A stretch of 64,000 bases of DNA, from NCBI RefSeq assembly GCF_056746865.1, contig NZ_CM163382.1, one strand, 5' to 3'. Within the stretch, counting starts at the first letter, position 1, and the number at the start of each line of letters is the position of its first letter. Of this stretch, positions 1 through 64,000 are shown one piece after another. Position numbers and translations under genes: made by a program. A model generated the notes under the pieces. The model saw only the letters and a list, made by a program, of their open reading frames with translations, had not been told where the DNA came from and ran no database searches.

Positions 1-699
1 CCATGCACCAGGCTGAGTGCGTTCCAGTTCCGGCCAAATATCGGCAGAAAGCACATAGCGACCAACGGCCATGATGTCTGAGTCCAGCGTCTGCGGCTGA
101 TCCGGTTTTTCGATGAATTCAACAATGCGGCTGACTTTACCTTCGCGGTCCAGCGGCTCTTTGGTCTGGATGACAGAGTATTCAGAGAGGTCACCCGGCA
201 TACGTTTTGCCAGCACCTGGCTGCGGCCCGTTTCGTTGAAGCGCGCAATCATGGCAGCAAGGTTGTAGCGCAGCGGGTCGGCGCTGGCGTCGTCGATCAC
301 AACGTCTGGCAGCACCACGACAAATGGATTGTCACCAATGGCAGGTCGTGCACATAAAATGGAGTGGCCCAAACCTAAAGGTTCGCCCTGACGCACGTTC
401 ATAATTGTCACGCCCGGCGGGCAAATGGACTGTACTTCCGCCAGCAGTTGACGCTTCACGCGCTGTTCAAGGAGAGATTCTAATTCATAAGAGGTGTCGA
501 AGTGGTTTTCGACCGCGTTCTTGGAAGCGTGAGTTACCAGGAGGATTTCTTTGATCCCTGCAGCCACAATCTCGTCAACGATGTACTGAATCATTGGCTT
601 GTCGACGATCGGTAGCATCTCTTTGGGAATCGCCTTAGTGGCAGGCAACATATGCATCCCAAGACCCGCTACAGGAATAACTGCTTTTAAATTCGTCAT
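1..699 (-). CDS. galF: UTP-glucose-1-phosphate uridylyltransferase subunit GalF, N-terminal ~233 codons; gene runs off the window start
   Basis: Minus-strand translation from ATG (complement of 697-699) reads [14 protein letters not shown]..., a nucleotidyltransferase N-terminus; frame stays open to position 1; lies downstream of wcaM as in E. coli. Not in the ORF track because it is truncated. Confidence 0.85.
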
Positions 700-873
700 T
701 ATTTCATCCACCTGTAAAATGGTTGCTGAATTATAGCTTGTTCGATTTTTTTCGCCAGCATCAATTACCCTGAATTGATTACTGAATTACTTGTGATGTT
801 ACGCCGCTTCGTTGTGGATTGCAGTAGCATTGTTCCTAAGTATGGCTCCATTTTTCCAGGAATGGTCGCAAAT

Positions 874-2268
874 CTACTCTCTCCGTTCCGGCAATCTAAA
901 GTTAATCTTTTCCACATTAACAATATGGTGATTAATCCTGTCGATATCGACGGAGCTTTGCCCTCTTTCATTCACCGCATGAACATTTGCAAGAGACAGC
1001 AGTGTTTCTTTTTTCGCCATAAACACGCCGCGAACGTCTTTGCGCATGTCGAAGTTCATGCTCAATGCGGGTCCAACTGAGGATTCCTGCATCACATTGA
1101 TATTACGCATAAAAAGATGTTGCGGTTTGTTGTGTAACTCCAGCGACGCACGCTTCATCTCAATGTTAGTCAGCGCCACAAAGGAGACAGCATTCCCGGC
1201 GGAGATTTGAATGCCGCGCAATTTATAAGCAAGATGAGTATTATCCAGTTGAATATTATTCACCCGGAAATTCTGCGGTATCGAGAGATATTTGCCTTTA
1301 ATTACCCCATAGCCGATTAACATCCCGGCACTATTAATCATTTCAATATTATCAATCACAAAGTTGTCACAACCATAAATAGCAACTGTGGCGTTATCAA
1401 TACCTGCTTTCTTACTGAAATCCGGCGTGATATTACGGGCTTTGATATTACGAATAACAAAATGTTTACCATTTTCAACATGGATCAGTTGCCGACAATC
1501 CGATCCCGTGATATTCGCCACGACAAAGTTTTTCACTGCCTGGTCTTCCGGGTAGTTGTTATCATAAGTGCTTCCCGCAAGACCTATGCCAATGCCCCAG
1601 TTGATTTTGCCGTTAGTACAGTTGATGCGCTCGATGACATGGTCAGATATCAAAATATCACGGTCGTTAATCGCCACGTTCCATTCAATAGCGTCGCCCT
1701 GTAAGTCACTGAACTTACAGTTGGTGATGTTGGCACCGATAATCTGATTATGAAATCCCTGGCGTAAGATGGCGTAATTAGCGTGGCTGACAGTGAGGTT
1801 ATCGATGGTCAGGTTGCGCATGACCCGTTTGTTTTTGCCGCCGATATAAATCTGCGTTACCGGATCAAAGCCGCTCATCGCCAGCCCTTTGATGGTGCAG
1901 TCAGAGCCGCGCACATCCAGGGTGATGTTATGCATACTGCCGCCCTCCTCCCCTGTCACCTGGCTGCCGTCCTGTAAGACAAATCGCCCTCTGCCGTTGC
2001 CGCGCAAGCTTCCAAGAATGTGTAACGTTTTACCGGGAGGGATAAAGATGCCGGTGTTGATATTGTCACAAACCAATCCGCCAGGCACGACAACCGTTTG
2101 CCCTTCGCTGAAGGCTTGTTTAAATGAGGCGATCCAGTCGTGAGGGTTGTAGTCGTTAATGTTTACGCTTTGTCGGGCGGATAGTGCACGAGCGAAAGGG
2201 GTATGGAGGAAGGCAAGCGCCGAGCTTGCCGTCAGGAAGGTGCGTCGGGAGAGTTTTTTAAATGGCAT
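874..2268 (-). CDS. wcaM: colanic acid biosynthesis protein WcaM (464 aa; twin-arginine-like signal [20 protein letters not shown])
   Basis: ORF track 464 aa; length and position at distal end of wca cluster match WcaM. Confidence 0.9.
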
Positions 2269-2278
2269 GCGTTCTCCT

Positions 2279-3499
2279 CTATAAAGCCTGCAGCAAGCTG
2301 GCGAGTTCTCGGTTAATCACCTGTTGGTTAAAATCGTGTTCGACTTTTTCGCGCGCACGTTTGACGACCGGCGCCAGTTCGTCGGTGTCCAGTTGGCTAA
2401 ACGCCGCCAGTCGTTGCGCCAGTGCGCGAGCATCGTTCTCAGGCACCAGCCAGCCGGATTTGTCGGCCTCAACCAGTTCTGGTATTCCGCTATGCAGAGT
2501 TGAAACAACCGGAATGCCGACCGCCATTGCTTCCATTAGTGCCACCGGAATGCCTTCCATATCACCATCCGCACCTGTAACCGATGGCAACAGGAAGACA
2601 TCCGCGTCGTCGAGCATCGCTTTCACTTCGTGGCTCGGTTTAAAGCCCGGCATCTCTACCACATCTTCCAGTTGATATTGTTCGATGAGGGTGCGCAGGC
2701 GTCGTTCCCACGGGCCAATGCCGAGGATGCGATAGCGAAATGCCACGCCCTGCTCTTTCAACTGACGGCAGGCTTCGATCGCCACATGCAGGCCTTTTTT
2801 CTCGGTTAAGCGTGCGACGGAAATGATTTCCAGCGGCGTTGCGGGCGCTTTCACCGGACGCGGGCTAAAACGCGTCATGTCCACGCCCATGCGCGATACG
2901 GCGATTTTTTCCCTCGGGCAGCCCATTTTTTGCAGCCTTCCGGCCCACAGATTGCTTATTGGTAACATCAGGTCGCCACGGCGAAACAGTTGTTGATATT
3001 CGGGAGTGTAGTGGTTGAGCACTTCCCGACTGGAGATATCAATACCGTGGAAGATAGTGGCAATTTTGCCGCGAATGACACCCAGTTCGCGTAGTTTTGC
3101 CGCGGTTACCCCAGCAGGGCCAAAATGAGCGATAAACACATCGGCATGAAACGGTGTTGCGACCTGGCCGCAAATGGCAGACAAAATCAGGTTCCGCGAC
3201 TCGGCACCATAGCGTTTGAGGTTAAGCGCCTGCCAGGTATTTTTACGATGAATGCCGCGTAAGGTCTGACTGGCTCGGTGGCGCAGTTTCGCCACTTTGC
3301 CCGTAGGTTCGTCCTGTAACCAGCGGGTTCTGGCGGCAAGGTTGTATTTCGTCCATGCCGCGTGGGTGTTCTGGGTGTCGCCTTTTTGCAGCGCGACAAT
3401 CTCCACCTCAAAGCCCATATCAATAAACGCGGTAATTTGATTGAGGATGAAGGTTTCTGACGACAGCGGAAATTTCAATAAGAAGAAGCCGACCTTCAT
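2279..3499 (-). CDS. wcaL: colanic acid glycosyltransferase WcaL (GT4-like, 406 aa)
   Basis: ORF track 406 aa; glycosyltransferase-like C-terminal region; synteny. Confidence 0.9.
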
Positions 3500-4776
3500 T
3501 TCGCCTCCCCGATGCGCTCAAGCACAGATTGCACCATCTGCATTCCTGTCTGACGCTCACGACTGACGGCTTCGTTAAGTCGTGTATTCAGCGCAGGAAG
3601 CTGGCCTAAGGTATCCGCAACCATCGCTTGCAGGCTGCCGTCTAATAAATGACGGATATCAATTGCCATCTCTGGTAGCCCCAGTTGTTGCATAATCCCG
3701 GCGGATTTATGTTCATAGTTGATGGCAATCGCCGGAGTGGCAAAGTTCATCGAGATAATGGCAGAGTGCAAGCGCGTACCGACGGTGAGTTCACAGGCCG
3801 CCAGAATTTTGCCCATTTCCAGATCGTTGAGTTCATCCATCACTACGTGATAACGGGCAGGATCGCTGATGTGCTGGCGCAGGTTGAGCGCCACCATGCG
3901 GTCGTCTTTGTTATAGCTGTCGATGCCCGTACAGGTGGAGAGCGCAATCACCTGATACCCTTCGTCGAGAATGCGATTGACCACCCCGGCAAAGGCTTTT
4001 TCATACGCTTGTTGAGTGGTGCCGAGACGTTTGTCGAACGGTGCCAGTTCGCGCAGGGTAATTGCCACCGTTTTCTGTTGTGCGGCAACGTCCAGCCAGT
4101 GTTGAACGGCATAGCTGGCGGTGAAGTCTTCTGTGTGGTGATCGACCAGCCACGCGGTATCGACGCCATGTTCCACTTTTGCAGTGGTGATATTGCTGCG
4201 TTTCATTAGATCGAGGCTAACCGACTCGCGCAGGATCAGCGCGTCACAGTGACCAAAAACGTAGTTCGCCAGTTGGTTAAATTGCTCATCCTGGAACGGG
4301 CCGACGCTGTGACCAATCATAAACAGCGGCTTTTTCGCCATAAATGTGCAAAGCGCATGTTCAAACTGCGGCACACCGTAGAGATCGACAAAAAACGATC
4401 CGCCGACCTGAATAATGGCGTCGTAACCTGACAGCAGGCGCACGAAGTCGGTGAATCCCTGGGCGATGGCGATATTACGCAGCTTGCCAGTGTCGGTGAC
4501 GCGTGAGAGCAATACCTGATGCTGGTAGCGGCGACGGAGGACTTTTTTAACGCGCCCGACAACGCCCGCCGCGCTGTTGTGTTGTTTCATTTGCAGGAAC
4601 AGCGGATCGCCCATTACCGGGCGGTTGAGCAGCCAGGAAGAACTGACCGGATAGCGGCTCATCACGTCCACTTCGGCGTGTGGATTGAGGATGTTGATGG
4701 CATCAAGTAAGCCGCGCAAGATGGCGCTGTCGCCGCGATTGCCGCAAGTGTGGTTGCCCAGAATCAGTAATTTCAT
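3496..4776 (-). CDS. wcaK: colanic acid pyruvyl transferase WcaK (426 aa)
   Basis: ORF track frame 3496..4848; start placed at internal ATG (complement 4774-4776) giving MKLLILGNHTCGNRGD... and 426 aa; 4-nt overlap with wcaL. Confidence 0.88.
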   Translation of the reverse strand: MKLLILGNHTCGNRGDSAILRGLLDAINILNPHAEVDVMSRYPVSSSWLLNRPVMGDPLFLQMKQHNSAAGVVGRVKKVLRRRYQHQVLLSRVTDTGKLRNIAIAQGFTDFVRLLSGYDAIIQVGGSFFVDLYGVPQFEHALCTFMAKKPLFMIGHSVGPFQDEQFNQLANYVFGHCDALILRESVSLDLMKRSNITTAKVEHGVDTAWLVDHHTEDFTASYAVQHWLDVAAQQKTVAITLRELAPFDKRLGTTQQAYEKAFAGVVNRILDEGYQVIALSTCTGIDSYNKDDRMVALNLRQHISDPARYHVVMDELNDLEMGKILAACELTVGTRLHSAIISMNFATPAIAINYEHKSAGIMQQLGLPEMAIDIRHLLDGSLQAMVADTLGQLPALNTRLNEAVSRERQTGMQMVQSVLERIGEAK

Positions 4777-4848
4777 TTTTTCCTCATAAATTTGATGCCA
4801 GGTGAGGCTATGTTTGTTGTGTTCGTTGCCGGAACCGAAAACAGCCAT

Positions 4849-6327
4849 TCACCCCGCCCGTAAAAGCATTTTCATTTTTTCGCTGCGACAAAACTGACGC
4901 TTCACTTCCACTACCAGCGGATGGCGTGACAGCACAATCATCACCACAAACGCCAGCACGCCTGCGGCTATTTGCACCGCCAGCAGCATCCCCAGCGCCA
5001 GTTGCCCTTTCAGCACAATGCCCAGCGCATAACTGACCGCCAGCGTCGGCAGCGAGAGATAAAACGGCAGCCATAAACTCAGGATGTATTGGCGATAACT
5101 GGAACCGAGCACCGGTTTAATCATCACGAAATAGCTCAGAATGGTGTTGATAATCTGCACCAGCAGGAAGCCAAGCGTGACGCCGATTGCGCCCGCCATC
5201 TGCCCACCAATAACAATCGCCGGAATAAACAGAAAGGTTTTGAATACGTTGAATTTAAAGCTGATATCGACCCGCGCTTTCGCCATCAGCAGCGAACCAA
5301 TCGGGTTCCCCACTGAGCGCAGCAGCCCCACCACACACAGCAATTGCAGCACCGGAATAATGCTGTTCCACTTCTCACCAAAGACCAGCGGTACAAAGTT
5401 ATTCGACACCACCATCAGCGCCAGCAGCGCCGGAAAGTTGATAATCCCCACTACCGACAGCAGCTTGTAGAAGTTAACGCGCAGCTTTTCGGTGTCGTCC
5501 TGAATTTTGGCAAATGCCGGAAACAACACGCGGGTGATGATTGGGTTCAGCTTCATCGGCGGCACAACGGCCACGTTGTACGCCAGGTTGTATCCCCCTG
5601 CTACGCCCGCGCCGAGAATACGCGCCAGCACCAGCGTTGAAAGGTTGGTGTTGAGATAGTTGATGATGCTGTCCGCCGTCAGCCAGGCACCAAAACGTAA
5701 GTTTGGTGCCACCGACGCCAGCGAGAAATGAAGACCGGGGCGATAAATTTTTCGACCAAAGTAGCCAAACAGCAGCGTTCTTACCGCACTATTGACCAGA
5801 TAACCGAGGATCGCGGTCATCGCCAGCGGCCAGAAATGGGCGCTAACCACCGTAAAAGTGAAGCCCGCCAGCACCGCGCTGGTTTCGATCATGCCGATTT
5901 TGTTGAACTCCAGCTCTTTTTGCATCAACGCGCGGAACTGCTGCCCGTGGGGGATCACCACAAACGCCAGCGACAATGTTTTAATCAACGGTGCCAGGTC
6001 CGGGTTATTCAGCACGTCGCCGATGAGATCACTCAACAAAAACACCGCCACACACACCACAAGCCCCAGCCCAACGTTCAGCCAGTACAGCGTGGTGAGT
6101 TCAAGGTGGCTGATTTCTTTTCGCTGAATAATCGAGTTAGCGATACCGAAGTCAGAAAGCGTATCTGCCAGCGCGATGATCACCAGCGACACGGTAAGCA
6201 AACCGAACTGGTGGTTGTCGATAATCCGCGCCAGCACGGTCATCTGCACCAGCCCGAGGCCGATGATGATCACCGTGGCAATCGCCGACCACTTCGCGCC
6301 GCTGATGGTTTTTTCACGTAAGCTCAT
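4849..6327 (-). CDS. wzxC: colanic acid repeat-unit flippase WzxC (492 aa, polytopic membrane protein)
   Basis: ORF track 492 aa; highly hydrophobic; synteny. Confidence 0.9.
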   Translation of the reverse strand: MSLREKTISGAKWSAIATVIIIGLGLVQMTVLARIIDNHQFGLLTVSLVIIALADTLSDFGIANSIIQRKEISHLELTTLYWLNVGLGLVVCVAVFLLSDLIGDVLNNPDLAPLIKTLSLAFVVIPHGQQFRALMQKELEFNKIGMIETSAVLAGFTFTVVSAHFWPLAMTAILGYLVNSAVRTLLFGYFGRKIYRPGLHFSLASVAPNLRFGAWLTADSIINYLNTNLSTLVLARILGAGVAGGYNLAYNVAVVPPMKLNPIITRVLFPAFAKIQDDTEKLRVNFYKLLSVVGIINFPALLALMVVSNNFVPLVFGEKWNSIIPVLQLLCVVGLLRSVGNPIGSLLMAKARVDISFKFNVFKTFLFIPAIVIGGQMAGAIGVTLGFLLVQIINTILSYFVMIKPVLGSSYRQYILSLWLPFYLSLPTLAVSYALGIVLKGQLALGMLLAVQIAAGVLAFVVMIVLSRHPLVVEVKRQFCRSEKMKMLLRAG

Positions 6328-6328
6328 A

Positions 6329-7723
6329 TCAATATGCCGCTTTGTTAACGAAGCCTTTGAATACCGTCAGGAAAACGATTTTGATATCGAACCAGACGCT
6401 CCATTCGCGGATGTACTCAAGGTCGAACTCGACGCGTTTTTCCATTTTCTCCAGCGTGTCGGTTTCGCCGCGCCAGCCGTTAATCTGCGCCCAGCCGGTA
6501 ATGCCCGGTTTCACCTTATGGCGCAGCATGTAGCCTTCAATGAGCTGTCGATACTGTTCGTTATGCGCCACCGCGTGTGGACGTGGCCCGACAATCGACA
6601 TCCCGCCAGTCAGCACATTGATAAACTGCGGCAATTCGTCCAGCGAGGTGCGGCGCAGAAAGTTCCCCACTTTGGTGACGCGCGGATCGTTCTGCGTCGC
6701 CTGGGTCACCACTTTGTCGTTCTCCATCACTTTCATCGAACGGAACTTCCACACTTTGATCGGCTTGCCATCCATGCCATAGCGAGTCTGGCGGAAAATA
6801 ACCGGTCCTGGTGAACTGAGTTTTACCGCCAGCGCAATACAGCACAGCACCGGGGAGATCAGCAGCAGGATAAGCGTTGCCAGCACAATGTCTTCTGCAC
6901 GTTTTATCAGGCGGTTAACCCCGGAAAGCGGCGTGTCATACAGCGGCACCACCGGTACGCCGTTCATCTCTTCGATACGTGAATGGAGAATGTTGAAGGT
7001 AAAGACGTCGGGGATCAGCAGCACCGAACAGGTGGTGTCCGCCAATTGATGGACCAGTTTTTTCACTCGCGCGCCGTCGCACATTTGCATCGCGATATAG
7101 ACGTTATGAATCTTGCCCGCTTTTGCATCCTCTACCAGCTGTTGCAGATTGCCCGCCCAGTCGTTAGAAACGCCGCCCGGTTTTGGGTCGTGGTATACGC
7201 CCACCACTTCAAACCCTAACCACGGCTGATTACGGAAGCTCTCCATCAGCATTTGTCCGGCGGCTAAATCCCCCGCTACGGCGACCATGCGCTTGTTATA
7301 GCCATGATTACGCAGCCAGCCCGCCCCAATGCGAATACATGAACGGCAAACCACCAGTCCGATACTGGTCAGCCCATACCACGCCAGCCAGATTTTCAGT
7401 TGCGTGTCGAAATCATTGTTGAACGCCACCAGTCCGGCGCTGAAAATCACGCTTAAGGTCCAGTTTTGTAGCAGCAGGGCAAATTCTGTCGCTGCCCGAA
7501 CACCGCGCCATGAGCGATAAAAATCGGTGATGCCGCCCAACATCTGGAACACCACCAGCGTAATCAGCGCCACCAACAGGTGCATGTAGAGGAATGACAG
7601 TCCGCTCACTTCGCAAACCAGCCATAGTCCGGCAAACATGATGGTGATATCTGAAAAGCGTTGCACCATAGAGATTAACGATGCATTGGTTTTCGCTCGC
7701 TCGCGCTTTTTTAGATTTGTCAT
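6329..7723 (-). CDS. wcaJ: undecaprenyl-phosphate glucose-1-phosphate transferase WcaJ (464 aa)
   Basis: ORF track 464 aa; N-terminal TM segments plus C-terminal sugar transferase motif (VGPRPHAVAHNEQY, DELPQF); synteny. Confidence 0.9.
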   Translation of the reverse strand: MTNLKKRERAKTNASLISMVQRFSDITIMFAGLWLVCEVSGLSFLYMHLLVALITLVVFQMLGGITDFYRSWRGVRAATEFALLLQNWTLSVIFSAGLVAFNNDFDTQLKIWLAWYGLTSIGLVVCRSCIRIGAGWLRNHGYNKRMVAVAGDLAAGQMLMESFRNQPWLGFEVVGVYHDPKPGGVSNDWAGNLQQLVEDAKAGKIHNVYIAMQMCDGARVKKLVHQLADTTCSVLLIPDVFTFNILHSRIEEMNGVPVVPLYDTPLSGVNRLIKRAEDIVLATLILLLISPVLCCIALAVKLSSPGPVIFRQTRYGMDGKPIKVWKFRSMKVMENDKVVTQATQNDPRVTKVGNFLRRTSLDELPQFINVLTGGMSIVGPRPHAVAHNEQYRQLIEGYMLRHKVKPGITGWAQINGWRGETDTLEKMEKRVEFDLEYIREWSVWFDIKIVFLTVFKGFVNKAAY

Positions 7724-7742
7724 CGTTGTTCCTGTTATTAGC

Positions 7743-7766
7743 CCCTTACCCGTAATGGGGTAAGGG
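7743..7766 (-). other. intra-operon stem-loop between cpsG and wcaJ (9-bp stem cccttaccc / gggtaaggg, 6-nt loop)
   Basis: Perfect inverted repeat read directly in the 54-bp cpsG-wcaJ gap. Confidence 0.3.
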
Positions 7767-7777
7767 AAGATCCGACA

Positions 7778-9148
7778 TTACTCGTTCAGCAACGTCAGCA
7801 GAGTTCGCGTTCGCGCTTCCATCAGCGGCACATCACCGCGTGATTCCACATTCAACCGCACCACCGGCTCGGTGTTGGAGGAGCGCAGATTAAAGCGCCA
7901 GTCGGCAAAGGTCATGCTGATGCCATCGGTGCGATCCACCGCCAGCGCCTCGCGGCTAAAGTGCTGTTCCACGCGGTTAATCGCCTCAACGGGTTGTGCC
8001 AGTTTGCTGTTGATCTCACCGCTTGCCGGAAACGCCGCCATCCGGTCGCGCACCAGTTCGCCCAGCGTTTTTCCTTTCAGGCACACCAGTTCGGCGACCA
8101 GCAGCCACGGGATCATGCCGCTGTCGCAGTAAGCGAAATCACGGAAGTAATGGTGGGCGCTCATTTCGCCACCGTAGATAGCGTCTTCCTTGCGCATACG
8201 TTCTTTAATAAAGGCGTGTCCGGTTTTCGACATTACCGGGGTGCCGCCTGCGGCAGTCACCACATCAACGGTGTTCCAGGAGAGACGTGGATCGTGGATG
8301 ATCTTCGCGCCGGGATTTTTTTCGAGGAATGCTTCTGCCAGCAGGCCGACAATGTAGTAGCCCTCAATAAACTGCCCTTTTTCGTCAAACAGGAAACAGC
8401 GGTCAAAATCGCCATCAAAGGCAATGCCCATATCCGCGCCGTGTTTGATGACCGCATTACGGGTGTCGTCGCGGCATTCCGGCAGCAACGGGTTAGGAAT
8501 ACCGTTGGGGAAATTGCCGTCCGGCGTGTTGTGCACTTTGATTAATTCCACTGGTGCGCCGAGGGCTTTAAAGCGGGCTTCAATGGCGTCCACCACCGGA
8601 CCCGCTGCGCCGTTCCCGGAGTTGATCACCAGCTTGAGCGGCGTGAGGTTTTTGACATTGATATAACCGAACAGGTGATCAACGTAAGCGTCACGCAGGT
8701 TGATTTGCCGATAGCGACCGCGTTTGGTTTCATCGACGGGAGGAAAGTCGTTGGCTTCAGCCAGACGCTGGACGTCGCGCAGTCCGGTATCACCGCTGAT
8801 CGGGCGAGCCCCCTCGCGCACCAGCTTCATGCCGTTATAATCCATCGGATTATGGCTGGCGGTAACTTCAATGCCGCCATCCACGCCGAGATGGAACGTG
8901 GCGAAATAGATCTCTTCGGTGCCGGACATGCCGATATCCAGCACATCGACGCCCGCATCCTGTAAACCTCTCGCCAGCGCCAGTTTTAAGGTTTCGCTGG
9001 TGAGGCGGACATCACCGCCTAACACAATGGTTTTCGGTTTGAGAAATTCGCCATAAGCGCGACCAATGCGCCAGGCAATATCTTCATTCAGTTCTTCGCC
9101 TAATTTCCCGCGAATATCATAGGCTTTAAAGCAGGTTAATTTTTTCAT
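7778..9148 (-). CDS. cpsG: phosphomannomutase CpsG/ManB (456 aa)
   Basis: ORF track frame 7778..9196; start placed at ATG giving [17 protein letters not shown]...; phosphohexomutase active-site context TASHNP present. Confidence 0.92.
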
Positions 9149-9237
9149 ATCGTTACCCTTTTTCAGGCAATAGTTGGCCCTGACCGAAGCGGCCAATTTT
9201 GTTTTTGTCGTTATTTACACCGCGGTTTCGCATTCAT

Positions 9238-9340
<103 letters not shown>

Positions 9341-9345
<5 letters not shown>

Positions 9346-10777
9346 CCCGTCCGTAGCGATCCGCGAAACGCACCACATCATCCTCTTCGAGATAAGAGCC
9401 GGAGCGCACTTCAATTAAATCGAGCGGAATTTTCCCCGGGTTTTCCAGGCAGTGCGTCGCCCCCAGCGGAATATAAATCGACTCGTTTTCACCAAGCAGT
9501 TTGATATCACCGTCGATAGTGACTTTTGCCGTTCCCGCGACCACTACCCAGTGTTCCGCGCGATGATGATGCATCTGTACCGACAAGCCTTCGCCCGGTT
9601 TCACGGTGATGCGTTTCACCTGGTAGCGGTCGCCCGCGTCGATAGAGTCATATTTGCCCCACGGGCGATAGACTTCGCGATGCACCCGATGCTCATGGCG
9701 ACCATCGGCTTTGATCTGCTCGACCACTTTTTTCACATCCTGCACCGCGTTACGGTCGGCAATCAGCACCGCATCTTTGGTCTGCACCACCACCAGATCT
9801 TTCACCCCGACGGTGGTGACCAGGCCAGATTCGGCGTACACATAGCTGTTTTCAGTTTTGTGATTAATCACATCGCCGTGGCAAACGTTGCCTTCCGCGG
9901 TGTGGGCGCTGATCTCCCATAAAGAGGACCAGGAACCGACATCGCTCCAGCCCGCATCCATCGGCACCACAACGGCATCTGCCGTACGTTCCATGACCGC
10001 GTAATCCACCGACTCTTCCGGGCAGGCCAGAAACGCTTCTTCATCCACGCGAATAAAATCGAGATCCGGATCGACGGCGCTCATCGCTTTTTCACAGGCG
10101 TCGAGAATATCCGGGCGATATTTTTTCAGTTCTTCGAGATAGCGTCCGGCGCGGAACAGGAACATACCGCTGTTCCAGTAATATTCGCCGCTTGCCACAT
10201 AGGCCTGAGCGGTTTCCAGATTCGGTTTTTCGACAAACTGCGCCACTTCAAAGGCCACCGTATCCTGCTCACCCGCCGACACTTCACCGCGACGAATATA
10301 GCCATAACCGGTTTCAGGTAGATCCGGCACAATGCCGAAGGTCACCAGCTTGCCCGCTTCGGCATATGGCATGGCATTACGCACGGCGGCACGGAACGCG
10401 TCTTCATCGGCAATCACATGATCCGCCGCCAGCACCAGCATTAACGGGTCGCTCTCCGGACTATGACGTGTTGCCGCCAGCGCCGCCAGCGCAATGGCTG
10501 GTGCAGTGTTACGCCCTGCCGGTTCGAGAATAATGTTCTCGGTGAGTTTGTTCAGTTGGCGCAGCTGTTCCGCGACAATAAAGCGGTGCTGCTCATTGCA
10601 AATCACCACCGGGCTTTCGCACTCTACGCCTTTCAGGCGGCAGATGGTGGTTTGCAGCATGGTGAGATCGCCTTTCAGGCATAAAAACTGCTTGGGGTAA
10701 AGTACGCGGGAAAGCGGCCATAAGCGGCTACCGGAGCCACCTGCCATCACAACTGGATAGAGTTTCGACTGCGCCAT
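9341..10777 (-). CDS. cpsB: mannose-1-phosphate guanylyltransferase CpsB/ManC (478 aa)
   Basis: ORF track 478 aa; N-terminal nucleotidyltransferase motif ([16 protein letters not shown]), C-terminal cupin-type region; synteny. Confidence 0.92.
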
Positions 10778-10779
10778 AA

Positions 10780-12003
10780 TTATCCCCGAATATCATTTAT
10801 AAATTGACGTAACACGTTCTCTTTATCGAGCGTGCGTTCGGCATATTCACGTGCCACCGTGTTGTGTTTGGGCAGCAGGAGCGCCTGACGAATCCCCGCC
10901 ACCAGCGCCTCGACCGATTCCGGTTCAACGCAAACCGCAATGCCCGGAAAGGTTTCGCAAAGCTGTCCCAGTTCTGTGTGGGCTTCTGCAGTAATCACCG
11001 CGTTACCGCCTACCGCCAGAATATTGGTCAGTTTCGACGGCAATACGGCATCTGCCGCGCCGCGTTTTTGCACCACCAGATGGCAATCCCCCATCTTCAG
11101 CAGTGCGGGTAAAGCGTCATACGATTGCAGCGGGAAGAATTGCATGTTGTGCAGTCCACGCTGCTGCGCCATTTTTTCCAGCCGCGCTTTGCCGCCGCCC
11201 TGCCCGACAATGGCAAAAATCAGCGGTTCATCACGCAGGCGTTCGGCAGCTTCAATAACGTTTTCCAGCCCCTGCTTTTCACCAATATTGCCGGAGTAAA
11301 GAATGATTTTTTTGTTATCCGGCAGGCCAAGCTGGTTACGAAGTGCATCAACATCGGCGTCTGCAACATGCTGAAAACGGGCGATTTCCGACCAGTTGGG
11401 GAAGAAGATGACGTTTTCCGCCGCCACGCCTTTATCGATGGCTTTATTCATCATCGAACGCGAAATCGTGGAGACGTTATCGACGTTATGCAGTCCGCTA
11501 CGTTCGAACGCCGTCGCCAGCTGTGCCACTTTGCCGCCTTTGCCTTTTCCGGCAAGGCCCAGCCCCAGCATGGCATCTACTTCGTAATCCTGAATATGCA
11601 GCACGGTACGCGCACCAGAGAGTTTCGCCAGCAGGCGCATTCCCGGCGTGCAAAACAGCGTTGGCACCACGCCGATAATGCGATCCGGCTTCCAGCGACG
11701 TTGCGCCATCAGAGGAAAGAAACTGCTGACGGCAAAACTGCCGAGATGTAACAGACGTTTCAGGGTGCTCGGCTGTTTTGGCACGTACAGCGGGCAGCGC
11801 CACACCGTGGCGGCCCCCTCTTCTCGTTTGTACCGCCAGGCGGAATAGTTCTCGCCCACCTGCCATTGCGGGTAGTAAGGCGGTGCGGTAATAACCCGCA
11901 CCTCATGACCTTGTGCCGCCAGCCATTCCACCATCTCTCCGGTGTATTTGCCGATGCCGGTTAACTCCGGCGAGTAGTTAATGCCGTAGACCAGTATTTT
12001 CAT
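10780..12003 (-). CDS. wcaI: colanic acid glycosyltransferase WcaI (407 aa)
   Basis: ORF track 407 aa; GT4-like; synteny. Confidence 0.9.
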
Positions 12004-12482
12004 AATCCGGGTACTCCGGCACGCTTCTCAGCGAGAAAATAGGCGCGGCTGTTAGCGTGAACATTGTCACTGGCGAGCAGTGCGTCCGGCGTCAGCCAGC
12101 GGTAATCGTCATGCTGCTCATCCGGCAGTAACAGCTCTTCTTCCGCTACTCTGAAGCGAAAACCGAGCACCACATAGTGAGTGGTGAAATCCTTGCCGGA
12201 GAAGTTATCGTCATAAAAGTGCTGCCAGACACCGTAGAACTGGCCTGCTGTTATCGGCAGACGCAGCCCCAGTTCCGCCATCGTCAGCCGCTCAAATGCG
12301 GCTTCCAGCGTTTCATCTTTCTGCACGCGCCCTCCCGGCACAAACCAGTAACCCTGCGCCGGGCGGTTGGTTCTTTTGCCAAGCAGAAACTCGCCGCGAC
12401 TGTTCTCGACAATAAAGTCGAGAGAGACAAGCGGTGTGGAGTGCACTACCGTGGCAAAGTCTTCCTGACGTAAAAACATCAT
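12000..12482 (-). CDS. gmm: GDP-mannose mannosyl hydrolase (Nudix), Gmm/WcaH/NudD
   Basis: ORF track 160 aa; two tandem ATG codons at the start, so the true start may be 12479; 4-nt overlap with wcaI. Confidence 0.9.
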
Positions 12483-13447
12483 TACCCCCGAAAGCGGTCT
12501 TGATTCTCAAGGAACCACTGGTAAGTGCTGGCAAGCCCCGCTTCCAGTGAGATTTCGTGATACCAGCCAAGCTGATGCAGGCGCGTCACATCCAGCAGTT
12601 TGCGCGGCGTACCATCCGGTTTGCTGGCATCAAAAACCACCCGACCTTTGTAACCCACCACTTTGGCGATGGTTTGCGCCAGCTCGCGGATAGTGCAGTC
12701 AACGCCCGTGCCGACGTTAATGTGCGACAGCATCGGTTGGGTGTTCTCCAGCCAGACTTCGTGCGCCAGCTCCATCACATGAATGCTTGCCGCCGCCATA
12801 TCATCGACGTGCAGAAATTCACGCATCGGTGTACCGCTGCCCCATACCACCACGTCCGGCGCATTCTGTGCCGTCGCCTCGTGGAAGCGACGCAGCAATG
12901 CTGGGATCACATGCGAATTACTCGGGTGGAAGTTGTCATGCGGCCCGTACAGGTTGGTCGGCATGACCGAGCGGTAATCGCGTCCGTACTGACGGTTGTA
13001 AGATTCGCACAGTTTGATCCCGGCGATTTTGGCAATGGCGTAAGGCTCGTTGGTCGGCTCCAGCGTGCCCTGCAATAACTCGCTTTCTGCCATCGGCTGT
13101 TTTGCCAGTTTCGGGTAGATGCAGGACGATCCAAGAAACAGCAGTTTGTTCACGTCGTTCTGATGCGCGGCGTGAATGATGTTGCTCTCAATCATCATGT
13201 TCTGGTAGATGAAATCCGCCGGATAGGTGTTGTTGGCAACAATGCCGCCCACTTTCGCCGCCGCCAGATAGACCTGGTCAATGCGTTCGCTGGCAAAGAA
13301 ATCATGCACCGCGCGGCTGTCCAGCAGGTTCAGTTCATCGCGGGTACGTAATACCAGCTCCACATCACCGCGCTGTTCGAGCTGCCGCTTGATGGCAGAA
13401 CCGACCATCCCGCGATGGCCAGCGATAAAAATGCGTTGTTTACTCAT
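12482..13447 (-). CDS. fcl: GDP-L-fucose synthase Fcl/WcaG (321 aa)
   Basis: ORF track 321 aa; N-terminal NAD(P)-binding motif ([14 protein letters not shown]); synteny after gmd. Confidence 0.92.
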
Positions 13448-13449
13448 GC

Positions 13450-14571
13450 TTATGACTCCAGCGCGATCGCCACGTCGTAGCCGTGAGATTTCAGCAGAGA
13501 GTGTTTTTTCGCCGCTTCGAGGTCATTAGCCACCATTTCAGACACCATCTCTCTGAGGGTGATTTCCGGTTTCCAGCCCAGTTTTTCGTGCGCTTTGGTC
13601 GGGTCGCCGAGCAGCGTTTCAACTTCTGCCGGACGGAAGTAACGCGGGTCAACGGCGATAATCACATCGCCCGGTTTAACGCCCGGCGCGTCATGCCCGG
13701 TGACGGAAACCACAATGCCCTTCTCTTCAACACCCGTGCCTTCAAAGCGCAGTTTGATGCCCAGCTGTGCTGCCGCCATTTCCACGAACTGACGTACGGA
13801 GTACTGAACGCCGGTCGCGATAACGAAATCTTCCGGCTGTTCCTGTTGCAGCATCATCCACTGCATTTTTACGTAGTCTTTGGCATGGCCCCAGTCACGC
13901 AGGGAATCCATATTGCCGAGGTACAGGCACGATTCCAGCCCCTGGGCGATGTTGGCGATTGCGCGGGTGATTTTGCGGGTAACGAAGGTTTCGCCGCGGC
14001 GCGGGGATTCATGGTTGAAGAGAATACCGTTACAGGCGTACATGCCGTAGGATTCGCGGTAGTTAACGGTGATCCAGTAGGCGTACAGTTTGGCGACAGC
14101 ATACGGAGAGCGTGGGTAGAACGGCGTGGTTTCTTTCTGCGGAATTTCCTGCACCAGACCGTACAGTTCAGAAGTGGAAGCCTGATAGAAACGAGTTTTC
14201 TTTTCCAGACCGAGGAAGCGGATCGCCTCGAGCAGGCGCAGCGTACCCATCGCATCAACGTCTGCGGTATATTCCGGTGACTCAAAAGAGACCGCAACGT
14301 GGCTCATTGCGCCCAGGTTATACACTTCATCCGGCTGCACTTCACGCAAAATGCGTGTCAGGTTGGAGGTATCACTCAGGTCGCCATAATGCAGATGGAA
14401 TTTCGGGTTGCAGGTGTGCGGATCCTGATAAATGTGATCCACGCGCTCGGTGTTGAATGACGATGCACGACGCTTAATACCATGCACCTCGTAACCTTTT
14501 TCCAGCAGAAACTCTGCCAGGTAAGAACCGTCTTGTCCGGTTACACCGGTGATGAGAGCGACTTTTGACAT
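13450..14571 (-). CDS. gmd: GDP-mannose 4,6-dehydratase Gmd (373 aa)
   Basis: ORF track 373 aa; N-terminal Rossmann motif ([19 protein letters not shown]) of short-chain dehydratases. Confidence 0.95.
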
Positions 14572-14596
14572 GTCTTATTCCTCTGTATTTTTGAAT

Positions 14597-15145
14597 TTAT
14601 TCAGTTTCAACGCGTTCGCGTATCACCACTGCGGGATTCCCCCGGCAAACCACATTTGCCGGAAGCGATTTAAAAACACTGCTTCGTGCACCCACGACGG
14701 TGCCGTCGCCGATTGTGACGCCTGGGGCAACAAAGACATCGGTTGCCAGCCAGCATTTCTCGCCAATCACAATAGGCGTGGCGTTAATGGTGAAATGTTG
14801 ACTTGCATGGTCGTGGCTACCGGTGCATAAATAACTTTTTTGCGATATCACCGAATGTGCGCCAATGGTTATTTCACCGAGGGTATATAAATTGACGTCA
14901 TCGCCGACCCACGCGTAATCACCTAAGGTTAATTTCCACGGATAGGTAATTTTTACTGACGGACGAATAACTACGTTTTTTCCTATTTTTGCGCCGAATA
15001 AACGTAATAAAAAAGCCCGCCAGCGATACAATACTTGTGGCGACCAGGCAAATATTGTTGCCTGTACTGCCCACCATAATTGCACTTTAATAGCGTTGCC
15101 GCCCCGGAACCCTTTCGGCACCGAGAAACCGCTTAAATCCTGCAT
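14597..15145 (-). CDS. wcaF: colanic acid acetyltransferase WcaF (hexapeptide-repeat family, 182 aa)
   Basis: ORF track 182 aa; left-handed beta-helix hexapeptide repeats; synteny. Confidence 0.9.
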   Translation of the reverse strand: MQDLSGFSVPKGFRGGNAIKVQLWWAVQATIFAWSPQVLYRWRAFLLRLFGAKIGKNVVIRPSVKITYPWKLTLGDYAWVGDDVNLYTLGEITIGAHSVISQKSYLCTGSHDHASQHFTINATPIVIGEKCWLATDVFVAPGVTIGDGTVVGARSSVFKSLPANVVCRGNPAVVIRERVETE

Positions 15146-15160
15146 CGTTTTCCCTTATAT

Positions 15161-15907
15161 TCAGCTTTTGTTATATAAGGCTTTCGTCTTTGAGGTAGTA
15201 CGTTGGCGTAAATGCCAGGATAATTCTGCCCAGAAGCCAGGCACATGTAATATCTGCCGTTGGACTTTTTTGGCGTCAGCACACAATTCCATATTATTGG
15301 TGGTTGATACCCCACCCATGGAAAATTCAGACACCAGGCCATTGAGTTTTTTAAATGCATAACCTGCTTTATACATTTTAGCTGCCAGCGCGTAATCAGA
15401 AGAAACTTTATATTCCAGGTCATAACGCCATTTTTTCAAACCGGATACCGGGAAAAATATCGCCTGATGGCTGGCGGGCAGGCTGTGATAAATATACCAA
15501 CCCGGTTTAGCACTACGCTTAATTTTATGCCCGTCGCCAAAATCCAGCAGCGCATCGCCGGTGATCATCATGTTATCTTTTTGCATTTTTAACTTACGGA
15601 CAAAATTTGCGGCATCCTGATGAAAAATATCGCCCGAATTGAGAAACAACGCGAACTTGCCTTGTGCCATCGCAATGCCCTTGTTCATGGCGTCGTAGAT
15701 ACCGTTATCTGGCTCGCTGACAAAGCGTAGGTTATAGATACTATTGAGATTTTCCAGATACTCACGGGTACCGTCGTTGGAACCGCCATCGACAACAATC
15801 CATTCGAAGCTGATATCGTCCGCCTGCGCCAGATGCGCCAGCGAGGCATGTGTTTTGACTATCCCTTCGAGGTTACGAAACGCGACAGTGATTATGCTAA
15901 GCAACAT
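15161..15907 (-). CDS. wcaE: colanic acid glycosyltransferase WcaE (GT2, 248 aa)
   Basis: ORF track 248 aa; GT2 signature ([16 protein letters not shown]); synteny. Confidence 0.9.
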
Positions 15908-15917
15908 GTTCTTATTC

Positions 15918-17135
15918 TTACCTCGTAATATTTAACGCTTTTCGCAAAATAAACGGACAGACGATTAAAAATGCATATTCCGGGCTAAATATCGAACCGG
16001 TAAAAAACAGCGATACCGGAGTAAAAAGATATAATTGCACGCGAAAATTGCGGTTATCACCAAAAGCGTTGATCATCATTTTTATCACTTTCCCCATGTA
16101 CCACAGCGATAAAAACACCGCGAACCAGGAAAAATAAATAATCAGCAGATACAAACCATTGTCTATGGTTTTTCCGACATCCGCACCGTTAAATATTCCG
16201 AATGATGCGACATATTCATAAAGTGAGCCAAATCTGACTACACCGTCAATATGGGTCAAAGAATAACCGACCATCACCAGCGGACCGACAATACGATAAT
16301 ACGATGACGATCCTTCCGTACCTAAATCGCCCAGACGGGTGGAAATATAAGGAAACGCGATTACCACACCAACCAGGAATACAGCCAGAGAAATCAATGC
16401 TAACGGTAACTTTTTCTTAATCGCCTCTTTATTCAGATATTGAAATGCCCACTCCAGCAAATAAAACAGGATAAAGGTCATAACCCCTGAAAACGATCCG
16501 GATAATATTATCCCTGCGAGAATCATAGCATCGGTTTTAGGCGTTTTGATACCAAACTGTTTGATGCTGAGCCAAATTGAGATTAATGCCAGAGCGAAAA
16601 ATGCCGGTTCGAAATAAAGTGCTGTCGTGCGCTTGCCGCCGAATTTAATGAAATTCAGCACATAGCTGTTGCTGTAAATCAGATATTTCGAAATCGACTC
16701 CATAATACTGCTGCCACCGGTGAGGATAATTTGCGCCATCTCCACCGCCGCCAGCGCCACCACCAGCCCGACCACCAGATAAAAGAAACGTAATATCTTG
16801 CGATGGTTGTGTGGCGAAATCGTTTTAAAGCGAATACTCCACACCATGCCAATAATGATCACAATATAGACAAACAGCATGGTTGATGTGACGTATTTAC
16901 TGGCATCCAGCGACTGACCAAACAGATAGTTAAACGCCGTGAGTCCCGCACCAATCCCTAAGGCAATCATCAATTTTTTAACGCTGATGCGTTCTAAAAA
17001 CAGCAGTAACAAGACAGGTAAAAAAGTGACGATGGTGATGGGGAAACTTTCGCCAAGCTGGGCGATTTTGACGTTAACCAGCAGGTAAATCAGCGGCAGC
17101 AACAGGTAGCTACAGATTCTGATAGAAGTTGACAT
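15918..17135 (-). CDS. wcaD: colanic acid polymerase WcaD (Wzy-like, 405 aa)
   Basis: ORF track frame 15918..17207; start placed at ATG (complement 17133-17135) giving [19 protein letters not shown]...; polytopic membrane protein; AT-rich gene. Confidence 0.88.
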
Positions 17136-18327
17136 ACTCCTCCAGCATCTGTTGTCCACTGTAGGCGGCGCGGCTGCGTTGGCTGAACTCAGCCAGCGTG
17201 GTACCAAATATCGCCTGCGCGATTTCCGGTTTGCTTAACTGCACCAGTTGCAGCACGTCTTCTTCGCTGACGGTTTTACCGCCGGATTTTTGCAACACTT
17301 CCCGCGCCGCATCGCTATGGGTGGCAATCACCGGCACGCCAATCGATAGCGCCTCACACAAAATCAGCGGGTAGTTATCGACGCGAGAACTGAACACCAG
17401 CGCATCCATCTGATTGAGCGCGCTCATCAGCTTACGTTTGTCGGTTTCAAAGCCGTGATTAACCACGTTGCCAGCGGTGAACGGCGAAAACTTACCAAAG
17501 GTATGCAGTTCGATTTTGTCGCCCAGCGCCATCATCTCGCGTACCAGTTGCTGGTTAGTTTTGCCGTCGTAACGCAGATCATGCGCCACCACCGCGATTT
17601 TCGGCTTGCCCTGGGTTTCGCGCACCGGAGGCAAGTCCGCCAGAATTGCTTCGGTTGCCATATCAATACCATTATTGATAATCCGGCAACGCCCTGGCCC
17701 GTACAGACTATTGAAAGCGTCAGCCACATGCTGGCTGGGGGAAATAAACTGACAGCCCAGCGCCAGCATCTCGCGGAATAACTGGCGTTTACCCGCCACC
17801 AGCTGGTGCGCGCGATCAATCTTCACCGGCGGATAGTTATTTAAGGTCGGGCATTTCTGGCAGCCCGTTTTCCAGCCTTCACAACCGTCAGTAAAGGCGC
17901 AGCGCCCGGTAACGCTCCAGTGGTCGTGCAGCGTCCAGACCAGAGTGACATCCGGTTTGTGGTTTTTCACCTTTTCGCAAAAGCGCACCACGCTCTTGAG
18001 ATTCAACCAGTAGCTGTGCAGCACATGAAAATGCAGGACCACCGGACCCGGTGTGCGAGTAATGGTGCGATATAACTCATTGAAATTGCCAAACAGATCG
18101 CGATTAAACAGACGAAACAGTGCAATGTTCGCCATCGCGGTCATCCGCGGCGTATGTTTGATGACCTGCGGATAGTTCTGATGGCTGACGCTCTCTTTGC
18201 CGCCTTTGCCGTAACCGTAGACAAAATGTGACGCCAGCCCCTGTTGCAGCGCACGCTGGTGGAGATCTAACGCCACACCTGCTGCCCCGCCTTCCGCCAG
18301 TCGCACATTAAATTGCAGAATATTCAT
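17110..18327 (-). CDS. wcaC: colanic acid glycosyltransferase WcaC (405 aa)
   Basis: ORF track 405 aa; overlaps wcaD start by 26 nt; synteny. Confidence 0.9.
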   Translation of the reverse strand: MNILQFNVRLAEGGAAGVALDLHQRALQQGLASHFVYGYGKGGKESVSHQNYPQVIKHTPRMTAMANIALFRLFNRDLFGNFNELYRTITRTPGPVVLHFHVLHSYWLNLKSVVRFCEKVKNHKPDVTLVWTLHDHWSVTGRCAFTDGCEGWKTGCQKCPTLNNYPPVKIDRAHQLVAGKRQLFREMLALGCQFISPSQHVADAFNSLYGPGRCRIINNGIDMATEAILADLPPVRETQGKPKIAVVAHDLRYDGKTNQQLVREMMALGDKIELHTFGKFSPFTAGNVVNHGFETDKRKLMSALNQMDALVFSSRVDNYPLILCEALSIGVPVIATHSDAAREVLQKSGGKTVSEEDVLQLVQLSKPEIAQAIFGTTLAEFSQRSRAAYSGQQMLEEYVNFYQNL

Positions 18328-18812
18328 TTAATTACCTTCACTCGCGCTTTTTCTCCCACCACCAGCGCGTTGTCCGGGACAGAGTCGAGCACCACGCTGC
18401 CCGCGCCCACGGTGACGTTGTTACCAATCGTGATATCACCAAGAATAATGACGTTGGCACCGAGTTCGACGCCGTTGCCAATGTGTGGACATGCCATGTT
18501 ATCGGCACCACGATTGCCGATAGTGACGCCGTGGCGAATGGTAAAATCATCCCCCGCTACCACGTTTTTATTGATCACTACGGCGTAACCGTGATGGATA
18601 GTAAAGCGGCGGCCAATGGTCGCGGCAGCCTGGATTTCATAACCGAAAAAGCATTCGGTGATAATGCGATACAGCACCAGCAGCGGGGCCGCCCAAAGAT
18701 TGTTGAGGACGTTCTTTTTGCGCCACACCGAACAAAAATGAGCAACGCGATAGGCAAGAACCATGCAGCACGGGCGTAAACTCCAGCTGTTGGCGCGCAG
18801 ATCTTCCAGCAT
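18324..18812 (-). CDS. wcaB: colanic acid acetyltransferase WcaB (serine-acetyltransferase-like hexapeptide protein, 162 aa)
   Basis: ORF track 162 aa; hexapeptide repeats; 4-nt overlap with wcaC. Confidence 0.9.
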   Translation of the reverse strand: MLEDLRANSWSLRPCCMVLAYRVAHFCSVWRKKNVLNNLWAAPLLVLYRIITECFFGYEIQAAATIGRRFTIHHGYAVVINKNVVAGDDFTIRHGVTIGNRGADNMACPHIGNGVELGANVIILGDITIGNNVTVGAGSVVLDSVPDNALVVGEKARVKVIK

Positions 18813-18814
18813 CT

Positions 18815-19654
18815 TTAGCGCCCCCGAATACCATCAGCCAGACGTTTGCCGTTACGCACCGACAGCAGCGTCAGCAAAGTGCGCCAGGTCATACGTTTAT
18901 TGCGGATCTGGTAGAGGGTAAACAGCTGATATTTTTTGCTGGCGCGGTCGAATTTGTCTTTGTGCTTGCGGTAAAAGTGGAAGTATCCGGAGAATTTTTT
19001 CGGTGACGAGGTGATCTGCATTTCACCGTGATTGATATGCAGGATCTGCGTCGCCTCTTCCACTTTCCACGGTTCGCCATACTCCACCACCATCCGCAGG
19101 AAGATGTCGTAATCCTGTGCCGCTTTCAGTTCGGTATCGAACAAACACTCTTTGAAACGCCACGCCCAGGTAAAGACCTGATTGCCAATGATATTGCGTT
19201 TATAGAACAGGCGGCGTGAATACGGCGATTTGGGATATAGCGGCAAACTTGCTGGTTGGGAATAGACTTCGCCCTGGCAAACGTAGTCGTTAGCGTACAA
19301 AAAGGCGTGAGTGACCAGTTGCTGTTTATGGGCGAGGAAGACGCTCAGACGGTTGGGTGTCCATTCATCATCATCATCGATCCCGGTGATGTATTCCCCT
19401 TGCGCCAGCATAATCGCCTGGTTACGTACCGCGCACGCCCCGCTGTTAATGTCGTTGTGAATGTAGGTAATACGCGGATCGTTGAGGGCGGTGACGTACT
19501 GTTGCAGTTGTTCCCAGGAGGTGGAGCAATCATCCACGATGATCATCTCCCAGTTGCTGTAGTCCTGGCGCAAGACCGATTTTATTGCCCGAATCGCCAG
19601 TTGTTGGCGGTTCCAGGTTGGCATATAGATTGAGATCAGCGGATTGTCTTTCAT
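18815..19654 (-). CDS. wcaA: colanic acid glycosyltransferase WcaA (GT2, 279 aa)
   Basis: ORF track 279 aa; GT2 motifs (ISIYMPTWNR, IVDDCS); synteny. Confidence 0.9.
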   Translation of the reverse strand: MKDNPLISIYMPTWNRQQLAIRAIKSVLRQDYSNWEMIIVDDCSTSWEQLQQYVTALNDPRITYIHNDINSGACAVRNQAIMLAQGEYITGIDDDDEWTPNRLSVFLAHKQQLVTHAFLYANDYVCQGEVYSQPASLPLYPKSPYSRRLFYKRNIIGNQVFTWAWRFKECLFDTELKAAQDYDIFLRMVVEYGEPWKVEEATQILHINHGEMQITSSPKKFSGYFHFYRKHKDKFDRASKKYQLFTLYQIRNKRMTWRTLLTLLSVRNGKRLADGIRGR

Positions 19655-19696
19655 AGGTTGTTCTCCCGGCTTATGAGCTTGTTTGCTTGCCGGATG

Positions 19697-19732
19697 CGGC
19701 GTGAGCGCCTTATCCGGCCTACGGGGCGGTGC
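19697..19732. repeat. REP element (gccggatgcggcgtgagcgccttatccggcctac)
   Basis: REP consensus-like palindrome in the wzc-wcaA gap. Confidence 0.5.
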
Positions 19733-19746
19733 GAATGCAGGTGTCG

Positions 19747-21909
19747 TTATTTCGCATCCGACTTATATTCGTATTCGTAATAGCCATAATCCTGATACGC
19801 GCTGGCGCGGCGGAAGATGGAGTTCAGAATCACCCCTTTCACCGGAATACCATTTTGCTCAAAGCGGCTCAGACTGGTTTCCACTTCTTTCAATGTGTTG
19901 ACCGCATAACGCGCCACCATTAATGTGGTTCCGACATGACGACCAACAATTGCCGCATCGGTCACTGCCAGAATCGGCGGCGTATCAATCAACACCAGGT
20001 CATAGTTTTTACTCGCCCAGTTCACCAGTTCGGCAAAGCGTTCGCTCATCAACAGTTCAGAAGGATTTGGCGGTACCTGACCGCGCGGGATCAGGTCAAA
20101 TTTGGCAATAGAGGTCGGTTTAGCAGCGGTAGTAATATCGCCCTGACCAATCAGAATTTCCGACAGGCCATTGACGTTATTAGTGCCCAACAGCTCGTGG
20201 GTGTAGCCTTTGCGCATATCGCAGTCGATCAACAACACCCGTTTATTGGTCTGGCTGATCACCGCCGCCAGGTTGGCGCAGACAAAGGTTTTACCAATTG
20301 ACGGGCTAACCCCGGTCATCATCAACACATTGTTCTGTGCCTGCATCATCGCGAAGTGCAAACTGGTACGCAGACTACGGATGGCTTCAATCGCCAGATC
20401 GGTTGGATTCCCCACCGCCAGTAGCAGGCTCTGTTTATAGCGTTTAATCCCTTTGATGGTTTTGACGCTATCACGCGCTTTCTGCCATTCCGACAGCGGG
20501 ATGCTGGCATAGACGCTAATACCGTGTTCTTCCAGTACTTGCGGGCTTTCAATGCCGCGATTAAACAACGAGCGCAGCAGCACACCCACGATAGAAAGCA
20601 TCAGGCCAAGGATAATCGCGCCGAGGATAATCAGCCCTTTCTTCGGTTTCAGCACGCCAGGCTGAGTGATTGCCGGGTCAACAATGCGCACATCGCCGAC
20701 GGTGCTGGCCTCGGTGATTTTCAGCTCCTGCTCTTTATTCAGCAGTTGCATATAGACCTGCTGACCAGACTCGACATCGCGGGTCAGACGGACAATCTCC
20801 TGCTGGGTTTTCGGCATCGCCGTTACGCGACCGTTAAGTTTGGCTTTTTCGTCTTCCAGCGCCTGACGTTTCTCCAGCAGCGTGCGGTACGCCGGGTGAA
20901 CTTTGGTGTACAGCTTGGAGATTTCCGCCTCTTTAAAGGTCAGTTCGTTCAACTGGGCGTCGATGTTCACCATCGAATCGAGCACCGCTTTCGCTTCCAG
21001 CGGCAGATCAACAGAATCTTTATCCTGACGGAAGGCATTCAGTTTGTTTTCGGCAACATCCAAGCGGCTACGTACTTCCGGTAACTGTTGCGCGAGGAAG
21101 GCGAGGCTTTTCGACGCTTCCGCCGATTTGCGCTCAATATTTTGTTCCTGATAGTTACGGGCGATGCTGTTAAGAATGTCGCGGATCTGTTCACGATCTT
21201 CACCGGTATAAGTCAGGCTCAAAACGCCAGCGTCTTTGCCGTTCTCCGTTACCGTCAGGCTGTTTTGCAGTTGGTTGATCATCCCCAGCGTGGAGTATTT
21301 GGTGACGGCAAACTCACTGCCCGGGCTGGCGTGAATGGCTTCAACCATCAGCGTGACGCCTTCTTTTTTCAGCATCTGGCCCGCTTGCCCCCGGGCGCTA
21401 AAGCCGCCGTCGCTGCTCAGGGTGTAGTTTTTGTTGTCCAGCACATTAAGCGTAAACACCTGATCCGCCATCTCTTTCGGGCGGTTAAAGGTGGTCACTT
21501 TCACCGTCTCGTTCTGACGTCCCATCAGGCGATCCCAGCCCGCACCGAAAATCGGGAACGTGTTTTTGCTCACTGCAATATCGAGGTCGAGATCGTCCAC
21601 CGTTTTACCAAGCACCAGACGCGAACGAATCAACTGGATCTCGGCGTCCGATGCAGGCGGTTTGTTGGCTAATGCCGAACCAATGTCCTGCACTAACGAA
21701 TTGCCGCTGTTTTGCTCGATTTGTACCAGTGCGTCGGCACTATAAATCGGCGTGGCGAAGAAGGTGTAAACCACGGCACAGAGGGCGAATACGGTGGTGA
21801 TGCCAATCACCCACCAGCGCGCTTCAATGACGGTGCCGACCAGGCGACCAATATCGATTTCATCACTGCCCGTTACCGGAGCGGCATGTTGTTTTACTTT
21901 TTCTGTCAT
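19747..21909 (-). CDS. wzc: tyrosine autokinase Wzc (BY-kinase, 720 aa; C-terminal Tyr cluster YQDYGYYEYEYKSDAK)
   Basis: ORF track frame 19747..21945; start placed at ATG giving MTEKVKQHAAPVTG...; Walker A (SPSIGKTF) and tyrosine-rich tail. Confidence 0.92.
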   Translation of the reverse strand: MTEKVKQHAAPVTGSDEIDIGRLVGTVIEARWWVIGITTVFALCAVVYTFFATPIYSADALVQIEQNSGNSLVQDIGSALANKPPASDAEIQLIRSRLVLGKTVDDLDLDIAVSKNTFPIFGAGWDRLMGRQNETVKVTTFNRPKEMADQVFTLNVLDNKNYTLSSDGGFSARGQAGQMLKKEGVTLMVEAIHASPGSEFAVTKYSTLGMINQLQNSLTVTENGKDAGVLSLTYTGEDREQIRDILNSIARNYQEQNIERKSAEASKSLAFLAQQLPEVRSRLDVAENKLNAFRQDKDSVDLPLEAKAVLDSMVNIDAQLNELTFKEAEISKLYTKVHPAYRTLLEKRQALEDEKAKLNGRVTAMPKTQQEIVRLTRDVESGQQVYMQLLNKEQELKITEASTVGDVRIVDPAITQPGVLKPKKGLIILGAIILGLMLSIVGVLLRSLFNRGIESPQVLEEHGISVYASIPLSEWQKARDSVKTIKGIKRYKQSLLLAVGNPTDLAIEAIRSLRTSLHFAMMQAQNNVLMMTGVSPSIGKTFVCANLAAVISQTNKRVLLIDCDMRKGYTHELLGTNNVNGLSEILIGQGDITTAAKPTSIAKFDLIPRGQVPPNPSELLMSERFAELVNWASKNYDLVLIDTPPILAVTDAAIVGRHVGTTLMVARYAVNTLKEVETSLSRFEQNGIPVKGVILNSIFRRASAYQDYGYYEYEYKSDAK

Positions 21910-21911
21910 TC

Positions 21912-22355
21912 TTATACCTGCTCTGCGTTCAATGCCTGCGCCCACTGGCGGGCAGACCGTTCAAGTAATGTGTACACCGCTGCAAACGTTTCCCGGCTTT
22001 TGCGATACGGATCGGGGATTTCACATTCGTTATCCCAGTGACCAAACAGCATCACTTTGCCGCGCATCTCGGGTGCCATCTCGCATAAGCGTTCGATATG
22101 GCGCTTTTCCATGGTCAAAATCAGGTCGTAGTTGCGACACAGACGGCGGCTGATTTGTCGTGCACAGTGGCCTTCCAGAGACAGTTGATGTTCTGCGGCG
22201 ACGCTGATAGCAGTAGGGTCAGCGCCCTTACCGACCAGCGCGCCGAGTCCAGCGGACTCCACTTTCAGCTCCGGGTGATAACGTTGCAGTAAGCGTTCCG
22301 CCGTCGGGGAGCGGCAAATATTGCCGACACAGACAACTAAGATGTTGTTAAACAT
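21912..22355 (-). CDS. wzb: low-molecular-weight protein-tyrosine phosphatase Wzb (147 aa)
   Basis: ORF track 147 aa; catalytic P-loop CVGNICRSP near the N-terminus. Confidence 0.93.
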   Translation of the reverse strand: MFNNILVVCVGNICRSPTAERLLQRYHPELKVESAGLGALVGKGADPTAISVAAEHQLSLEGHCARQISRRLCRNYDLILTMEKRHIERLCEMAPEMRGKVMLFGHWDNECEIPDPYRKSRETFAAVYTLLERSARQWAQALNAEQV

Positions 22356-22360
22356 GACGA

Positions 22361-23500
22361 TTACCAGTTATGAATGTCGCTGGCTGTATCCGTCATGTAA
22401 CGGACACCGCTAATAGTTGGCAGCAACTGATTGATCAGACGGTTCCAGCGGGAAACCGGGGCGGTGGTGACATACACCACGTCATAAGGTTGCAGGCGGA
22501 ATTCTGTCGCCATCACCAGCGACGTCGCATCGGACATATCCAGCTGGTAGATATTGGCAATCTTGCCGTTACGCCCGCCCTCGCCTTTCAACGGACGAAT
22601 GACAAAGATGCCGCTGGCGTTGGAGGTGGTCATGTCGATGCCTTCGGCATTGCCCAGAGCTTCAGTCAGGGTCATGCCGCTAAAGTCCATTTTCAGGGTG
22701 CTCTGTTTCTTCACTTCACCCATCACAAATACTTTCAGATCATCATTACGCGGCACGTAGAGAATATCGCCGGGATAAAGCAGTCGGTTCTGATTGAGGT
22801 CGCCGTTTTGCATCAGCGCCTGCAAAGAAATGCGTTCTTCACGACCATTGTGTGTTAGCACCACGTTGCGCCAGTCAGCGGTGTCGGTCAGACCACCTGC
22901 GGCGTTGATGGCGTCGAGAATGGTCAGTGGTACGTTGGTGATCGCCTGTTGACCGGATTTATTCACCTGACCTGAGATATAGGCCTTTTGCGAGCGGAAG
23001 GCGGCGATATTAACGTCCACCTGCGGGTCAGCGATGTACGTCGCTAAGCGCCCGGTAATATCACTGCGGATTTCAGCGAGCGTTTTCCCGACTACGTGGA
23101 CCTTGCCGATATACGGGTAAAACATAGTGCCGTCAGGCTGTACCCAGTTGCCGGTGTCGCTGGAGCTGCGGTACTGACCGGCTGGCGTGGTGAGTTCCGG
23201 GTGATCCCAGACGGTGACATTAAGAACGTCCCCCGGCCCGACGCGATACTGGTAATTCGCGATCTCACTTTCCAGCGTCATATTGGGGCGCGCTACATTC
23301 GGGCGTGGGCGTAATTGGTCAATCAGGCGCGGGGTCAGCGGATAAACATTCACCATTTTGTCGAGATCGAAATCAGCGTCCTGCTGTTTGATGACGTCTT
23401 TGCCCATCGTCGACATATTGCTGCCCGGAAGTACTGTGCAACCGCTTATCAAGGTTACTGACACCAATAATGGCATCAATTTCATTTTGGATTTCATCAT
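22361..23500 (-). CDS. wza: outer-membrane polysaccharide export lipoprotein Wza (379 aa)
   Basis: ORF track 379 aa; lipoprotein signal ending LISGC; first gene of the cluster. Confidence 0.92.
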
Positions 23501-23678
23501 TGTTTATTTATCACTTTGGCAGAGTAATTATCCTGTGCACTATTAATAGCAATGTCGCCATGCACATTTACCTTGCAGTTAATTGAATAAAAATTTAACT
23601 GGCATCAGTCCTAAAAAAATTGATTTCATCCGCAGGCTATTGACAGAATAATTCAGACTGGTCTTTCAGGCATCCAGA

Positions 23679-23690
23679 CACGCTACCGCC
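23679..23690 (-). promoter_or_regulatory. ops element (GGCGGTAGCGTG on the transcribed strand) within a JUMPstart-type leader of the wza operon; RfaH recruitment site
   Basis: Plus strand reads cacgctaccgcc; reverse complement is the 12-nt ops consensus GGCGGTAGnnTG; ~180 nt upstream of the wza start codon. Confidence 0.6.
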
Positions 23691-23903
23691 CCTGGCTTTT
23701 TAGCTACCAATACACTGATTTAGTTTAATTTTTCACACCCTCTCAGCATGCAGTCGTTGATGAGAAAGGGTTATTACGGAAATTAACTTCCGAATATAAG
23801 GTGACATTATGGTAATTGAATATTGGCTTTCCAATAATGCAGGAGGAAGTGTTACAGCTAACGGAATAGCAGGCAAGGTAACAATTCGGCAATTGGCTAT
23901 TTT

Positions 23904-23917
23904 TAAGAATTATATTA
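23904..23917 (-). promoter_or_regulatory. candidate RcsAB-box-like sequence (taagaattatatta) in the wza upstream region
   Basis: Partial match by eye to the RcsAB box consensus TaAGaatatTCctA; the AT-rich context makes chance matches likely. Confidence 0.25.
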
Positions 23918-24158
23918 AGTGTCATTCAATATGGTTTTTAGGAGTTTCTTTAGGTTGACAATATTTAATATTGCGCCTCCACATGCGATATTTCTTAAAT
24001 AATGTTTTATTATTACCACTTTTAATTCAGGGATAATGTGAGGTTATTACCCTCAAATAATATGAGATAAATAGTGCTGCAACATTGCATTTTTGCCCCG
24101 ATTTATCCATGATCGAATTGTGACATTTGTCATACAACGAATAGGTTTTGTACTTACT

Positions 24159-25742
24159 ATGGAATGGATTGCCGATCCGTCTATCTGGGCCGGGTTAATC
24201 ACGCTGATTGTGATCGAACTGGTCCTCGGCATTGATAACCTGGTCTTTATTGCCATCCTCGCCGAAAAACTACCGCCGAAGCAGCGCGACCGCGCACGGG
24301 TTACCGGGCTGCTGCTGGCGATGTTAATGCGCCTGTTACTGCTGGCGTCAATCTCCTGGCTGGTCACCCTGACTCAACCGCTGTTCAGCTTCCGCTCGTT
24401 TACCTTTAGCGCCCGCGACTTAATCATGCTGTTTGGTGGTTTCTTCCTGTTGTTCAAAGCCACGATGGAGCTGAACGAACGGCTGGAAGGGAAAGACAGC
24501 AATAATCCCACACAACGCAAAGGTGCGAAGTTCTGGGGCGTGGTGACGCAAATTGTGGTACTGGACGCCATTTTCTCACTCGACTCAGTGATTACCGCCG
24601 TCGGGATGGTCGACCATTTACTGGTCATGATGGCCGCCGTGGTTATCGCTATCAGCCTGATGTTGATGGCCAGCAAGCCGTTAACGCAATTTGTTAACAG
24701 TCACCCGACCATCGTTATTCTCTGCTTAAGCTTCCTGTTGATGATTGGCTTTAGCCTGGTGGCAGAAGGTTTCGGCTTCGTCATTCCGAAAGGCTACCTG
24801 TACGCTGCCATTGGTTTCTCGGTGATGATCGAGGCGCTCAATCAGTTGGCTATCTTTAACCGGCGACGTTTTCTTTCCGCTAACCAGACGCTGCGCCAGC
24901 GGACTACCGAAGCGGTAATGCGCCTGCTTAGCGGGCAAAAAGAAGATGCGGAACTGGACGCCGAAACCGCGTCCATGCTGGTGGATCATGGTAACCAGCA
25001 GATCTTTAATCCGCAGGAACGGCGGATGATTGAGCGGGTACTAAATCTTAACCAGCGTACCGTCAGCAGCATTATGACGTCGCGCCACGATATTGAGCAT
25101 ATCGATCTCAACGCGCCGGAAGACGAGATCCGCCAGTTGCTGGAGCGAAATCAGCATACGCGGCTGGTGGTTACCGACGGTGATGACGCAGAAGATTTGC
25201 TCGGTGTTGTTCACGTTATCGACCTGCTACAACAGTCTCTGCGCGGCGAACCGCTCAACCTGCGGGTGTTGATTCGCCAGCCGCTGGTGTTCCCGGAAAC
25301 CTTGCCGTTGTTACCTGCCCTGGAGCAGTTCCGTAATGCCCGCACGCACTTTGCTTTTGTGGTGGATGAGTTTGGCTCGGTGGAAGGGATTGTGACATTA
25401 AGTGACGTCACTGAAACCATTGCCGGTAACTTACCGAACGAAGTGGAAGAGATCGACGCCCGCCATGATATTCAGAAGAATGCGGACGGTTCCTGGACGG
25501 CGAATGGTCATATGCCGCTGGAGGATCTGGTGCAATATGTGCCGCTGCCGCTGGATGAAAAACGTGAATATCACACCATTGCCGGGCTGTTGATGGAGTA
25601 TTTGCAGCGTATTCCAAAACCTGGCGAAGAAGTTCAGGTGGGGGATTATTTGCTTAAAACGTTGCAGGTAGAAAGCCATCGCGTGCAGAAGGTGCAGATT
25701 ATTCCGCTGCGTAAGGATGGCGAGATGGAGTACGAGGTGTGA
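24159..25742 (+). CDS. yegH: inner membrane protein YegH (TerC-family integral membrane domain + CBS pair + CorC/HlyC C-terminal domain, 527 aa)
   Basis: ORF track frame 24093..25742; start placed at ATG 24159 giving [18 protein letters not shown]...; divergent from wza. Confidence 0.9.
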
Positions 25743-25749
25743 TAAAACA

Positions 25750-25786
25750 TCAAATGCGCAGGTTCAAACTGCGCATTTGATTTATA
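25750..25786 (+). terminator. rho-independent terminator-like hairpin after yegH (tcaaatgcgcag-gttcaaa-ctgcgcatttga then T-rich)
   Basis: 12-bp perfect inverted repeat followed by tttat, read directly. Confidence 0.5.
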
Positions 25787-25796
25787 CAAAATTTAG

Positions 25797-25802
25797 TATA
25801 AT
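25797..25802 (+). promoter_or_regulatory. candidate -10 hexamer TATAAT upstream of the toxin gene (Shine-Dalgarno aaggatggag follows)
   Basis: tataat 15 nt upstream of ATG 25817; a TTGATT lies upstream but at sub-optimal 14-nt spacing. Confidence 0.35.
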
Positions 25803-25816
25803 CTAAGGATGGAGTA

Positions 25817-26155
25817 ATGAGAAAAAAGCTGGCTTTTCTTGATACCAGTCTTGACGATTTACGCGCATTTCCAGAATCGTCTCGACAGGAAATTGGCTAT
25901 CAACTCGACAGGATCCAACAAGGGTTAAACCCATACGACTGGAAACCTTTTTCAACTATCGGCCCTGGTGTGCGAGAGATTCGTACTCGCGATGCTGATG
26001 GGATCTATCGCGTCATGTATGTCGCAAAATTTGAAGAAGCGGTTTACGTATTGCATTGTTTTCAAAAGAAAACACAGACTACCAGTCAATCGGATATTGA
26101 TTTAGCCAAACGACGCTATAAAGAACTTGTTCAGGAGCGGAAAAATGAAAATTGA
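25817..26155 (+). CDS. type II toxin, RelE/ParE superfamily, HigB / phage Gp49-like (112 aa)
   Basis: ORF track 112 aa; small basic protein with C-terminal block VYVLHCFQKKTQTTSQSDIDLAKRRY typical of HigB/Gp49-like toxins; toxin-first order with an overlapping downstream HTH gene. Confidence 0.75.
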   Translation: MRKKLAFLDTSLDDLRAFPESSRQEIGYQLDRIQQGLNPYDWKPFSTIGPGVREIRTRDADGIYRVMYVAKFEEAVYVLHCFQKKTQTTSQSDIDLAKRRYKELVQERKNEN

Positions 26156-26435
26156 AACCTTTGATAGTGTGTGGGATGCGGTGAGTGACACCCCTGAACA
26201 AGCGGAAAATATGCGGATCCGTGCCGAACTTGTTACGATCATTAATAACTGGATTGAACAACAAGGGTTTAGCCAGGCTCAGGCAGCGTCTGCTTTAGGG
26301 GTCACTCAACCTCGCATATCTGAACTTGCCAGAGGTAAAATCCAGATCTTTAGTATCGATAAATTGATCACCATGATGGCTCATGCAGGGTTGCATATTC
26401 AACGTATTGAAGTTCAATATCCACATGCTGCTTAG
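26145..26435 (+). CDS. HTH XRE-family antitoxin (HigA-like, 96 aa)
   Basis: ORF track frame 26127..26435; start placed at ATG 26145 (MKIETFDSVW...), overlapping the toxin stop by 11 nt (ATGAAAATTGA); helix-turn-helix region QAQAASALGVTQPRISELARGK. Confidence 0.75.
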   Translation: MKIETFDSVWDAVSDTPEQAENMRIRAELVTIINNWIEQQGFSQAQAASALGVTQPRISELARGKIQIFSIDKLITMMAHAGLHIQRIEVQYPHAA

Positions 26436-26446
26436 TGCTATAAATA

Positions 26447-26476
26447 CAGATGGCGACAAATTGACGCCGCCATCTG
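26447..26476. terminator. hairpin (cagatggcg ... cgccatctg) between the antitoxin and the asmA 3' end; possible bidirectional terminator
   Basis: 9-bp inverted repeat read directly; no strong T-run on the plus side. Confidence 0.4.
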
Positions 26477-26487
26477 CATAACTTGTC

Positions 26488-28341
26488 TTACATCTTCTCC
26501 AGCAACTTCTTCACATCTTTGCCATTGCGGGAATCTTTATTCCGCTCGGCCCAGTCATTCAGGCGACGTTTCGCTTCGTCCTGTAGATGTTTGCGTAGCA
26601 GCTGGTCCACTTGCAGGCTGTAATTAAGTTGCTGCCAGTTGCCATAAACCCGCAGCGGTACTGGCGTTTCTTTGAGGAAATCAATCAGTTTGCTTTCCCC
26701 GTTCCAGCCCCCCACGACCCGAATATCAAACTGGGTGTCACAGGTTTGCTCCGCCAGATTCAACGTACCAGCCCCGGAAAGCGCCAGCATGGGCGATTGA
26801 CCTTGCATGTCGTTTAACGTCACGACGCCATCCTTCAACGTCAAATCGGTGGTAAAGCGGTCAAGACGCGTTACGTTATCGAAGTTTTCAGCGGCCTTCA
26901 CATCACCACCATTACGTTCTACCGCTTGCTGAATCATCTGCTGGAAGTTCATCCCTTCCATGCGCGTGTCGGTCATTTCGACATGTGCCTGTCCTTGCCA
27001 GTTATGGCGGAATGCGTCGGCATCTATGTCAGCACCGGAGAAATCACCAGCCAGTGACATCTTTCCGGTCAACGAAATCGGATAGTTAAACGCCTTCAGA
27101 ATGGTACCAATCTCAACGTTTTCCAGCCGTGGCTGGAAGTTTATCCGCGGATTTATTGATGTCGCGTCCAGCGTGCCCGGCAGTGAAACCTGTCCACCGT
27201 TAAGTTTGCCCTGCAGTTGAGTAATTTCCAGCAAACCCGACTTGTTGGTCATTTGCGTGGCAACATCTGTAAAATTCATTCCGCGCCAGCGCACGTTACT
27301 GGCCTGCAACAAAATATCAGCCGTAAAGCCTTGCAGTCCCTGATAGGCCGGTTCATCAATACGCGAAGAAATGACCGGGCGCGGCAACGTTGATTGGCTC
27401 TGCCCCTGCTGCGCGGCACCGTTTTCACCGTTCGCTGTTTCATTAAGCGGGATGAGGTTGTCAAGATTCAGTTGCGGGAATTGCAGTCTCAGCTGCCATT
27501 CCGGTTTCTCTGTCAACGTGACCTGTGCTTGCCCGCTCAGCGTACTGTCATTGGCGGTCAAACTAATTTGGTTAAATGAAAGGCGTTTATGTGACTCCTG
27601 CCACTGGGCCTGGAAACTCCCCTGCCCCTGAATACCTTGTTTTGGTAAATCTGCACCCTGCAACTGCCAGTTAACTTGTTCAATAGCCGCCGTTAAATCA
27701 TGCGGATAATCAGAAGCATCTACCGTACCGTTAAGGGATATCGTGAGATCGCGCTGATCGCGATTAACCCGCCCGGAGAACTCAAATGAACCACGATGTT
27801 GGGGATCTTGTTCCATTTGCAGGCGAATATTGCGGATTGTCACCTGCTCGTCATCTTCATGCTGGAACACCAGCACGCTGTCCGCCACCTTAAGACTGGA
27901 TATATCAAACGACCATCCGCGATCGTCTGACAGATCCGGCAAGGTATTGTCGCGTGGTGCAACCGGGGCATCTTCACTGCGTACCGCTTCCGTCTGCGGC
28001 GTCAGTTGGATCACTGCCCCTTTTAGCATCACCTGCTTAACGCTCAGTTGATGACTCAGCAGTGGTAAAAGCGCCACGTCCAGACGCATGTTGTCTGCGC
28101 GAACCAGTGGCTGGCTCGCGCCCTGGGCAGTGAGAGACATTCGCCCGGAGAGGATACTAAGTTGCGGCCAGACGTGCCAACGCAGTGGCCCGTCGAGCTG
28201 CAATTGATAACCGCTACGTGCAGCAACTTGCTTGACCATATAGTCGCGGAAATCATTCGGATTCACCAGCAACACTAACGCAGATAACCCGGCCACCAGC
28301 ACGACCAGGAGTATCATCAGCGTCGTCAGAAATCGTCTCAT
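26488..28341 (-). CDS. asmA: outer membrane assembly protein AsmA (617 aa)
   Basis: ORF track 617 aa; N-terminal signal-anchor MRRFLTTLMILLVVLVAGLSALVLL; synteny with dcd/udk. Confidence 0.92.
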   Translation of the reverse strand: MRRFLTTLMILLVVLVAGLSALVLLVNPNDFRDYMVKQVAARSGYQLQLDGPLRWHVWPQLSILSGRMSLTAQGASQPLVRADNMRLDVALLPLLSHQLSVKQVMLKGAVIQLTPQTEAVRSEDAPVAPRDNTLPDLSDDRGWSFDISSLKVADSVLVFQHEDDEQVTIRNIRLQMEQDPQHRGSFEFSGRVNRDQRDLTISLNGTVDASDYPHDLTAAIEQVNWQLQGADLPKQGIQGQGSFQAQWQESHKRLSFNQISLTANDSTLSGQAQVTLTEKPEWQLRLQFPQLNLDNLIPLNETANGENGAAQQGQSQSTLPRPVISSRIDEPAYQGLQGFTADILLQASNVRWRGMNFTDVATQMTNKSGLLEITQLQGKLNGGQVSLPGTLDATSINPRINFQPRLENVEIGTILKAFNYPISLTGKMSLAGDFSGADIDADAFRHNWQGQAHVEMTDTRMEGMNFQQMIQQAVERNGGDVKAAENFDNVTRLDRFTTDLTLKDGVVTLNDMQGQSPMLALSGAGTLNLAEQTCDTQFDIRVVGGWNGESKLIDFLKETPVPLRVYGNWQQLNYSLQVDQLLRKHLQDEAKRRLNDWAERNKDSRNGKDVKKLLEKM

Positions 28342-28362
28342 GGTATCCTCAATGGGCCTGAA

Positions 28363-28944
28363 TTAGTCTTTATCGATTCGGCTGGCTACCGCGCCCTGCT
28401 GGTTGCGATATTTCGCATCTTCACGGCGGTTGTAAGGTCGCGCCGCCGGGCCGGAAAGCGGCTCAAAGCTCAGCGCACCAATTAACATGCCCGGACGCAG
28501 CGCCAGCGGCAGCTTACCGGAGTTGTAGAACTCCAGCACAATACAGCCAGACCAGCCCGGATCGATACGGTGCGCGGTGACGTGCACCATAAGCCCCAGA
28601 CGCGCCAGTGAGGAACGACCGTCCAGCCAGCCCACCAGATCGGCTGGCAGCGTCACCGACTCCAGCGTCACCGCCAGCGCCAGCTCTCCTGGGTGAAGAT
28701 AAAACGCCTCGCTTTCATCGAGTACGATCTCATCGCTCATCACGCGGTCAAGCGCGGCGCTCACTTCATCTTTGGGACCGCTCAGATCGATAAACGCTGC
28801 CGTGTGACCACGGAAGGTACGAAATTTATTGCCCAGGCGCACATCCACCGTCGCGCCATTAATACGCTCCACTGGCGGACGTGGGTTGATCGACAAACGG
28901 CCTTCATCAAGCCAGGCTTCAATATCTCGGTCACACAGACGCAT
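28363..28944 (-). CDS. dcd: dCTP deaminase Dcd (193 aa)
   Basis: ORF track 193 aa beginning [17 protein letters not shown]. Confidence 0.95.
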
Positions 28945-29035
28945 GGCATTTTCTCCTTTCGTGCATCACTCCCTTAACGCCAATTACGTCAAGGGCATAC
29001 CAGGTTATCACTGAACGGTACACAATTTATCAAGC

Positions 29036-29677
29036 TTATTCAAAGAACTGACTTATTTTCGCTTTCAATATATCGATGGCGATGCGGTTTTTCCCGCCGC
29101 GCGGCACGATAATGTCCGCATATTGTTTAGAAGGCTCAATGAATTGCAGGAACATCGGACGCACGGTTTTTTGATATTGCGCCATCACTGAATCCATTGA
29201 ACGCCCACGCTCGTTAACGTCACGCTTGATGCGGCGCATCAGGCAGATATCCAGCGGGGTATCAACGAAAATTGAGAAGTTAAGTTCGTCACGCAAACGC
29301 GCATCCGTTAGCAGCAAAATGCCTTCGAGAATGATGACTTTCTTCGGCTCAACCGTCACCGTTTCTTTCATACGCGTATGTTCAACATAGCTGTAAACCG
29401 GCAGGTCAATGGCCGAGCCGCGTTTCAACGCTTGTAAATGCTCAAGCAACAGGCTGTGATCCATCGCGCTGGGATGGTCGTAGTTGGTCTTAACGCGTTC
29501 TTCCATCGACAGATGGCTTTGATCTTTGTAATAGCAGTCTTCGGGAATTACGCCGATGTGTTCATCACCGACTTGCTCACGTAATTCACGATAAAGGGTA
29601 CTGGCAATAAGACTCTTGCCGGAAGCCGATGCGCCAGCGATACCGATAATGACGCACTGATGAGACTGATCAGTCAT
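29036..29677 (-). CDS. udk: uridine/cytidine kinase Udk (213 aa)
   Basis: ORF track frame 29036..29740; start placed at ATG giving [23 protein letters not shown] (Walker A). Confidence 0.92.
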
Positions 29678-29994
29678 ATATTTAGCGACCTGATTAACCT
29701 GGATGTTAGGAAGGGGGCGACGAAGCGCCAAACGCGGCAATTATAGGGATTTCATCCGCCTGATACCAGTCGAATAGCGTTGCCGCGCGCTCAGAGTAAT
29801 TGTTGACGAATAATTCCCGGTGGCAAATTACGTTGTTCAGTTTTAATGCAAGGTAAAAATTGTTATACGAAGTTGCGCAAATTATCCGCCTTTACGTCAC
29901 TTTATGAGCAATTCGCATATAAAATGTAAAACTTTTGTACTAGCATAAACACAGAAACGAATACTGGCGACCTGGTCTTGCGGATAAAGCGGTA

Positions 29995-32900
29995 ATGAGC
30001 AAACAATCACAGCATGTATTAATTGCCCTGCCCCACCCGCTGCTTCACCTGGTCAGTTTAGGTTTAGTCTCGTTTATCTTTACCCTTTTCTCGCTTGAGC
30101 TTTCGCAGTTTGGCACCCAACTCGCCCCACTGTGGTTCCCGACGTCCATCATGATGGTGGCGTTTTATCGCCATGCCGGGCGTATGTGGCCGGGGATTGC
30201 GCTGAGCTGCTCACTGGGAAATATCGCCGCATCCATCCTGCTTTTTTCCACCAGCTCGCTGAACATGACCTGGACGACCATCAATATTGTTGAAGCCGTG
30301 GTCGGGGCAGTGCTACTGCGTAAATTGCTGCCGTGGTATAACCCATTGCAAAATCTGGCTGACTGGCTGCGTCTGGCACTCGGCAGCGCCATTGTTCCGC
30401 CTCTGTTGGGGGGTGTTCTGGTTATCCTGCTGACGCCCGGAGACGATCCTCTCAGGGCATTTTTGATATGGGTACTGTCAGAATCCATCGGCGCACTGGC
30501 ACTGGTGCCGCTGGGGTTGTTATTTAAACCACACTATCTGCTGCGCCATCGCAACCCACGGTTGCTTTTTGAGTCGCTGCTCACGTTAGCCATCACACTG
30601 ACGTTAAGCTGGCTTTCGATGCTGTATCTGCCGTGGCCTTTTACTTTCATTATTGTGCTGTTGATGTGGAGCGCCGTGCGCCTGCCACGAATGGAAGCCT
30701 TTTTGATCTTCCTTACCACGGTGATGATGGTGTCACTGATGATGGCCGCGGATCCCTCCCTGCTTGCTACGCCGCGTACATACCTGATGAGCCATATGCC
30801 GTGGCTACCGTTTTTGCTGATCCTGCTGCCCGCCAACATCATGACCATGGTGATGTATGCCTTTCGTGCGGAACGCAAACACATTTCCGAAAGCGAAACC
30901 CGCTTTCGGAACGCGATGGAATATTCCGCTATCGGTATGGCGTTAGTGGGCACCGAGGGACAATGGCTGCAATCCAACAAAGCACTCTGCCAGTTTCTCG
31001 GTTACAGTCAGGAAGAGCTGCGCGGACTCACCTTTCAGCAACTGACCTGGCCGGAGGATCTCAATAAAGATCTGCAACAGGTTGAAAAGCTGATCAGCGG
31101 TGAAATAAACACCTATTCAATGGAAAAACGCTACTACAACCGCAATGGCGATGTTGTCTGGGCGTTGCTTGCCGTCTCACTGGTGCGCCACACGGATGGC
31201 ACGCCGCTCTATTTTATCGCTCAGATTGAAGACATTAACGAGCTAAAACGCACCGAACAGGTGAATCAGCAACTGATGGAGCGCATCACGCTGGCTAACG
31301 AAGCGGGCGGGATTGGCATCTGGGAGTGGGAGCTTAAGCCGAATATTTTTAGCTGGGATAAGCGGATGTTCGAGCTGTATGAAATTCCTCCGCATATCAA
31401 ACCGAACTGGCAGGTGTGGTACGAGTGCGTGCTGCCGGAAGATCGCCAGCATGCCGAAAAAGTGATTCGTGATTCGTTGCAATCACGCTCTCCCTTTAAA
31501 CTGGAATTTCGCATTACCGTGAAAGACGGCATTCGCCATATCCGCGCCCTCGCTAACCGGGTACTGAATAAAGAAGGCGAAGTCGAACGCCTGCTCGGCA
31601 TTAATATGGATATGACCGAGGTAAAACAGCTTAACGAGGCATTGTTTCAGGAAAAAGAGCGCCTGCACATTACGCTGGATTCCATCGGCGAAGCCGTGGT
31701 CTGTATTGATATGGCAATGAAAATTACCTTTATGAATCCGGTGGCGGAGAAGATGAGCGGCTGGACGCAGGAAGAAGCGTTAGGTGTTCCACTCCTGACG
31801 GTGTTGCATATTACTTTTGGCGACAACGGACCATTAATGGAGAACATTTACAGTGCCGACACCTCACGTTCCGCGATTGAACAAGATGTGGTGTTGCACT
31901 GCCGAAGCGGCGGCAGCTACGACGTGCATTACAGTATTACGCCGTTAAGTACTCTGGACGGCAGCAATATTGGTTCGGTTCTGGTGATTCAGGACGTCAC
32001 CGAATCGCGCAAAATGCTGCGCCAGCTGAGCTACAGCGCCTCCCATGATGCACTGACGCATCTCGCCAATCGCGCCAGTTTTGAGAAGCAACTACGCATC
32101 CTGCTGCAAACGGTAAACAGTACACATCAGCGACATGCACTGGTGTTTATCGATCTTGATCGCTTTAAAGCGGTGAATGACAGCGCCGGGCACGCCGCTG
32201 GCGACGCTTTACTGCGCGAACTGGCGTCATTGATGCTGAGTATGCTGCGCTCCAGCGACGTGCTGGCGCGACTCGGTGGCGATGAATTTGGTCTGCTGCT
32301 GCCAGATTGTAATGTCGAAAGTGCGCGTTTTATCGCTACACGCATTATCAGCGCCGTGAATGACTATCACTTTATCTGGGAAGGACGTGTACATCGGGTA
32401 GGTGCCAGTGCCGGGATTACCTTGATTGATGACAACAATCATCAGGCGGCTGAAGTGATGTCGCAGGCTGATATCGCCTGTTATGCCTCCAAAAATGGTG
32501 GCCGGGGCCGGGTGACGATTTACGAACCGCAGCAAGCTGCCGCACATAGCGAACGGGCGGCGATGTCGCTTGATGAACAGTGGCGGATGATTAAAGAGAA
32601 TCAGTTGATGATGATCGCCCACGGTGTCGCTTCGCCGCGGATCCCGCAAGCGCGTAATTTGTGGCTGATTTCACTTAAGCTCTGGAGTTGCGAAGGCGAG
32701 ATTATTGATGAACAAACATTTCGTCGTAGCTTCAGCGATCCGGCACTTAGCCATGCTCTTGACCGACGGGTATTCCACGATTTTTTCCAGCAGGCCGCCA
32801 AAGCGGTTGCCAGTAAAGGTATAAGCATCGCCCTCCCGCTTTCCGTTGCCGGTTTGAGTAGCGCCACGCTGGTGAATGAACTAATTGAGCAGCTGGAAAA

Positions 32901-33312
32901 TAGCCCTCTACCACCACGGTTATTACATCTGATTATTCCGGCAGACGCGATTTTAGATCACGCAGAAAGCGTGCAAAAACTGCGGCTGGCGGGATGTCGG
33001 ATCGTATTCAGTCAGGTGGGCCGCGATCTGCAAATCTTCAACTCGCTGAAAGCGAATATGGCAGATTACCTGCTACTTGATGGTGAGTTATGCGCCAACG
33101 TGCAGGGAAATTTGATGGATGAGATGCTGATTACGATCATTCAGGGGCACGCTCAGCGGCTCGGGATGAAGACCATCGCCGGGCCAGTAGTTTTACCCCT
33201 GGTGATGGATACGCTTTCTGGCATCGGCGTCGATCTGATTTATGGCGATGTGATTGCCGATGCCCAACCGCTGGATTTGCTGGTGAATAGCAGTTATTTC
33301 GCGATTAACTGA
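29995..33312 (+). CDS. dgcE: diguanylate cyclase DgcE/YegE (membrane MASE1-like N-terminus, PAS repeats, GGDEF, degenerate EAL; 1105 aa)
   Basis: ORF track 1105 aa; GGDEF motif (RLGGDEFGLL) and multiple PAS-like segments. Confidence 0.92.
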   Translation: MSKQSQHVLIALPHPLLHLVSLGLVSFIFTLFSLELSQFGTQLAPLWFPTSIMMVAFYRHAGRMWPGIALSCSLGNIAASILLFSTSSLNMTWTTINIVEAVVGAVLLRKLLPWYNPLQNLADWLRLALGSAIVPPLLGGVLVILLTPGDDPLRAFLIWVLSESIGALALVPLGLLFKPHYLLRHRNPRLLFESLLTLAITLTLSWLSMLYLPWPFTFIIVLLMWSAVRLPRMEAFLIFLTTVMMVSLMMAADPSLLATPRTYLMSHMPWLPFLLILLPANIMTMVMYAFRAERKHISESETRFRNAMEYSAIGMALVGTEGQWLQSNKALCQFLGYSQEELRGLTFQQLTWPEDLNKDLQQVEKLISGEINTYSMEKRYYNRNGDVVWALLAVSLVRHTDGTPLYFIAQIEDINELKRTEQVNQQLMERITLANEAGGIGIWEWELKPNIFSWDKRMFELYEIPPHIKPNWQVWYECVLPEDRQHAEKVIRDSLQSRSPFKLEFRITVKDGIRHIRALANRVLNKEGEVERLLGINMDMTEVKQLNEALFQEKERLHITLDSIGEAVVCIDMAMKITFMNPVAEKMSGWTQEEALGVPLLTVLHITFGDNGPLMENIYSADTSRSAIEQDVVLHCRSGGSYDVHYSITPLSTLDGSNIGSVLVIQDVTESRKMLRQLSYSASHDALTHLANRASFEKQLRILLQTVNSTHQRHALVFIDLDRFKAVNDSAGHAAGDALLRELASLMLSMLRSSDVLARLGGDEFGLLLPDCNVESARFIATRIISAVNDYHFIWEGRVHRVGASAGITLIDDNNHQAAEVMSQADIACYASKNGGRGRVTIYEPQQAAAHSERAAMSLDEQWRMIKENQLMMIAHGVASPRIPQARNLWLISLKLWSCEGEIIDEQTFRRSFSDPALSHALDRRVFHDFFQQAAKAVASKGISIALPLSVAGLSSATLVNELIEQLENSPLPPRLLHLIIPADAILDHAESVQKLRLAGCRIVFSQVGRDLQIFNSLKANMADYLLLDGELCANVQGNLMDEMLITIIQGHAQRLGMKTIAGPVVLPLVMDTLSGIGVDLIYGDVIADAQPLDLLVNSSYFAIN

Positions 33313-33328
33313 GGCGTGCTTCCCCATC

Positions 33329-33353
33329 GCCTGATGCGGCGTATCAGGCCTAC
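33329..33353. repeat. REP element (gcctgatgcggcgtatcaggcctac) in the dgcE-alkA convergent gap, overlapping the alkA stop codon
   Basis: REP-like palindrome read directly. Confidence 0.45.
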
Positions 33354-34207
33354 AATTCGTCCGTTCCGTCTGGTTGCCAGCCTTCCGTATACCAGATATG
33401 CAACAGCGCATAAGAACGCCAGGGCTTCCAGCGTTCGGCATAACGGCGGATTTGTGCCGGTGTCATTCCCGGAAATCGCTGTTTAATCAGATAATCATCC
33501 GGCAGGAAAACATCTTTCGCCTGCCAGCCACGTAAGGCGAAATAATTCGCCGTCCAGCGCCCGATACCCGGAAAAGTTTGCAGCGTTTTCATCGCTTGCT
33601 CTACGTCGCCCGGAATTGTCATTGGTAAGGTGCCCTCCAGCGCCGCATTTGCCAGATTAATCAGCGCCTCTGCCCGTTTCAACGGCATACCTAACGCTTT
33701 TAATGCCTGCGGGTCGGCTGCTGCCAGCCGCTGAGGCGTGGGGAAGCAGACATAATCCGGAAAATCATCCAGCCGTTCGCCATAAAGCTGTGCCACTCTG
33801 GCGGTCAATTTTGCCGCCATCGCCACGCTCACCAGTTGGCCTAAAATCGCCCGCACGCCCTGCTCAAAAGCATCAACACAACCAGGTAAACGCAATCCGG
33901 GCCGCGCCGCGCCTAACTTGCCCAACGCACCGTTAACAATCTGCGGGTTACATTGCAGATCAAACAGGCGGCTCATTTTCGCCAGACACTCTGCGGCAAC
34001 AGGTTCTAAACCTGCACTTAAATTTATGTGCAGAGTATGGCGGGCTATATCCGGAATAGCAGTCACCACGCCGCGATATTCGCCCACCGCCAGACTACGG
34101 GCATAATAATCGTCAGCGACCGTTTCCACACCGTTCACCGCACGGGCGGCGAGAAATCCCAACATCCACGACCAGTCATACGGCGGCTGCCAGTTCAGGG
34201 TATACAT
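33350..34207 (-). CDS. alkA: 3-methyladenine DNA glycosylase II AlkA (285 codons here)
   Basis: ORF track 285 aa beginning MYTLNWQPPYDWSWMLGF; HhH-GPD glycosylase. Confidence 0.9.
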   Translation of the reverse strand: MYTLNWQPPYDWSWMLGFLAARAVNGVETVADDYYARSLAVGEYRGVVTAIPDIARHTLHINLSAGLEPVAAECLAKMSRLFDLQCNPQIVNGALGKLGAARPGLRLPGCVDAFEQGVRAILGQLVSVAMAAKLTARVAQLYGERLDDFPDYVCFPTPQRLAAADPQALKALGMPLKRAEALINLANAALEGTLPMTIPGDVEQAMKTLQTFPGIGRWTANYFALRGWQAKDVFLPDDYLIKQRFPGMTPAQIRRYAERWKPWRSYALLHIWYTEGWQPDGTDEL

Positions 34208-34340
34208 CGCATCTCCTTGTTAATCCGCTTTCAGCATAAACGTTATTCAGACGCTACGCTTTGCTTTCATATTCCGGTTGTCGCGACGGCAACATTTCGC
34301 TAAAGTCACGCCCCTTCTTCACCGGCATGGGGATTATTTC

Positions 34341-35693
34341 GTGTTTATTGGTTTTGATTACGGTACAGCAAACTGTTCAGTGGCGGTCATGCGCGACGGT
34401 AAGCCGCAATTACTGAAAATGGAAAACGACAGCACGCTGCTGCCTTCAATGCTTTGCGCGCCAACGCGTGAAGCGGTAAGCGAATGGCTGTACCGCCATC
34501 ATGATGTTCCGGCAGACGACGATGAAACGCAGGCGCTGCTGCGTCGGGCGATTCGTTATAACCGCGAAGAAGATATCGATGTTACGGCGAAAAGCGTGCA
34601 GTTCGGTCTTTCCTCACTGGCACAGTACATTGATGATCCAGAAGAAGTGTGGTTTGTGAAATCACCAAAATCGTTCCTCGGTGCCAGCGGCTTAAAACCG
34701 CAGCAGGTAGCGCTGTTTGAGGATCTGGTCTGCGCAATGATGTTGCACATTCGCCAGCAGGCGCAGGCACAGCTGCCAGAAGCGATTACTCAGGCGGTGA
34801 TTGGTCGCCCTATCAACTTCCAGGGGCTTGGCGGCGATGAAGCAAACACCCAGGCGCAGGGGATTCTGGAACGCGCGGCGAAGCGTGCCGGGTTTAAGGA
34901 TGTGGTATTCCAGTACGAGCCGGTCGCGGCTGGGCTGGATTACGAAGCCACCTTGCAGGAAGAAAAACGGGTGCTGGTGGTGGATATCGGCGGTGGTACG
35001 ACTGACTGTTCATTGCTGCTGATGGGGCCGCAGTGGCGTTCGCGTCTCGATCGTGAAGCCAGCCTGCTGGGTCACAGTGGTTGCCGTATTGGCGGTAACG
35101 ATCTGGATATCGCGCTGGCGTTTAAAAACCTGATGCCGTTACTGGGCATGGGTGGCGAAACCGAAAAAGGCATCGCCCTGCCTATTCTGCCGTGGTGGAA
35201 TGCGGTTGCCATCAACGACGTTCCTGCACAGAGTGATTTCTACAGTAGTGCCAACGGTCGTCTGCTTAACGACCTGGTACGCGATGCCCGCGAACCGGAA
35301 AAAGTGGCCCTGTTACAGAAAGTCTGGCGTCAGCGTTTAAGCTATCGCCTGGTACGTAGCGCAGAAGAGAGCAAAATTGCGCTTTCAAGCGTAGCGGAAA
35401 CCCGCGCCTCACTGCCGTTTATCAGCGATGAACTGGCTACGCTGATTAGCCAGCAAGGGCTGGAAAGCGCCCTCAGCCAGCCACTGGCGCGGATTCTGGA
35501 ACAGGTGCAACTGGCGCTGGATAACGCCCAGGAAAAACCGGATGTTATCTATCTGACCGGCGGTAGCGCCCGTTCACCGCTGATTAAAAAAGCGCTGACA
35601 GAACAGTTGCCGGGCATTCCGATTGCAGGTGGCGATGACTTTGGCTCCGTCACCGCCGGGCTCGCACGCTGGGCGGAAGTGGTGTTTCGTTAA
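34341..35693 (+). CDS. yegD: Hsp70-family (DnaK-like actin-fold ATPase) protein YegD (450 aa, GTG start)
   Basis: ORF track frame 34278..35693; start placed at GTG 34341 giving (M)FIGFDYGTANCSVAV; Hsp70 phosphate-binding motifs (DIGGGTTD). Confidence 0.85.
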   Translation: MFIGFDYGTANCSVAVMRDGKPQLLKMENDSTLLPSMLCAPTREAVSEWLYRHHDVPADDDETQALLRRAIRYNREEDIDVTAKSVQFGLSSLAQYIDDPEEVWFVKSPKSFLGASGLKPQQVALFEDLVCAMMLHIRQQAQAQLPEAITQAVIGRPINFQGLGGDEANTQAQGILERAAKRAGFKDVVFQYEPVAAGLDYEATLQEEKRVLVVDIGGGTTDCSLLLMGPQWRSRLDREASLLGHSGCRIGGNDLDIALAFKNLMPLLGMGGETEKGIALPILPWWNAVAINDVPAQSDFYSSANGRLLNDLVRDAREPEKVALLQKVWRQRLSYRLVRSAEESKIALSSVAETRASLPFISDELATLISQQGLESALSQPLARILEQVQLALDNAQEKPDVIYLTGGSARSPLIKKALTEQLPGIPIAGGDDFGSVTAGLARWAEVVFR

Positions 35694-35705
35694 TTGAAAA
35701 CTGGT

Positions 35706-37652
35706 TCAGCAACGGCTTAAATCAGCCTGCGCCTGAGCCAGTTTTTCTGCCGCCTGACGTAACGGTTCCATCAACGGCATGGTCCGTGCTGGAGCATGAA
35801 GGCGGAATCGCTGCAACTCTGTCGCACCGACAGTCAACGCCGATTCCAGCCGATGTCGTTTGGCGGCCATTTTTGCCATTACCGCTTGTCTGTCTGCAGG
35901 CGTTACCGCTTCGTTCGGCCTGAAAACAAAACGGCGTTCGCAACTCGCTTTCCAGTCGATAACCGCCTGGGTCAGATGATCACCAAAACCTTTCACTTGC
36001 TTAACGCTCCGTCGGGTAACGTCTGCCGCCGTTTCAATACCAAAGGACCGTAACGCAGCTTTACGCGCAGGGCCAACGCCGGGAATAGAGGCAACATCAA
36101 TAAAAAATCCCTCCAGAAACTTCTGCTTCTGCCGTTCCCTTGCGGTGTCCTGAAGTGCTGCCAGAGCGCGTTTCTCTTCTTCCGGTAACCCGAGCATTTC
36201 GTCCTTCATTTTTTCGAGCATCGTCCGTTTGGCGATAAAACCTTCCAGCCCGCCCAACTGTTGGATCTGGCTGACTAAATGGTCATAGTCCATTTTCGCG
36301 CGATTAAACGCCTCACGACGTTGCTGGATTTCTGCTTTGTACGCTTTGCTTGTCAGGCTGCCAATAATCCAGATAGCCGCCAGCACAGGAACCAAAATAA
36401 TATAACGCGGTTCTGCCTGAAGGCCGCAAAGCAACAGCGATAACGCTGACAGTGCGATCTCAATCAGAATGATGTATTCACGCCGTAACAGGCCTAAAGG
36501 AAGCGGCCTGCCAGCAGCCTGGAAATGATCGGGTAATGGCAGTTGCAATGCTGGTGGTGCTACTGACGCCATCACCATTGCCCAGACTTTCGCCAGCACA
36601 AAATCACCGCCGGTGGTAATGACCTCTTCGCCGAGATCAATAAAATAGATAACGCCTTGATTATCCAGCGCACACCACGGGCAGTCAGTCAAATGACCGG
36701 GGTAAACATGCATTGCCGAAACGGTACATTTCTTTAACTGTTGGCGTAGAGAATCAAGTGCCGCTACCCACGCTTTTGCCGTCGGACGCCCGGTTGCCAC
36801 GCCACTTTCCGTGAATGCCTGCTGAAACATGGCTTCAACATCGCCCGGTAACATCGACAGCGGAATAGATCGTGGCGGCGGTTTTAAACCACGTCGCTGA
36901 TTATCTGACGCGTAGGCATAACGGAAATGGGCAATATCCGTCTCCAGTGCATTCCCCGCATCAGAGATAAGCGGCACACCAGAATAAGGATGCCGCCCAC
37001 CAAACAAGACGTGAAAAATCAGCAACGCAAGGCCAAAATTATCGTGATTTTCTGTGCGTTCAAAGCCGACAAATGATGGCAAGGTTTGCAGCTCTGGCGG
37101 CGTAAAATGCGACACGCCGACTTCGCATAAATGCAGTGTGCCATTGGCGTTAATCTGAAAGGAGTCGCTATCAATCAACACCACTTTGCTGTCACGGCCT
37201 ACCATAAAGCTGTTCTGGTTTACGTCACCCACGACATGCCCGTGCTCGTGAACCGTAGCAAAAGATGAAGCAATATTGCGCGCAACATAGAGTAGAAAAT
37301 CCCACGCACAATGAGGGTAACGTTGGCGACGATGTGCCGGGCTATAGATCATATGAATCGGTTCTTTACCAGAAACTTTTGGCATCATAAAACCGATAAC
37401 CTTTCCGCCTCGTCCACCGTGAAGCGTTGCCTGCGGCCAGGCGACATAATTCAACAATTGCGCGTCAGCTGTCGCAGCCATAAAGGCAAGTTTGTCCTGT
37501 TTTAAGGCGGGTGGCGGCGTGTGATAAATCTTGGCGACGCTATCGACAAACTCCTCGATATCATAAACCGCGCCTTCGCCACCTTTTCCCAGTTCACGCC
37601 CGAGAGTGGTCAATTCACCTGTCGATGTAAATACTTTTATATTTGTCTTCAT
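35706..37652 (-). CDS. yegI: eukaryotic-like Ser/Thr protein kinase YegI (N-terminal kinase domain, central hydrophobic segments, C-terminal helix-hairpin-helix-like repeats; 648 aa)
   Basis: ORF track 648 aa; Gly-rich loop GKGGEGAVY, catalytic-loop-like HVVGDVNQNS, DFG-like IDSDSF; C-terminal IPGVGPARKAAL and VKGFGDHL. Confidence 0.9.
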   Translation of the reverse strand: MKTNIKVFTSTGELTTLGRELGKGGEGAVYDIEEFVDSVAKIYHTPPPALKQDKLAFMAATADAQLLNYVAWPQATLHGGRGGKVIGFMMPKVSGKEPIHMIYSPAHRRQRYPHCAWDFLLYVARNIASSFATVHEHGHVVGDVNQNSFMVGRDSKVVLIDSDSFQINANGTLHLCEVGVSHFTPPELQTLPSFVGFERTENHDNFGLALLIFHVLFGGRHPYSGVPLISDAGNALETDIAHFRYAYASDNQRRGLKPPPRSIPLSMLPGDVEAMFQQAFTESGVATGRPTAKAWVAALDSLRQQLKKCTVSAMHVYPGHLTDCPWCALDNQGVIYFIDLGEEVITTGGDFVLAKVWAMVMASVAPPALQLPLPDHFQAAGRPLPLGLLRREYIILIEIALSALSLLLCGLQAEPRYIILVPVLAAIWIIGSLTSKAYKAEIQQRREAFNRAKMDYDHLVSQIQQLGGLEGFIAKRTMLEKMKDEMLGLPEEEKRALAALQDTARERQKQKFLEGFFIDVASIPGVGPARKAALRSFGIETAADVTRRSVKQVKGFGDHLTQAVIDWKASCERRFVFRPNEAVTPADRQAVMAKMAAKRHRLESALTVGATELQRFRLHAPARTMPLMEPLRQAAEKLAQAQADLSRC

Positions 37653-37852
37653 AATGTTTTAAGGGCAGTCATATTATATTTTAATGAATAATAACACTGC
37701 CCATTATAATTATTTCCATATTGGAAGAGTCCCACTCAAGAATAAAAATGATAATGCAATTTCATCAGGATACAATTCAACTCCAACCTGATAATGATTC
37801 ACTTCCACAGATTTTTTGCTAACTTTTACTACACAGGGATTCTGGAAAAAAG

Positions 37853-38314
37853 ATGAAAAAGATATTACTTATGTTGAGTCTGCTATTTTTTACTACCGCG
37901 GGCTTTAGTGAAGTTTCGGATACGTTAGTGACGGGAGGTTATGATAAACAAGCGATGTCTGACGCCATTCAACATGCGCGGAAAGAAACCGATCAATTCA
38001 TCGAAATTATGAATAAAAAAGATGCCGATACTTTCGCGGTCAAAGCCCCGATAACCGATCACGGAAGAACAGAGCATTTCTGGCTTACGGATGTCACTTA
38101 TTCTAACGGCATGTTTATTGGCGTAATAAGCAATGACCCTGGTATTGTTACAAACGTAGAATATGGTCAGGAGTGGAAAATCAAGAAAGAAGATATTTCA
38201 GACTGGATGTATACGCGCGGGGATAAAATTTACGGCGGTTATACCATTGTTCCTTTATTGGTCACCTATCCAAAAGAAGAAGCCGACGAGCTAAGAGCAA
38301 AATTAGTTCGCTAA
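37853..38314 (+). CDS. yegJ: secreted/periplasmic protein YegJ (DUF2314-type, signal peptide, 153 aa)
   Basis: ORF track 153 aa; signal peptide MKKILLMLSLLFFTTAGFS. Confidence 0.85.
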   Translation: MKKILLMLSLLFFTTAGFSEVSDTLVTGGYDKQAMSDAIQHARKETDQFIEIMNKKDADTFAVKAPITDHGRTEHFWLTDVTYSNGMFIGVISNDPGIVTNVEYGQEWKIKKEDISDWMYTRGDKIYGGYTIVPLLVTYPKEEADELRAKLVR

Positions 38315-38378
38315 CCAGCCATTATATTAATTGCTTAAACTGGCGGTTGAACTGTTGTCTTCAACCGCCATGCGATGT

Positions 38379-39140
38379 TCATTCTGTCCACAGCGCCAGT
38401 GCCAACGTTTTATCATCATCGGTACGCTCGTTTACCGCCGGGCCGGACAAAAACTGCTTTAACAATTCAGGTAATAAATCGAGTTGTTCCTGCGTTGCTG
38501 ACGCCAGCCCATTGAAAAACGGGGTAAAGAAAGGCACATGGGGAGAATTATCCAGCATATTTAACGCCAGCCGCTGGATACCATCCGTAAATGCTGCAAC
38601 TTTGTGCGCACGCTCAGTGCTGGTGAAAGTTTCCAGTCTGGAAACCGCATCTTCATCGGTAATGAAGTGCGTCATGTTGGCATATTCACCCACCATCGGC
38701 GTGAGCGGCAGTTGCAGACCGTGCCCCAAATCTACCACCACGCCGCCATCGCCAATCTGCATAATCAAGGTGCCGTCAGGCGATGAAATCAGTCCCAGAA
38801 ATGTGCAGGCAAAATCGCGAACCGCTAATTCTTTGGCTTCCGCCTCGGCAAAAAGTCGCTGACGAATGGTCAGCACAATATCCGTGGCGAGGACATCATT
38901 AAGCCCCAATTCCCCGCCCTGCACTTTTTGCGACATATAAGCCATCGCTTCATTGACGGCGAGCATCGCGCCTTCGCCACCCTGCGAGACACTGCCTGCG
39001 CCATCAGCGACAAATACCGACAATAATGGCTGCTGGTCATTTAACCAGGCAACCTGCATCTGGCAGGCATCCTGGCAAGGCAAGTCCGCGCTGATGTGCG
39101 ACGTTCCAACGGTTGATGCATAGACCAGACGCCAGCTCAC
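38379..39140 (-). CDS. yegK: PP2C-family Ser/Thr protein phosphatase YegK/PphC (253 aa)
   Basis: ORF track 253 aa; PP2C-like N-terminus ([20 protein letters not shown]). Confidence 0.9.
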
Positions 39141-39796
39141 ACTGACGTCCAGCCTTTTGGCGCTTCCAGCACAACTTCCGTTCCCGGCGTGGAGCGGGAA
39201 ACCGAACGCAGCGAACTGGATAACCAGCTAAACAGTTCACGGAATTGTAATCCCTGCAGTGGCAAAGGCTGACGAACGCTGATTTGTGCCAAAGTCTTCA
39301 TATCCGCCCCCTGAACACCGATGGAAAAGAAGGCAAACTTCTTATCTTCTTCCCCCTGAAACACTTTGTTGGCGGCAGCCTGCCACTCATCGGTTGGTGC
39401 GCCATCAGTGATCAGGAAAATCCACGGACGATAATAGGAAATACCATTGGCGCGATACTCACGTTTGCGCTCCTCAACCATATCCAGGGCTTTGGTAATG
39501 GCGGCCCCCATTGGTGTATCGCCTTGGGCAAACAGGATGGGCGGGAAAAAATTAGCGGCGCTGGTAAAGGGTTGTTCCACATGCACCGGGCCGAACGTCA
39601 CAATGCCGAGTTCCACTCTTTTTAAGGCCAGCGAATCGGCAAGCAGCTCATCGCGAAAGGTAACCAATCCGGCGTTAAGTTCATTAATAGGTCTACCGTT
39701 CATAGAACCAGAAACATCCAGCAGCAAAATGCAGGGGCAACGTGGTTCCGGGTTACTGGCAAAATCGCTGGTGGCAAACATGATTTGTTCGCTCAT
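39137..39796 (-). CDS. yegL: von Willebrand factor A (vWA) domain protein YegL (TerY-like, 219 aa)
   Basis: ORF track 219 aa; MIDAS motif DVSGSM; 4-nt overlap with yegK. Confidence 0.9.
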
Positions 39797-39976
39797 AAGA
39801 AATCCTTTCTTAGAGAATTATTGAGGTCCGGTATCATACCGATTGCAATAATGAAATAAGAGCAAACGAAGAAACTTTCAGAATTAGGCCCGGCGGCGCA
39901 GAAAATTTTGCTATTCGCCTCGCAAGAACGGAGAGCCGTCGATTGACACTAAGGGCGGAGTGACATAATTTCAGGA

Positions 39977-40120
39977 GTGAGGGTTAGGGAGAGGTTTCCC
40001 CCTCCCCCTGGTGTTCTTAGTAAGCCTGGAAGCTAATCACTAAGAGTATCACCAGTATGATGACGTGCTTCATCATAACCCTTTCCTTATTAAAAGCCCT
40101 CTTCTCCGGGAGAGGGTTTC
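39977..40120 (+). ncRNA. sibA: Sib-family antisense sRNA (antitoxin of ibs copy 1); ends approximate
   Basis: Plus-strand TTGACA (39943-39948) with downstream -10-like cataat; GC hairpin gccctcttctccgggagagggt + T-run at ~40096-40120; fully covers the ibs ORF on the opposite strand. Confidence 0.5.
40017..40076 (-). CDS. ibsA: type I toxin Ibs family, 19 aa: MMKHVIILVILLVISFQAY
   Basis: Reverse complement of 40017-40076 translated by hand; hydrophobic Ibs-type peptide; too short for the ORF track. Confidence 0.8.
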   Translation of the reverse strand: MMKHVIILVILLVISFQAY

Positions 40121-40312
40121 CCGTTTCAGCGTCCCGCTGAAATCGTCGGCTTACCTCCTTTCGCCCTGAATGCAGTCTATCGCTAACGCGTGAACAAAAT
40201 AGTTTCCTCTGTGATTATTGCGTAACGACTCGCAAAGAATATTTGCTGGCAGGATCGCAGACTGCAAAGCCTGCAGATTGACAATCTTATCGTGAAGGCA
40301 TACTTTCAGGAG

Positions 40313-40446
40313 TGAGGGTAGAGCGGGGTTTCCCCCGCCCTGGTAGTCTTAGTATGCTGGGTAGCTAATCACTAAGAGCACCACGATGATGAGTATCTTC
40401 ATCATGACCCTTTCCTTATTTAAGGCCCCTTCCTCGGGAGGGGCTT
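40313..40446 (+). ncRNA. Sib-family antisense sRNA (copy 2); ends approximate
   Basis: TTGACA at 40278-40283, 17-nt spacer, -10-like tacttt; terminator hairpin ggccccttcctcgggaggggc + ttt at 40423-40446. Confidence 0.5.
40348..40404 (-). CDS. type I toxin Ibs family, 18 aa: MMKILIIVVLLVISYPAY
   Basis: Hand translation of reverse complement; IbsB-like. Confidence 0.75.
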
Positions 40447-40640
40447 TCCCGTTTCAGCGTCCCGCTAAAATCGTCGGCTTACCTCCTTTCGCCCTGAATG
40501 CAGTCTATCGCTAACGCGTGAACAAAATAGTTTCCTCTGTGATTATTGCGTAACGACTCGCAAAGAATATTTGCTGGCAGGATCGCAGACTGCAAAGCCT
40601 GCAGATTGACAATCTTATCGTGAAGGCATACTTTCAGGAG

Positions 40641-40775
40641 TGAGGGTAGAGCGGGGGTTCCCCCGCCCTGGTAGTCTTAGTAAGCCGGGAAGCTTATGAC
40701 TAAGAGCACCACGATGATGATCCACTTCATCATGACCCTTTCCTTATTTAAGGCCCCTTCCTCGGGAGGGGCTTT
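40641..40775 (+). ncRNA. Sib-family antisense sRNA (copy 3); ends approximate
   Basis: Same promoter and terminator architecture as copy 2 (TTGACA 40606-40611; hairpin ~40752-40775). Confidence 0.5.
40677..40733 (-). CDS. type I toxin Ibs family, 18 aa: MMKWIIIVVLLVISFPAY
   Basis: Hand translation of reverse complement; IbsB-like. Confidence 0.75.
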   Translation of the reverse strand: MMKWIIIVVLLVISFPAY

Positions 40776-40968
40776 CCCGTTTCAGCGTCCCGCTGAAATC
40801 ATCGGCTTACCTCCTTTCGCCCTGAATGCAGTCTATCGCTGACTTGCGGATAAAATAGTTTCACATGTGATTATTGTGTAACGTCTCGCAAAGAATATTT
40901 GCTGGCAGGATCGCAGACTGCAAAGCCTGCAGATTGACAATCTTATCGTGAAGGCATACTTTCAGGAG

Positions 40969-41103
40969 TGAGGGTAGAGCGGGGTTTCCCCCGCCCTGGT
41001 AGTCTTAGTATGCTGGGTAGCTAATCACTAAGAGCACCACGATGATGAGTAGCTTCATCATGACCCTTTCCTTATTTAAGGCCCCTTCCTCGGGAGGGGC
41101 TTT
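40969..41103 (+). ncRNA. Sib-family antisense sRNA (copy 4); ends approximate
   Basis: Same architecture (TTGACA 40934-40939; hairpin ~41080-41103). Confidence 0.5.
41005..41061 (-). CDS. type I toxin Ibs family, 18 aa: MMKLLIIVVLLVISYPAY
   Basis: Hand translation of reverse complement; IbsB-like. Confidence 0.75.
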   Translation of the reverse strand: MMKLLIIVVLLVISYPAY

Positions 41104-41268
41104 CCCGTTTCAGCGTCCCGCTGAAATCGTCGGCTTACCTCCTTTCGCCATGCAAGCAGTCTATCGCTAACGCGTAGATAAAATAGTTTCATGTGTTATT
41201 ACTGGATGCGTGCTCGCAAATGTGCCCGTCATTCAGACGATTCCCGACAGTGTTTCATAATTCCTCCA

Positions 41269-41286
41269 TTTTTCTCCCTTATTGGC
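41269..41286 (+). promoter_or_regulatory. BaeR-box-like site upstream of mdtA (tttttctcccttattggc), preceded by a similar half-site ttcctccatt
   Basis: Match by eye to the remembered BaeR consensus TTTTTCTCCATDATTGGC; ~55 nt upstream of the mdtA start. Confidence 0.5.
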
Positions 41287-41339
41287 TGGCTACACTAGTA
41301 TCATTCCGCGAAACGTTTCAGGAAGAGAAACTCTTAACG

Positions 41340-42587
41340 ATGAAAGGCAGTTATAAATCCCGTTGGGTAATCGTAATCGTGGTGGTTATCGCCGCCATCG
41401 CCGCATTCTGGTTCTGGCAAGGCCGCAATGACTCCCGGAGTGCAGCCCCAGGGGCGACGAAACAAGCGCAGCAATCGCCAGCGGGTGGTCGCCGTGGTAT
41501 GCGTTCCGGCCCATTAGCCCCGGTTCAGGCGGCGACCGCCGTAGAACAGGCAGTTCCGCGTTACCTCACCGGGCTTGGCACCATTACCGCCGCTAATACC
41601 GTTACGGTGCGCAGCCGCGTGGACGGCCAACTGATAGCGTTACATTTCCAGGAAGGCCAGCAGGTCAAAGCAGGCGATTTACTGGCAGAAATTGACCCAA
41701 GCCAGTTCAAAGTTGCATTAGCACAAGCCCAGGGCCAACTGGCAAAAGATAAAGCCACGCTTGCCAACGCCCGCCGTGACCTGGCGCGTTATCAACAACT
41801 GGTAAAAACCAATCTCGTATCTCGTCAGGAGCTGGATGCCCAACAGGCGCTGGTCAGTGAAACCGAAGGCACCATTAAGGCTGATGAAGCAAGCGTCGCC
41901 AGCGCGCAGCTGCAACTCGACTGGAGCCGCATCACCGCACCAGTCGATGGTCGCGTTGGTCTCAAGCAGGTTGATGTTGGTAACCAAATCTCCAGTGGTG
42001 ATACCACCGGGATTGTGGTGATCACCCAGACGCACCCTATCGATTTAGTCTTTACCCTGCCGGAAAGCGATATCGCTACCGTAGTACAGGCGCAAAAAGC
42101 CGGAAAACCGCTGGTTGTTGAAGCCTGGGATCGCACCAACTCGAAGAAATTAAGTGAAGGCACGCTGTTAAGCCTCGATAACCAAATCGATGCCACTACC
42201 GGTACGATTAAAGTGAAAGCACGCTTTAATAATCAGGATGATGCACTGTTTCCCAATCAGTTTGTTAACGCGCGTATGTTAGTCGACACCGAACAAAACG
42301 CCGTGGTGATCCCCACCGCCGCCCTGCAAATGGGCAATGAAGGCCATTTTGTCTGGGTGCTGAATAGCGAAAACAAGGTCAGCAAACATCTGGTGACGCC
42401 GGGCATTCAGGACAGTCAGAAAGTGGTGATCCGCGCAGGTATTTCTGCGGGCGACCGCGTAGTGACGGACGGAATTGATCGCCTGACCGAAGGGGCGAAA
42501 GTGGAAGTGGTAGAAGCTCAAAGCGCCACCACTTCGGAAGAGAAAGCCACCAGCCGCGAATACGCGAAAAAAGGAGCACGCTCCTGA
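41340..42587 (+). CDS. mdtA: RND efflux membrane fusion protein MdtA (415 aa)
   Basis: ORF track frame 41193..42587; start placed at ATG 41340 giving [23 protein letters not shown]. Confidence 0.9.
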
Positions 42588-45500
42588 TGCAGGTGTTACC
42601 CCCGAGCAGCACAGGCGGCCCGTCGCGCCTGTTTATTATGCGTCCTGTCGCCACCACGCTGCTGATGGTGGCGATCTTACTCGCCGGGATTATCGGTTAT
42701 CGTGCCCTGCCCGTTTCGGCGCTGCCGGAAGTGGACTATCCAACCATTCAGGTGGTCACCCTCTACCCAGGTGCCAGCCCAGATGTCATGACCTCTGCCG
42801 TTACCGCACCGCTCGAACGCCAGTTCGGGCAGATGTCCGGCCTGAAACAGATGTCGTCGCAAAGTTCCGGCGGTGCGTCAGTTATCACTTTGCAGTTCCA
42901 GCTAACATTACCGCTGGATGTCGCCGAGCAGGAAGTGCAGGCCGCGATTAACGCTGCGACCAACCTGTTGCCGAGCGATCTGCCTAACCCGCCGGTTTAC
43001 AGCAAAGTGAACCCGGCAGATCCGCCAATCATGACGCTCGCTGTCACCTCAACCGCCATGCCGATGACGCAAGTGGAAGATATGGTGGAAACCCGCGTCG
43101 CGCAGAAAATCTCGCAGATTTCCGGCGTCGGCCTGGTGACGCTTTCCGGCGGCCAGCGTCCGGCTGTTCGCGTCAAACTTAACGCCCAGGCGATTGCCGC
43201 CCTCGGCCTGACCAGCGAAACCGTGCGCACCGCCATTACCGGTGCTAACGTTAACTCGGCTAAAGGTAGCCTCGACGGCCCTTCCCGTGCGGTCACGCTT
43301 TCCGCGAACGACCAGATGCAATCCGCCGAAGAATATCGCCAGCTAATCATCGCCTACCAGAACGGCGCACCGATTCGTCTGGGCGATGTCGCAACCGTAG
43401 AGCAAGGTGCAGAAAATAGCTGGCTTGGGGCGTGGGCAAATAAAGAACAGGCCATTGTGATGAATGTTCAGCGCCAGCCCGGTGCTAACATTATCTCCAC
43501 CGCCGACAGCATCCGGCAGATGCTGCCACAGCTCACCGAGAGTCTGCCGAAATCGGTGAAGGTGACGGTACTTTCTGACCGTACCACCAATATCCGCGCA
43601 TCGGTCAACGATACCCAGTTTGAACTGATGATGGCTATCGCGCTGGTAGTCATGATTATCTACCTGTTTTTGCGCAATATTCCGGCGACCATCATTCCTG
43701 GCGTCGCAGTGCCGCTGTCGTTAATTGGCACCTTTGCGGTTATGGTGTTTCTCGATTTTTCAATCAATAACCTGACGCTGATGGCGTTAACTATCGCCAC
43801 CGGATTCGTGGTCGATGACGCCATCGTGGTGATCGAAAACATTTCCCGCTATATCGAAAAAGGCGAAAAACCGCTGGCGGCGGCGCTCAAAGGCGCAGGT
43901 GAAATCGGTTTTACCATTATCTCGCTGACCTTCTCACTGATTGCGGTGTTGATCCCACTGCTGTTTATGGGCGATATCGTCGGGCGACTGTTCCGCGAAT
44001 TTGCTATTACACTGGCGGTAGCGATTTTGATCTCAGCCGTGGTGTCGCTGACCCTGACGCCGATGATGTGCGCACGGATGCTCAGCCAGGAGTCGCTGCG
44101 TAAACAGAACCGCTTCTCCCGTGCCTCAGAGAAAATGTTCGAAAGGATAATCGCCGCCTATGGTCGCGGACTGGCGAAAGTGCTGAATCATCCGTGGCTG
44201 ACTTTAAGCGTAGCGCTCAGCACGCTGCTGCTTAGCGTTCTCTTGTGGGTGTTTATTCCGAAAGGTTTCTTCCCGGTACAGGACAACGGCATTATTCAGG
44301 GTACTTTGCAGGCACCGCAATCCAGCTCCTTTACCAATATGGCCCAGCGGCAACGCCAGGTCGCGGATGTGATTTTGCAGGATCCGGCAGTGCAAAGTCT
44401 GACCTCATTTGTTGGCGTTGATGGCACTAACCCGTCGCTGAACAGTGCGCGTTTGCAGATCAACCTCAAACCGTTGGATGAACGTGATGATCGGGTGCAA
44501 AAAGTCATCGCCCGTCTGCAAACGGCGGTGGATAAAGTGCCGGGCGTCGATCTCTTCCTGCAACCAACGCAGGACCTGACCATCGATACTCAGGTCAGCC
44601 GCACCCAGTACCAGTTTACCTTGCAGGCCACGTCACTGGATGCGCTCAGTACCTGGGTGCCACAGTTGATGGAAAAACTCCAGCAACTGCCACAGCTTTC
44701 TGATGTCTCCAGCGACTGGCAGGACAAAGGGCTGGTGGCGTATGTCAATGTTGATCGCGACAGCGCCAGCCGTCTGGGGATCAACATGGCGGATGTCGAT
44801 AACGCCCTGTACAACGCGTTTGGTCAGCGGCTGATTTCCACTATTTATACTCAGGCTAACCAGTATCGCGTGGTGCTGGAACACAACACTGAAAATACCC
44901 CAGGCCTCGCGGCGCTGGATACCATTCGCCTGACCAGCAGCGACGGTGGCGTGGTGCCGTTAAGCTCAATTGCCAAAATTGAGCAGCGTTTTGCGCCGCT
45001 CTCCATCAACCATCTGGATCAGTTCCCGGTAACGACCATCTCCTTTAACGTGCCAGATAACTATTCGCTGGGCGATGCGGTGCAGGCGATTATGGACACC
45101 GAAAAGACGCTGAATCTGCCGGTGGATATCACCACGCAGTTCCAGGGCAGCACCCTCGCCTTCCAGTCGGCGCTGGGCAGCACTGTCTGGCTGATTGTCG
45201 CGGCGGTGGTGGCGATGTATATCGTACTCGGCATTCTTTACGAAAGCTTTATTCACCCGATCACCATTCTCTCGACGTTGCCAACGGCAGGGGTCGGCGC
45301 ACTGCTGGCGTTGCTGATTGCCGGTAGCGAACTGGATGTAATCGCCATTATCGGCATTATTTTGCTGATCGGTATCGTGAAGAAGAACGCCATCATGATG
45401 ATCGACTTCGCGCTGGCTGCTGAGCGCGAGCAAGGCATGTCGCCGCGCGATGCAATCTACCAGGCTTGTCTGTTGCGTTTTCGTCCGATCCTGATGACTA

Positions 45501-45709
45501 CTCTGGCGGCTCTGCTTGGCGCGTTGCCGCTGATGTTAAGTACCGGGGTCGGCGCGGAACTGCGTCGTCCGTTAGGTATCGGCATGGTCGGCGGTCTGAT
45601 AGTCAGCCAGGTGCTGACGCTGTTTACCACGCCGGTGATTTATTTGCTGTTCGACCGCCTGGCATTGTGGACCAAAAGCCGCTTTGCTCGTCATGAAGAG
45701 GAGGCGTAA
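42587..45709 (+). CDS. mdtB: RND efflux permease MdtB (1040 aa)
   Basis: ORF track 1040 aa; AcrB-family; start overlaps mdtA stop by 1 nt (TGATG). Confidence 0.93.
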
Positions 45710-48700
45710 GTGAAGTTTTTTGCCCTCTTCATTTACCGCCCGGTGGCGACGATTTTACTGTCGGTCGCCATTACCCTGTGCGGCATACTGGGCTTCCGTA
45801 TGCTGCCGGTCGCCCCACTGCCGCAGGTCGATTTTCCGGTGATTATGGTCAGCGCCTCGCTGCCCGGTGCGTCACCAGAAACAATGGCGTCTTCCGTTGC
45901 CACGCCGCTGGAACGTTCGCTTGGGCGCATTGCCGGGGTCAGTGAAATGACCTCCAGCAGTTCGCTCGGCAGCACGCGCATTATTTTGCAGTTTGATTTT
46001 GACCGCGATATCAACGGCGCAGCGCGCGATGTGCAAGCGGCGATCAACGCCGCGCAAAGTTTGCTGCCCAGCGGGATGCCAAGCCGTCCGACCTATCGCA
46101 AAGCGAACCCGTCGGATGCGCCAATTATGATCCTGACGCTAACATCCGATACTTATTCGCAAGGTGAACTGTACGATTTTGCCTCGACGCAGCTGGCTCC
46201 GACGATTTCGCAAATCGACGGTGTCGGTGATGTCGATGTTGGCGGCAGCTCGCTACCTGCGGTGCGCGTCGGGCTGAACCCGCAGGCGCTGTTTAATCAG
46301 GGCGTCTCGCTGGACGACGTACGCACTGCCATCAGCAATGCCAACGTGCGTAAACCGCAAGGGGCGCTGGAAGATGGCACTCACCGCTGGCAGATCCAGA
46401 CTAACGATGAACTGAAAACTGCCGCTGAATATCAGCCGCTGATTATTCATTACAACAACGGCGGCGCGGTTCGTCTGGGCGATGTAGCGACGGTGACCGA
46501 CTCAGTGCAGGATGTGCGCAACGCCGGGATGACCAACGCCAAACCGGCTATTTTGCTGATGATCCGCAAGCTGCCGGAAGCCAATATTATCCAGACGGTA
46601 GACAGCATCCGGGCAAAATTACCGGAGTTGCAGGAAACCATTCCGGCGGCGATTGATCTGCAAATTGCTCAGGATCGCTCCCCCACCATTCGCGCCTCGC
46701 TGGAAGAAGTCGAGCAAACGCTGATTATCTCGGTGGCGCTGGTGATTCTGGTGGTCTTTTTATTCCTGCGCTCGGGTCGCGCCACTATTATTCCCGCCGT
46801 TGCGGTGCCGGTTTCGCTGATTGGTACGTTTGCGGCGATGTACCTGTGCGGATTCAGTCTCAATAATCTTTCGTTAATGGCGCTCACCATCGCTACTGGT
46901 TTCGTGGTGGATGACGCCATCGTGGTGCTGGAAAACATCGCCCGTCATCTGGAGGCGGGGATGAAACCGCTACAGGCCGCGCTGCAAGGCACTCGCGAAG
47001 TCGGTTTTACGGTGCTGTCGATGAGTCTGTCACTGGTGGCGGTGTTCCTGCCGCTGCTGTTGATGGGCGGATTGCCGGGCCGACTGTTACGCGAATTTGC
47101 CGTGACGCTTTCTGTCGCCATTGGGATTTCGTTGCTGGTTTCCCTGACGCTAACGCCGATGATGTGCGGCTGGATGCTAAAAGCCAGCAAGCCGCGCGAG
47201 CAAAAGCGACTACGTGGTTTTGGTCGCATGTTGGTAGCCCTGCAACAAGGCTATGGTAAGTCGCTGAAATGGGGGCTTAATCATACCCGTCTGGTGGGCG
47301 TGGTGTTGCTTGGCACCATTGCGCTGAATATCTGGCTATATATCTCGATCCCGAAAACCTTCTTCCCGGAGCAGGACACTGGCGTACTGATGGGCGGGAT
47401 ACAGGCGGATCAGAGTATTTCGTTTCAGGCGATGCGCGGCAAGTTGCAGGATTTTATGAAAATTATCCGTGACGATCCGGCGGTGGATAATGTCACCGGC
47501 TTTACCGGCGGTTCGCGGGTGAACAGTGGGATGATGTTTATCACCCTCAAGCCACACGACGAACGCAGCGAAACGGCGCAGCAAATTATCGACCGTCTGC
47601 GCGTAAAGCTGGCGAAAGAACCGGGGGCGAATCTGTTCCTGATGGCGGTACAGGATATTCGCGTTGGTGGGCGTCAGTCGAACGCCAGCTACCAGTACAC
47701 GTTGTTATCCGACGACCTGGCGGCACTGCGCGAATGGGAGCCGAAAATCCGCAAAAAACTGGCGACGTTGCCGGAACTGGCGGACGTGAACTCCGATCAG
47801 CAGGATAACGGCGCGGAGATGAATCTGGTTTACGACCGCGACACCATGGCACGGCTGGGAATCGACGTGCAGGCCGCCAACAGCCTGTTAAATAACGCCT
47901 TCGGTCAGCGGCAGATCTCGACCATTTACCAGCCGATGAACCAGTATAAAGTGGTGATGGAAGTGGATCCGCGCTATACCCAGGACATCAGTGCGCTGGA
48001 AAAAATGTTCGTTATCAATAACGAAGGAAAAGCGATCCCGCTGTCGTATTTCGCTAAATGGCAACCGGCGAATGCTCCGCTGTCGGTGAATCATCAGGGA
48101 TTATCGGCAGCCTCGACCATTTCGTTTAACCTGCCGACCGGGAAATCGCTCTCGGACGCCAGTGCGGCGATCGATCGCGCAATGACCCAGCTTGGTGTGC
48201 CTTCGACGGTACGCGGCAGTTTTGCCGGCACGGCGCAGGTGTTCCAGGAGACGATGAACTCGCAGGTGATTCTGATTATCGCCGCCATCGCCACGGTGTA
48301 TATCGTGCTGGGTATCCTTTACGAGAGTTACGTACATCCGCTGACGATTCTCTCCACCCTGCCCTCGGCGGGCGTTGGAGCGCTGCTGGCGCTGGAGCTG
48401 TTCAATGCCCCGTTCAGCCTAATCGCCCTGATAGGGATCATGCTATTAATCGGCATCGTGAAGAAAAACGCCATTATGATGGTCGATTTTGCGCTTGAAG
48501 CCCAACGGCACGGTAACCTGACGCCGCAGGAAGCTATTTTCCAGGCCTGTCTGCTGCGTTTTCGCCCGATTATGATGACTACCCTGGCGGCGCTGTTTGG
48601 TGCGCTGCCGCTGGTGTTGTCGGGCGGTGACGGCTCGGAGCTGCGCCAACCCCTGGGGATCACCATTGTCGGCGGTCTGGTAATGAGCCAGCTTCTGACG

Positions 48701-48787
48701 CTGTATACCACGCCGGTGGTGTATCTCTTTTTCGACCGTCTGCGGCTGCGTTTTTCGCGTAAACCTAAACAAACGGTAACAGAGTAA
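45710..48787 (+). CDS. mdtC: RND efflux permease MdtC (1025 aa, GTG start)
   Basis: ORF track 1025 aa; GTG immediately after the mdtB stop (TAAGTG). Confidence 0.93.
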
Positions 48788-50203
48788 ATGACAGATCTTC
48801 CCGACAACACCCGCTGGCAATTGTGGATTGTGGCTTTCGGCTTCTTTATGCAGTCGCTGGACACCACCATCGTCAACACCGCGCTTCCCTCAATGGCGCA
48901 AAGCCTCGGGGAAAGTCCGTTGCATATGCACATGGTCATTGTCTCTTATGTGCTGACCGTGGCGGTGATGTTGCCTGCCAGCGGCTGGCTGGCGGACAAA
49001 GTCGGCGTGCGCAATATTTTCTTTACCGCCATCGTGCTGTTTACTCTCGGTTCACTATTTTGCGCACTTTCCGGCACGCTGAACGAACTGTTGCTGGCAC
49101 GCGCGTTACAGGGCGTTGGCGGTGCGATGATGGTGCCGGTCGGCAGGTTGACGGTGATGAAAATCGTACCGCGCGAGCAATATATGGCGGCGATGACCTT
49201 TGTCACGTTACCCGGTCAGGTCGGTCCGCTGCTCGGTCCGGCGCTCGGCGGCCTGCTGGTGGAGTACGCGTCGTGGCACTGGATCTTTTTGATCAACATT
49301 CCGGTGGGAATTATCGGCGCGATCGCCACACTAATGTTAATGCCGAACTACACCATGCAGACGCGGCGCTTCGATCTCTCCGGCTTTTTATTGCTGGCGA
49401 TTGGCATGGCGGTATTAACCCTGGCGCTGGATGGCAGTAAAGGTACAGGTTTATCGCCGCTGGCGATTACTGGCCTGGTCGCTGTTGGCGTGGTAGCACT
49501 GGTGCTTTATCTGCTGCACGCCAGAAATAACAACCGCGCTCTTTTCAGTCTGAAACTGTTCCGCACTCGTACCTTTTCGCTGGGCCTGGCGGGGAGTTTT
49601 GCCGGACGTATCGGTAGCGGCATGTTGCCCTTTATGACACCGGTTTTCCTGCAAATTGGCCTTGGCTTCTCACCGTTTCATGCCGGACTGATGATGATCC
49701 CGATGGTGCTCGGCAGCATGGGGATGAAGCGAATTGTGGTACAGGTAGTGAATCGCTTTGGTTATCGTCGGGTACTGGTGGCAACCACGCTGGGTCTGTC
49801 GCTGGTCACCCTGTTGTTTATGACTACCGCTCTGCTGGGCTGGTACTACGTTTTGCCGTTCGTCCTGTTTTTACAAGGGATGGTCAACTCGACGCGTTTC
49901 TCCTCCATGAACACCCTGACGCTGAAAGATCTCCCGGACAATCTGGCGAGCAGCGGCAATAGTCTGCTGTCGATGATTATGCAATTGTCGATGAGTATCG
50001 GCGTCACCATCGCCGGGCTGTTGCTGGGACTTTTTGGTTCGCAGCATGTCAGCGTCGACAGCGGCACCACACAAACCGTCTTTATGTACACCTGGCTTAG
50101 CATGGCGTTTATCATCGCCCTTCCGGCGTTCATCTTTGCCAGAGTGCCGAACGATACGCATCAAAATGTAGCTATTTCGCGGCGAAAAAGGAGCGCGCAA
50201 TGA
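48788..50203 (+). CDS. mdtD: MFS transporter MdtD (471 aa)
   Basis: ORF track 471 aa; polytopic; ATG immediately after the mdtC stop. Confidence 0.9.
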
Positions 50204-51603
50204 AGTTCTGGCGACCCGGTATTACCGGCAAACTGTTTCTGGCGATTTTCGCCACCTGCATTGTCTTGCTGATCAGTATGCACTGGGCGGTGCGTATCAG
50301 TTTTGAGCGTGGCTTTATTGATTACATCAAGCATGGTAATGAACAGCGATTACAACTGTTAAGTGATGCGCTTGGCGAGCAGTATGCGCAGCATGGCAAC
50401 TGGCGCTTCCTGCGCAACAATGATCGCTTTGTCTTTCAGATCTTGCGTTCATTTGAACACGATAATTCGGAAGATAAACCCGGCCCGGGTATGCCGCCGC
50501 ACGGCTGGCGTACCCAGTTCTGGGTGGTCGATCAAAACAACAAAGTGCTGGTTGGTCCGCGAGCGCCGATTCCACCTGACGGTACACGGCGACCCATTCT
50601 GGTCAACGGTGCGGAAGTGGGTGCGGTGATTGCCTCCCCTGTTGAGCGACTGACCCGCAATACTGATATCAATTTCGATAAACAACAGCGGCAAACCAGC
50701 TGGCTGATTGTTGCTCTGGCAACGTTACTCGCGGCACTCGCTACCTTTCTGCTGGCGCGTGGTTTGCTGGCACCGGTAAAACGGCTGGTGGACGGCACGC
50801 ACAAACTGGCGGCGGGCGATTTCACTACCCGCGTAACGCCCACCAGTGAAGATGAACTGGGCAAACTGGCGCAAGACTTCAACCAGCTTGCCAGCACGCT
50901 GGAGAAAAACCAGCAAATGCGGCGCGATTTTATGGCCGATATTTCTCACGAACTGCGTACGCCATTAGCGGTGCTGCGCGGTGAACTGGAAGCCATTCAG
51001 GATGGCGTGCGTAAATTCACGCCGGAGACGGTGGCGTCTTTACAGGCGGAGGTCGGTACACTGACCAAACTGGTTGACGATCTCCATCAGTTGTCGATGT
51101 CTGATGAAGGCGCTCTCGCCTATCAAAAAGCACCGGTAGATTTGATCCCACTGCTGGAAGTGGCGGGCGGCGCATTTCGCGAACGATTCGCCAGCCGTGG
51201 CCTGAAACTGCAATTTTCCCTGCCAGACAGTATTACCGTATTTGGCGATCGCGACCGTTTAATGCAGTTATTCAATAACTTACTGGAAAACAGCCTGCGC
51301 TACACTGACAGCGGCGGTAGCCTGAAAATCTCTGCCGGGCAGCACGACAAAACGGTGCGACTGACCTTTGCCGACAGCGCGCCGGGCGTCAGTGACGATC
51401 AGCTACAAAAATTGTTTGAACGTTTTTATCGCACCGAAGGTTCCCGCAACCGAGCCAGCGGCGGTTCCGGGCTGGGGCTGGCGATTTGCCTGAACATTGT
51501 TGAAGCACATAATGGTCGCATTATTGCTGCCCATTCGCCTTTTGGCGGGGTAAGCATTACAGTAGAGTTACCGCTGGAACGGGATTTACAGAGAGAAGTA
51601 TGA
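50200..51603 (+). CDS. baeS: envelope-stress sensor histidine kinase BaeS (467 aa)
   Basis: ORF track 467 aa; H-box [11 protein letters not shown]; 4-nt overlap with mdtD. Confidence 0.92.
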
Positions 51604-52322
51604 CCGAGTTACCAATCGACGAAAACACACCGCGTATTTTGATCGTGGAAGATGAACCGAAGCTGGGACAGTTGCTCATTGATTATCTGCGTGCTGCGAG
51701 CTATGCGCCGACGCTTATCAGCCACGGCGATCAGGTACTGCCGTATGTGCGCCAGACACCACCGGATCTGATCCTGTTGGATCTGATGCTCCCTGGCACC
51801 GATGGCTTGACGCTGTGCCGGGAAATTCGTCGTTTTTCTGACATTCCTATCGTGATGGTGACGGCAAAAATAGAAGAGATCGACCGCCTGCTCGGACTGG
51901 AGATTGGCGCAGATGATTATATCTGTAAGCCGTACAGCCCACGGGAAGTGGTAGCGCGCGTCAAAACCATTTTGCGCCGTTGCAAACCGCAGCGTGAGTT
52001 GCAGCAACAGGATGCTGAAAGCCCGTTGATTATCGACGAAGGTCGTTTTCAGGCTTCATGGCGCGGTAAAATGCTTGACCTGACGCCTGCGGAATTTCGT
52101 CTGCTGAAAACGCTCTCTCATGAACCAGGAAAAGTGTTCTCCCGCGAGCAATTGCTCAATCATCTTTATGACGACTACCGCGTAGTAACCGACCGCACCA
52201 TCGACAGCCACATTAAAAACCTGCGCCGCAAGCTGGAATCTCTCGACGCCGAACAGTCCTTTATCCGTGCCGTTTACGGCGTCGGTTACCGCTGGGAAGC
52301 CGACGCCTGCCGCATCGTTTAA
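51600..52322 (+). CDS. baeR: OmpR-family response regulator BaeR (240 aa)
   Basis: ORF track 240 aa; receiver domain ([23 protein letters not shown]) + winged-helix C-terminus; 4-nt overlap with baeS. Confidence 0.93.
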
Positions 52323-52501
52323 CATTTTTACCTGCCGGAGAAGGCATTCACGCCGCATCCGGCAACATAATCCCACGCATGGTCAGCAAACTGACATTAT
52401 CTCTCCGCCCTGGCAGGCACCAGAAAATCGCTCATACTTTAATCGGTAAACAGTCCTTTTAGATGCTGTTTTCGATACGCAATTTCAATCAAGGAGTCAT
52501 T

Positions 52502-52834
52502 ATGGCTGGTTGGTTTGAACTCAGTAAAAGCAGTGATAATCAATTTCGGTTTGTGCTAAAAGCGGGCAATGGTGAGACTATCCTTACCAGCGAGCTGTAT
52601 ACCTCAAAAGCCTCTGCGGAAAAGGGCATCGCGTCGGTGCGTAGCAACAGCCCGCAAGAAGAACGCTATGAGAAAAAAACGGCAAGCAACGGCAAATTCT
52701 ATTTCAATCTGAAAGCCGCTAATCATCAAATTATCGGCTCCAGCCAGATGTACGCCACCGCGCAATCTCGTGAAACCGGAATTGCCTCCGTTAAAGCCAA
52801 TGGCACAAGCCAGACGGTGAAAGACAATACGTAA
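52502..52834 (+). CDS. yegP: YegP (tandem DUF1508/UPF0339 repeats, 110 aa)
   Basis: ORF track frame 52463..52834; start placed at ATG 52502 (MAGWFELSKSSDNQFRF) after SD aaggag; internal duplication visible. Confidence 0.85.
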   Translation: MAGWFELSKSSDNQFRFVLKAGNGETILTSELYTSKASAEKGIASVRSNSPQEERYEKKTASNGKFYFNLKAANHQIIGSSQMYATAQSRETGIASVKANGTSQTVKDNT

Positions 52835-52981
52835 TTACGATGCCGGGCGTGGGTTGTTGGCGTCCGGCGCTTTACCAGCTCCCCCCTACAGCGCTACAAT
52901 GCCCGCCCTTAAAGTGGGGGCACTCCCCTGGCCGCTTCATCAGGTGAAGCGGATCTGACCTGTCATCAGAACGAGAGAATT

Positions 52982-54343
52982 ATGTTTAAACCGGAACTCC
53001 TTTCCCCGGCGGGAACGCTGAAAAATATGCGTTACGCTTTCGCTTATGGCGCAGATGCTGTTTATGCGGGCCAGCCGCGTTACTCCCTGCGTGTGCGCAA
53101 CAACGAATTTAACCACGAAAATCTCCAGCTCGGCATCAATGAAGCCCACGCGCTGGGGAAAAAGTTTTATGTCGTGGTCAACATTGCACCGCACAACGCC
53201 AAGCTGAAAACCTTTATCCGTGACCTGAAACCGGTGGTGGAAATGGGGCCGGATGCGCTGATTATGTCCGATCCAGGGCTGATTATGCTGGTGCGTGAGC
53301 ACTTCCCTGAAATGCCGATCCATCTCTCGGTACAGGCTAACGCCGTGAACTGGGCGACGGTGAAATTCTGGCAGCAAATGGGCCTGACCCGCGTGATCCT
53401 CTCTCGCGAGCTGTCGCTGGAAGAGATTGAAGAGATCCGCAATCAGGTGCCGGATATGGAGGTAGAGATCTTCGTTCACGGCGCGCTGTGCATGGCCTAC
53501 TCCGGTCGCTGCCTGCTCTCTGGCTATATCAACAAGCGCGACCCGAACCAGGGCACCTGCACCAACGCCTGCCGCTGGGAATACAACGTCCAGGAAGGGA
53601 AAGAAGATGACGTTGGCAACATCGTACACAAGTACGAGCCGATTCCGGTGCAAAATGTTGAGCCGACGCTGGGTATCGGCGCACCAACCGACAAAGTGTT
53701 TATGATCGAAGAGGCCCAGCGTCCGGGCGAGTATATGACCGCGTTTGAAGATGAGCACGGCACTTACATCATGAACTCGAAAGATCTGCGCGCCATCGCC
53801 CATGTAGAACGCCTGACCAAAATGGGAGTGCATTCGCTGAAAATCGAAGGCCGTACCAAATCTTTCTACTATTGCGCACGCACCGCGCAGGTTTACCGTA
53901 AAGCTATCGATGACGCAGCTGCGGGAAAACCATTCGATACCAGCCTGCTGGAAACTCTGGAAGGTCTGGCGCATCGTGGCTATACCGAAGGTTTCCTGCG
54001 TCGTCATACTCACGACGATTATCAGAACTACGAATACGGTTATTCAGTTTCTGACCGCCAGCAGTTTGTTGGTGAGTTTACCGGTGAGCGCAAGGGCGAC
54101 CTCGCGGCGGTAGCGGTGAAAAATAAATTCTCCGTTGGTGACAGCCTTGAGCTGATGACGCCGCAAGGCAACATTAACTTTACCCTTGAGCACATGGAAA
54201 ACGCCAAAGGTGAAGCTATGCCGGTCGCACCAGGCGATGGTTATACTGTGTGGCTCCCGGTCCCGCAGGATCTTGAGCTAAATTACGCGCTCCTGATGCG
54301 TAATTTCTCCGGGGAAACCACGCGTAACCCCCACGGTAAGTGA
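52982..54343 (+). CDS. yegQ: peptidase U32-family protein YegQ (tRNA hydroxylation protein TrhP-like, 453 aa)
   Basis: ORF track 453 aa beginning MFKPELLSPAGTLKNMRYAFAYGADAVYAGQPRYSLR. Confidence 0.9.
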   Translation: MFKPELLSPAGTLKNMRYAFAYGADAVYAGQPRYSLRVRNNEFNHENLQLGINEAHALGKKFYVVVNIAPHNAKLKTFIRDLKPVVEMGPDALIMSDPGLIMLVREHFPEMPIHLSVQANAVNWATVKFWQQMGLTRVILSRELSLEEIEEIRNQVPDMEVEIFVHGALCMAYSGRCLLSGYINKRDPNQGTCTNACRWEYNVQEGKEDDVGNIVHKYEPIPVQNVEPTLGIGAPTDKVFMIEEAQRPGEYMTAFEDEHGTYIMNSKDLRAIAHVERLTKMGVHSLKIEGRTKSFYYCARTAQVYRKAIDDAAAGKPFDTSLLETLEGLAHRGYTEGFLRRHTHDDYQNYEYGYSVSDRQQFVGEFTGERKGDLAAVAVKNKFSVGDSLELMTPQGNINFTLEHMENAKGEAMPVAPGDGYTVWLPVPQDLELNYALLMRNFSGETTRNPHGK

Positions 54344-54479
54344 TTAATTTCGATTATTTTTCCCGGATGGAAAATTCTTAGAAACCGATCACATACAGCT
54401 GCATTTATTAAGGTTATCATCCGTTTCGCTGAAAAACATAACCCATAAAATGCTAGCTGTACCAGGAACCACCTCCTTA

Positions 54480-54514
54480 GCCTGTGTAATCTCCCTTACA
54501 CGGGCTTATTTTTT
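54480..54514 (+). terminator. rho-independent terminator-like hairpin downstream of yegQ (gcctgtgtaa-tctccc-ttacacgggc + ttattttttat)
   Basis: 10-bp stem (one G-U) followed by T-run, read directly. Confidence 0.5.
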
Positions 54515-54671
54515 ATGCATAAGCCGTATCCTGGTCACCGTCTTCCATTGACCACATCGATAGAATCCCCCTTCATAACACGATGCCTTTCACGTAACGG
54601 CATCGTGCTCGTACAGATTCCGGCTACGCACAACCAGAACGCGCATGTTTGACGCTTACCAAAAAATATTC

Positions 54672-54989
54672 TCACTCTCCACATTTGAATGTCAGACGAG
54701 CGACGCCATGTAATCCTGCACCTTCTGTCTTCAGGTCAACTATCTGCATTTTTTTGCCCTGAGTAACACAGAAATGAGCTGCATCATTTTTTACTATATT
54801 TTCTGCACCAGAAATTCTGCCCCTGGCTAAAGAAGCTTCGGCTTCGGTGTAGTATTGGTTATCGAGTTTACGCTGAATATTACTTTTATATGCAAGACCA
54901 AATTTACCGATACTTGTCTCATCATTATGTACAGCACACCCAGACATAAGAAAAACACTAATTAATGATATAGCAGCTATCTTTTTCAT
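54672..54989 (-). CDS. yegR: small lipoprotein YegR (105 aa)
   Basis: ORF track frame 54672..55049; start placed at ATG giving MKKIAAISLISVFLMSGC (lipobox). Confidence 0.85.
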   Translation of the reverse strand: MKKIAAISLISVFLMSGCAVHNDETSIGKFGLAYKSNIQRKLDNQYYTEAEASLARGRISGAENIVKNDAAHFCVTQGKKMQIVDLKTEGAGLHGVARLTFKCGE

Positions 54990-55403
54990 CTTACCTTCCC
55001 CCATTAAATACCAACGACACGCTCTGGTGTTAAAATATAATAATGGCATGATTATTATAATTGAATAGGATTATAATAAATGTTCTGTACAACATTTCCT
55101 ACATAAGTAGGAATTACATACACGGAGGCCCTTCCGGGTAACCCCATGGGGGGGTTAATATATTTTTAATAGTATATTGAAGATGCCACTGTTTAGTTGA
55201 ATATTAGGTATATGCTCTTTTTTGAAATTTACCTATGGCTACCGTTAACATTCACTGTCCCCATTGCAAGCTCCTGGTGGTAACCACTGAATCCTCTATA
55301 CTTGAACTGATTTTTTATCCTCCGACTTTCATCCTGTTCTGACTCCACCTTTTCTTTTCTGCTCTACACTATCTACAGACCAATCATAAAGGCACATACG
55401 ATC

Positions 55404-56303
55404 ATGGCAGAATTTCCCGCCAGCTTACTGATTCTTAATGGCAAAAGTACTGACAATTTACCATTGCGCGAAGCAATTATGCTGTTGCGTGAGGAAGGAA
55501 TGACGATCCATGTGCGGGTCACCTGGGAGAAAGGCGATGCCGCACGATATGTAGAGGAGGCCCGGAAGTTGGGCGTCGCAACGGTGATTGCCGGTGGTGG
55601 CGATGGCACCATTAATGAAGTTTCTACGGCGTTGATTCAGTGTGAGGGGGATGACATACCCGCGCTAGGAATTTTGCCATTAGGAACCGCCAATGATTTT
55701 GCCACCAGTGTAAGGATTCCTGAGGCACTGGATAAGGCGCTGAAACTGGCAATTGCCGGTGACGCCATTGCGATAGATATGGCGCAGGTCAACAAACAAA
55801 CCTGTTTTATTAATATGGCGACAGGCGGATTTGGGACGCGTATTACCACAGAAACGCCGGAAAAATTAAAAGCCGCGCTGGGTGGCGTCTCTTACATCAT
55901 TCATGGCTTAATGCGCATGGATACTCTGCAACCGGACCGTTGTGAGATCCGCGGTGAAAACTTTCACTGGCAAGGTGACGCCCTGGTCATTGGTATTGGT
56001 AACGGGCGTCAGGCCGGTGGCGGTCAGCAATTGTGCCCGAACGCGTTAATTAACGATGGCTTGCTGCAACTGCGCATTTTTACCGGCGATGAAATTCTTC
56101 CGGCTCTCGTATCAACATTAAAATCTGACGAAGATAACCCGAATATTATCGAAGGCGCTTCGTCGTGGTTTGATATACAAGCCCCACACGAAATCACTTT
56201 TAATCTTGATGGCGAACCGTTGAGCGGACAAAACTTTCATATTGAAATACTTCCGGCGGCGTTGCGTTGTCGATTACCACCAGATTGCCCATTGTTGCGT
56301 TAA
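55404..56303 (+). CDS. yegS: lipid kinase YegS (diacylglycerol-kinase catalytic family, 299 aa)
   Basis: ORF track 299 aa; DAGK-type motif ([13 protein letters not shown]). Confidence 0.9.
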
Positions 56304-56340
56304 TCACACTATTCTCTCTTGAACCAGGGAGAATCCGTAA

Positions 56341-56371
56341 TGCCGGATGCGGTATAAACACCTTATCCGGC
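56341..56371. repeat. REP element (tgccggatgcggtataaacaccttatccggc) in the yegS-gatR convergent gap
   Basis: REP-like palindrome read directly. Confidence 0.45.
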
Positions 56372-56384
56372 ATACAGAACAATA

Positions 56385-57164
56385 CTACACCGTAATTAAT
56401 TTTACCCGTGTCTTCTGCAATGCCAGTTTATCCACCTCTGACACGGCATCATCGGTAATAATAATGTCAATTTTTTCGATTGGGAGTACCTGATTAAAAC
56501 CGCGACGGTTAAATTTCGATGAATCGAGAACGGCAATCACTTTATTAGCGGCTGTGACCATCGCCCCGCTAATCGAATAACCTTCATTAAAGGTCGTAAT
56601 ACCATTAACCGCATCAATACCATCAGCACCGACAAACATTAAATCGGCATTAATATCCTGCAATGAACGCTCGGCAATGGAACCATGCATCGAGCGCGTT
56701 TTATGGCGGACGGTGCCACCACAGACGACCAGAGTAATGTCTTTATTTTCGGAAAGGGCAAACGCCGCCGGGAGACTGTTGGTAATCACCGTGATATTTT
56801 TGGCGGTCATTAAACCTTCGGCGATAAGCATTGTCGTACTTCCGCTGTCGAGAATAACGGTCATCCCTTCGTGGATCATTTTGACTGCCGCTTGCGCTAT
56901 TCTGTTTTTTGGCGCACTGGCGAGCTGAAATCGCTCTTTAAACCCAACTTCCTGGGTCTCGGTTTCACTATTACCGGACATTATTTTCGCCGCACCGCCA
57001 TGAAAGCGCGTAACCACGCCTTTTTGTTCGAGAAAGCGCAAATCGGCACGGATTGTCGCTTCCGAGGCAGCAAATACTCCCGCCAGATCCTGAACAAGCA
57101 CGGTTCCCTGTTCATTCACTAATTGGATGATCTTATTCCTTCGCTCGAATGAATTCATCGTCAT
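56385..57164 (-). CDS. gatR: DeoR-family galactitol operon repressor GatR, intact (259 codons)
   Basis: ORF track 259 aa; N-terminal HTH (RRNKIIQLVNEQGTVLVQDLAGVF) + DeoR sugar-binding domain; downstream of gatD. Confidence 0.88.
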   Translation of the reverse strand: MTMNSFERRNKIIQLVNEQGTVLVQDLAGVFAASEATIRADLRFLEQKGVVTRFHGGAAKIMSGNSETETQEVGFKERFQLASAPKNRIAQAAVKMIHEGMTVILDSGSTTMLIAEGLMTAKNITVITNSLPAAFALSENKDITLVVCGGTVRHKTRSMHGSIAERSLQDINADLMFVGADGIDAVNGITTFNEGYSISGAMVTAANKVIAVLDSSKFNRRGFNQVLPIEKIDIIITDDAVSEVDKLALQKTRVKLITV

Positions 57165-57263
57165 TTACCCATATTCAATTGTGGCTAGTGTAAACGAAGG
57201 GGGACCATTGGTGAATGATCTGTTTTGCACAATACCGGGCCAGCATCACGCTGGCCCGCGGTT

Positions 57264-58304
57264 TCAGGGAATAAGCAACACTTTGCCCGGCATAGCATTA
57301 CGAGCGATGTCACGCACCGCCTGGGCGAAGCTTTCAAAGCTTCCACGGTGAGCGATTAATGGCTCCAGGCTTAACTTACGTTCTGTCAGCAACCGGCTCG
57401 CCGTTTCCCACTCCTGCCCCGGCCAAGGGCTGGAGTAGTTCATCCAACTGCCGATAACCGTCAGCTCTTTACGCAATATTTTGCCAAACGTTGCCGATAT
57501 TAAATGCAGATCCTGATGCAACGTGCCCACCAGCGCCAGTTGGGCATGAGGACCGGCAATCTCTACCGCCAGTTCGACAGTTTGCGGTACGCCAGCCGTC
57601 TCGAGGATAAGCTGATTAAAGCGCAGCTCGCGTAAAACGCCCTGCATTTGCGGCGCGCTCATTTCAAGGCTGTTAAATGTTTGCATCGCACCGAAAGATT
57701 TTGCCAGTGCCAGTTTTTCTGAGCTAATGTCGATAGCCGTCACACTCTTTGCTCCCAGCGCGACAGCGCACTGAATAGCCAGCAGGCCAATGGTTCCGGC
57801 ACCAATAATAATAACGTTTTTATTCTCACAACCTTGCGCTAAATGAAAAGCATGCAGGCCAACGGTAATCGGTTCAATAAAAGCCCCATCCTCAATAGGC
57901 ATATCCGTGGGTAGAGCAAAGACATTTTTTCGCTTAACGACAATATATTCAGCAAATCCACCATCACGCCGTGAGCCAATAAAATCATATTTTGCGCACT
58001 GGGAATAAAACCCTTTCAAACACTCTGGACAAGTAAAACAGGGTAATAACGGCACACAGGCAACCGCATCGCCAGGGTGTAAATCATCAACACCGGATCC
58101 CACCGCATCAATATAGCCGCTAAATTCATGGCCTAACGTTATTGGATAATAATGTGCACCATTTTTAAATATCCTGGGTAAATCGGAACCACATAAGCCC
58201 GAGCTGGCAATTTTTACCCGTACCTCATCCTGATGTTTAATTTCAGGAATGACGCTTTCTGCAACGCGCACGATACCATCAGTATCATTCACCACTGATT
58301 TCAT
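57264..58304 (-). CDS. gatD: galactitol-1-phosphate 5-dehydrogenase GatD (Zn-dependent MDR, 346 aa)
   Basis: ORF track 346 aa; Zn-ADH motifs (GHEFSG, Cys cluster CFTCPEC). Confidence 0.93.
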   Translation of the reverse strand: MKSVVNDTDGIVRVAESVIPEIKHQDEVRVKIASSGLCGSDLPRIFKNGAHYYPITLGHEFSGYIDAVGSGVDDLHPGDAVACVPLLPCFTCPECLKGFYSQCAKYDFIGSRRDGGFAEYIVVKRKNVFALPTDMPIEDGAFIEPITVGLHAFHLAQGCENKNVIIIGAGTIGLLAIQCAVALGAKSVTAIDISSEKLALAKSFGAMQTFNSLEMSAPQMQGVLRELRFNQLILETAGVPQTVELAVEIAGPHAQLALVGTLHQDLHLISATFGKILRKELTVIGSWMNYSSPWPGQEWETASRLLTERKLSLEPLIAHRGSFESFAQAVRDIARNAMPGKVLLIP

Positions 58305-58351
58305 AAAAACTCCTGATTGTTAAGGGGGATAAACTCCCCCTCAGGTAAAAA

Positions 58352-59707
58352 TTATTCTGCGAGAACGGCTTTCTCTTGTTTAATAAAACCACACGCTCTA
58401 CGCCAGGTCATGAAAATACCGGTAAGATAAATGGCACCGATAATAATGAAACCGGGAATATTTTGCGGGGAGAAAACCTGAATCAGTAACCAGGTAATGG
58501 GAGAACCGCCCTGATCCATTGAAGCCACCATACCCCCGGCTTTTAACGCCCCAGCATTAGCCGCCAGTTGGGTGTGCAAACCAATAGTTTGCGTCGCGAT
58601 CCACAGGGTGATGCTCATAATGATGACACCCGAGATTAAGGTGCGGAACAGATTTCCACGATGCACCGCGACCGCCATCGCCACGAAGAAGCCGATGGTG
58701 GCAAGATCGCCAAACGGCAACACCTGATTACCCGGCACACAAACAGCAATTAAAATGGTGAGAGGGATAAAAATCAGGCTTGCCGATACCACCGCCGTAT
58801 GCCCCAGCAGCAACGCCGGATCAAGGCCAATCAGGAACTCCTGACCGCCGAACTTCGCCTGTAAACGACTACGGGCCTGCTTAGCGATGGGCGTTAAACC
58901 ATCCATGATAGGTTTAATCACCCGTGGCATCAGCAGCATAACTGCCGCCGTTTTTACCGCCAGCTGCAATACACCTTTGACATCGTAACCCGCGAGGATG
59001 CCGATAATCAGCCCCATCACAAAACCCACGGTGACAGGCTCGCCAAACGGACCAAATTTGCGCTGAATATCGTCGGCGCTAAATTTAATACGGTTAACGC
59101 CTGGGATTTTCTCGATGATAGCATCCACCAGCACCGCAATTGGCCCCAGATACGCCGACGTACCGTGCGGAATAGCAATGCCTTCCAGCTCAAAGAAATT
59201 TCGGGTATCGCGGGCAAACCAGTCGCCGAGCTTATAAACAAACGCCGCGTGAATTACCACACCCGCCATCCCTATCATCCATGAACCGGTTGCCAGATGC
59301 AGCAACGCGCCGGTGAAGGTCATATGCCAGATATTCCAGATATCAACATTTACCACCCGCGTCATACGGGTCAGTAGCATCGCCACGTTAACCAGAATCG
59401 CAATCGGAATCGCCACTAGCGCAATTTGCGACGCCCAGGTCATTGGTGAAGAGCCCGGCCAACCGACATCGACCACATGCAGATTCAGGTCAAAATTTTC
59501 CGCCATCGCTTTCGCCGCCGGACCAATGGAATCCAGCATTAAGCCAATCACAAGGCCAATGCCAACAAAGCCAATCCCGATATGCAGACCCGCTTTAAAG
59601 CAATCGCCTGCCTTCATGCCTAATATTTTAGAAAAAATAATGATGACAATCGGCAGCATCACCGTAGGGCCGAGGTCGAGAATATAACGCATGACTTCTG
59701 AAAACAT
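58352..59707 (-). CDS. gatC: PTS galactitol-specific EIIC GatC (451 aa)
   Basis: ORF track 451 aa; polytopic membrane protein; synteny. Confidence 0.93.
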   Translation of the reverse strand: MFSEVMRYILDLGPTVMLPIVIIIFSKILGMKAGDCFKAGLHIGIGFVGIGLVIGLMLDSIGPAAKAMAENFDLNLHVVDVGWPGSSPMTWASQIALVAIPIAILVNVAMLLTRMTRVVNVDIWNIWHMTFTGALLHLATGSWMIGMAGVVIHAAFVYKLGDWFARDTRNFFELEGIAIPHGTSAYLGPIAVLVDAIIEKIPGVNRIKFSADDIQRKFGPFGEPVTVGFVMGLIIGILAGYDVKGVLQLAVKTAAVMLLMPRVIKPIMDGLTPIAKQARSRLQAKFGGQEFLIGLDPALLLGHTAVVSASLIFIPLTILIAVCVPGNQVLPFGDLATIGFFVAMAVAVHRGNLFRTLISGVIIMSITLWIATQTIGLHTQLAANAGALKAGGMVASMDQGGSPITWLLIQVFSPQNIPGFIIIGAIYLTGIFMTWRRACGFIKQEKAVLAE

Positions 59708-59710
59708 AGG

Positions 59711-59995
59711 TCACCCCTGTAAGATAGTCAGAATTTTATTTTGTAATGCTTCGATACCGACACCAGAAACAAAAGGCATGCCGTGAACTAACGGAATATC
59801 GCCAAAACTACGGTCAACTTTGGCGGTAGTACATATCAAATGCACGCCATCCATATAGGTCTCTATTTCATTAACCCGACACTGGATTAATTCAACAGGA
59901 ATATTATGACTCTGACACAACTCTTTAATTTCTTCCGCCGCCATCGTAGAGGTCGCAACCGCGCCTCCGCAAGCGACAATAATCTTGCGTTTCAT
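59711..59995 (-). CDS. gatB: PTS galactitol-specific EIIB GatB (94 aa)
   Basis: ORF track 94 aa beginning [16 protein letters not shown] (active-site Cys). Confidence 0.93.
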
Positions 59996-60025
59996 AAATA
60001 GTCCTTTTTATTGTTACAGAGGGAT

Positions 60026-60478
60026 TTATTCGTCTGAATCTAAAACATACTTTGTGAAGTATTCCTTTAACTGAGTTTCAGGAAGAGTAATTAGTGTCTC
60101 GACGATCTCGGGCTGTTGTAACTTGCCAAATAAACAGCGTAAAAGTTTCAATTGCTGCTGCGGATTTTCCACAATCAACGCAATAACCAACGATACCGCC
60201 ACGTCATTATCATCATCCGCTTGCTGAAAATGAACTTTATTTGTTGGCCTTAACAGATAAATGGCTGACGACTTAGCATGAATCGCCTCACAATGCGGTA
60301 TTGCAATGGCGTGCTGCTCAAGCATTATCCCGGTAGGGAATTCTGCTTCTCTGGCAATTAATGCCTGTGGCCAGGTATCATGAACCACACCTTTCGCGAG
60401 CATCTCATTACCGATATGGGTTAAAACTTCGCTACGATCGACAAAAGAAATTCCGCTACGAACAAACAGGTTAGTCAT
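60026..60478 (-). CDS. gatA: PTS galactitol-specific EIIA GatA (150 aa)
   Basis: ORF track 150 aa; synteny. Confidence 0.93.
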   Translation of the reverse strand: MTNLFVRSGISFVDRSEVLTHIGNEMLAKGVVHDTWPQALIAREAEFPTGIMLEQHAIAIPHCEAIHAKSSAIYLLRPTNKVHFQQADDDNDVAVSLVIALIVENPQQQLKLLRCLFGKLQQPEIVETLITLPETQLKEYFTKYVLDSDE

Positions 60479-60487
60479 ATACCGTCC

Positions 60488-62687
<2,200 letters not shown>

Positions 62688-62860
62688 TCAAATGTCGAGA
62701 TAATGATCACAAAAACGACAATTCGAAAATTAATCAGAATGACAGGCAAAAAAACGGCCTCCCGATAGGGAAGCCGTAGCAAAGTGCGCGTGTTTTTATG
62801 CCGGATGCGACGTAAACGCCTTTTCCGTCATACGTGGTAGTGCTGTTCGTATAAGGCGTA

Positions 62861-63913
62861 TCAGGCAATAGTAATTTTGCTATCGAGATAAACGTCCTGC
62901 ACGGCGTTAATCAGTTTCACGCCGTCAGCCATCGATTTCTTGAACGCCTTACGTCCAAGAATCAGCCCCATTCCGCCTGCGCGTTTGTTGATAACCGCAG
63001 TACGCACTGCATCGCTGAGGTCAGTTTCACCGCCTGCAGCACCGCCGGAGTTTATCAACCCTGCGCGGCCCATATAGCAGTTAGCTAACTGATAACGCAC
63101 CAGATCAATCGGGTTTTCGCTGGTCAACTTGCTGTACACGCGATCGTCGGTATAACCGTAATTAATCGCTTTATAGCCGCCGTTATTTTCCGCCATTTTT
63201 TGTTTAACGATATCTGCACCTATGGTCGCCGCCAGATGGTTTGCCTGACCGGTCAGGTCGGCGGAAACATGGTAATCAACGCCATCTTTCTTAAAGGCGG
63301 AGTTACGCAAATAGGCCCACAGCACTGTCACCATGCCCAGCTCGTGCGCACGTTCAAAAGCCGCAGAAATTTCTTCAATCTGGCGACGTGACTCTTCCGA
63401 ACCAAAATAGATAGTCGCACCAACCGCCACCGCGCCCATGTTGAAGGCCTGCTCCACGCTGGCATACAGCGTTTGATCGTAGGTATTCGGGTAACTTAGC
63501 GTCTCGTTGTGATTAAGTTTGACGAGGAATGGAATGCGATGCGCGTAACGCCGCGATACCGATGCCAGCACGCCGTAAGTTGACGCCACACAGTTACAGC
63601 CCGCTTCGATCGCCAGTTCAACAATGTTTTTCGGGTCAAAGTAGAGCGGGTTAGCGGCAAATGAAGCTCCGGCAGAGTGCTCAACGCCCTGGTCAACCGG
63701 CAGAATAGAAAGATATCCTGTGCCAGCCAGACGCCCGGTGTTGTACAACGTCTGCATATTACGTAACACCGCTGGCGGGCGATTATTGTCAATCATCACG
63801 CGGTCTACGTAGTCATGTCCGGGGAGATAAAGCTGGTCAGAAGGAATAGTCATACAACGGTGCTGTAAAAGGTTGTCGGCGTCTTTGCCAAGCAACTGCG
63901 CAATATCTGTCAT
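62861..63913 (-). CDS. fbaB: fructose-bisphosphate aldolase class I FbaB (350 aa)
   Basis: ORF track frame 62861..63985; start placed at ATG (complement 63911-63913) giving [32 protein letters not shown]. Confidence 0.9.
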
Positions 63914-64000
63914 TACTATGCTCCCGTAAATTCCGATTGGATATCGGCTATGGATTGTCCTGGCCCGCCTTTTGCGGGCAATCATAATCCTGGTCGTTAC

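Follow-up and report, generated by a model that had tools for sequence, protein, structure and literature searches.

A conserved hairpin in the trhP (yegQ) leader that resembles the anticodon arm of tRNA-Thr(UGU) and may serve in autoregulation

In E. coli, threonyl-tRNA synthetase autoregulates its translation via an anticodon-arm mimic in its own mRNA, the thrS operator studied by Springer, Romby and co-workers. The ErmC methyltransferase also autoregulates its translation, binding its own mRNA through a site similar to its target in 23S rRNA. Hairpins in mRNAs that mimic the anticodon loop of tRNA-Arg, for example in hokB, are reportedly edited by TadA, as Bar-Yaacov et al. are said to have described in 2017. 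Among the tRNA-modifying enzymes of bacteria, TrhP ties the formation of xo5U, a wobble modification that alters how codons ending in G or in a pyrimidine are read in six codon boxes, to the prephenate supply and to anaerobic conditions. The function of TrhP (YegQ) was described by Sakai et al. (2019, PMC6599085). Deletion of yegQ affects the xo5U tRNAs Thr4, Ser1, Pro3, Ala1, Leu3 and Val1, and as of that study TrhP had not been reconstituted in vitro.

The 64-kb window, that is, the whole stretch of DNA analyzed here, comprises the E. coli region baeSR-yegP-yegQ(trhP)-cyaR. In the 5' leader of yegQ a hairpin, P3, looks like the anticodon arm of a TrhP substrate, and for this reason TrhP may control its own synthesis. 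With an anticodon-arm look-alike at the ribosome-binding site of trhP, feedback control of a tRNA modification pathway becomes a concrete hypothesis.

Layout of the gap between yegP and yegQ

The features of the locus, in the order of their positions in the window, are as follows.

52503-52834, plus strand: yegP coding sequence (DUF1508 family), the upstream neighbour, from the list of open reading frames and named 'YegP family protein' by RefSeq on identical DNA
52842-52868, plus strand: hairpin 1, the yegP terminator or 3'-end hairpin, a 9-bp stem including G-U pairs, followed by GCUUUA
52869-52891, plus strand: strain-variable 23 bp, gctttaccagctcccccctacag, including the -35 hexamer, most of the spacer and a C-run
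52871-52900, plus strand: yegQ/trhP sigma-70 promoter, with the -35 hexamer TTTACC (52871-52876), an 18-bp spacer and the -10 hexamer TACAAT (52895-52900)
52901-52907, plus strand: G+C-rich discriminator GCCCGC and the mapped start site C52907, with GCCCGCCC conserved in Enterobacteriaceae
52916-52929, plus strand: P1, GGGGG-CACU-CCCCU, present in the minimum-energy fold
52932-52952, plus strand: P2, CCGCUUCAU-CAG-GUGAAGCGG, G+C-rich, variable in sequence and conserved in structure
52954-52970, plus strand: P3, UCUGA-CCUGUCA-UCAGA, with the 5-bp stem and 7-nt loop of an anticodon arm
52973-52984, plus strand: weak Shine-Dalgarno-like GAGAG (52973-52977), unpaired in the predicted fold, and yegQ start codon (52982-52984)
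52982-54343, plus strand: yegQ = trhP, an open reading frame whose RefSeq product names denote a prephenate-dependent tRNA uridine(34) hydroxylase of the U32 peptidase family

The gap has the position and the length of 147 bp given in the earlier note, from the yegP stop codon (52832-52834) to the yegQ ATG at 52982. The note had seen in it a single structured yegQ leader, and this does not apply: the gap is composed of a terminator, a promoter and a 75-nt leader. The yegP transcript accounts for the first 38 nt of the gap and the yegQ mRNA only for the final 75 nt, with the promoter in between. Based on the Term-seq 3' end at 52872, the start site at 52907 and the conserved promoter match, the division into a yegP terminator hairpin, a yegQ/trhP sigma-70 promoter and a 75-nt 5' UTR is highly probable. 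Folding of the entire gap gave z-scores of -0.15 for the plus strand and -0.20 for the minus strand, no better than shuffled sequence. The claim that there is more structure than expected by chance therefore holds for sub-elements only, namely hairpin 1 (-18.3 kcal/mol, z = -2.15 relative to shuffles) and P2 together with P3 (-16.8 kcal/mol, z = -2.88), and fails for the gap as a whole. A cmscan search of 51500-55500 with Rfam 15, whose families include riboswitches, T-box elements, ribosomal-protein leaders and small RNAs, returned nothing within 52835-52981 at E-values up to 10. The REP/BIME consensus has no match in the gap, the sole REP-like match being a weak naRNA4 at 52333-52373, in another gap. 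Neither the promoter nor P3 (tctga-cctgtca-tcaga, 52954-52970), the most conserved element of the gap, had been mentioned in the earlier note.

The first inverted repeat of that note is real, in that gccgggcg (52842-52849) pairs with cgtccggc (52861-52868) to form the 9-bp stem of hairpin 1. As expected of a terminator, this G+C-rich stem-loop lies directly 3' of the yegP stop codon; it is followed by a short U-tract (CUUU within GCUUUA) and is not called by a terminator consensus scan. Term-seq placed the primary 3' end of yegP at position 2165559 of MG1655, which is 52872 of the window, with a modest signal of about 1200 reads (Adams et al. 2021, PMC7815308, supplementary file 1). This end lies 4 nt past the stem and fits both termination and a processed end protected by the hairpin.

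The promoter was found by a consensus scan that yielded three sites in the region, compared with 0.7 expected, and it matches the consensus at 9 of 12 positions. TTTAC(C/T) and gcgCTACAAT are conserved in about 80 Enterobacteriaceae. Transcription of yegQ starts at position 2163617 of NC_000913.2 (29 reads; Kim et al. 2012, PMC3415461, supplementary file 2), which corresponds to 52907, generates the 5' UTR of 75 nt and lies 7 nt 3' of the -10 hexamer, as is usual for sigma-70 promoters. From the G+C-rich discriminator we infer that the promoter might be under stringent-type control. The -35 hexamer overlaps the U-tail of the yegP terminator. Where an intrinsic terminator overlaps a downstream promoter on the same strand, the -35 hexamer of the second gene comes directly after a hairpin to which an RNA 3' end maps, and compared with this ordinary arrangement there is nothing unusual at yegP-yegQ.

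In other E. coli strains, a cassette of about 790 bp with the toxin-antitoxin pair parD/parE takes the place of positions 52869-52891. For about 2240 genomes the Megablast alignment is broken at query position 192, NZ_CP097716 has annotated ParD and ParE genes between yegP and yegQ, and the cassette form is found in 1844 of 5426 complete E. coli genomes (34%). Hairpin 1 is retained in both the empty and the parDE-bearing allele, and in the latter it is followed by a better tail, TTTATAT. About one-third of E. coli strains have thus lost the native -35 of the trhP promoter to parDE, which amounts to a natural experiment on trhP expression. The second repeat of the earlier note, ccccc..ggggg, is present as letters (C-run 52881-52886, G-run 52916-52920) but does not form a functional pair, because the C-run lies upstream of the start site at 52907 and inside the strain-variable 23 bp.

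Conservation of the leader hairpins

The 75-nt leader of yegQ (52907-52981) contains the three hairpins P1, P2 and P3, of which P1 and P2 are conserved as structures and P3 as sequence. The leader occupies one place per genome, with no extra copies, in 5423 E. coli genomes. P1, in which the G-run 52916-52920 pairs with the downstream CCCC (52925-52928), is the least supported of the three. Some compensatory changes occur between species, for example GAGGA/UCCUC in Salmonella and Citrobacter, and double changes were recorded at four of four pairs in a model-based alignment, which leans towards structure.

The third inverted repeat of the earlier note is likewise real: ccgcttca (52932-52939) and tgaagcgg (52945-52952) form the perfect 8-bp stem of P2, which reaches 9 bp in the fold. 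The lack of a conserved covarying structure had been named beforehand as the result that would speak against a regulatory RNA; instead, P2 shows compensatory changes at all eight of its pairs, and the observed covariation was reached by none of 500 shuffles. The proportion of paired cells in P2 is 90.5%, compared with 37-58% in slid controls, and 93.6% compared with 35-52% in the model-based alignment. Kissing of the P2 loop (CAGG) with the P3 loop (CCUG), which are complementary in E. coli, was considered and rejected, as the P2 loops vary (CCUGG, CCCUG, UUAAG and others), no matching changes accompany this variation, and the hairpins are 1 nt apart.

Among 72 Enterobacteriaceae, 15 of the 17 columns of P3 show no variation, and conservation is at least 85% in every column. 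CUGA-CYUGNNN-UCAG is kept in Yersinia, Morganella, Mixta, Pectobacterium, Limnobaculum, Leminorella, Sodalis and Photorhabdus, and the geometry of 5 bp and 7 nt is present in all 85 Enterobacterales species examined. In anticodon numbering, the E. coli loop (52959-52965) reads C32 C33 U34 G35 U36 C37 A38. The natural loops are CCUGUCA, CCUGACA, CCUGAAA, CCUGAUA, CUUGACA, CUUGAAC, CUUGUCA, CUUGUGA, CCUGCGA and CCUGAAU; U34 and G35 are constant in them and positions 36-38 are variable, as they are among the TrhP substrates. Within the window, the pattern CTGACTTGTAATCAG, with up to two mismatches allowed, occurs once, at P3, compared with 0.09 expected occurrences. As the stem of P3 is invariant, its pairing has no support from covariation. 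P3-like hairpins were not found at four loci of TrhP homologues outside the Enterobacterales (63%, 65% and 46% identity), so that no covariation could be obtained for the stem from these loci either; nor were any found upstream of trhO, cmoA and cmoM.

P3 is located on the mapped transcript at -28 to -12 relative to the AUG, inside the region bound by the 30S subunit. It is separated from the AUG by 11 nt, and its 3' end lies 2 nt upstream of the weak GAG Shine-Dalgarno sequence, the motif of which, (A/C)GAGA, is conserved across nearly all species. The block formed by P3 and the Shine-Dalgarno sequence (52954-52976) has a mean pairwise identity of about 0.96, in contrast to 0.62 at 46 four-fold degenerate sites of yegQ. 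Taken by itself, P3 is thermodynamically weak (-3.4 kcal/mol).

A covariance model built solely from Enterobacteriaceae recovered, in a search of 335 kb, the leaders of eight held-out genera of Enterobacterales; for seven genera the E-values lie between 5e-9 and 0.01, and the remaining one has 0.23. The yegQ 5' leader is very probably a selected, cis-acting RNA. In this broad sense the earlier suggestion of some 'other regulatory RNA element' is borne out by the conserved covariation of P2 and by the conservation of the P3/Shine-Dalgarno block. No description of the trhP leader motif was found in Rfam 15 or in the literature available to the search.

Resemblance of P3 to tRNA-Thr(UGU) and its possible function

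The anticodon arm of tRNA-Thr(UGU), read from an annotated genome, is ACUGA-CUUGUAA-UCAGU. In every lineage it is, of 26 anticodon arms of E. coli tRNAs, the one closest to P3, with identities at 12-14 of 17 positions: 13/17 in E. coli and 14/17 in Pectobacterium, Limnobaculum and Sodalis, the second-best tRNA reaching 9-11/17. The invariant bases of the P3 loop match C32, U34 and G35, and the adjacency of U34 and G35 is confined to tRNAs that receive the xo5U modification. E. coli P3 departs from the tRNA in having C in place of the universal U33 and C, not a purine, at position 37. Random hairpins of the 5-7-5 type match any of the six TrhP substrates at 13 or more positions with P = 0.0026 and at 14 or more with P = 0.0005, values that apply to an idea conceived post hoc, after the hairpin had been seen. 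Matches of 13/17 to some tRNA anticodon arm are common, about ten such hairpins being present in the 64-kb window, and the case for tRNA-likeness therefore rests on the gene located downstream and on which tRNA is matched. The resemblance extends beyond P3, as the order of P2, a 1-nt linker and P3 is reminiscent of the D arm, N26 and the anticodon arm. In the covariance search of 335 kb, which contained 44 tRNA genes, the sole match outside trhP was the thrU gene; this match is weak (11.8 bits, E = 2.8 for the whole search) and aligns P2 to the D arm, the linker to A26 and P3 to the anticodon arm.

From this likeness we infer that P3 may be a thrS-like translational operator bound by TrhP, which would regulate its own synthesis by tRNA mimicry; we give this reading a probability of roughly 0.35 to 0.4. 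TrhP that is free of unmodified tRNA would bind P3 as a substrate mimic and would stabilize the otherwise weak hairpin. Stabilized P3 would block binding of the 30S subunit and repress translation, and TrhP synthesis would thereby track the demand for U34 hydroxylation. That TrhP gauges its own need by means of a 5' UTR mimic of the stacked D and anticodon arms of tRNA-Thr(UGU) is a somewhat less probable extension. In a stronger version, U52961 of the mRNA may itself be hydroxylated or carboxymethoxylated, in which case the leader would be a chemical sensor of prephenate, Fe-S or oxygen-dependent modification capacity.

The conservation of P3, its proximity to the Shine-Dalgarno sequence and its asymmetric loop, with CYUG fixed and the 3' half free, indicate sequence-specific recognition of RNA and would suit any partner. 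P3 might accordingly be regulatory and bind a factor other than TrhP, either an RNA-binding protein (for example another anticodon-loop enzyme or ThrRS) or a small RNA conserved in the Enterobacterales, that controls trhP translation or stability; we regard this as rather unlikely. The UGU of the loop in most Enterobacteriaceae is a threonine anticodon, like that recognized by ThrRS in its own operator; however, many lineages have A or C at position 36, and with this change ThrRS would no longer recognize the loop, and we know of no reason why ThrRS should control trhP. As to a small RNA, two invariant and mutually complementary blocks suit a hairpin better than a linear target, and an informal look at a few small-RNA sequences gave no convincing complementarity.

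It is also conceivable, if improbable, that the leader has no dedicated regulator. P1 and P2 would then shield the 5' end from decay, P3 and GAGA would fix a low rate of initiation, for example by way of a standby site or spacing, and the likeness to tRNA-Thr would be a coincidence. The frequency of 13/17 matches among hairpins is compatible with such a role, as are the low stability of P3 and the predicted fold, in which the Shine-Dalgarno sequence is never sequestered. Purely structural roles, however, usually tolerate compensation, as seen in P2, yet the stem and three loop bases of P3 are fixed throughout the order, and the tRNA that P3 matches is among the substrates of TrhP itself, the product of the gene that follows (p about 0.003 or lower).

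P3 consists of a perfect 5-bp palindrome with invariant arms, and TCTGA-N7-TCAGA might for this reason be taken for a DNA operator at which a dimeric transcription factor forms a roadblock at +48 to +64. This is very unlikely: conservation of the spacer is one-sided (CYTG fixed, the other half free), as expected of a single-stranded RNA loop rather than of a symmetric DNA site, and the site is far downstream of the transcription start. Compared by eye, the site does not fit the spacing of the FNR, CRP, LexA or TyrR boxes either.

The transcription attenuator that the earlier note had inferred from several G+C-rich hairpins just upstream of yegQ, gating read-through by a terminator/antiterminator or a leader peptide, can be dismissed almost entirely. 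Hairpin 1 is part of the yegP transcript, 5' of the site at which yegQ transcription begins. No U-run follows P2 (AUCUGA) or P3 (ACGAGA), and a scan of 52907-52981 found no terminator-like site. No upstream open reading frame is conserved (22 of 72 leaders lack an in-frame start and the others differ), and P2 and P3 are the same in the minimum-energy and the centroid fold, with no competing structure. Rfam has no match, and curated Term-seq tables, thresholded and covering three growth conditions (PMC7815308), list no 3' end for yegQ/trhP.

If TrhP does control its own synthesis through P3, it would be, to our knowledge, the first bacterial tRNA-modifying enzyme shown to autoregulate by substrate mimicry, and the thrS paradigm would be extended from synthetases to modification enzymes. 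Even without mimicry, the trhP leader is a strongly selected RNA motif of the entire order that is not contained in Rfam.

Comparison with known mimics in mRNA

The thrS operator hairpin, read for comparison, is GAUCU-UUCGUGU-GGGUC and ends 23 nt before the AUG. Like it, P3 has a 5-bp stem and a 7-nt loop, presents bases resembling the anticodon of a tRNA on which the encoded enzyme acts and is located just upstream of its own Shine-Dalgarno sequence. The differences concern both the enzyme and the RNA. In contrast to thrS, trhP encodes a tRNA-modifying enzyme and not a synthetase, and binding and repression are proposals. The thrS mimic keeps U33 and G37, whereas E. coli P3 has neither U33 nor a purine at position 37. 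Unlike thrS, with its two mimic domains, the trhP leader has one mimic hairpin behind a stacked G+C-rich hairpin, and at 11 nt P3 is nearer to the AUG than the thrS hairpin.

The sites edited by TadA, such as that in hokB, share with P3 that an mRNA hairpin resembling a tRNA anticodon arm is the target of an anticodon-loop enzyme, which for trhP is proposed. Those sites, however, are found within the coding sequences of unrelated genes and undergo chemical modification, whereas P3 lies in the leader of the enzyme's own mRNA, where modification is merely possible. With ErmC, TrhP would have in common that an RNA-modifying enzyme represses its own translation through a mimic of its substrate. 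In contrast to trhP, ermC is plasmid-borne in a Gram-positive host and the substrate of its product is rRNA; the two systems are unrelated in sequence and structure.

Organization of the yegP-yegQ gap and its strain variants

The region corresponds to E. coli baeS-baeR-yegP-yegQ-cyaR and contains the following features.

50200-52322: BaeS and BaeR ORFs (ORF listing)
52503-52834, + strand: yegP (ORF listing; identical RefSeq DNA annotated "YegP family protein")
52871-52876, + strand: yegQ -35 hexamer TTTACC, 18 bp upstream of TACAAT
52895-52900, + strand: yegQ -10 hexamer TACAAT, 7 nt upstream of the mapped start
52982-54343, + strand: yegQ (ORF listing; RefSeq name on identical DNA, "prephenate-dependent tRNA uridine(34) hydroxylase TrhP")
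54426-54511, + strand: CyaR (RyeE) small RNA gene, immediately after yegQ (full-length match to Rfam RF00112, 100.7 bits)

A weak naRNA4 match (25.8 bits), a single REP-like palindrome, lies in the baeR-yegP gap just past the baeR stop (52333-52373, + strand).

The gap between yegP and yegQ (trhP) spans 147 bp (52835-52981), as an earlier note had stated, and the first and third inverted repeats named there are genuine: gccgggcg (52842-52849) pairs with cgtccggc (52861-52868) to form hairpin 1 (-18.3 kcal/mol, z = -2.15), and ccgcttca/tgaagcgg (52932-52952) is a perfect repeat. The second, ccccc..ggggg, exists in letters only, its C-run (52881-52886) being located in the promoter spacer, outside the yegQ mRNA. 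Nor is the overall structure exceptional, since the whole gap scored z = -0.15 and -0.20 on the two strands relative to shuffled sequence, and an Rfam scan, which the note had proposed, matched no family within the gap, although hits up to E = 10 were admitted.

A Term-seq 3' end designated "primary" for yegP was mapped to MG1655 2165559 in ...GGCGTCCGGCGCT[T]TACC, whereas yegQ has no entry in the same tables (Adams et al. 2021, PMC7815308, supplementary file 1). This end corresponds to 52872, 4 nt past hairpin 1. A single yegQ start with a 75-nt 5' UTR was reported at NC_000913.2 2163617 (Kim et al. 2012, PMC3415461, supplementary file 2), which is 52907. Based on these two positions and the hexamers, it was concluded that the yegP transcript ends at hairpin 1, that the yegQ -35 hexamer overlaps the short U-tail of hairpin 1, and that the yegQ leader RNA comprises 52907-52981 only. 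The single structured leader envisaged in the note thus resolves into terminator, promoter and leader, with conserved structure retained in the leader RNA; the flag led to something real, though not as described. Terminator and promoter are ordinary and already contained in published datasets. The G+C-rich discriminator GCCCGCCC that follows the promoter, common to the Enterobacteriaceae loci compared, suggests that yegQ transcription may be ppGpp/DksA-sensitive and linked to growth rate, like that of other genes of the translation apparatus.

The gap occurs in the form seen here in 3181 of 5426 complete E. coli genomes; in 1844 a parD/parE toxin-antitoxin cassette (~790 bp) occupies the place of 23 bp at 52869-52891. 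The cassette form lacks the -35 hexamer, the C-run and the greater part of the spacer, such that the second repeat is cut; hairpin 1 is still present, as is the whole sequence starting at cgcTACAAT. Because other Enterobacteriaceae carry the TTTAC(C/T) form, the arrangement without the cassette is ancestral. In cassette strains the parE stop is ~20 nt before the retained -10 (locus L001, 700-1510), and yegQ may therefore be read through from parDE. In about 400 complete genomes, among them NZ_CM169484.1 and NZ_CM142777.1, neither the empty nor the parDE form is complete, and only the final 60 bp ahead of the leader match; these genomes may carry a third allele at an insertion hotspot. In E. 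coli BS-04 (NZ_CP172819.1; locus L003, 1330-1630), a "complete" assembly, the parDE region consists of long A/T homopolymer runs devoid of annotated genes, which suggests an artefact of assembly or polishing. The dinucleotide between leader hairpins P1 and P2 (52930-52931), which takes no part in a stem, is GG here but AA in K-12 and in the majority of E. coli; across the leader, an identity of 99% or more to the window is seen in only 343 of 5425 records.

Conservation of the yegQ leader

The yegQ loci of 80 Enterobacteriaceae species provided 72 distinct leaders, which were aligned from the start site to the ATG. Besides the promoter and its discriminator, these loci have in common three hairpins, followed 3' of P3 by ACGAGA, a few bases and the ATG.

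52916-52929, + strand: P1, GGGG/CCCC hairpin
52932-52952, + strand: P2 hairpin
52954-52970, + strand: P3, UCUGA-CCUGUCA-UCAGA

P2 varies in sequence and keeps its pairing: changes on both sides were found at all eight pairs in the 72 leaders, a covariation reached by none of 500 shuffles, and 90.5% of the cells were paired, versus 37-58% with slid partners. RNAalifold recovers P2 and P3. In a model-fitted alignment, which leans towards structure, 93.6% of the cells were paired, and the P1 pairs showed double changes as well. In P3, 15 of 17 columns are invariant across the 72 leaders, so that covariation evidence for its stem is absent. Mean pairwise identity over 52954-52976 is ~0.96, compared with 0.62 for the 46 four-fold degenerate sites within yegQ codons 1-120, and by this measure the P3 block is under strong purifying selection. 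In Cedecea sulfonylureivorans (locus L079, 1254-1503), the leader is split by ~135 bp of inserted DNA, which contains a terminator-like hairpin and is bordered on its two sides by a 27-bp direct repeat duplicating P2; P3 and the start codon are thus cut off from the promoter and P1.

Outside the family, the loci of Yersinia, Morganella, Mixta, Pectobacterium, Limnobaculum, Leminorella, Sodalis and Photorhabdus contain a TA(C/G/A)AAT -10 and, further downstream, a G+C-rich hairpin whose sequence is unrelated and which is immediately followed by P3 except in Mixta and Sodalis; CUGA-C(C/U)UGNNN-UCAG-A and a GAGA-type Shine-Dalgarno come next. A covariance model trained on Enterobacteriaceae leaders only and run against 335 kb that included 44 tRNA genes recovered all eight genera (E from 5e-9 to 0.23 in 335 kb). 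With the exception of thrU it found no other match in ~270 kb of E. coli DNA. In E. coli the element is single-copy. As these eight genera have the hairpin and distant TrhP homologues (63%, 65%, 74% over the N-terminal part, and 46% identity) do not, the element appears to be confined to Enterobacterales. Its conservation is solid.

Likeness of P3 to a tRNA anticodon arm

The 5-bp stem and 7-nt loop of P3 have the geometry of an anticodon arm, and trhP, downstream of P3, encodes an enzyme that acts on loop position 34. Formation of xo5U34 depends partly on yegQ in the Thr4, Ser1, Pro3, Ala1, Leu3 and Val1 tRNAs (Sakai et al. 2019). All six substrates were among the 26 distinct anticodon arms, taken from the annotated tRNA genes of one E. 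coli K-12 genome, with which P3 was compared. For every P3 variant the top match was tRNA-Thr(UGU), ACUGA-CUUGUAA-UCAGU, with 13/17 identities for E. coli P3 and 14/17 for Pectobacterium (CCUGA-CUUGUCA-UCAGA), Limnobaculum (UCUGA-CUUGUGA-UCAGA) and Sodalis; the second-best tRNA reached only 9-11/17. In anticodon numbering, the P3 loop has invariant C32, U34 and G35, either C or U at position 33, and variable bases at 36-38. Positions 36-38 likewise differ among the xo5U substrates, to which U34-G35 is restricted in the E. coli tRNAs compared. U33 is universal in tRNAs. E. coli P3 has C at 33 and C rather than a purine at 37; U33 is present in the P3 of other families, and the Limnobaculum loop, C-U-UGU-G-A, is fully tRNA-like.

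Apart from trhP, the leader model matched a single site in the 335 kb with its 44 tRNA genes, the thrU gene, with P2 aligned to the D arm, the single linker base to A26 and P3 to the anticodon arm; at 11.8 bits this is a weak match, with E = 2.8 over the full search and 0.006 locally. Random 5-7-5 hairpins reach at least 13/17 with any of the six substrates at P = 0.0026 and at least 14/17 at P = 0.0005, values to be read with the mimicry hypothesis having been formed after the hairpin was seen. Hairpins at 13/17 to some anticodon arm are common, ~10 in the 64-kb window, and the match therefore weighs only through the gene that P3 precedes and the tRNA that it matches. Judged from sequence, the leader hairpin is order-wide, strongly selected and similar to the anticodon arm of a TrhP substrate.

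The sequence CCTGAAATCAGAC, which equals the P3 loop and 3' arm of Buttiauxella and is one base off the Photorhabdus form, occurs in E. coli XL1-Blue (locus L104, ~2468-2482) upstream of yecD-yecE-yecN-cmoA-cmoB, an operon encoding the enzymes that act next in this pathway. It lacks the 5' arm, such that the hairpin cannot form, and its occurrence is probably due to chance (roughly 0.01). In yegQ codons 2-13 (52985-53020), 8 of the 10 codons of P-E-L-L-S-P-A-G-T-L belong to the six xo5U-tRNA codon boxes, several of them G-ending (CCG, GCG, ACG). Since proteins throughout the U32 family share this peptide motif, the bias probably reflects a constraint on the protein rather than regulation.

Possible autorepression by TrhP

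P3 is positioned at -28 to -12 from the AUG, in the 30S binding region; alone it contributes -3.4 kcal/mol, and in the predicted fold the Shine-Dalgarno is unpaired. A protein that bound and stabilized P3 would be expected to block initiation, and threonyl-tRNA synthetase represses thrS by such operator binding. The analogy to thrS, together with the position and weakness of P3, suggests a model in which TrhP would bind P3 as a substrate mimic and repress its own translation, with P2 stacking on P3 as the D stem does on the anticodon stem. For this inferred step we estimate a probability of about 0.35-0.4. Recognition of the conserved leader by another trans-acting factor is possible but unlikely, and a constitutive role in stability or initiation, the likeness to tRNA being coincidental, is slightly less likely still. 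A DNA operator is improbable, as the conservation within the 7-nt spacer is one-sided. The attenuator that had been suggested for the gap can be dismissed almost entirely, a compact terminator-promoter-leader arrangement being found instead.

The P1-P2-P3 leader has no Rfam family, and the papers searched on yegQ, trhP, U32 motifs and tRNA-mimic autoregulation yielded no description of it, although it may be mentioned in a list of candidate motifs. The proposed autorepression would be an attractive and specific mechanism and is cheap to test. The established thrS mimic GAUCU-UUCGUGU-GGGUC keeps U33 and a purine at 37, whereas E. coli P3 has neither. Binding and repression, the defining feature of the thrS class, are predicted for P3. 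In its proposed working P3 is closest to the thrS operator, with which it shares geometry, likeness to a cognate tRNA and position.

Follow-up and report, generated by a model that had tools for sequence, protein, structure and literature searches.

The short interval between yegQ and yegR raises the question of what an apparently empty attachment site contains. In the 64,000-nucleotide stretch of contig NZ_CM163382.1 (assembly GCF_056746865.1) analysed here, hereafter the window, yegQ ends at 54343 and the minus-strand yegR at 54672, leaving a gap of 328 bp (54344-54671). We mapped yegR from the RefSeq annotation of CFSAN061770, which is 100% identical over the region, and this annotation and the open reading frame (ORF) list agree with the spacing given in a preliminary description of the sequence. 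The same description reported a clean terminator hairpin and no phage-related ORF in the gap, stated that E. coli K-12 carries a P2-like remnant (ogrK, yegZ) at this junction, and proposed that the window preserves the uninterrupted ancestral site, useful for strain placement and as a potential phage attachment locus. As described, the ORF list holds no phage-related ORF in the gap, and tblastn searches with P2 Int, Ogr and gpD returned no match in window positions 54400-55420. The analyses presented below give us good confidence that the gap is an unoccupied P2 site located in the end of the small RNA (sRNA) gene cyaR, and that the DNA on the yegR side holds the worn ends of an older P2-type insertion (Table 1).

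Table 1. Coordinates of the genes, sites and putative phage relics between yegQ and yegS in the window.
Feature	Position	Strand	Basis and remarks
yegQ (trhP) CDS, 453 aa	52982-54343	+	ORF list and RefSeq annotation of the 100%-identical CFSAN061770; left gap boundary
Candidate CRP-like site TTAGAAACCGATCACA	54378-54393	+	Centre about 42 nt upstream of the cyaR start; two mismatches to TGTGA-N6-TCACA
cyaR (ryeE) sRNA gene, 87 nt	54428-54514	+	Rfam RF00112; extent by alignment to MG1655 cyaR (b4438), identical
CyaR intrinsic terminator (11-bp stem, 6-nt loop, UAUUUUUU tail)	54479-54514	+	Terminator scan, RNA fold, Rfam structure line
P2-type attB core AATCTCCCTTACACGGGCTTATTTTTT	54488-54514	+	27/27 to the P2 attP core; prophage junctions of other strains lie here
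Probable relic of the P-arm side of a P2-type attP	54515-54575	.	Local alignment to P2; co-linear in multiple alignment
12-bp inverted repeat downstream of yegR	54579-54607	-	At the position of P2's ogr/F-operon terminator; without clear U run
yegR CDS, 105-aa predicted lipoprotein (PF27694)	54672-54989	-	RefSeq annotation; inside the putative fossil segment
AT-rich spacer from yegR to the right-end relic, 31-40% G+C	54990-55260	.	Composition profile; holds the yegR promoter region
Probable relic of the int-proximal (P') side of a P2-type attP, with degenerate core	55261-55316	.	Local alignment; aligned with P2, 720R8 and E. albertii attR
yegS upstream region	55317-55403	+	Directly follows a cyaR-type core in the divergent Escherichia L112 and in E. 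albertii
yegS (lipid kinase)	55404-56303	+	ORF list, annotation, tblastn; follows cyaR in most of the Enterobacterales loci listed

The annotation of the gap needs a correction, as it holds the gene for CyaR. The Rfam model CyaR/RyeE (RF00112) matched 54426-54511 over its full length (model positions 1-85 of 85); the match scored 100.7 bits, well above the gathering threshold of 47, with an E value of 1.6e-20. The gene starts 85 nt past the yegQ stop codon. The predicted fold comprises two hairpins and the terminator (-19.8 kcal/mol, z -3.0). Furthermore, yegQ neighbours cyaR both here and in nearly all of the at least 120 Enterobacterales loci described below. The full-length model match, the identity to the MG1655 sequence and the yegQ neighbour make the window sequence a member of the CyaR family by each sequence criterion tested, and this copy is presumably expressed. 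The sole hit of the terminator scan in the gap was an 11-bp stem at 54479-54506 followed by TATTTTTT. Hence, the single, clean hairpin noted earlier does exist but, because it sits at the 3' end of cyaR, it is CyaR's own terminator rather than a yegQ terminator in empty DNA. Transcription of cyaR is CRP-dependent. The CRP-like site upstream is, by its position, a candidate element of the cyaR promoter, two-mismatch matches being no commoner across the window than expected by chance.

The 3' end of cyaR is also where the gap resembles a phage. Comparison with phage records revealed identity to P2 (NC_001895) over 28 bases (54488-54515), in a part of the P2 record annotated as 'attP' and 'Int attP core'. 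The 27-nt core comprises the last 27 nt of cyaR, spanning the last 2 nt of the 5' stem arm of the terminator, the loop, the whole 3' stem arm and the U tail. It occurs once in the window, and 100 dinucleotide-preserving shuffles of the window yielded 0 matches, even with three mismatches allowed. The search for a P2-type core that the preliminary description had suggested was thus positive and, as the core identity indicates, the gap is the site on the chromosome where phage P2 and related phages attach, unoccupied here, and recombination would be expected to occur at this copy. We take it to be the site named locI in the P2 literature. With the P2 site in E. coli it shares an identical core, a position after yegQ and prophages inserted at the same point; there is no substantive difference, and the window represents the unoccupied state. 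Barreiro and Haggard-Ljungquist reportedly sequenced this attachment site in 1992. As the annotations of MG1655 and P2 show, it is already known that the P2 site overlaps the end of cyaR, that it occurs unoccupied and that K-12 has a remnant there. One literature match to the terms CyaR, 'phage P2' and 'attachment site' was rejected, as it really concerned P22 transduction and the sdsR locus.

The location of the core suggests how integration could spare the sRNA. The P2 integrase, a tyrosine recombinase assisted by IHF, would exchange strands between the end of cyaR and the identical attP core. Because the host and phage cores are identical, the incoming phage end would restore the cyaR terminator and the sRNA gene would survive integration. 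This would also explain why cyaR is intact beside the prophage remnant of K-12: its 3' end would have been replaced by an identical phage copy. Integrases that target the 3' ends of structured RNA genes (tRNA, tmRNA or sRNA) share this arrangement, with a core that overlaps the end of the gene and a phage copy that restores it, and those targeting tRNA genes use the strategy proposed here, in which the phage end rebuilds the target gene. P2-type integrases have been described as integrating mostly 'between other genes', 186-type relatives of P2 in tRNA genes, and Fels-2/SopE-phi in ssrA (PMC3448106). In contrast to that description, the target in the window is the terminator of an sRNA gene.

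Alignment with the K-12 genome confirmed that a P2-like remnant missing from the window occupies this junction in K-12. The MG1655 annotation lists trhP, cyaR (2167114-2167200), the 'cryptic prophage PR-X' (2167183-2167811), ogrK, the pseudogene yegZ and yegR, and its yegQ-yegR gap is not equally short but measures 959 bp, 631 bp more than in the window. At the base level, the two sequences are identical up to and including AATCTCCCTTACACGGGCTTATTTTTT. K-12 then continues into the P arm, the ogr terminator, ogrK and the 3' end of gene D, and its phage sequence ends in a truncated core repeat, TACACGGGCTTATTTTTTT. The flank ATGCATAAGCC, which adjoins TACACGGGCTTATTTTTTT in K-12, directly follows the single core copy in the window; outside the 631-bp insert, the two genomes are co-linear. 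Both the alignment gap and the negative tblastn searches with Ogr and gpD place ogrK and the gene-D fragment yegZ outside the window sequence, and the alignment identifies the window as not a carrier of PR-X.

Other strains are occupied at exactly the same point, in support of the proposal that the junction is a phage attachment locus. Four of the sequences compared have whole P2-like prophages here: in CFSAN061768 and elppa10 the prophage starts right after the core (ogr, D, U and the tape-measure gene onward), and in O157:H7 ATCC 43890 and the prophage-derived record vB_EcoM-720R8 its int-proximal junction adjoins yegR. The core is present at both prophage junctions, the left one as seen in K-12, CFSAN061768 and elppa10, the right one in 720R8, O157:H7 ATCC 43890 and E. 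albertii. Using a 161-bp probe across the core, we found a contiguous, unoccupied junction in 4,217 of 5,423 complete E. coli genomes (78%) and an interrupted one in the other ~22%. Occupancy of the P2 site is itself a textbook polymorphism: K-12 carries the remnant, and most other E. coli have a free site. Because the attachment core lies inside cyaR, calls of occupancy belong at 54488-54514. Over 16 kb (46000-62000), the window shares at least 99% identity with about 105 genomes and ~100% with the best-scoring 30 of those listed, whose sources are humans, poultry and wastewater. The suggested use for strain placement did not hold up: occupancy is a fast-changing character of little use for that purpose, because ~78% of the genomes are unoccupied and the O157:H7 strain, whose YegR protein has the same accession as that of the window-identical CFSAN061770, is nonetheless occupied.

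The use of the cyaR terminator as a landing site extends beyond E. coli. A cyaR-pattern scan of species-representative genomes (GTDB, one per species) recovered at least 120 loci across the Enterobacterales. All of these loci conserve the loop AATCTCCCTT, and their agreement with the full core ranges from 18 to 27 of 27 positions. In at least seven of them (E. albertii, four Citrobacter, one Enterobacter and one Buttiauxella), the local version of the core is directly followed by a P2-like left arm. The presence of P2-like arms at cyaR cores in several genera points to the cyaR terminator as a landing site of this phage family across the Enterobacteriaceae. Two loci deserve separate mention. 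In E. albertii NBRC 107761 (L012, 4930-8327), a 3.4-kb P2-like remnant lies between two cyaR-type cores; its P-arm homology stops after GTCCAC at ~5003 and its right end keeps a P2-like int-proximal junction. In E. coli SCPM-O-B-8794 (L063), the cyaR core is followed by a different element, beginning ATACGTAACCAATTGAATTAAAAGATTTGTTTCTGGTTACGCCC, with a P2-like IHF-site region and a divergent arm sequence; this element is possibly a P2 relative with another arm specificity on the same core.

Examination of the DNA beyond the core revealed similarity to phage attachment arms on both sides of yegR. From the core onward, a multiple alignment placed the window co-linear with P2, PR-X of K-12 and the Citrobacter, Buttiauxella and Enterobacter elements. 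The stretch ATGCATAA corresponds to phage ACGCGTAA, the next ~16 nt, including the IHF site, are missing, and 54531-54575 matches the Int-binding sites of the P2 P arm with one of the two TGTGGNC repeats intact; on the opposite strand, the intact repeat reads TGTGGTCA, and the second has changed from TGTGGAC to TGGAAGAC. The alignment of this left relic to the P2 P arm scored 21, compared to 8.7 +/- 1.3 (maximum 17) in dinucleotide-preserving shuffles, none of which (0 of 2000) reached 21. On the other side of yegR, the right relic scored 19 when aligned to the left half of P2 attP together with the core (shuffles 8.6 +/- 1.3, maximum 17; 0 of 2000 reached 19). Three control segments from the same AT-rich DNA scored 7-8 in the arm alignment. 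The right relic includes a second, degenerate core at 55290-55316 (AATCCTCTATACTTGAACTGATTTTTT; 18 of its 27 positions match the P2 core), which differs between E. coli strains, whereas the cyaR core does not, a pattern that fits selection on the sRNA only. A sensitive blastn comparison of the segment between the two cores with four P2-type loci returned the arm match only, and the spacer upstream of yegR had no similarity to phage records except to host flank. The inverted repeat at 54579-54607, found by inverted-repeat search and in the minus-strand fold and not called by the terminator scan, is a possible yegR terminator according to these predictions. We regard the arm relics as probably genuine fossil ends of a P2-type element.

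Genomes that lack yegR provided a test of the boundaries of the insertion. The divergent Escherichia L112 (labelled E. coli E69), which is ~92-93% identical to E. coli genomes here and whose locus in the GTDB scan is separate from the E. coli-labelled L063, has a perfect core followed directly by TGTACCACGACTTTCATCCTGTTCTGAC and yegS. The second core of the P2-like remnant in E. albertii is followed by the same yegS flank, also without yegR. In the window, this flank (ATCCTCCGACTTTCATCCTGTTCTGAC) resumes at 55317, immediately past the degenerate core, and a search with the L112 junction returned matches that start at this end of the right relic in more than 5,400 E. coli genomes. The yegS start lies within ~440 nt of the core in 68 of the at least 120 Enterobacterales loci, none of which had a yegR homolog by tblastn. 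The cyaR and yegS halves of the L112 junction are close enough to be joined in only one of the 5,423 E. coli genomes, FDAARGOS_1077. This genome keeps both att relics and owes the proximity to a secondary deletion of 306 bp (equivalent to window ~54628-54933) that removed most of yegR, which makes the gene dispensable in at least that strain. The yegR-less Escherichia sampled comprise two lineages, L112 and E. albertii, with E. fergusonii and the named cryptic clades outside the sample. The genomes compared point to yegQ-cyaR-yegS as the older arrangement. Hence, the claim of an uninterrupted ancestral site stands in one respect, the K-12 remnant being missing, and fails in another, given the P2 arm relics, the second core and the yegR-less outgroups; the site is 'ancestral' only relative to the K-12 remnant.

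The sequence of insertions at this locus may be reconstructed as follows. In the E. coli lineage, a P2-type element would have inserted itself into the cyaR core, precisely where cyaR met the promoter region of yegS, and then decayed to 802 bp containing both arm relics, the degenerate second core and yegR, a segment that would now be fixed in E. coli and inert. Later P2-type phages would have kept using the intact core, constrained by the sRNA. In K-12, one such prophage would have been reduced to 631 bp, with the P arm, ogrK, the 3' end of gene D and a truncated second core. This order of events is the one we infer. PR-X has the same integration point and orientation as the site in the window, and its left end (core and P arm) is the younger counterpart of the window relic; it retains the IHF site together with both arm repeats, the ogr terminator and one gene that is intact, whereas the window relic has no phage coding traces. 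The segment 54515-55316 resembles a decayed prophage in having core repeats at both ends, arms in attL/attR order, no equivalent in the yegR-less relatives compared and an atypical composition (31-40% G+C versus ~50-57% in the flanking yegQ and yegS). Phage genes or pseudogenes, which a decayed prophage would also be expected to hold, were not detected inside it, with no trace of Int, Ogr or gpD by tblastn. We lean only slightly toward the fuller reading that the whole segment, yegR included, is the last 802 bp of an ancient P2-type element fixed before E. coli diversified. Because the segment has no trace of phage proteins, yegR was found in no genuine phage genome and the distant homologs inspected are not in prophages, the interior may differ in origin from the ends: it may be cargo brought by the phage, DNA that replaced the original interior later, or what a small cassette with att flanks carried.

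The simplest alternative is that the intergenic region is pristine and was never interrupted, the hairpin terminates yegQ and K-12 differs by a single phage insertion. Such a history would account for the missing 631-bp insert in an otherwise co-linear sequence, for a gap without phage ORFs and for the likeness of most E. coli genomes to the window. It is contradicted on the terminator, which belongs to a gene with its own start 85 nt past the yegQ stop, and it leaves unexplained the significant homology of the flank to both P2 attP arms, the second degenerate core and the position of yegS, not yegR, after cyaR in the outgroups; we thus consider it improbable. These same similarities could be attributed to chance or composition, with yegR brought by an unrelated insertion or lost in the outgroups. 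The relics are indeed short (45 and 57 nt) and 68-78% identical, the right one ends in a T run within an AT-rich region, and a generic repeat finder did not pick up the second core. Against coincidence, both alignments outscored all 2000 shuffles by ~8-9 standard deviations while the AT-rich controls stayed at background, and the relics have the right order and orientation, the left one adjoining the core and the right one lying exactly at the insertion boundary. Chance similarity is, accordingly, the explanation to which we give very little credence.

A third possibility accepts the relics and changes the nature of what lay between them. The 802-bp segment could be what is left of a small cassette or satellite-like element, flanked by att sites and carrying yegR, that a P2-type integrase supplied in trans inserted, and perhaps once excised, before it decayed at its present position. 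Such an element would leave the two arm relics and the two cores, correctly ordered, around a cargo of only ~680 bp, and no trace of phage structural or regulatory genes, and the sporadic occurrence of yegR-family genes in unrelated contexts, one of them an IS-rich island, is the behaviour of mobile cargo. However, we found no mini-element with intact arms in the phage records, the reduction of a prophage to a few hundred bases is documented at this very site in K-12, and long decay would explain the loss of the IHF site and the degenerate core just as well. We judge a cassette unlikely, and continue to favour the worn ends of a P2-type insertion beside an unoccupied P2 site. The searchable literature, which did not include the original 1992 paper on the site, yielded no description of an older relic around yegR, and we claim no priority.

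The distribution of yegR bears on its possible origin. YegR has a predicted lipoprotein signal peptide with Cys18 and belongs to family PF27694, although our local copy of Pfam returned no significant domain; its homologs are almost all from E. coli or Shigella. Distant members of the family (44-66% identity) are found in unrelated neighbourhoods of other Enterobacterales: one lies in Enterobacter sp. BIDMC 29 within an island that contains IS and omptin sequences, another downstream of dnaG close to a UDG-family gene, and a third next to a bestrophin-like gene (L128, 6001-6318; L130, 6001-6321; L132, 2495-2809). None of the distant homologs inspected had a P2-like prophage context. These contexts suggest that YegR represents a family of small, mobile orphan lipoprotein genes. 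A match of YegR to the phage protein family phrog_21109 (2e-72) raised the possibility that yegR is a phage gene, which we rejected, as the phage records that carry yegR are prophage-derived sequences running into host flank. Two records contain it in this form, ON470606.1 (L004, 3356-3673) and AY639599.1 (L005), and one of them, the 'Phage TP' record, is a K-12-like chromosome fragment with yegQ (labelled 'putative protease'), ogr and part of yegR. PHROG 21109 is thus probably a host contamination of a phage protein family. We also noted an indel of ~170 bp beside the yegR stop codon (window 54669-54670), present in about one-sixth of the sampled E. coli genomes and absent from the window (L006, ~1075-1245; L004, 3181-3351). 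The 720R8 record assigns it a hypothetical protein of 41 aa, encoded on the same strand as yegR, and its phage match is to that host flank only.

An older relic at this site would mean that a single sRNA terminator has been used repeatedly as a landing site over a long period, and it offers a hypothesis for the origin of the orphan gene yegR. It also cautions that 'empty' attachment sites can already hold fossils of earlier occupants. If the fossil reading is true, the species-wide lipoprotein gene yegR would be domesticated or hitch-hiking cargo borne by a phage, and the Int arm repeat surviving beside attB might affect the use that P2 makes of its preferred site. Furthermore, with later P2-type phages reusing the core, every subsequent P2 integration, PR-X included, would be nested against an older attL-type relic. 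The K-12 and window copies of cyaR would then differ in what follows them: the PR-X remnant in K-12 and, directly, the older relic in the window.

Additional variation was evident around the site. The AT-rich spacer between yegR and yegS contains G+C-rich palindromes (GGAGGCCCTTCCGGG and AACCCCATGGGGGGGTT) followed by AATATATTTTT at 55103-55167, and these vary between strains, as a comparison with FDAARGOS_1077 (L137) illustrates. Upstream, some E. coli carry a ParD/ParE toxin-antitoxin pair between yegP and yegQ (CFSAN061768; L007, 18386-18980); the yegP-yegQ spacer of the window is only 147 bp long (52835-52981) and lacks the pair. Downstream, the gene for the DeoR-type repressor GatR (56385-57164, 259 aa) is intact in the window, whereas the MG1655 copy is split by IS3E.

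Follow-up and report, generated by a model that had tools for sequence, protein, structure and literature searches.

Operators of the NarL/LuxR type, such as the NarL 7-2-7 sites and the lux boxes, consist of an inverted repeat with half-sites of 7-9 bp and a span of 16-20 bp that is bound by a dimer with GerE helix-turn-helix domains. They are situated just upstream of, or overlap, the -35 region of activator-dependent sigma-70 promoters. BvgA of Bordetella pertussis, a homologue of EvgA, binds as dimers to inverted heptads with the consensus TTTCCTA; it activates transcription from an inverted repeat of high affinity, beyond which more dimers follow every 21-22 bp or so in the direction of the core promoter. 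For EvgA itself, Masuda & Church (2003) reportedly described an inverted repeat of 18 bp that six upstream regions of the seven directly EvgA-induced operons have in common, yegR among them, and are said to have obtained gel shifts with all six of the repeat-bearing regions.

EvgA belongs to the NarL family, and the EvgS/EvgA system is confined to Escherichia coli and Shigella (PMC9496106). Inverted repeats upstream of yfdX and yfdWUVE are bound by EvgA (PMC3720670), and the yegR promoter is described as strongly bound in a review (PMC8147483). yegR was found to be up 12-fold alongside yfdX, ydeO and emrK (PMC5811628). Both the yegR-yegS and the emrK-evgA spacers are listed as sigma-70 SELEX sites of RNA polymerase with an H-NS mark, and in the yegR-yegS spacer sigma-70 SELEX promoters are predicted for both directions (PMC3946193). 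No explicit 18-bp EvgA consensus or 'EvgA box' was found by full-text search of the literature, which had the primary EvgA papers outside its reach.

The DNA analysed here (the window) is a stretch of 64,000 nucleotides from contig NZ_CM163382.1 of NCBI RefSeq assembly GCF_056746865.1. The features around the yegR-yegS spacer are as follows.

54672-54989, minus strand: yegR, annotated as protein or lipoprotein YegR (105 amino acids beginning MKKIAAISLISVFLMSGC, lipoprotein-type signal); ATG at 54989
54990-55095, minus strand: yegR promoter and 5' leader region, with the columns shared by EvgA promoters, 15% variable positions and a sigma-70 SELEX assignment
55096-55113, no strand: very probable EvgA box, an 18-bp inverted repeat TTCCTACA-TA-AGTAGGAA, recognized from sequence, recurrence, conservation and literature
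55096-55103, plus strand: yegR-proximal half-site TTCCTACA, a perfect match to TTCYTACA
55106-55113, minus strand: yegR-distal half-site TTCCTACT (AGTAGGAA on the plus strand), matching 7 of 8 consensus positions
55114-55180, no strand: hypervariable stretch on the yegS side of the box, with 60% variable positions, indels and a GC-rich hairpin
55404-56303, plus strand: yegS (lipid kinase), the divergent neighbour; ATG at 55404, with its own conserved proximal block at 55314-55403

The window is E. coli DNA. A 1.15-kb region around the palindrome matched 5,423 of 5,426 complete E. coli genomes, in which the gene order is annotated as yegQ(trhP)-yegR-yegS. Within 54300-55450 the sole Rfam match was CyaR (54426-54511, 100.7 bits). 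The P2-type remnant that lies between the cyaR 3' end and yegR in K-12 (ogrK, yegZ; cryptic prophage PR-X) is absent here, as judged by comparison of window 54512-54671 with positions 7184-7989 of the K-12 locus L001. Beyond yegS, gatR is intact as a 259-codon open reading frame (56385-57164, minus strand); in K-12 the gene is split by IS3E (compared with L001 9694-11728).

The initial annotation had reported a perfect 7-4-7 palindrome, TTCCTAC-ATAA-GTAGGAA, at 55096-55113 in the AT-rich divergent spacer between yegR and yegS. Both the palindrome and its location were confirmed. The arms (TTCCTAC, 55096-55102, and GTAGGAA, 55107-55113) are 100% complementary and stand 4 nt apart (ATAA, 55103-55106), and the two genes lie on opposite strands on either side of a 414-bp spacer. 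Pairing ends at the arms, with T55095 and T55114 unpaired (context CAACAT-TTCCTAC-ATAA-GTAGGAA-TTACAT). The yegR ATG lies 115.5 bp downstream of the centre of the palindrome (55104.5), and the yegS ATG is 300 bp away from it. The identical 18-mer is found in K-12 (2,168,413-2,168,430; L001 8414-8431), and the 64-kb window holds no further copy at up to 3 mismatches (0.02 expected). Perfect 7-4-7 inverted repeats number six in the window against a mean of 4.9 in Markov shuffles, and the spacer itself has five other 7-N-7 repeats. The 7-4-7 geometry was dropped as evidence, since its frequency is no higher than chance; what departs from chance in this palindrome is the specific sequence and not the geometry.

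The half-site TTCCTACA resembled the EvgA-binding inverted repeat, and this resemblance was used as a lead for sequence tests. In a reverse test, the 14 arm positions TTCCTAC-N4-GTAGGAA were scanned over 62 kb of K-12 target loci (ydeO-safA-ydeP, emrKY-evgAS-yfdE-yfdV-oxc-frc-yfdX and gadE) and over the window. Copies upstream of other genes, for which the initial annotation had proposed a search, were found: the 62 kb of K-12 loci contain four matches at ≤2 mismatches, against 0.06 expected from shuffles and 0.2 analytically. The expectation within the five target spacers alone is 0.006. All four matches are intergenic, upstream of safA-ydeO, emrK/evgA, frc and yfdX, and a fifth site, at ydeP, was recovered at 3 mismatches.

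safA-ydeO: EvgA-type site TTCTTACAGCTGTAGGCA (arm scan, ≤2 mismatches)
emrK/evgA spacer: EvgA-type site TTCTTACGCCTGTAGGAT (arm scan, ≤2 mismatches)
frc: EvgA-type site TTCTTACAACTGTAAGAA (arm scan, ≤2 mismatches)
yfdX: EvgA-type site GTCTTACAATTGTAGGAA (arm scan, ≤2 mismatches)
ydeP: EvgA-type site TTCTTACAGGTGTAGGCT (arm scan, 3 mismatches)

Across a total of 138 kb, no such arrangement of arms was seen at ≤2 mismatches other than at EvgA-activated promoters. The consensus TTCYTACA-NN-TGTARGAA was re-derived empirically from the six sites, the five being located upstream of reported EvgA targets, and it agrees with the motif reportedly described by Masuda & Church (2003). The yegR site fits 15 of the 16 specified positions, with both 7-nt arms perfect. 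Like the direct EvgA boxes of K-12 (ydeP, safA-ydeO, emrKY/evgAS, yfdX and frc/yfdWUVE), it is an intergenic 18-bp repeat of this form upstream of an EvgA-induced gene, and its AT-rich, H-NS-marked setting is also that of the emrK-evgA spacer. Its arms are the most perfect of the six (7+7 fully complementary, with C at position 4), whereas its centre is unusual (TA, with A rather than T at position 11); the base concerned is the innermost of the yegR-distal half-site, which is T in the other five sites. The yegR promoter has one box, unlike that of yfdX, in which two EvgA-type boxes 38 bp apart were seen (L003 20501-20518 and 20539-20556), of which the distal is strong and the proximal (ATCTTACAGTTGTAGTTA, 14.6 bits) weaker. 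An EvgA-like 18-mer, TTCTTACGCATGAAAGAA, lies inside the mdtE coding sequence (L004 9887-9904; 13.9 bits, 3 arm mismatches) and is probably there by chance; mdtE is reported as induced on EvgA overproduction. A matrix scan of the gadE upstream region gave no convincing EvgA box.

The inverted-repeat dimer layout is shared with NarL/LuxR-type operators in general, from which the yegR site differs in a half-site sequence and spacing that are specific to EvgA, itself a NarL-family protein (PMC9496106). The likeness to BvgA sites is closer in sequence, in that the window's aTTTCCTAc is nearly identical to the TTTCCTA half-site; the organism and the regulon are different.

Scoring was performed with a symmetrized leave-one-out matrix built from the five non-yegR sites only. 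With the strict matrix (18 positions, low pseudocount) the palindrome scored 11.8 bits and ranked second in the window, a score inside the range of the shuffled-window maxima (9.0 ± 2.4, maximum 14.6). The score is low because the central bases T9, A10 and A11 are absent from the other five sites. With a pseudocount of 2 the palindrome ranked first, yet 19 of 200 shuffles reached its score. Masking of the central bases, which was a post hoc choice, placed it first of about 64,000 window positions, both when the central NN was masked (20.4 versus 12.9 bits; 0 of 200 shuffles) and with an arms-only matrix (21.3 bits; again 0 of 200 shuffles). The runner-up match in the window, TACTGACGGTTGTAAGAT at 12987-13004, has one good half-site only, lies within a 321-codon open reading frame and is likely to be a chance match.

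Conservation was assessed within Escherichia, using an alignment of 13 E. coli spacer variants and one divergent locus (L006); variability was counted over the 12 full-length E. coli spacers. Although labelled E. coli, L006 shows only 93% identity in YegR and 69% in the proximal upstream region. In the spacer as a whole, identity to the window is 90-95% for most genomes. Variation of the palindrome in close relatives had been named in the initial annotation as one outcome that would count against an operator; instead the box was invariant in all 13 E. coli variants. In the full-length spacers 25.6% of positions vary, compared with 0 of the 18 in the box. A 27-nt invariant run (55091-55117) includes the box; toward yegS, 60% of the adjoining 67 nt vary and indels occur; on the promoter and leader side of yegR the figure is 15%. 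Of the 5,426 complete genomes, at least 5,332 (98.3%) carry the box unchanged. The count combines 5,035 genomes matched by a 30-nt megablast query, which could match only where 28 consecutive nucleotides covering the entire box were identical, with 297 extra genomes that were matched once the O157-type SNP in the flank (55090) had been put into the query. evgA is present in 5,398 of the 5,426 genomes. In L006 all 14 arm bases are kept and 3 of the 4 spacer bases are changed. Arms that are constrained around a spacer that is free to vary form the pattern expected of an operator with two protein half-sites under purifying selection, which is how we read the alignment.

Outside this group, a contig search gave only three more distant yegR loci (L008-L010, 82-84% identity), from other enterobacterial genomes. 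The box is absent from these three yegR homologues, which have a different upstream neighbour; their lack of a box fits with the confinement of EvgS/EvgA to E. coli and Shigella (PMC9496106). Two further records, a 'Citrobacter sp.' metagenome-assembled genome (L005) and a 385-bp contig of 'Xanthobacter autotrophicus' (L007), carry yegR of the E. coli type (95-100% identity) and are probably mislabelled bins or contamination.

The hypervariable stretch on the yegS side (55114-55180) marks where the conserved promoter block of yegR ends distally and is probably without function. It contains the sole terminator-like match in the spacer (55139-55157, plus strand), and no Rfam family was matched in it. 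The GC-rich hairpin adjacent to the box (55116-55170) was rejected as part of the feature, because shuffled sequences fold as well as it does (z -0.66 and -0.05) and because it is hypervariable. Between the box and yegS the spacer carries a natural insertion in each of two strains, one of about 70 bp in CU42ET-1 (L020, O99:H6) and an IS1 in VL7S7 (L021); the box and the yegR promoter are intact in both.

The register of the six EvgA promoters (yegR, safA, ydeP, emrK, frc and yfdX, taken from the window, L002 and L003) was compared by anchoring each on its proximal box. Five columns were invariant in 6 of 6 promoters, compared with 0.23 expected with randomized registers: CA at +9/+10, TC at +26/+27 and T at +31. 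In the yegR promoter these fall, on the minus strand, at 55087-55086 (CA), 55070-55069 (TC) and 55065 (T), and in that of yfdX the register holds relative to the proximal box. The safA/ydeP and frc/yfdX promoter pairs look paralogous, so that the six represent about four independent lineages. The heptamer TCCTATT stands at the same offset in yegR and safA. The element at +26 to +30 reads TCCTA in yegR and safA, TCTTA in ydeP and TCTGA in frc and yfdX, and is separated from the same bases of the distal half-site by 42 bp, or four helical turns.

Three candidate -10 elements lie in this part of the yegR promoter.

55075-55070, minus strand: candidate -10 TATAAT, placing the box centre at -41.5
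55067-55062, minus strand: candidate -10 TATTCA, placing the box centre at -49.5
55059-55054, minus strand: candidate -10 TATAAT, placing the box centre at -57.5

None of the three is fully preserved in L006, and a scan for consensus promoters found none on the minus strand near the box. A second perfect inverted repeat, AAATGTT-N6-AACATTT (55078-55097), shares 2 nt with the yegR-facing end of the box. This 7-6-7 repeat was rejected as an operator because its arms are not kept in L006; its core, TGTACAGAACA, is kept there and could be a -35 region.

The TCCTA/TCTTA element at +26 to +30 resembles the core of an EvgA half-site and could be one; equally, it could be an element of the core promoter. 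The 42-bp distance of the yegR TCCTA from the matching box bases is at most suggestive of the multi-dimer layout of BvgA, by analogy. We therefore put forward only tentatively, as a rather doubtful reading, that the box may be the high-affinity anchor of a longer EvgA module of fixed register, with CA at +9/+10 and a TC(Y)TA-like element at +26 to +30 in all six promoters. If true, such a module would fit a BvgA-like cooperative loading of more EvgA dimers or, alternatively, an unusual core-promoter design common to these promoters. It is the only point here that is possibly new, and published footprints may cover it already.

The gene under the control of the box is most likely yegR. An operator serving both directions, at which EvgA also activates or represses yegS, is improbable. 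The position of the box within a divergent spacer would allow it, the single box between the two divergent EvgA-controlled operons at emrK/evgA offers a precedent, and sigma-70 SELEX promoters are predicted both ways; but the fixed-register columns are all on the yegR side, and the box centre is separated from the yegS ATG by 300 bp and from the conserved yegS-proximal block (55314-55403) by a stretch in which 24-60% of positions are variable (55114-55313). Spacing to yegS is unconstrained, in that a 9-bp deletion (K-12, O157) is tolerated as well as the insertions in O99:H6 (about 70 bp) and VL7S7 (IS1), and yegS was not found as an EvgA-responsive gene in the literature searched. The box most likely serves yegR only, and not both divergent genes, because the register is fixed on the yegR side and the yegS side tolerates indels and insertions. 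The idea of an operator for the divergent region would thus hold for its yegR half and most likely not for yegS, from which the box is separated by the hypervariable stretch.

It is very unlikely that another regulator, e.g. a NarL/LuxR-family protein with a TCCTA-type half-site such as RcsB, is the main binder and that the likeness to EvgA sites is incidental. The half-sites of NarL-family proteins do resemble each other, and the palindrome has central bases unlike those at the remaining five sites of EvgA. Nevertheless, five known EvgA-activated promoters have the same arms in the same orientation and with the same 18-bp spacing, an arrangement that occurs nowhere else in 138 kb at ≤2 mismatches; the downstream register is that of EvgA promoters, and it is EvgA that the literature names as the binder of the yegR promoter (PMC8147483).

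That the palindrome acts through hairpin formation in RNA or DNA, as an attenuator, terminator, processing site or cruciform, is scarcely credible. The 7-bp RNA stem has a computed energy of -8.4 (plus strand) and -9.0 kcal/mol (minus strand) and beats all 200 shuffles of each 30-mer (z-scores of -6.0 and -4.7), but this folding test favours any perfect palindrome. No T-run follows the palindrome (TTACATAC on the plus strand, ATGTTGTA on the minus strand), the terminator scan made its only call at 55139-55157 and not at the palindrome, and Rfam gave no match there. All plausible yegR starts lie downstream of the palindrome, and the yegS ATG follows it at a distance of 300 nt; its arms never vary, so that no compensatory change backs the pairing, and it is a specific sequence, rather than any hairpin, that recurs at EvgA promoters. 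A functionless palindrome arisen by chance in AT-rich DNA, for which the unremarkable count of 7-4-7 palindromes (6 versus 4.9) and the five other 7-N-7 repeats of the spacer could be cited, has a negligible probability and is effectively refuted by conservation (the 27-nt invariant run beside a 60%-variable stretch, the box in at least 98% of 5,426 genomes and the arms kept in L006) and by sequence-specific recurrence at EvgA targets, together with the EvgA binding in the literature.

The palindrome is thus, with high confidence, the EvgA box of the yegR promoter. That box is already known, and it is neither a new member of the family nor a variant. Found together at this site are the motif, the upstream location, the evolutionary signature, the co-occurrence with evgAS and the shared promoter register. 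The initial annotation had read the repeat as the operator of a dimeric transcription factor, and this is supported by its recurrence at EvgA targets, the conservation of its arms and the EvgA binding given in the review (PMC8147483). For direct binding to this exact repeat the source is second-hand: that review, and the gel shifts attributed to Masuda & Church (2003).

In the mechanism that we propose, activity of the EvgS sensor kinase (in mild acid, according to the literature) would lead to binding of the palindrome by a dimer of phosphorylated EvgA, a NarL/LuxR-type helix-turn-helix response regulator, with one subunit presumably contacting each TTCYTAC(A) half-site. Bound EvgA would activate sigma-70 transcription of yegR on the minus strand. 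Activation may occur by recruitment of RNA polymerase from a position just upstream of or overlapping the -35 region, by relief of H-NS silencing in the AT-rich spacer, or by both.

A reading made from the sequence alone had picked out a real operator, and its regulator could be assigned by sequence comparison. Together with five other inverted repeats, the box defines the direct EvgA regulon of E. coli, the basis of the exponential-phase acid-resistance response. yegR, which encodes a small lipoprotein of unknown function, stays under EvgA control across the population, and this makes YegR a candidate for study in the acid response of E. coli.

Follow-up and report, generated by a model that had tools for sequence, protein, structure and literature searches.

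gatR is intact and encodes a DeoR-family repressor

gatR, the DeoR-family repressor gene of the galactitol (gat) operon, is intact in the 64,000-nt stretch of DNA analysed here (contig NZ_CM163382.1 of RefSeq assembly GCF_056746865.1; hereafter the window), where it occupies positions 56385..57164 on the minus strand. It is very probably a wild-type, functional gene, under which the operon would be both repressible and inducible. The observation of an uninterrupted gatR in this window is correct, ordinary and already known.

The gene was identified from the ORF list of the window, from Pfam and from a 100% identical annotated record. In the ORF list, the frame runs from an ATG at 57164 through 259 codons with no internal stop. 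The initial annotation had described a continuous 259-codon DeoR-type ORF, and we recovered it at the same coordinates together with two Pfam domains: HTH_DeoR (PF08220) at residues 8-60 (E=1.3e-16, 60.5 bits against a cut-off of 21) and DeoRC (PF00455) at residues 85-238 (E=2.5e-51, 174.2 bits against a cut-off of 31.8). These domain matches exclude a chance ORF, and the frame is a genuine gene. GatR has both parts of a DeoR/GlpR repressor, namely the N-terminal HTH and the C-terminal DeoRC domain for sugar-phosphate sensing and oligomerisation. PGAP places the start at the second in-frame ATG (57158), two codons later, which gives a protein of 257 aa (WP_001295426.1); the choice between M1 and M3 has no effect on the conclusion. 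The exact protein is present on at least 1000 public contigs in each of its forms, 259 aa and 257 aa, and some public sources list it as "DeoR family galactitol utilization operon repressor". No GatR-specific equivalog was found in NCBIfam, and the PGAP label is therefore only "DeoR/GlpR family DNA-binding transcription regulator".

Orthology to gatR is indicated by sequence identity and by the gene order yegS / gatR / gatD-C-B-A-Z-Y / fbaB. As the initial annotation had it, gatR lies downstream of gatD; the two genes are on the same strand and 99 nt apart. On its other side, gatR converges with yegS (55404..56303, plus strand), whose product NCBIfam assigns to lipid kinase YegS with 491 bits. 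The spacer between the convergent genes (56304..56384) contains a putative REP-like palindrome, GCCGGATGCGGTATAAACACCTTATCCGGC.

AgaR, the DeoR-family repressor for N-acetylgalactosamine/galactosamine, is the best NCBIfam match to GatR (residues 3-259), and the two share a two-domain architecture. Both control PTS operons of the tagatose-bisphosphate pathway. We rejected an assignment of GatR as AgaR itself (NF040755), since the score of 232.9 bits is below the equivalog cut-off of 260 and the gene lies beside gat rather than aga genes; the two are paralogues. DeoR, the deoxyribose repressor, has the same family architecture but is a distant relative (84 bits against an equivalog cut-off of 244) with a different regulon and effector. 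Its structure, PDB 7l6l, is the only solved structure that the GatR sequence matched; the match covers residues 85-256, in the sensor domain at the C-terminus (E=1.9e-11).

The products of the gat operon are the galactitol PTS transporter, galactitol-1-phosphate dehydrogenase and tagatose-bisphosphate aldolase. All six structural genes lie on the minus strand of the window (57264..62633): gatD (57264-58304; ORF list, NCBIfam galactitol-1-phosphate 5-dehydrogenase, 725 bits), gatC (58352-59707; ORF, NCBIfam equivalog EIIC-GAT), gatB (59711-59995), gatA (60026-60478), gatZ (60488-61750) and gatY (61779-62633), the last four identified as ORFs that are annotated in the identical record. Each of the six is full length without internal stops, and the proteins differ from those of K-12 by 1-7 substitutions.

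The split gatR of MG1655 is the exception

The initial annotation had stated that gatR of K-12 is split by an IS element. Indeed, an IS3-family transposase separates the two gatR fragments annotated in the MG1655 record. When we aligned the window's gatR to the K-12 fragments and the IS, a comparison that the initial annotation had proposed, we obtained two blocks with a 3-bp overlap, separated in MG1655 by a 1258-bp IS3 with the termini TGATC...GATCA and a 3-bp target duplication, GTC. The corresponding empty target site is the GTC at 56860..56862, in codon 101 of gatR, and the window sequence is unbroken across it; the window does not carry the MG1655-type gatR::IS3 allele. Removal of the IS and of one GTC copy from K-12 gatR in silico yields a product identical to GatR of the window in 259 of 259 residues. 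The two genes differ at 13 nucleotides, all of them synonymous. The K-12 lesion is a clean insertion of recent date, and the gene is conserved in all other respects.

E. coli HS resembles the reconstructed K-12 gene in these respects. In both strains the protein is 100% identical to that of the window, and the place between gatD and yegS, the orientation and the 99-nt spacer are alike. Both differ from the window by 13 synonymous changes in gatR, by a gatY promoter haplotype that differs at about 14 positions, and by a 78-nt REP-like block that the window lacks.

The statement that gat expression is constitutive in K-12 also agrees with the literature. In passages on the subject, several papers attribute the constitutivity of MG1655 to the insertion in gatR (PMC5850726, PMC10878103, PMC4072538), each citing Nobelmann & Lengeler 1996. 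The element is specified as IS3E in a preprint (bioRxiv 10.64898/2026.01.05.697630). One sentence in PMC5850726 names the MG1655 insertion "IS1"; by sequence it is the 1258-bp IS3, as in the other papers. The K-12 exception has been known since 1996 and has since been used in many evolution studies. The constitutive gat expression of MG1655 is an artefact of the laboratory lineage, which drives rapid loss of gat in evolution experiments in the mouse gut (PMC5850726).

We then took a census of gatR states in 5,426 complete E. coli genomes. The 1201-bp gatR region was found in one piece, at a coverage of at least 80%, in 4,756 genomes (about 88%); a further 354 gave partial matches only, and 316 gave none. 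This count registers large insertions and deletions and is blind to frameshifts, nonsense mutations and any IS element below about 1.1 kb in length, the last because the two flanking pieces are joined into one match. A 120-bp probe over the K-12 gatR::IS3 junction matched in full in 345 of the 5426 genomes, and those listed were all K-12 laboratory derivatives, e.g., ER1709, CV601gfp O16:H48 and Origami2. Large disruptions of gatR of other kinds therefore remain for about 9 genomes, which is a rough lower bound. Intact gatR is therefore the wild-type norm, and the split copy of MG1655 the exception. Where the gat loci of the window and K-12 differ, it is K-12 that departs from the norm. The locus in the window is the ancestral, regulated one, a finding whose importance beyond correct annotation is very small, although the status of gatR helps to predict how a strain behaves in gut colonisation or galactitol-utilisation assays.

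The gat operon is predicted to be repressible and inducible

The GatR proteins of E. coli HS and of the window are identical in a direct comparison (259/259), and HS shares the accession WP_001295426.1 with the record to which the window is 100% identical. When the HS allele replaced the pseudogene of MG1655, regulated gat expression was restored, and in mice new IS insertions in gatR again gave rise to constitutive mutants (PMC5850726). In the K-12 strain NCM3722, in which gatR is intact, gat expression is lower than in MG1655 (PMC3045373).

Selection on the gene is strong and purifying. We compared seven strains that span much of the species (the window, K-12, HS, F11, 23AR1217, O157 AR-0430 and MS8320), and GatR of the six others differs from that of the window by 0-1 amino acids, against 13-26 nucleotide changes.

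Since GatR is identical to the HS protein, gatYZABCD is intact and the conserved blocks upstream of gatY are present, we infer that gat expression in the window strain is repressible and inducible, as the initial annotation had proposed; this reading is well supported. Mechanistically, the N-terminal winged-helix domain of GatR would bind operators at the gatY promoter and keep gatYZABCD off, and the DeoRC domain would bind an effector formed when galactitol is present, whereupon repression would be released. Precedent in the family points to a phosphorylated intermediate of the pathway as the probable effector. With an uninterrupted gatR, the operon of the window should respond in this way. 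In MG1655, IS3 in codon 101 destroys the repressor and leaves expression constitutive.

The repressor is active in other wild strains: in LF82 and CFT073, CRISPRi silencing of gatR strongly affected fitness in the mouse gut, and the authors suggest that de-repression in the gut may fail in wild strains with an intact gatR (bioRxiv 10.64898/2026.01.05.697630). On this suggestion, "inducible" may in practice mean tightly repressed. Alternatively, GatR might be active and the operon locked off in this lineage, so that it is naturally non-inducible or weakly inducible and the strain behaves as Gat-negative or cryptic. We regard this as very unlikely. Galactitol consumption does vary among natural human isolates (PMC5850726), and the 1-7 substitutions per gat protein relative to K-12 may have effects of their own. 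However, all seven gat genes are full length and under purifying selection, unlike what is expected of a permanently silent operon, and the HS allele, which encodes the identical repressor, gave regulated galactitol use in MG1655.

The regulatory region upstream of gatY

We delimited the gatY regulatory region as 62634..62747 (minus strand) by a promoter scan and by conservation among the seven strains. The scan gave a promoter-like pair consisting of a -35 element, TCGACA (62698-62693), and a -10 element, CATTAT (62674-62669), on the minus strand. A CRP-like site on the same strand, TGTGATCATTATCTCGACA (62693-62711; TGTGA-N6-TCTCG), was recognised by eye against the consensus TGTGA-N6-TCACA and overlaps the -35 element. 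Its spacer contains an A in the window where the six other strains have a G. Inverted GTCGTTT motifs flank the promoter, and they suggest two candidate half-sites of a GatR operator on the minus strand, TTGTCGTTTTTG (62710-62721) and GTAAACGACAGG (62642-62653), which are inverted relative to each other. The candidate operator motif may resemble the AgaR operator consensus.

A motif common to the gatY promoter and the region upstream of gatR, TCGTTTAC, was picked post hoc and has five matches in the window against 1.6 expected, a count reached by 5 of 100 shuffles. This enrichment is marginal; neither TCGTTTAC nor TKTCGTTTW is convincingly over-represented in the window, and both are at most suggestive of an operator.

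The promoter, CRP-like and motif blocks are conserved across the seven strains, and all of them are present in the window. The region also varies, which bears on a second alternative: gatR could be intact and gat expression nevertheless constitutive or leaky, if operator or promoter variants of this upstream haplotype escaped GatR. About 14 of about 120 positions differ from K-12 and HS, and the candidate downstream half-site has two changes (GTAAACGACAGG vs ACAAACGACAGG). The haplotype is also uncommon: a megablast search with the gatY upstream sequence found 180 of the 5426 genomes at an identity of at least 99%, most others at 90-95%, and about 1,400 without a match. Even so, such an escape would be highly improbable. 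Among the seven strains, 18% of the upstream sites segregate, compared with 19% of the 4-fold sites in the gat genes; the region varies at the neutral rate, and therefore nothing suggests that it is broken. Furthermore, the window retains the blocks that the seven strains conserve, and since gatR is under purifying selection in these genomes, its product should still have a target. We thus retain regulated, inducible expression as the preferred reading. An altered set-point of gatY is conceivable, although the upstream variation matches the neutral rate. The idea of a hypervariable gatY promoter under diversifying selection was dropped on the same comparison (P=0.67).

Among the seven strains, only K-12, HS and O157 carry the 78-nt REP-like block, which follows the stop codon of fbaB and precedes the adjacent terminator of that gene; the window (62790-62820, in the gatY-fbaB intergenic region), F11, 23AR1217 and MS8320 lack it. 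Situated upstream of the gatY promoter, it probably has no regulatory effect.

A conserved stretch directly upstream of gatR

The 99-nt spacer between gatD and gatR is identical in the window, K-12 and HS. Just after the gatD stop codon, the minimum-free-energy fold places a GC-rich hairpin with a 9-bp stem, CCGCGGGCCAGCGTGATGCTGGCCCGG (57235..57261, minus strand). A scan for intrinsic terminators did not call this hairpin, and a clear T-run after the stem is absent, so that read-through from gatD into gatR may be attenuated rather than blocked altogether.

The remaining 70 nt directly upstream of gatR (57165..57234, minus strand) stood out in the seven-strain alignment. None of the 70 sites segregates in the seven strains, compared with 19% of the 4-fold sites in the gat genes (P about 3e-7), and an 82-nt query across the stretch was 100% identical in 4345 of 5103 genomes (85%). 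We infer a promoter of gatR itself in this stretch, perhaps together with an autoregulatory site. A weak candidate promoter on the minus strand within it consists of a -35 element, TTCACC, a 17-nt spacer and a -10 element, TACACT; a possible autoregulatory site is CTTCGTTTACAC (57188-57199, minus strand). A consensus promoter scan of 57165-57234 called no promoter at its threshold. It is conceivable, if rather unlikely, that the 70 nt go beyond a plain promoter and include an as yet uncharacterised operator for autoregulation or an RNA leader by which GatR dosage is set. Were this true, such an element would fix the repression set-point of an operon that is strongly selected in the gut.

The window belongs to a non-K-12 lineage

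The initial annotation had used the intact gatR, together with an extra toxin-antitoxin (TA) islet and a missing P2 remnant, as an argument that the window derives from a non-K-12 lineage. That origin is settled by nucleotide divergence: in colinear blocks the window is 96-98% identical to MG1655, and over its last 25 kb it matches at least 12 non-K-12 genomes at 100% identity. These complete genomes come from humans, poultry and raw-milk cheese (e.g., CFSAN061770). The lineage claim therefore stands; its use of gatR fares less well. An intact gatR says little about lineage, since about 88% of the genomes have this wild-type state and the gene is also reported to be intact in the K-12 strains NCM3722 (PMC3045373) and LS5218 (PMC5699524).

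The other two differences were both found. A two-gene type II TA islet between yegH and asmA, which K-12 lacks, is probably the extra islet that had been meant. It consists of a RelE/ParE-family toxin of 112 aa (25817-26155) and an HTH antitoxin of 102 aa (26127-26435), both on the plus strand, and is full length (25817-26435) in 792 of the 5426 complete E. coli genomes. The 604-bp P2 remnant of K-12 is absent from the window. In K-12 it comprises ogrK and a fragment of the late-control gene D, sits at the 3' end of the sRNA gene CyaR (RyeE) and has a flanking repeat of about 26 nt; in the window the CyaR gene lies at 54426-54511, and the stretch 54426-54522 has the empty site.

Further differences from K-12 were observed elsewhere in the window. 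Between yegL and mdtA there are four tandem type I TA repeats of the Sib RNA (Rfam RF00113) / Ibs kind, about 330 bp each (39943-41076, plus strand); in K-12 and HS, just two ibs genes are annotated there. The colanic-acid (wca) cluster shows small indels or replacements: K-12 is about 195 bp longer between wcaK and wzxC (window 4824-4831), and in the vicinity of cpsG-cpsB about 75 bp of the window (9251-9327) are unmatched in K-12.
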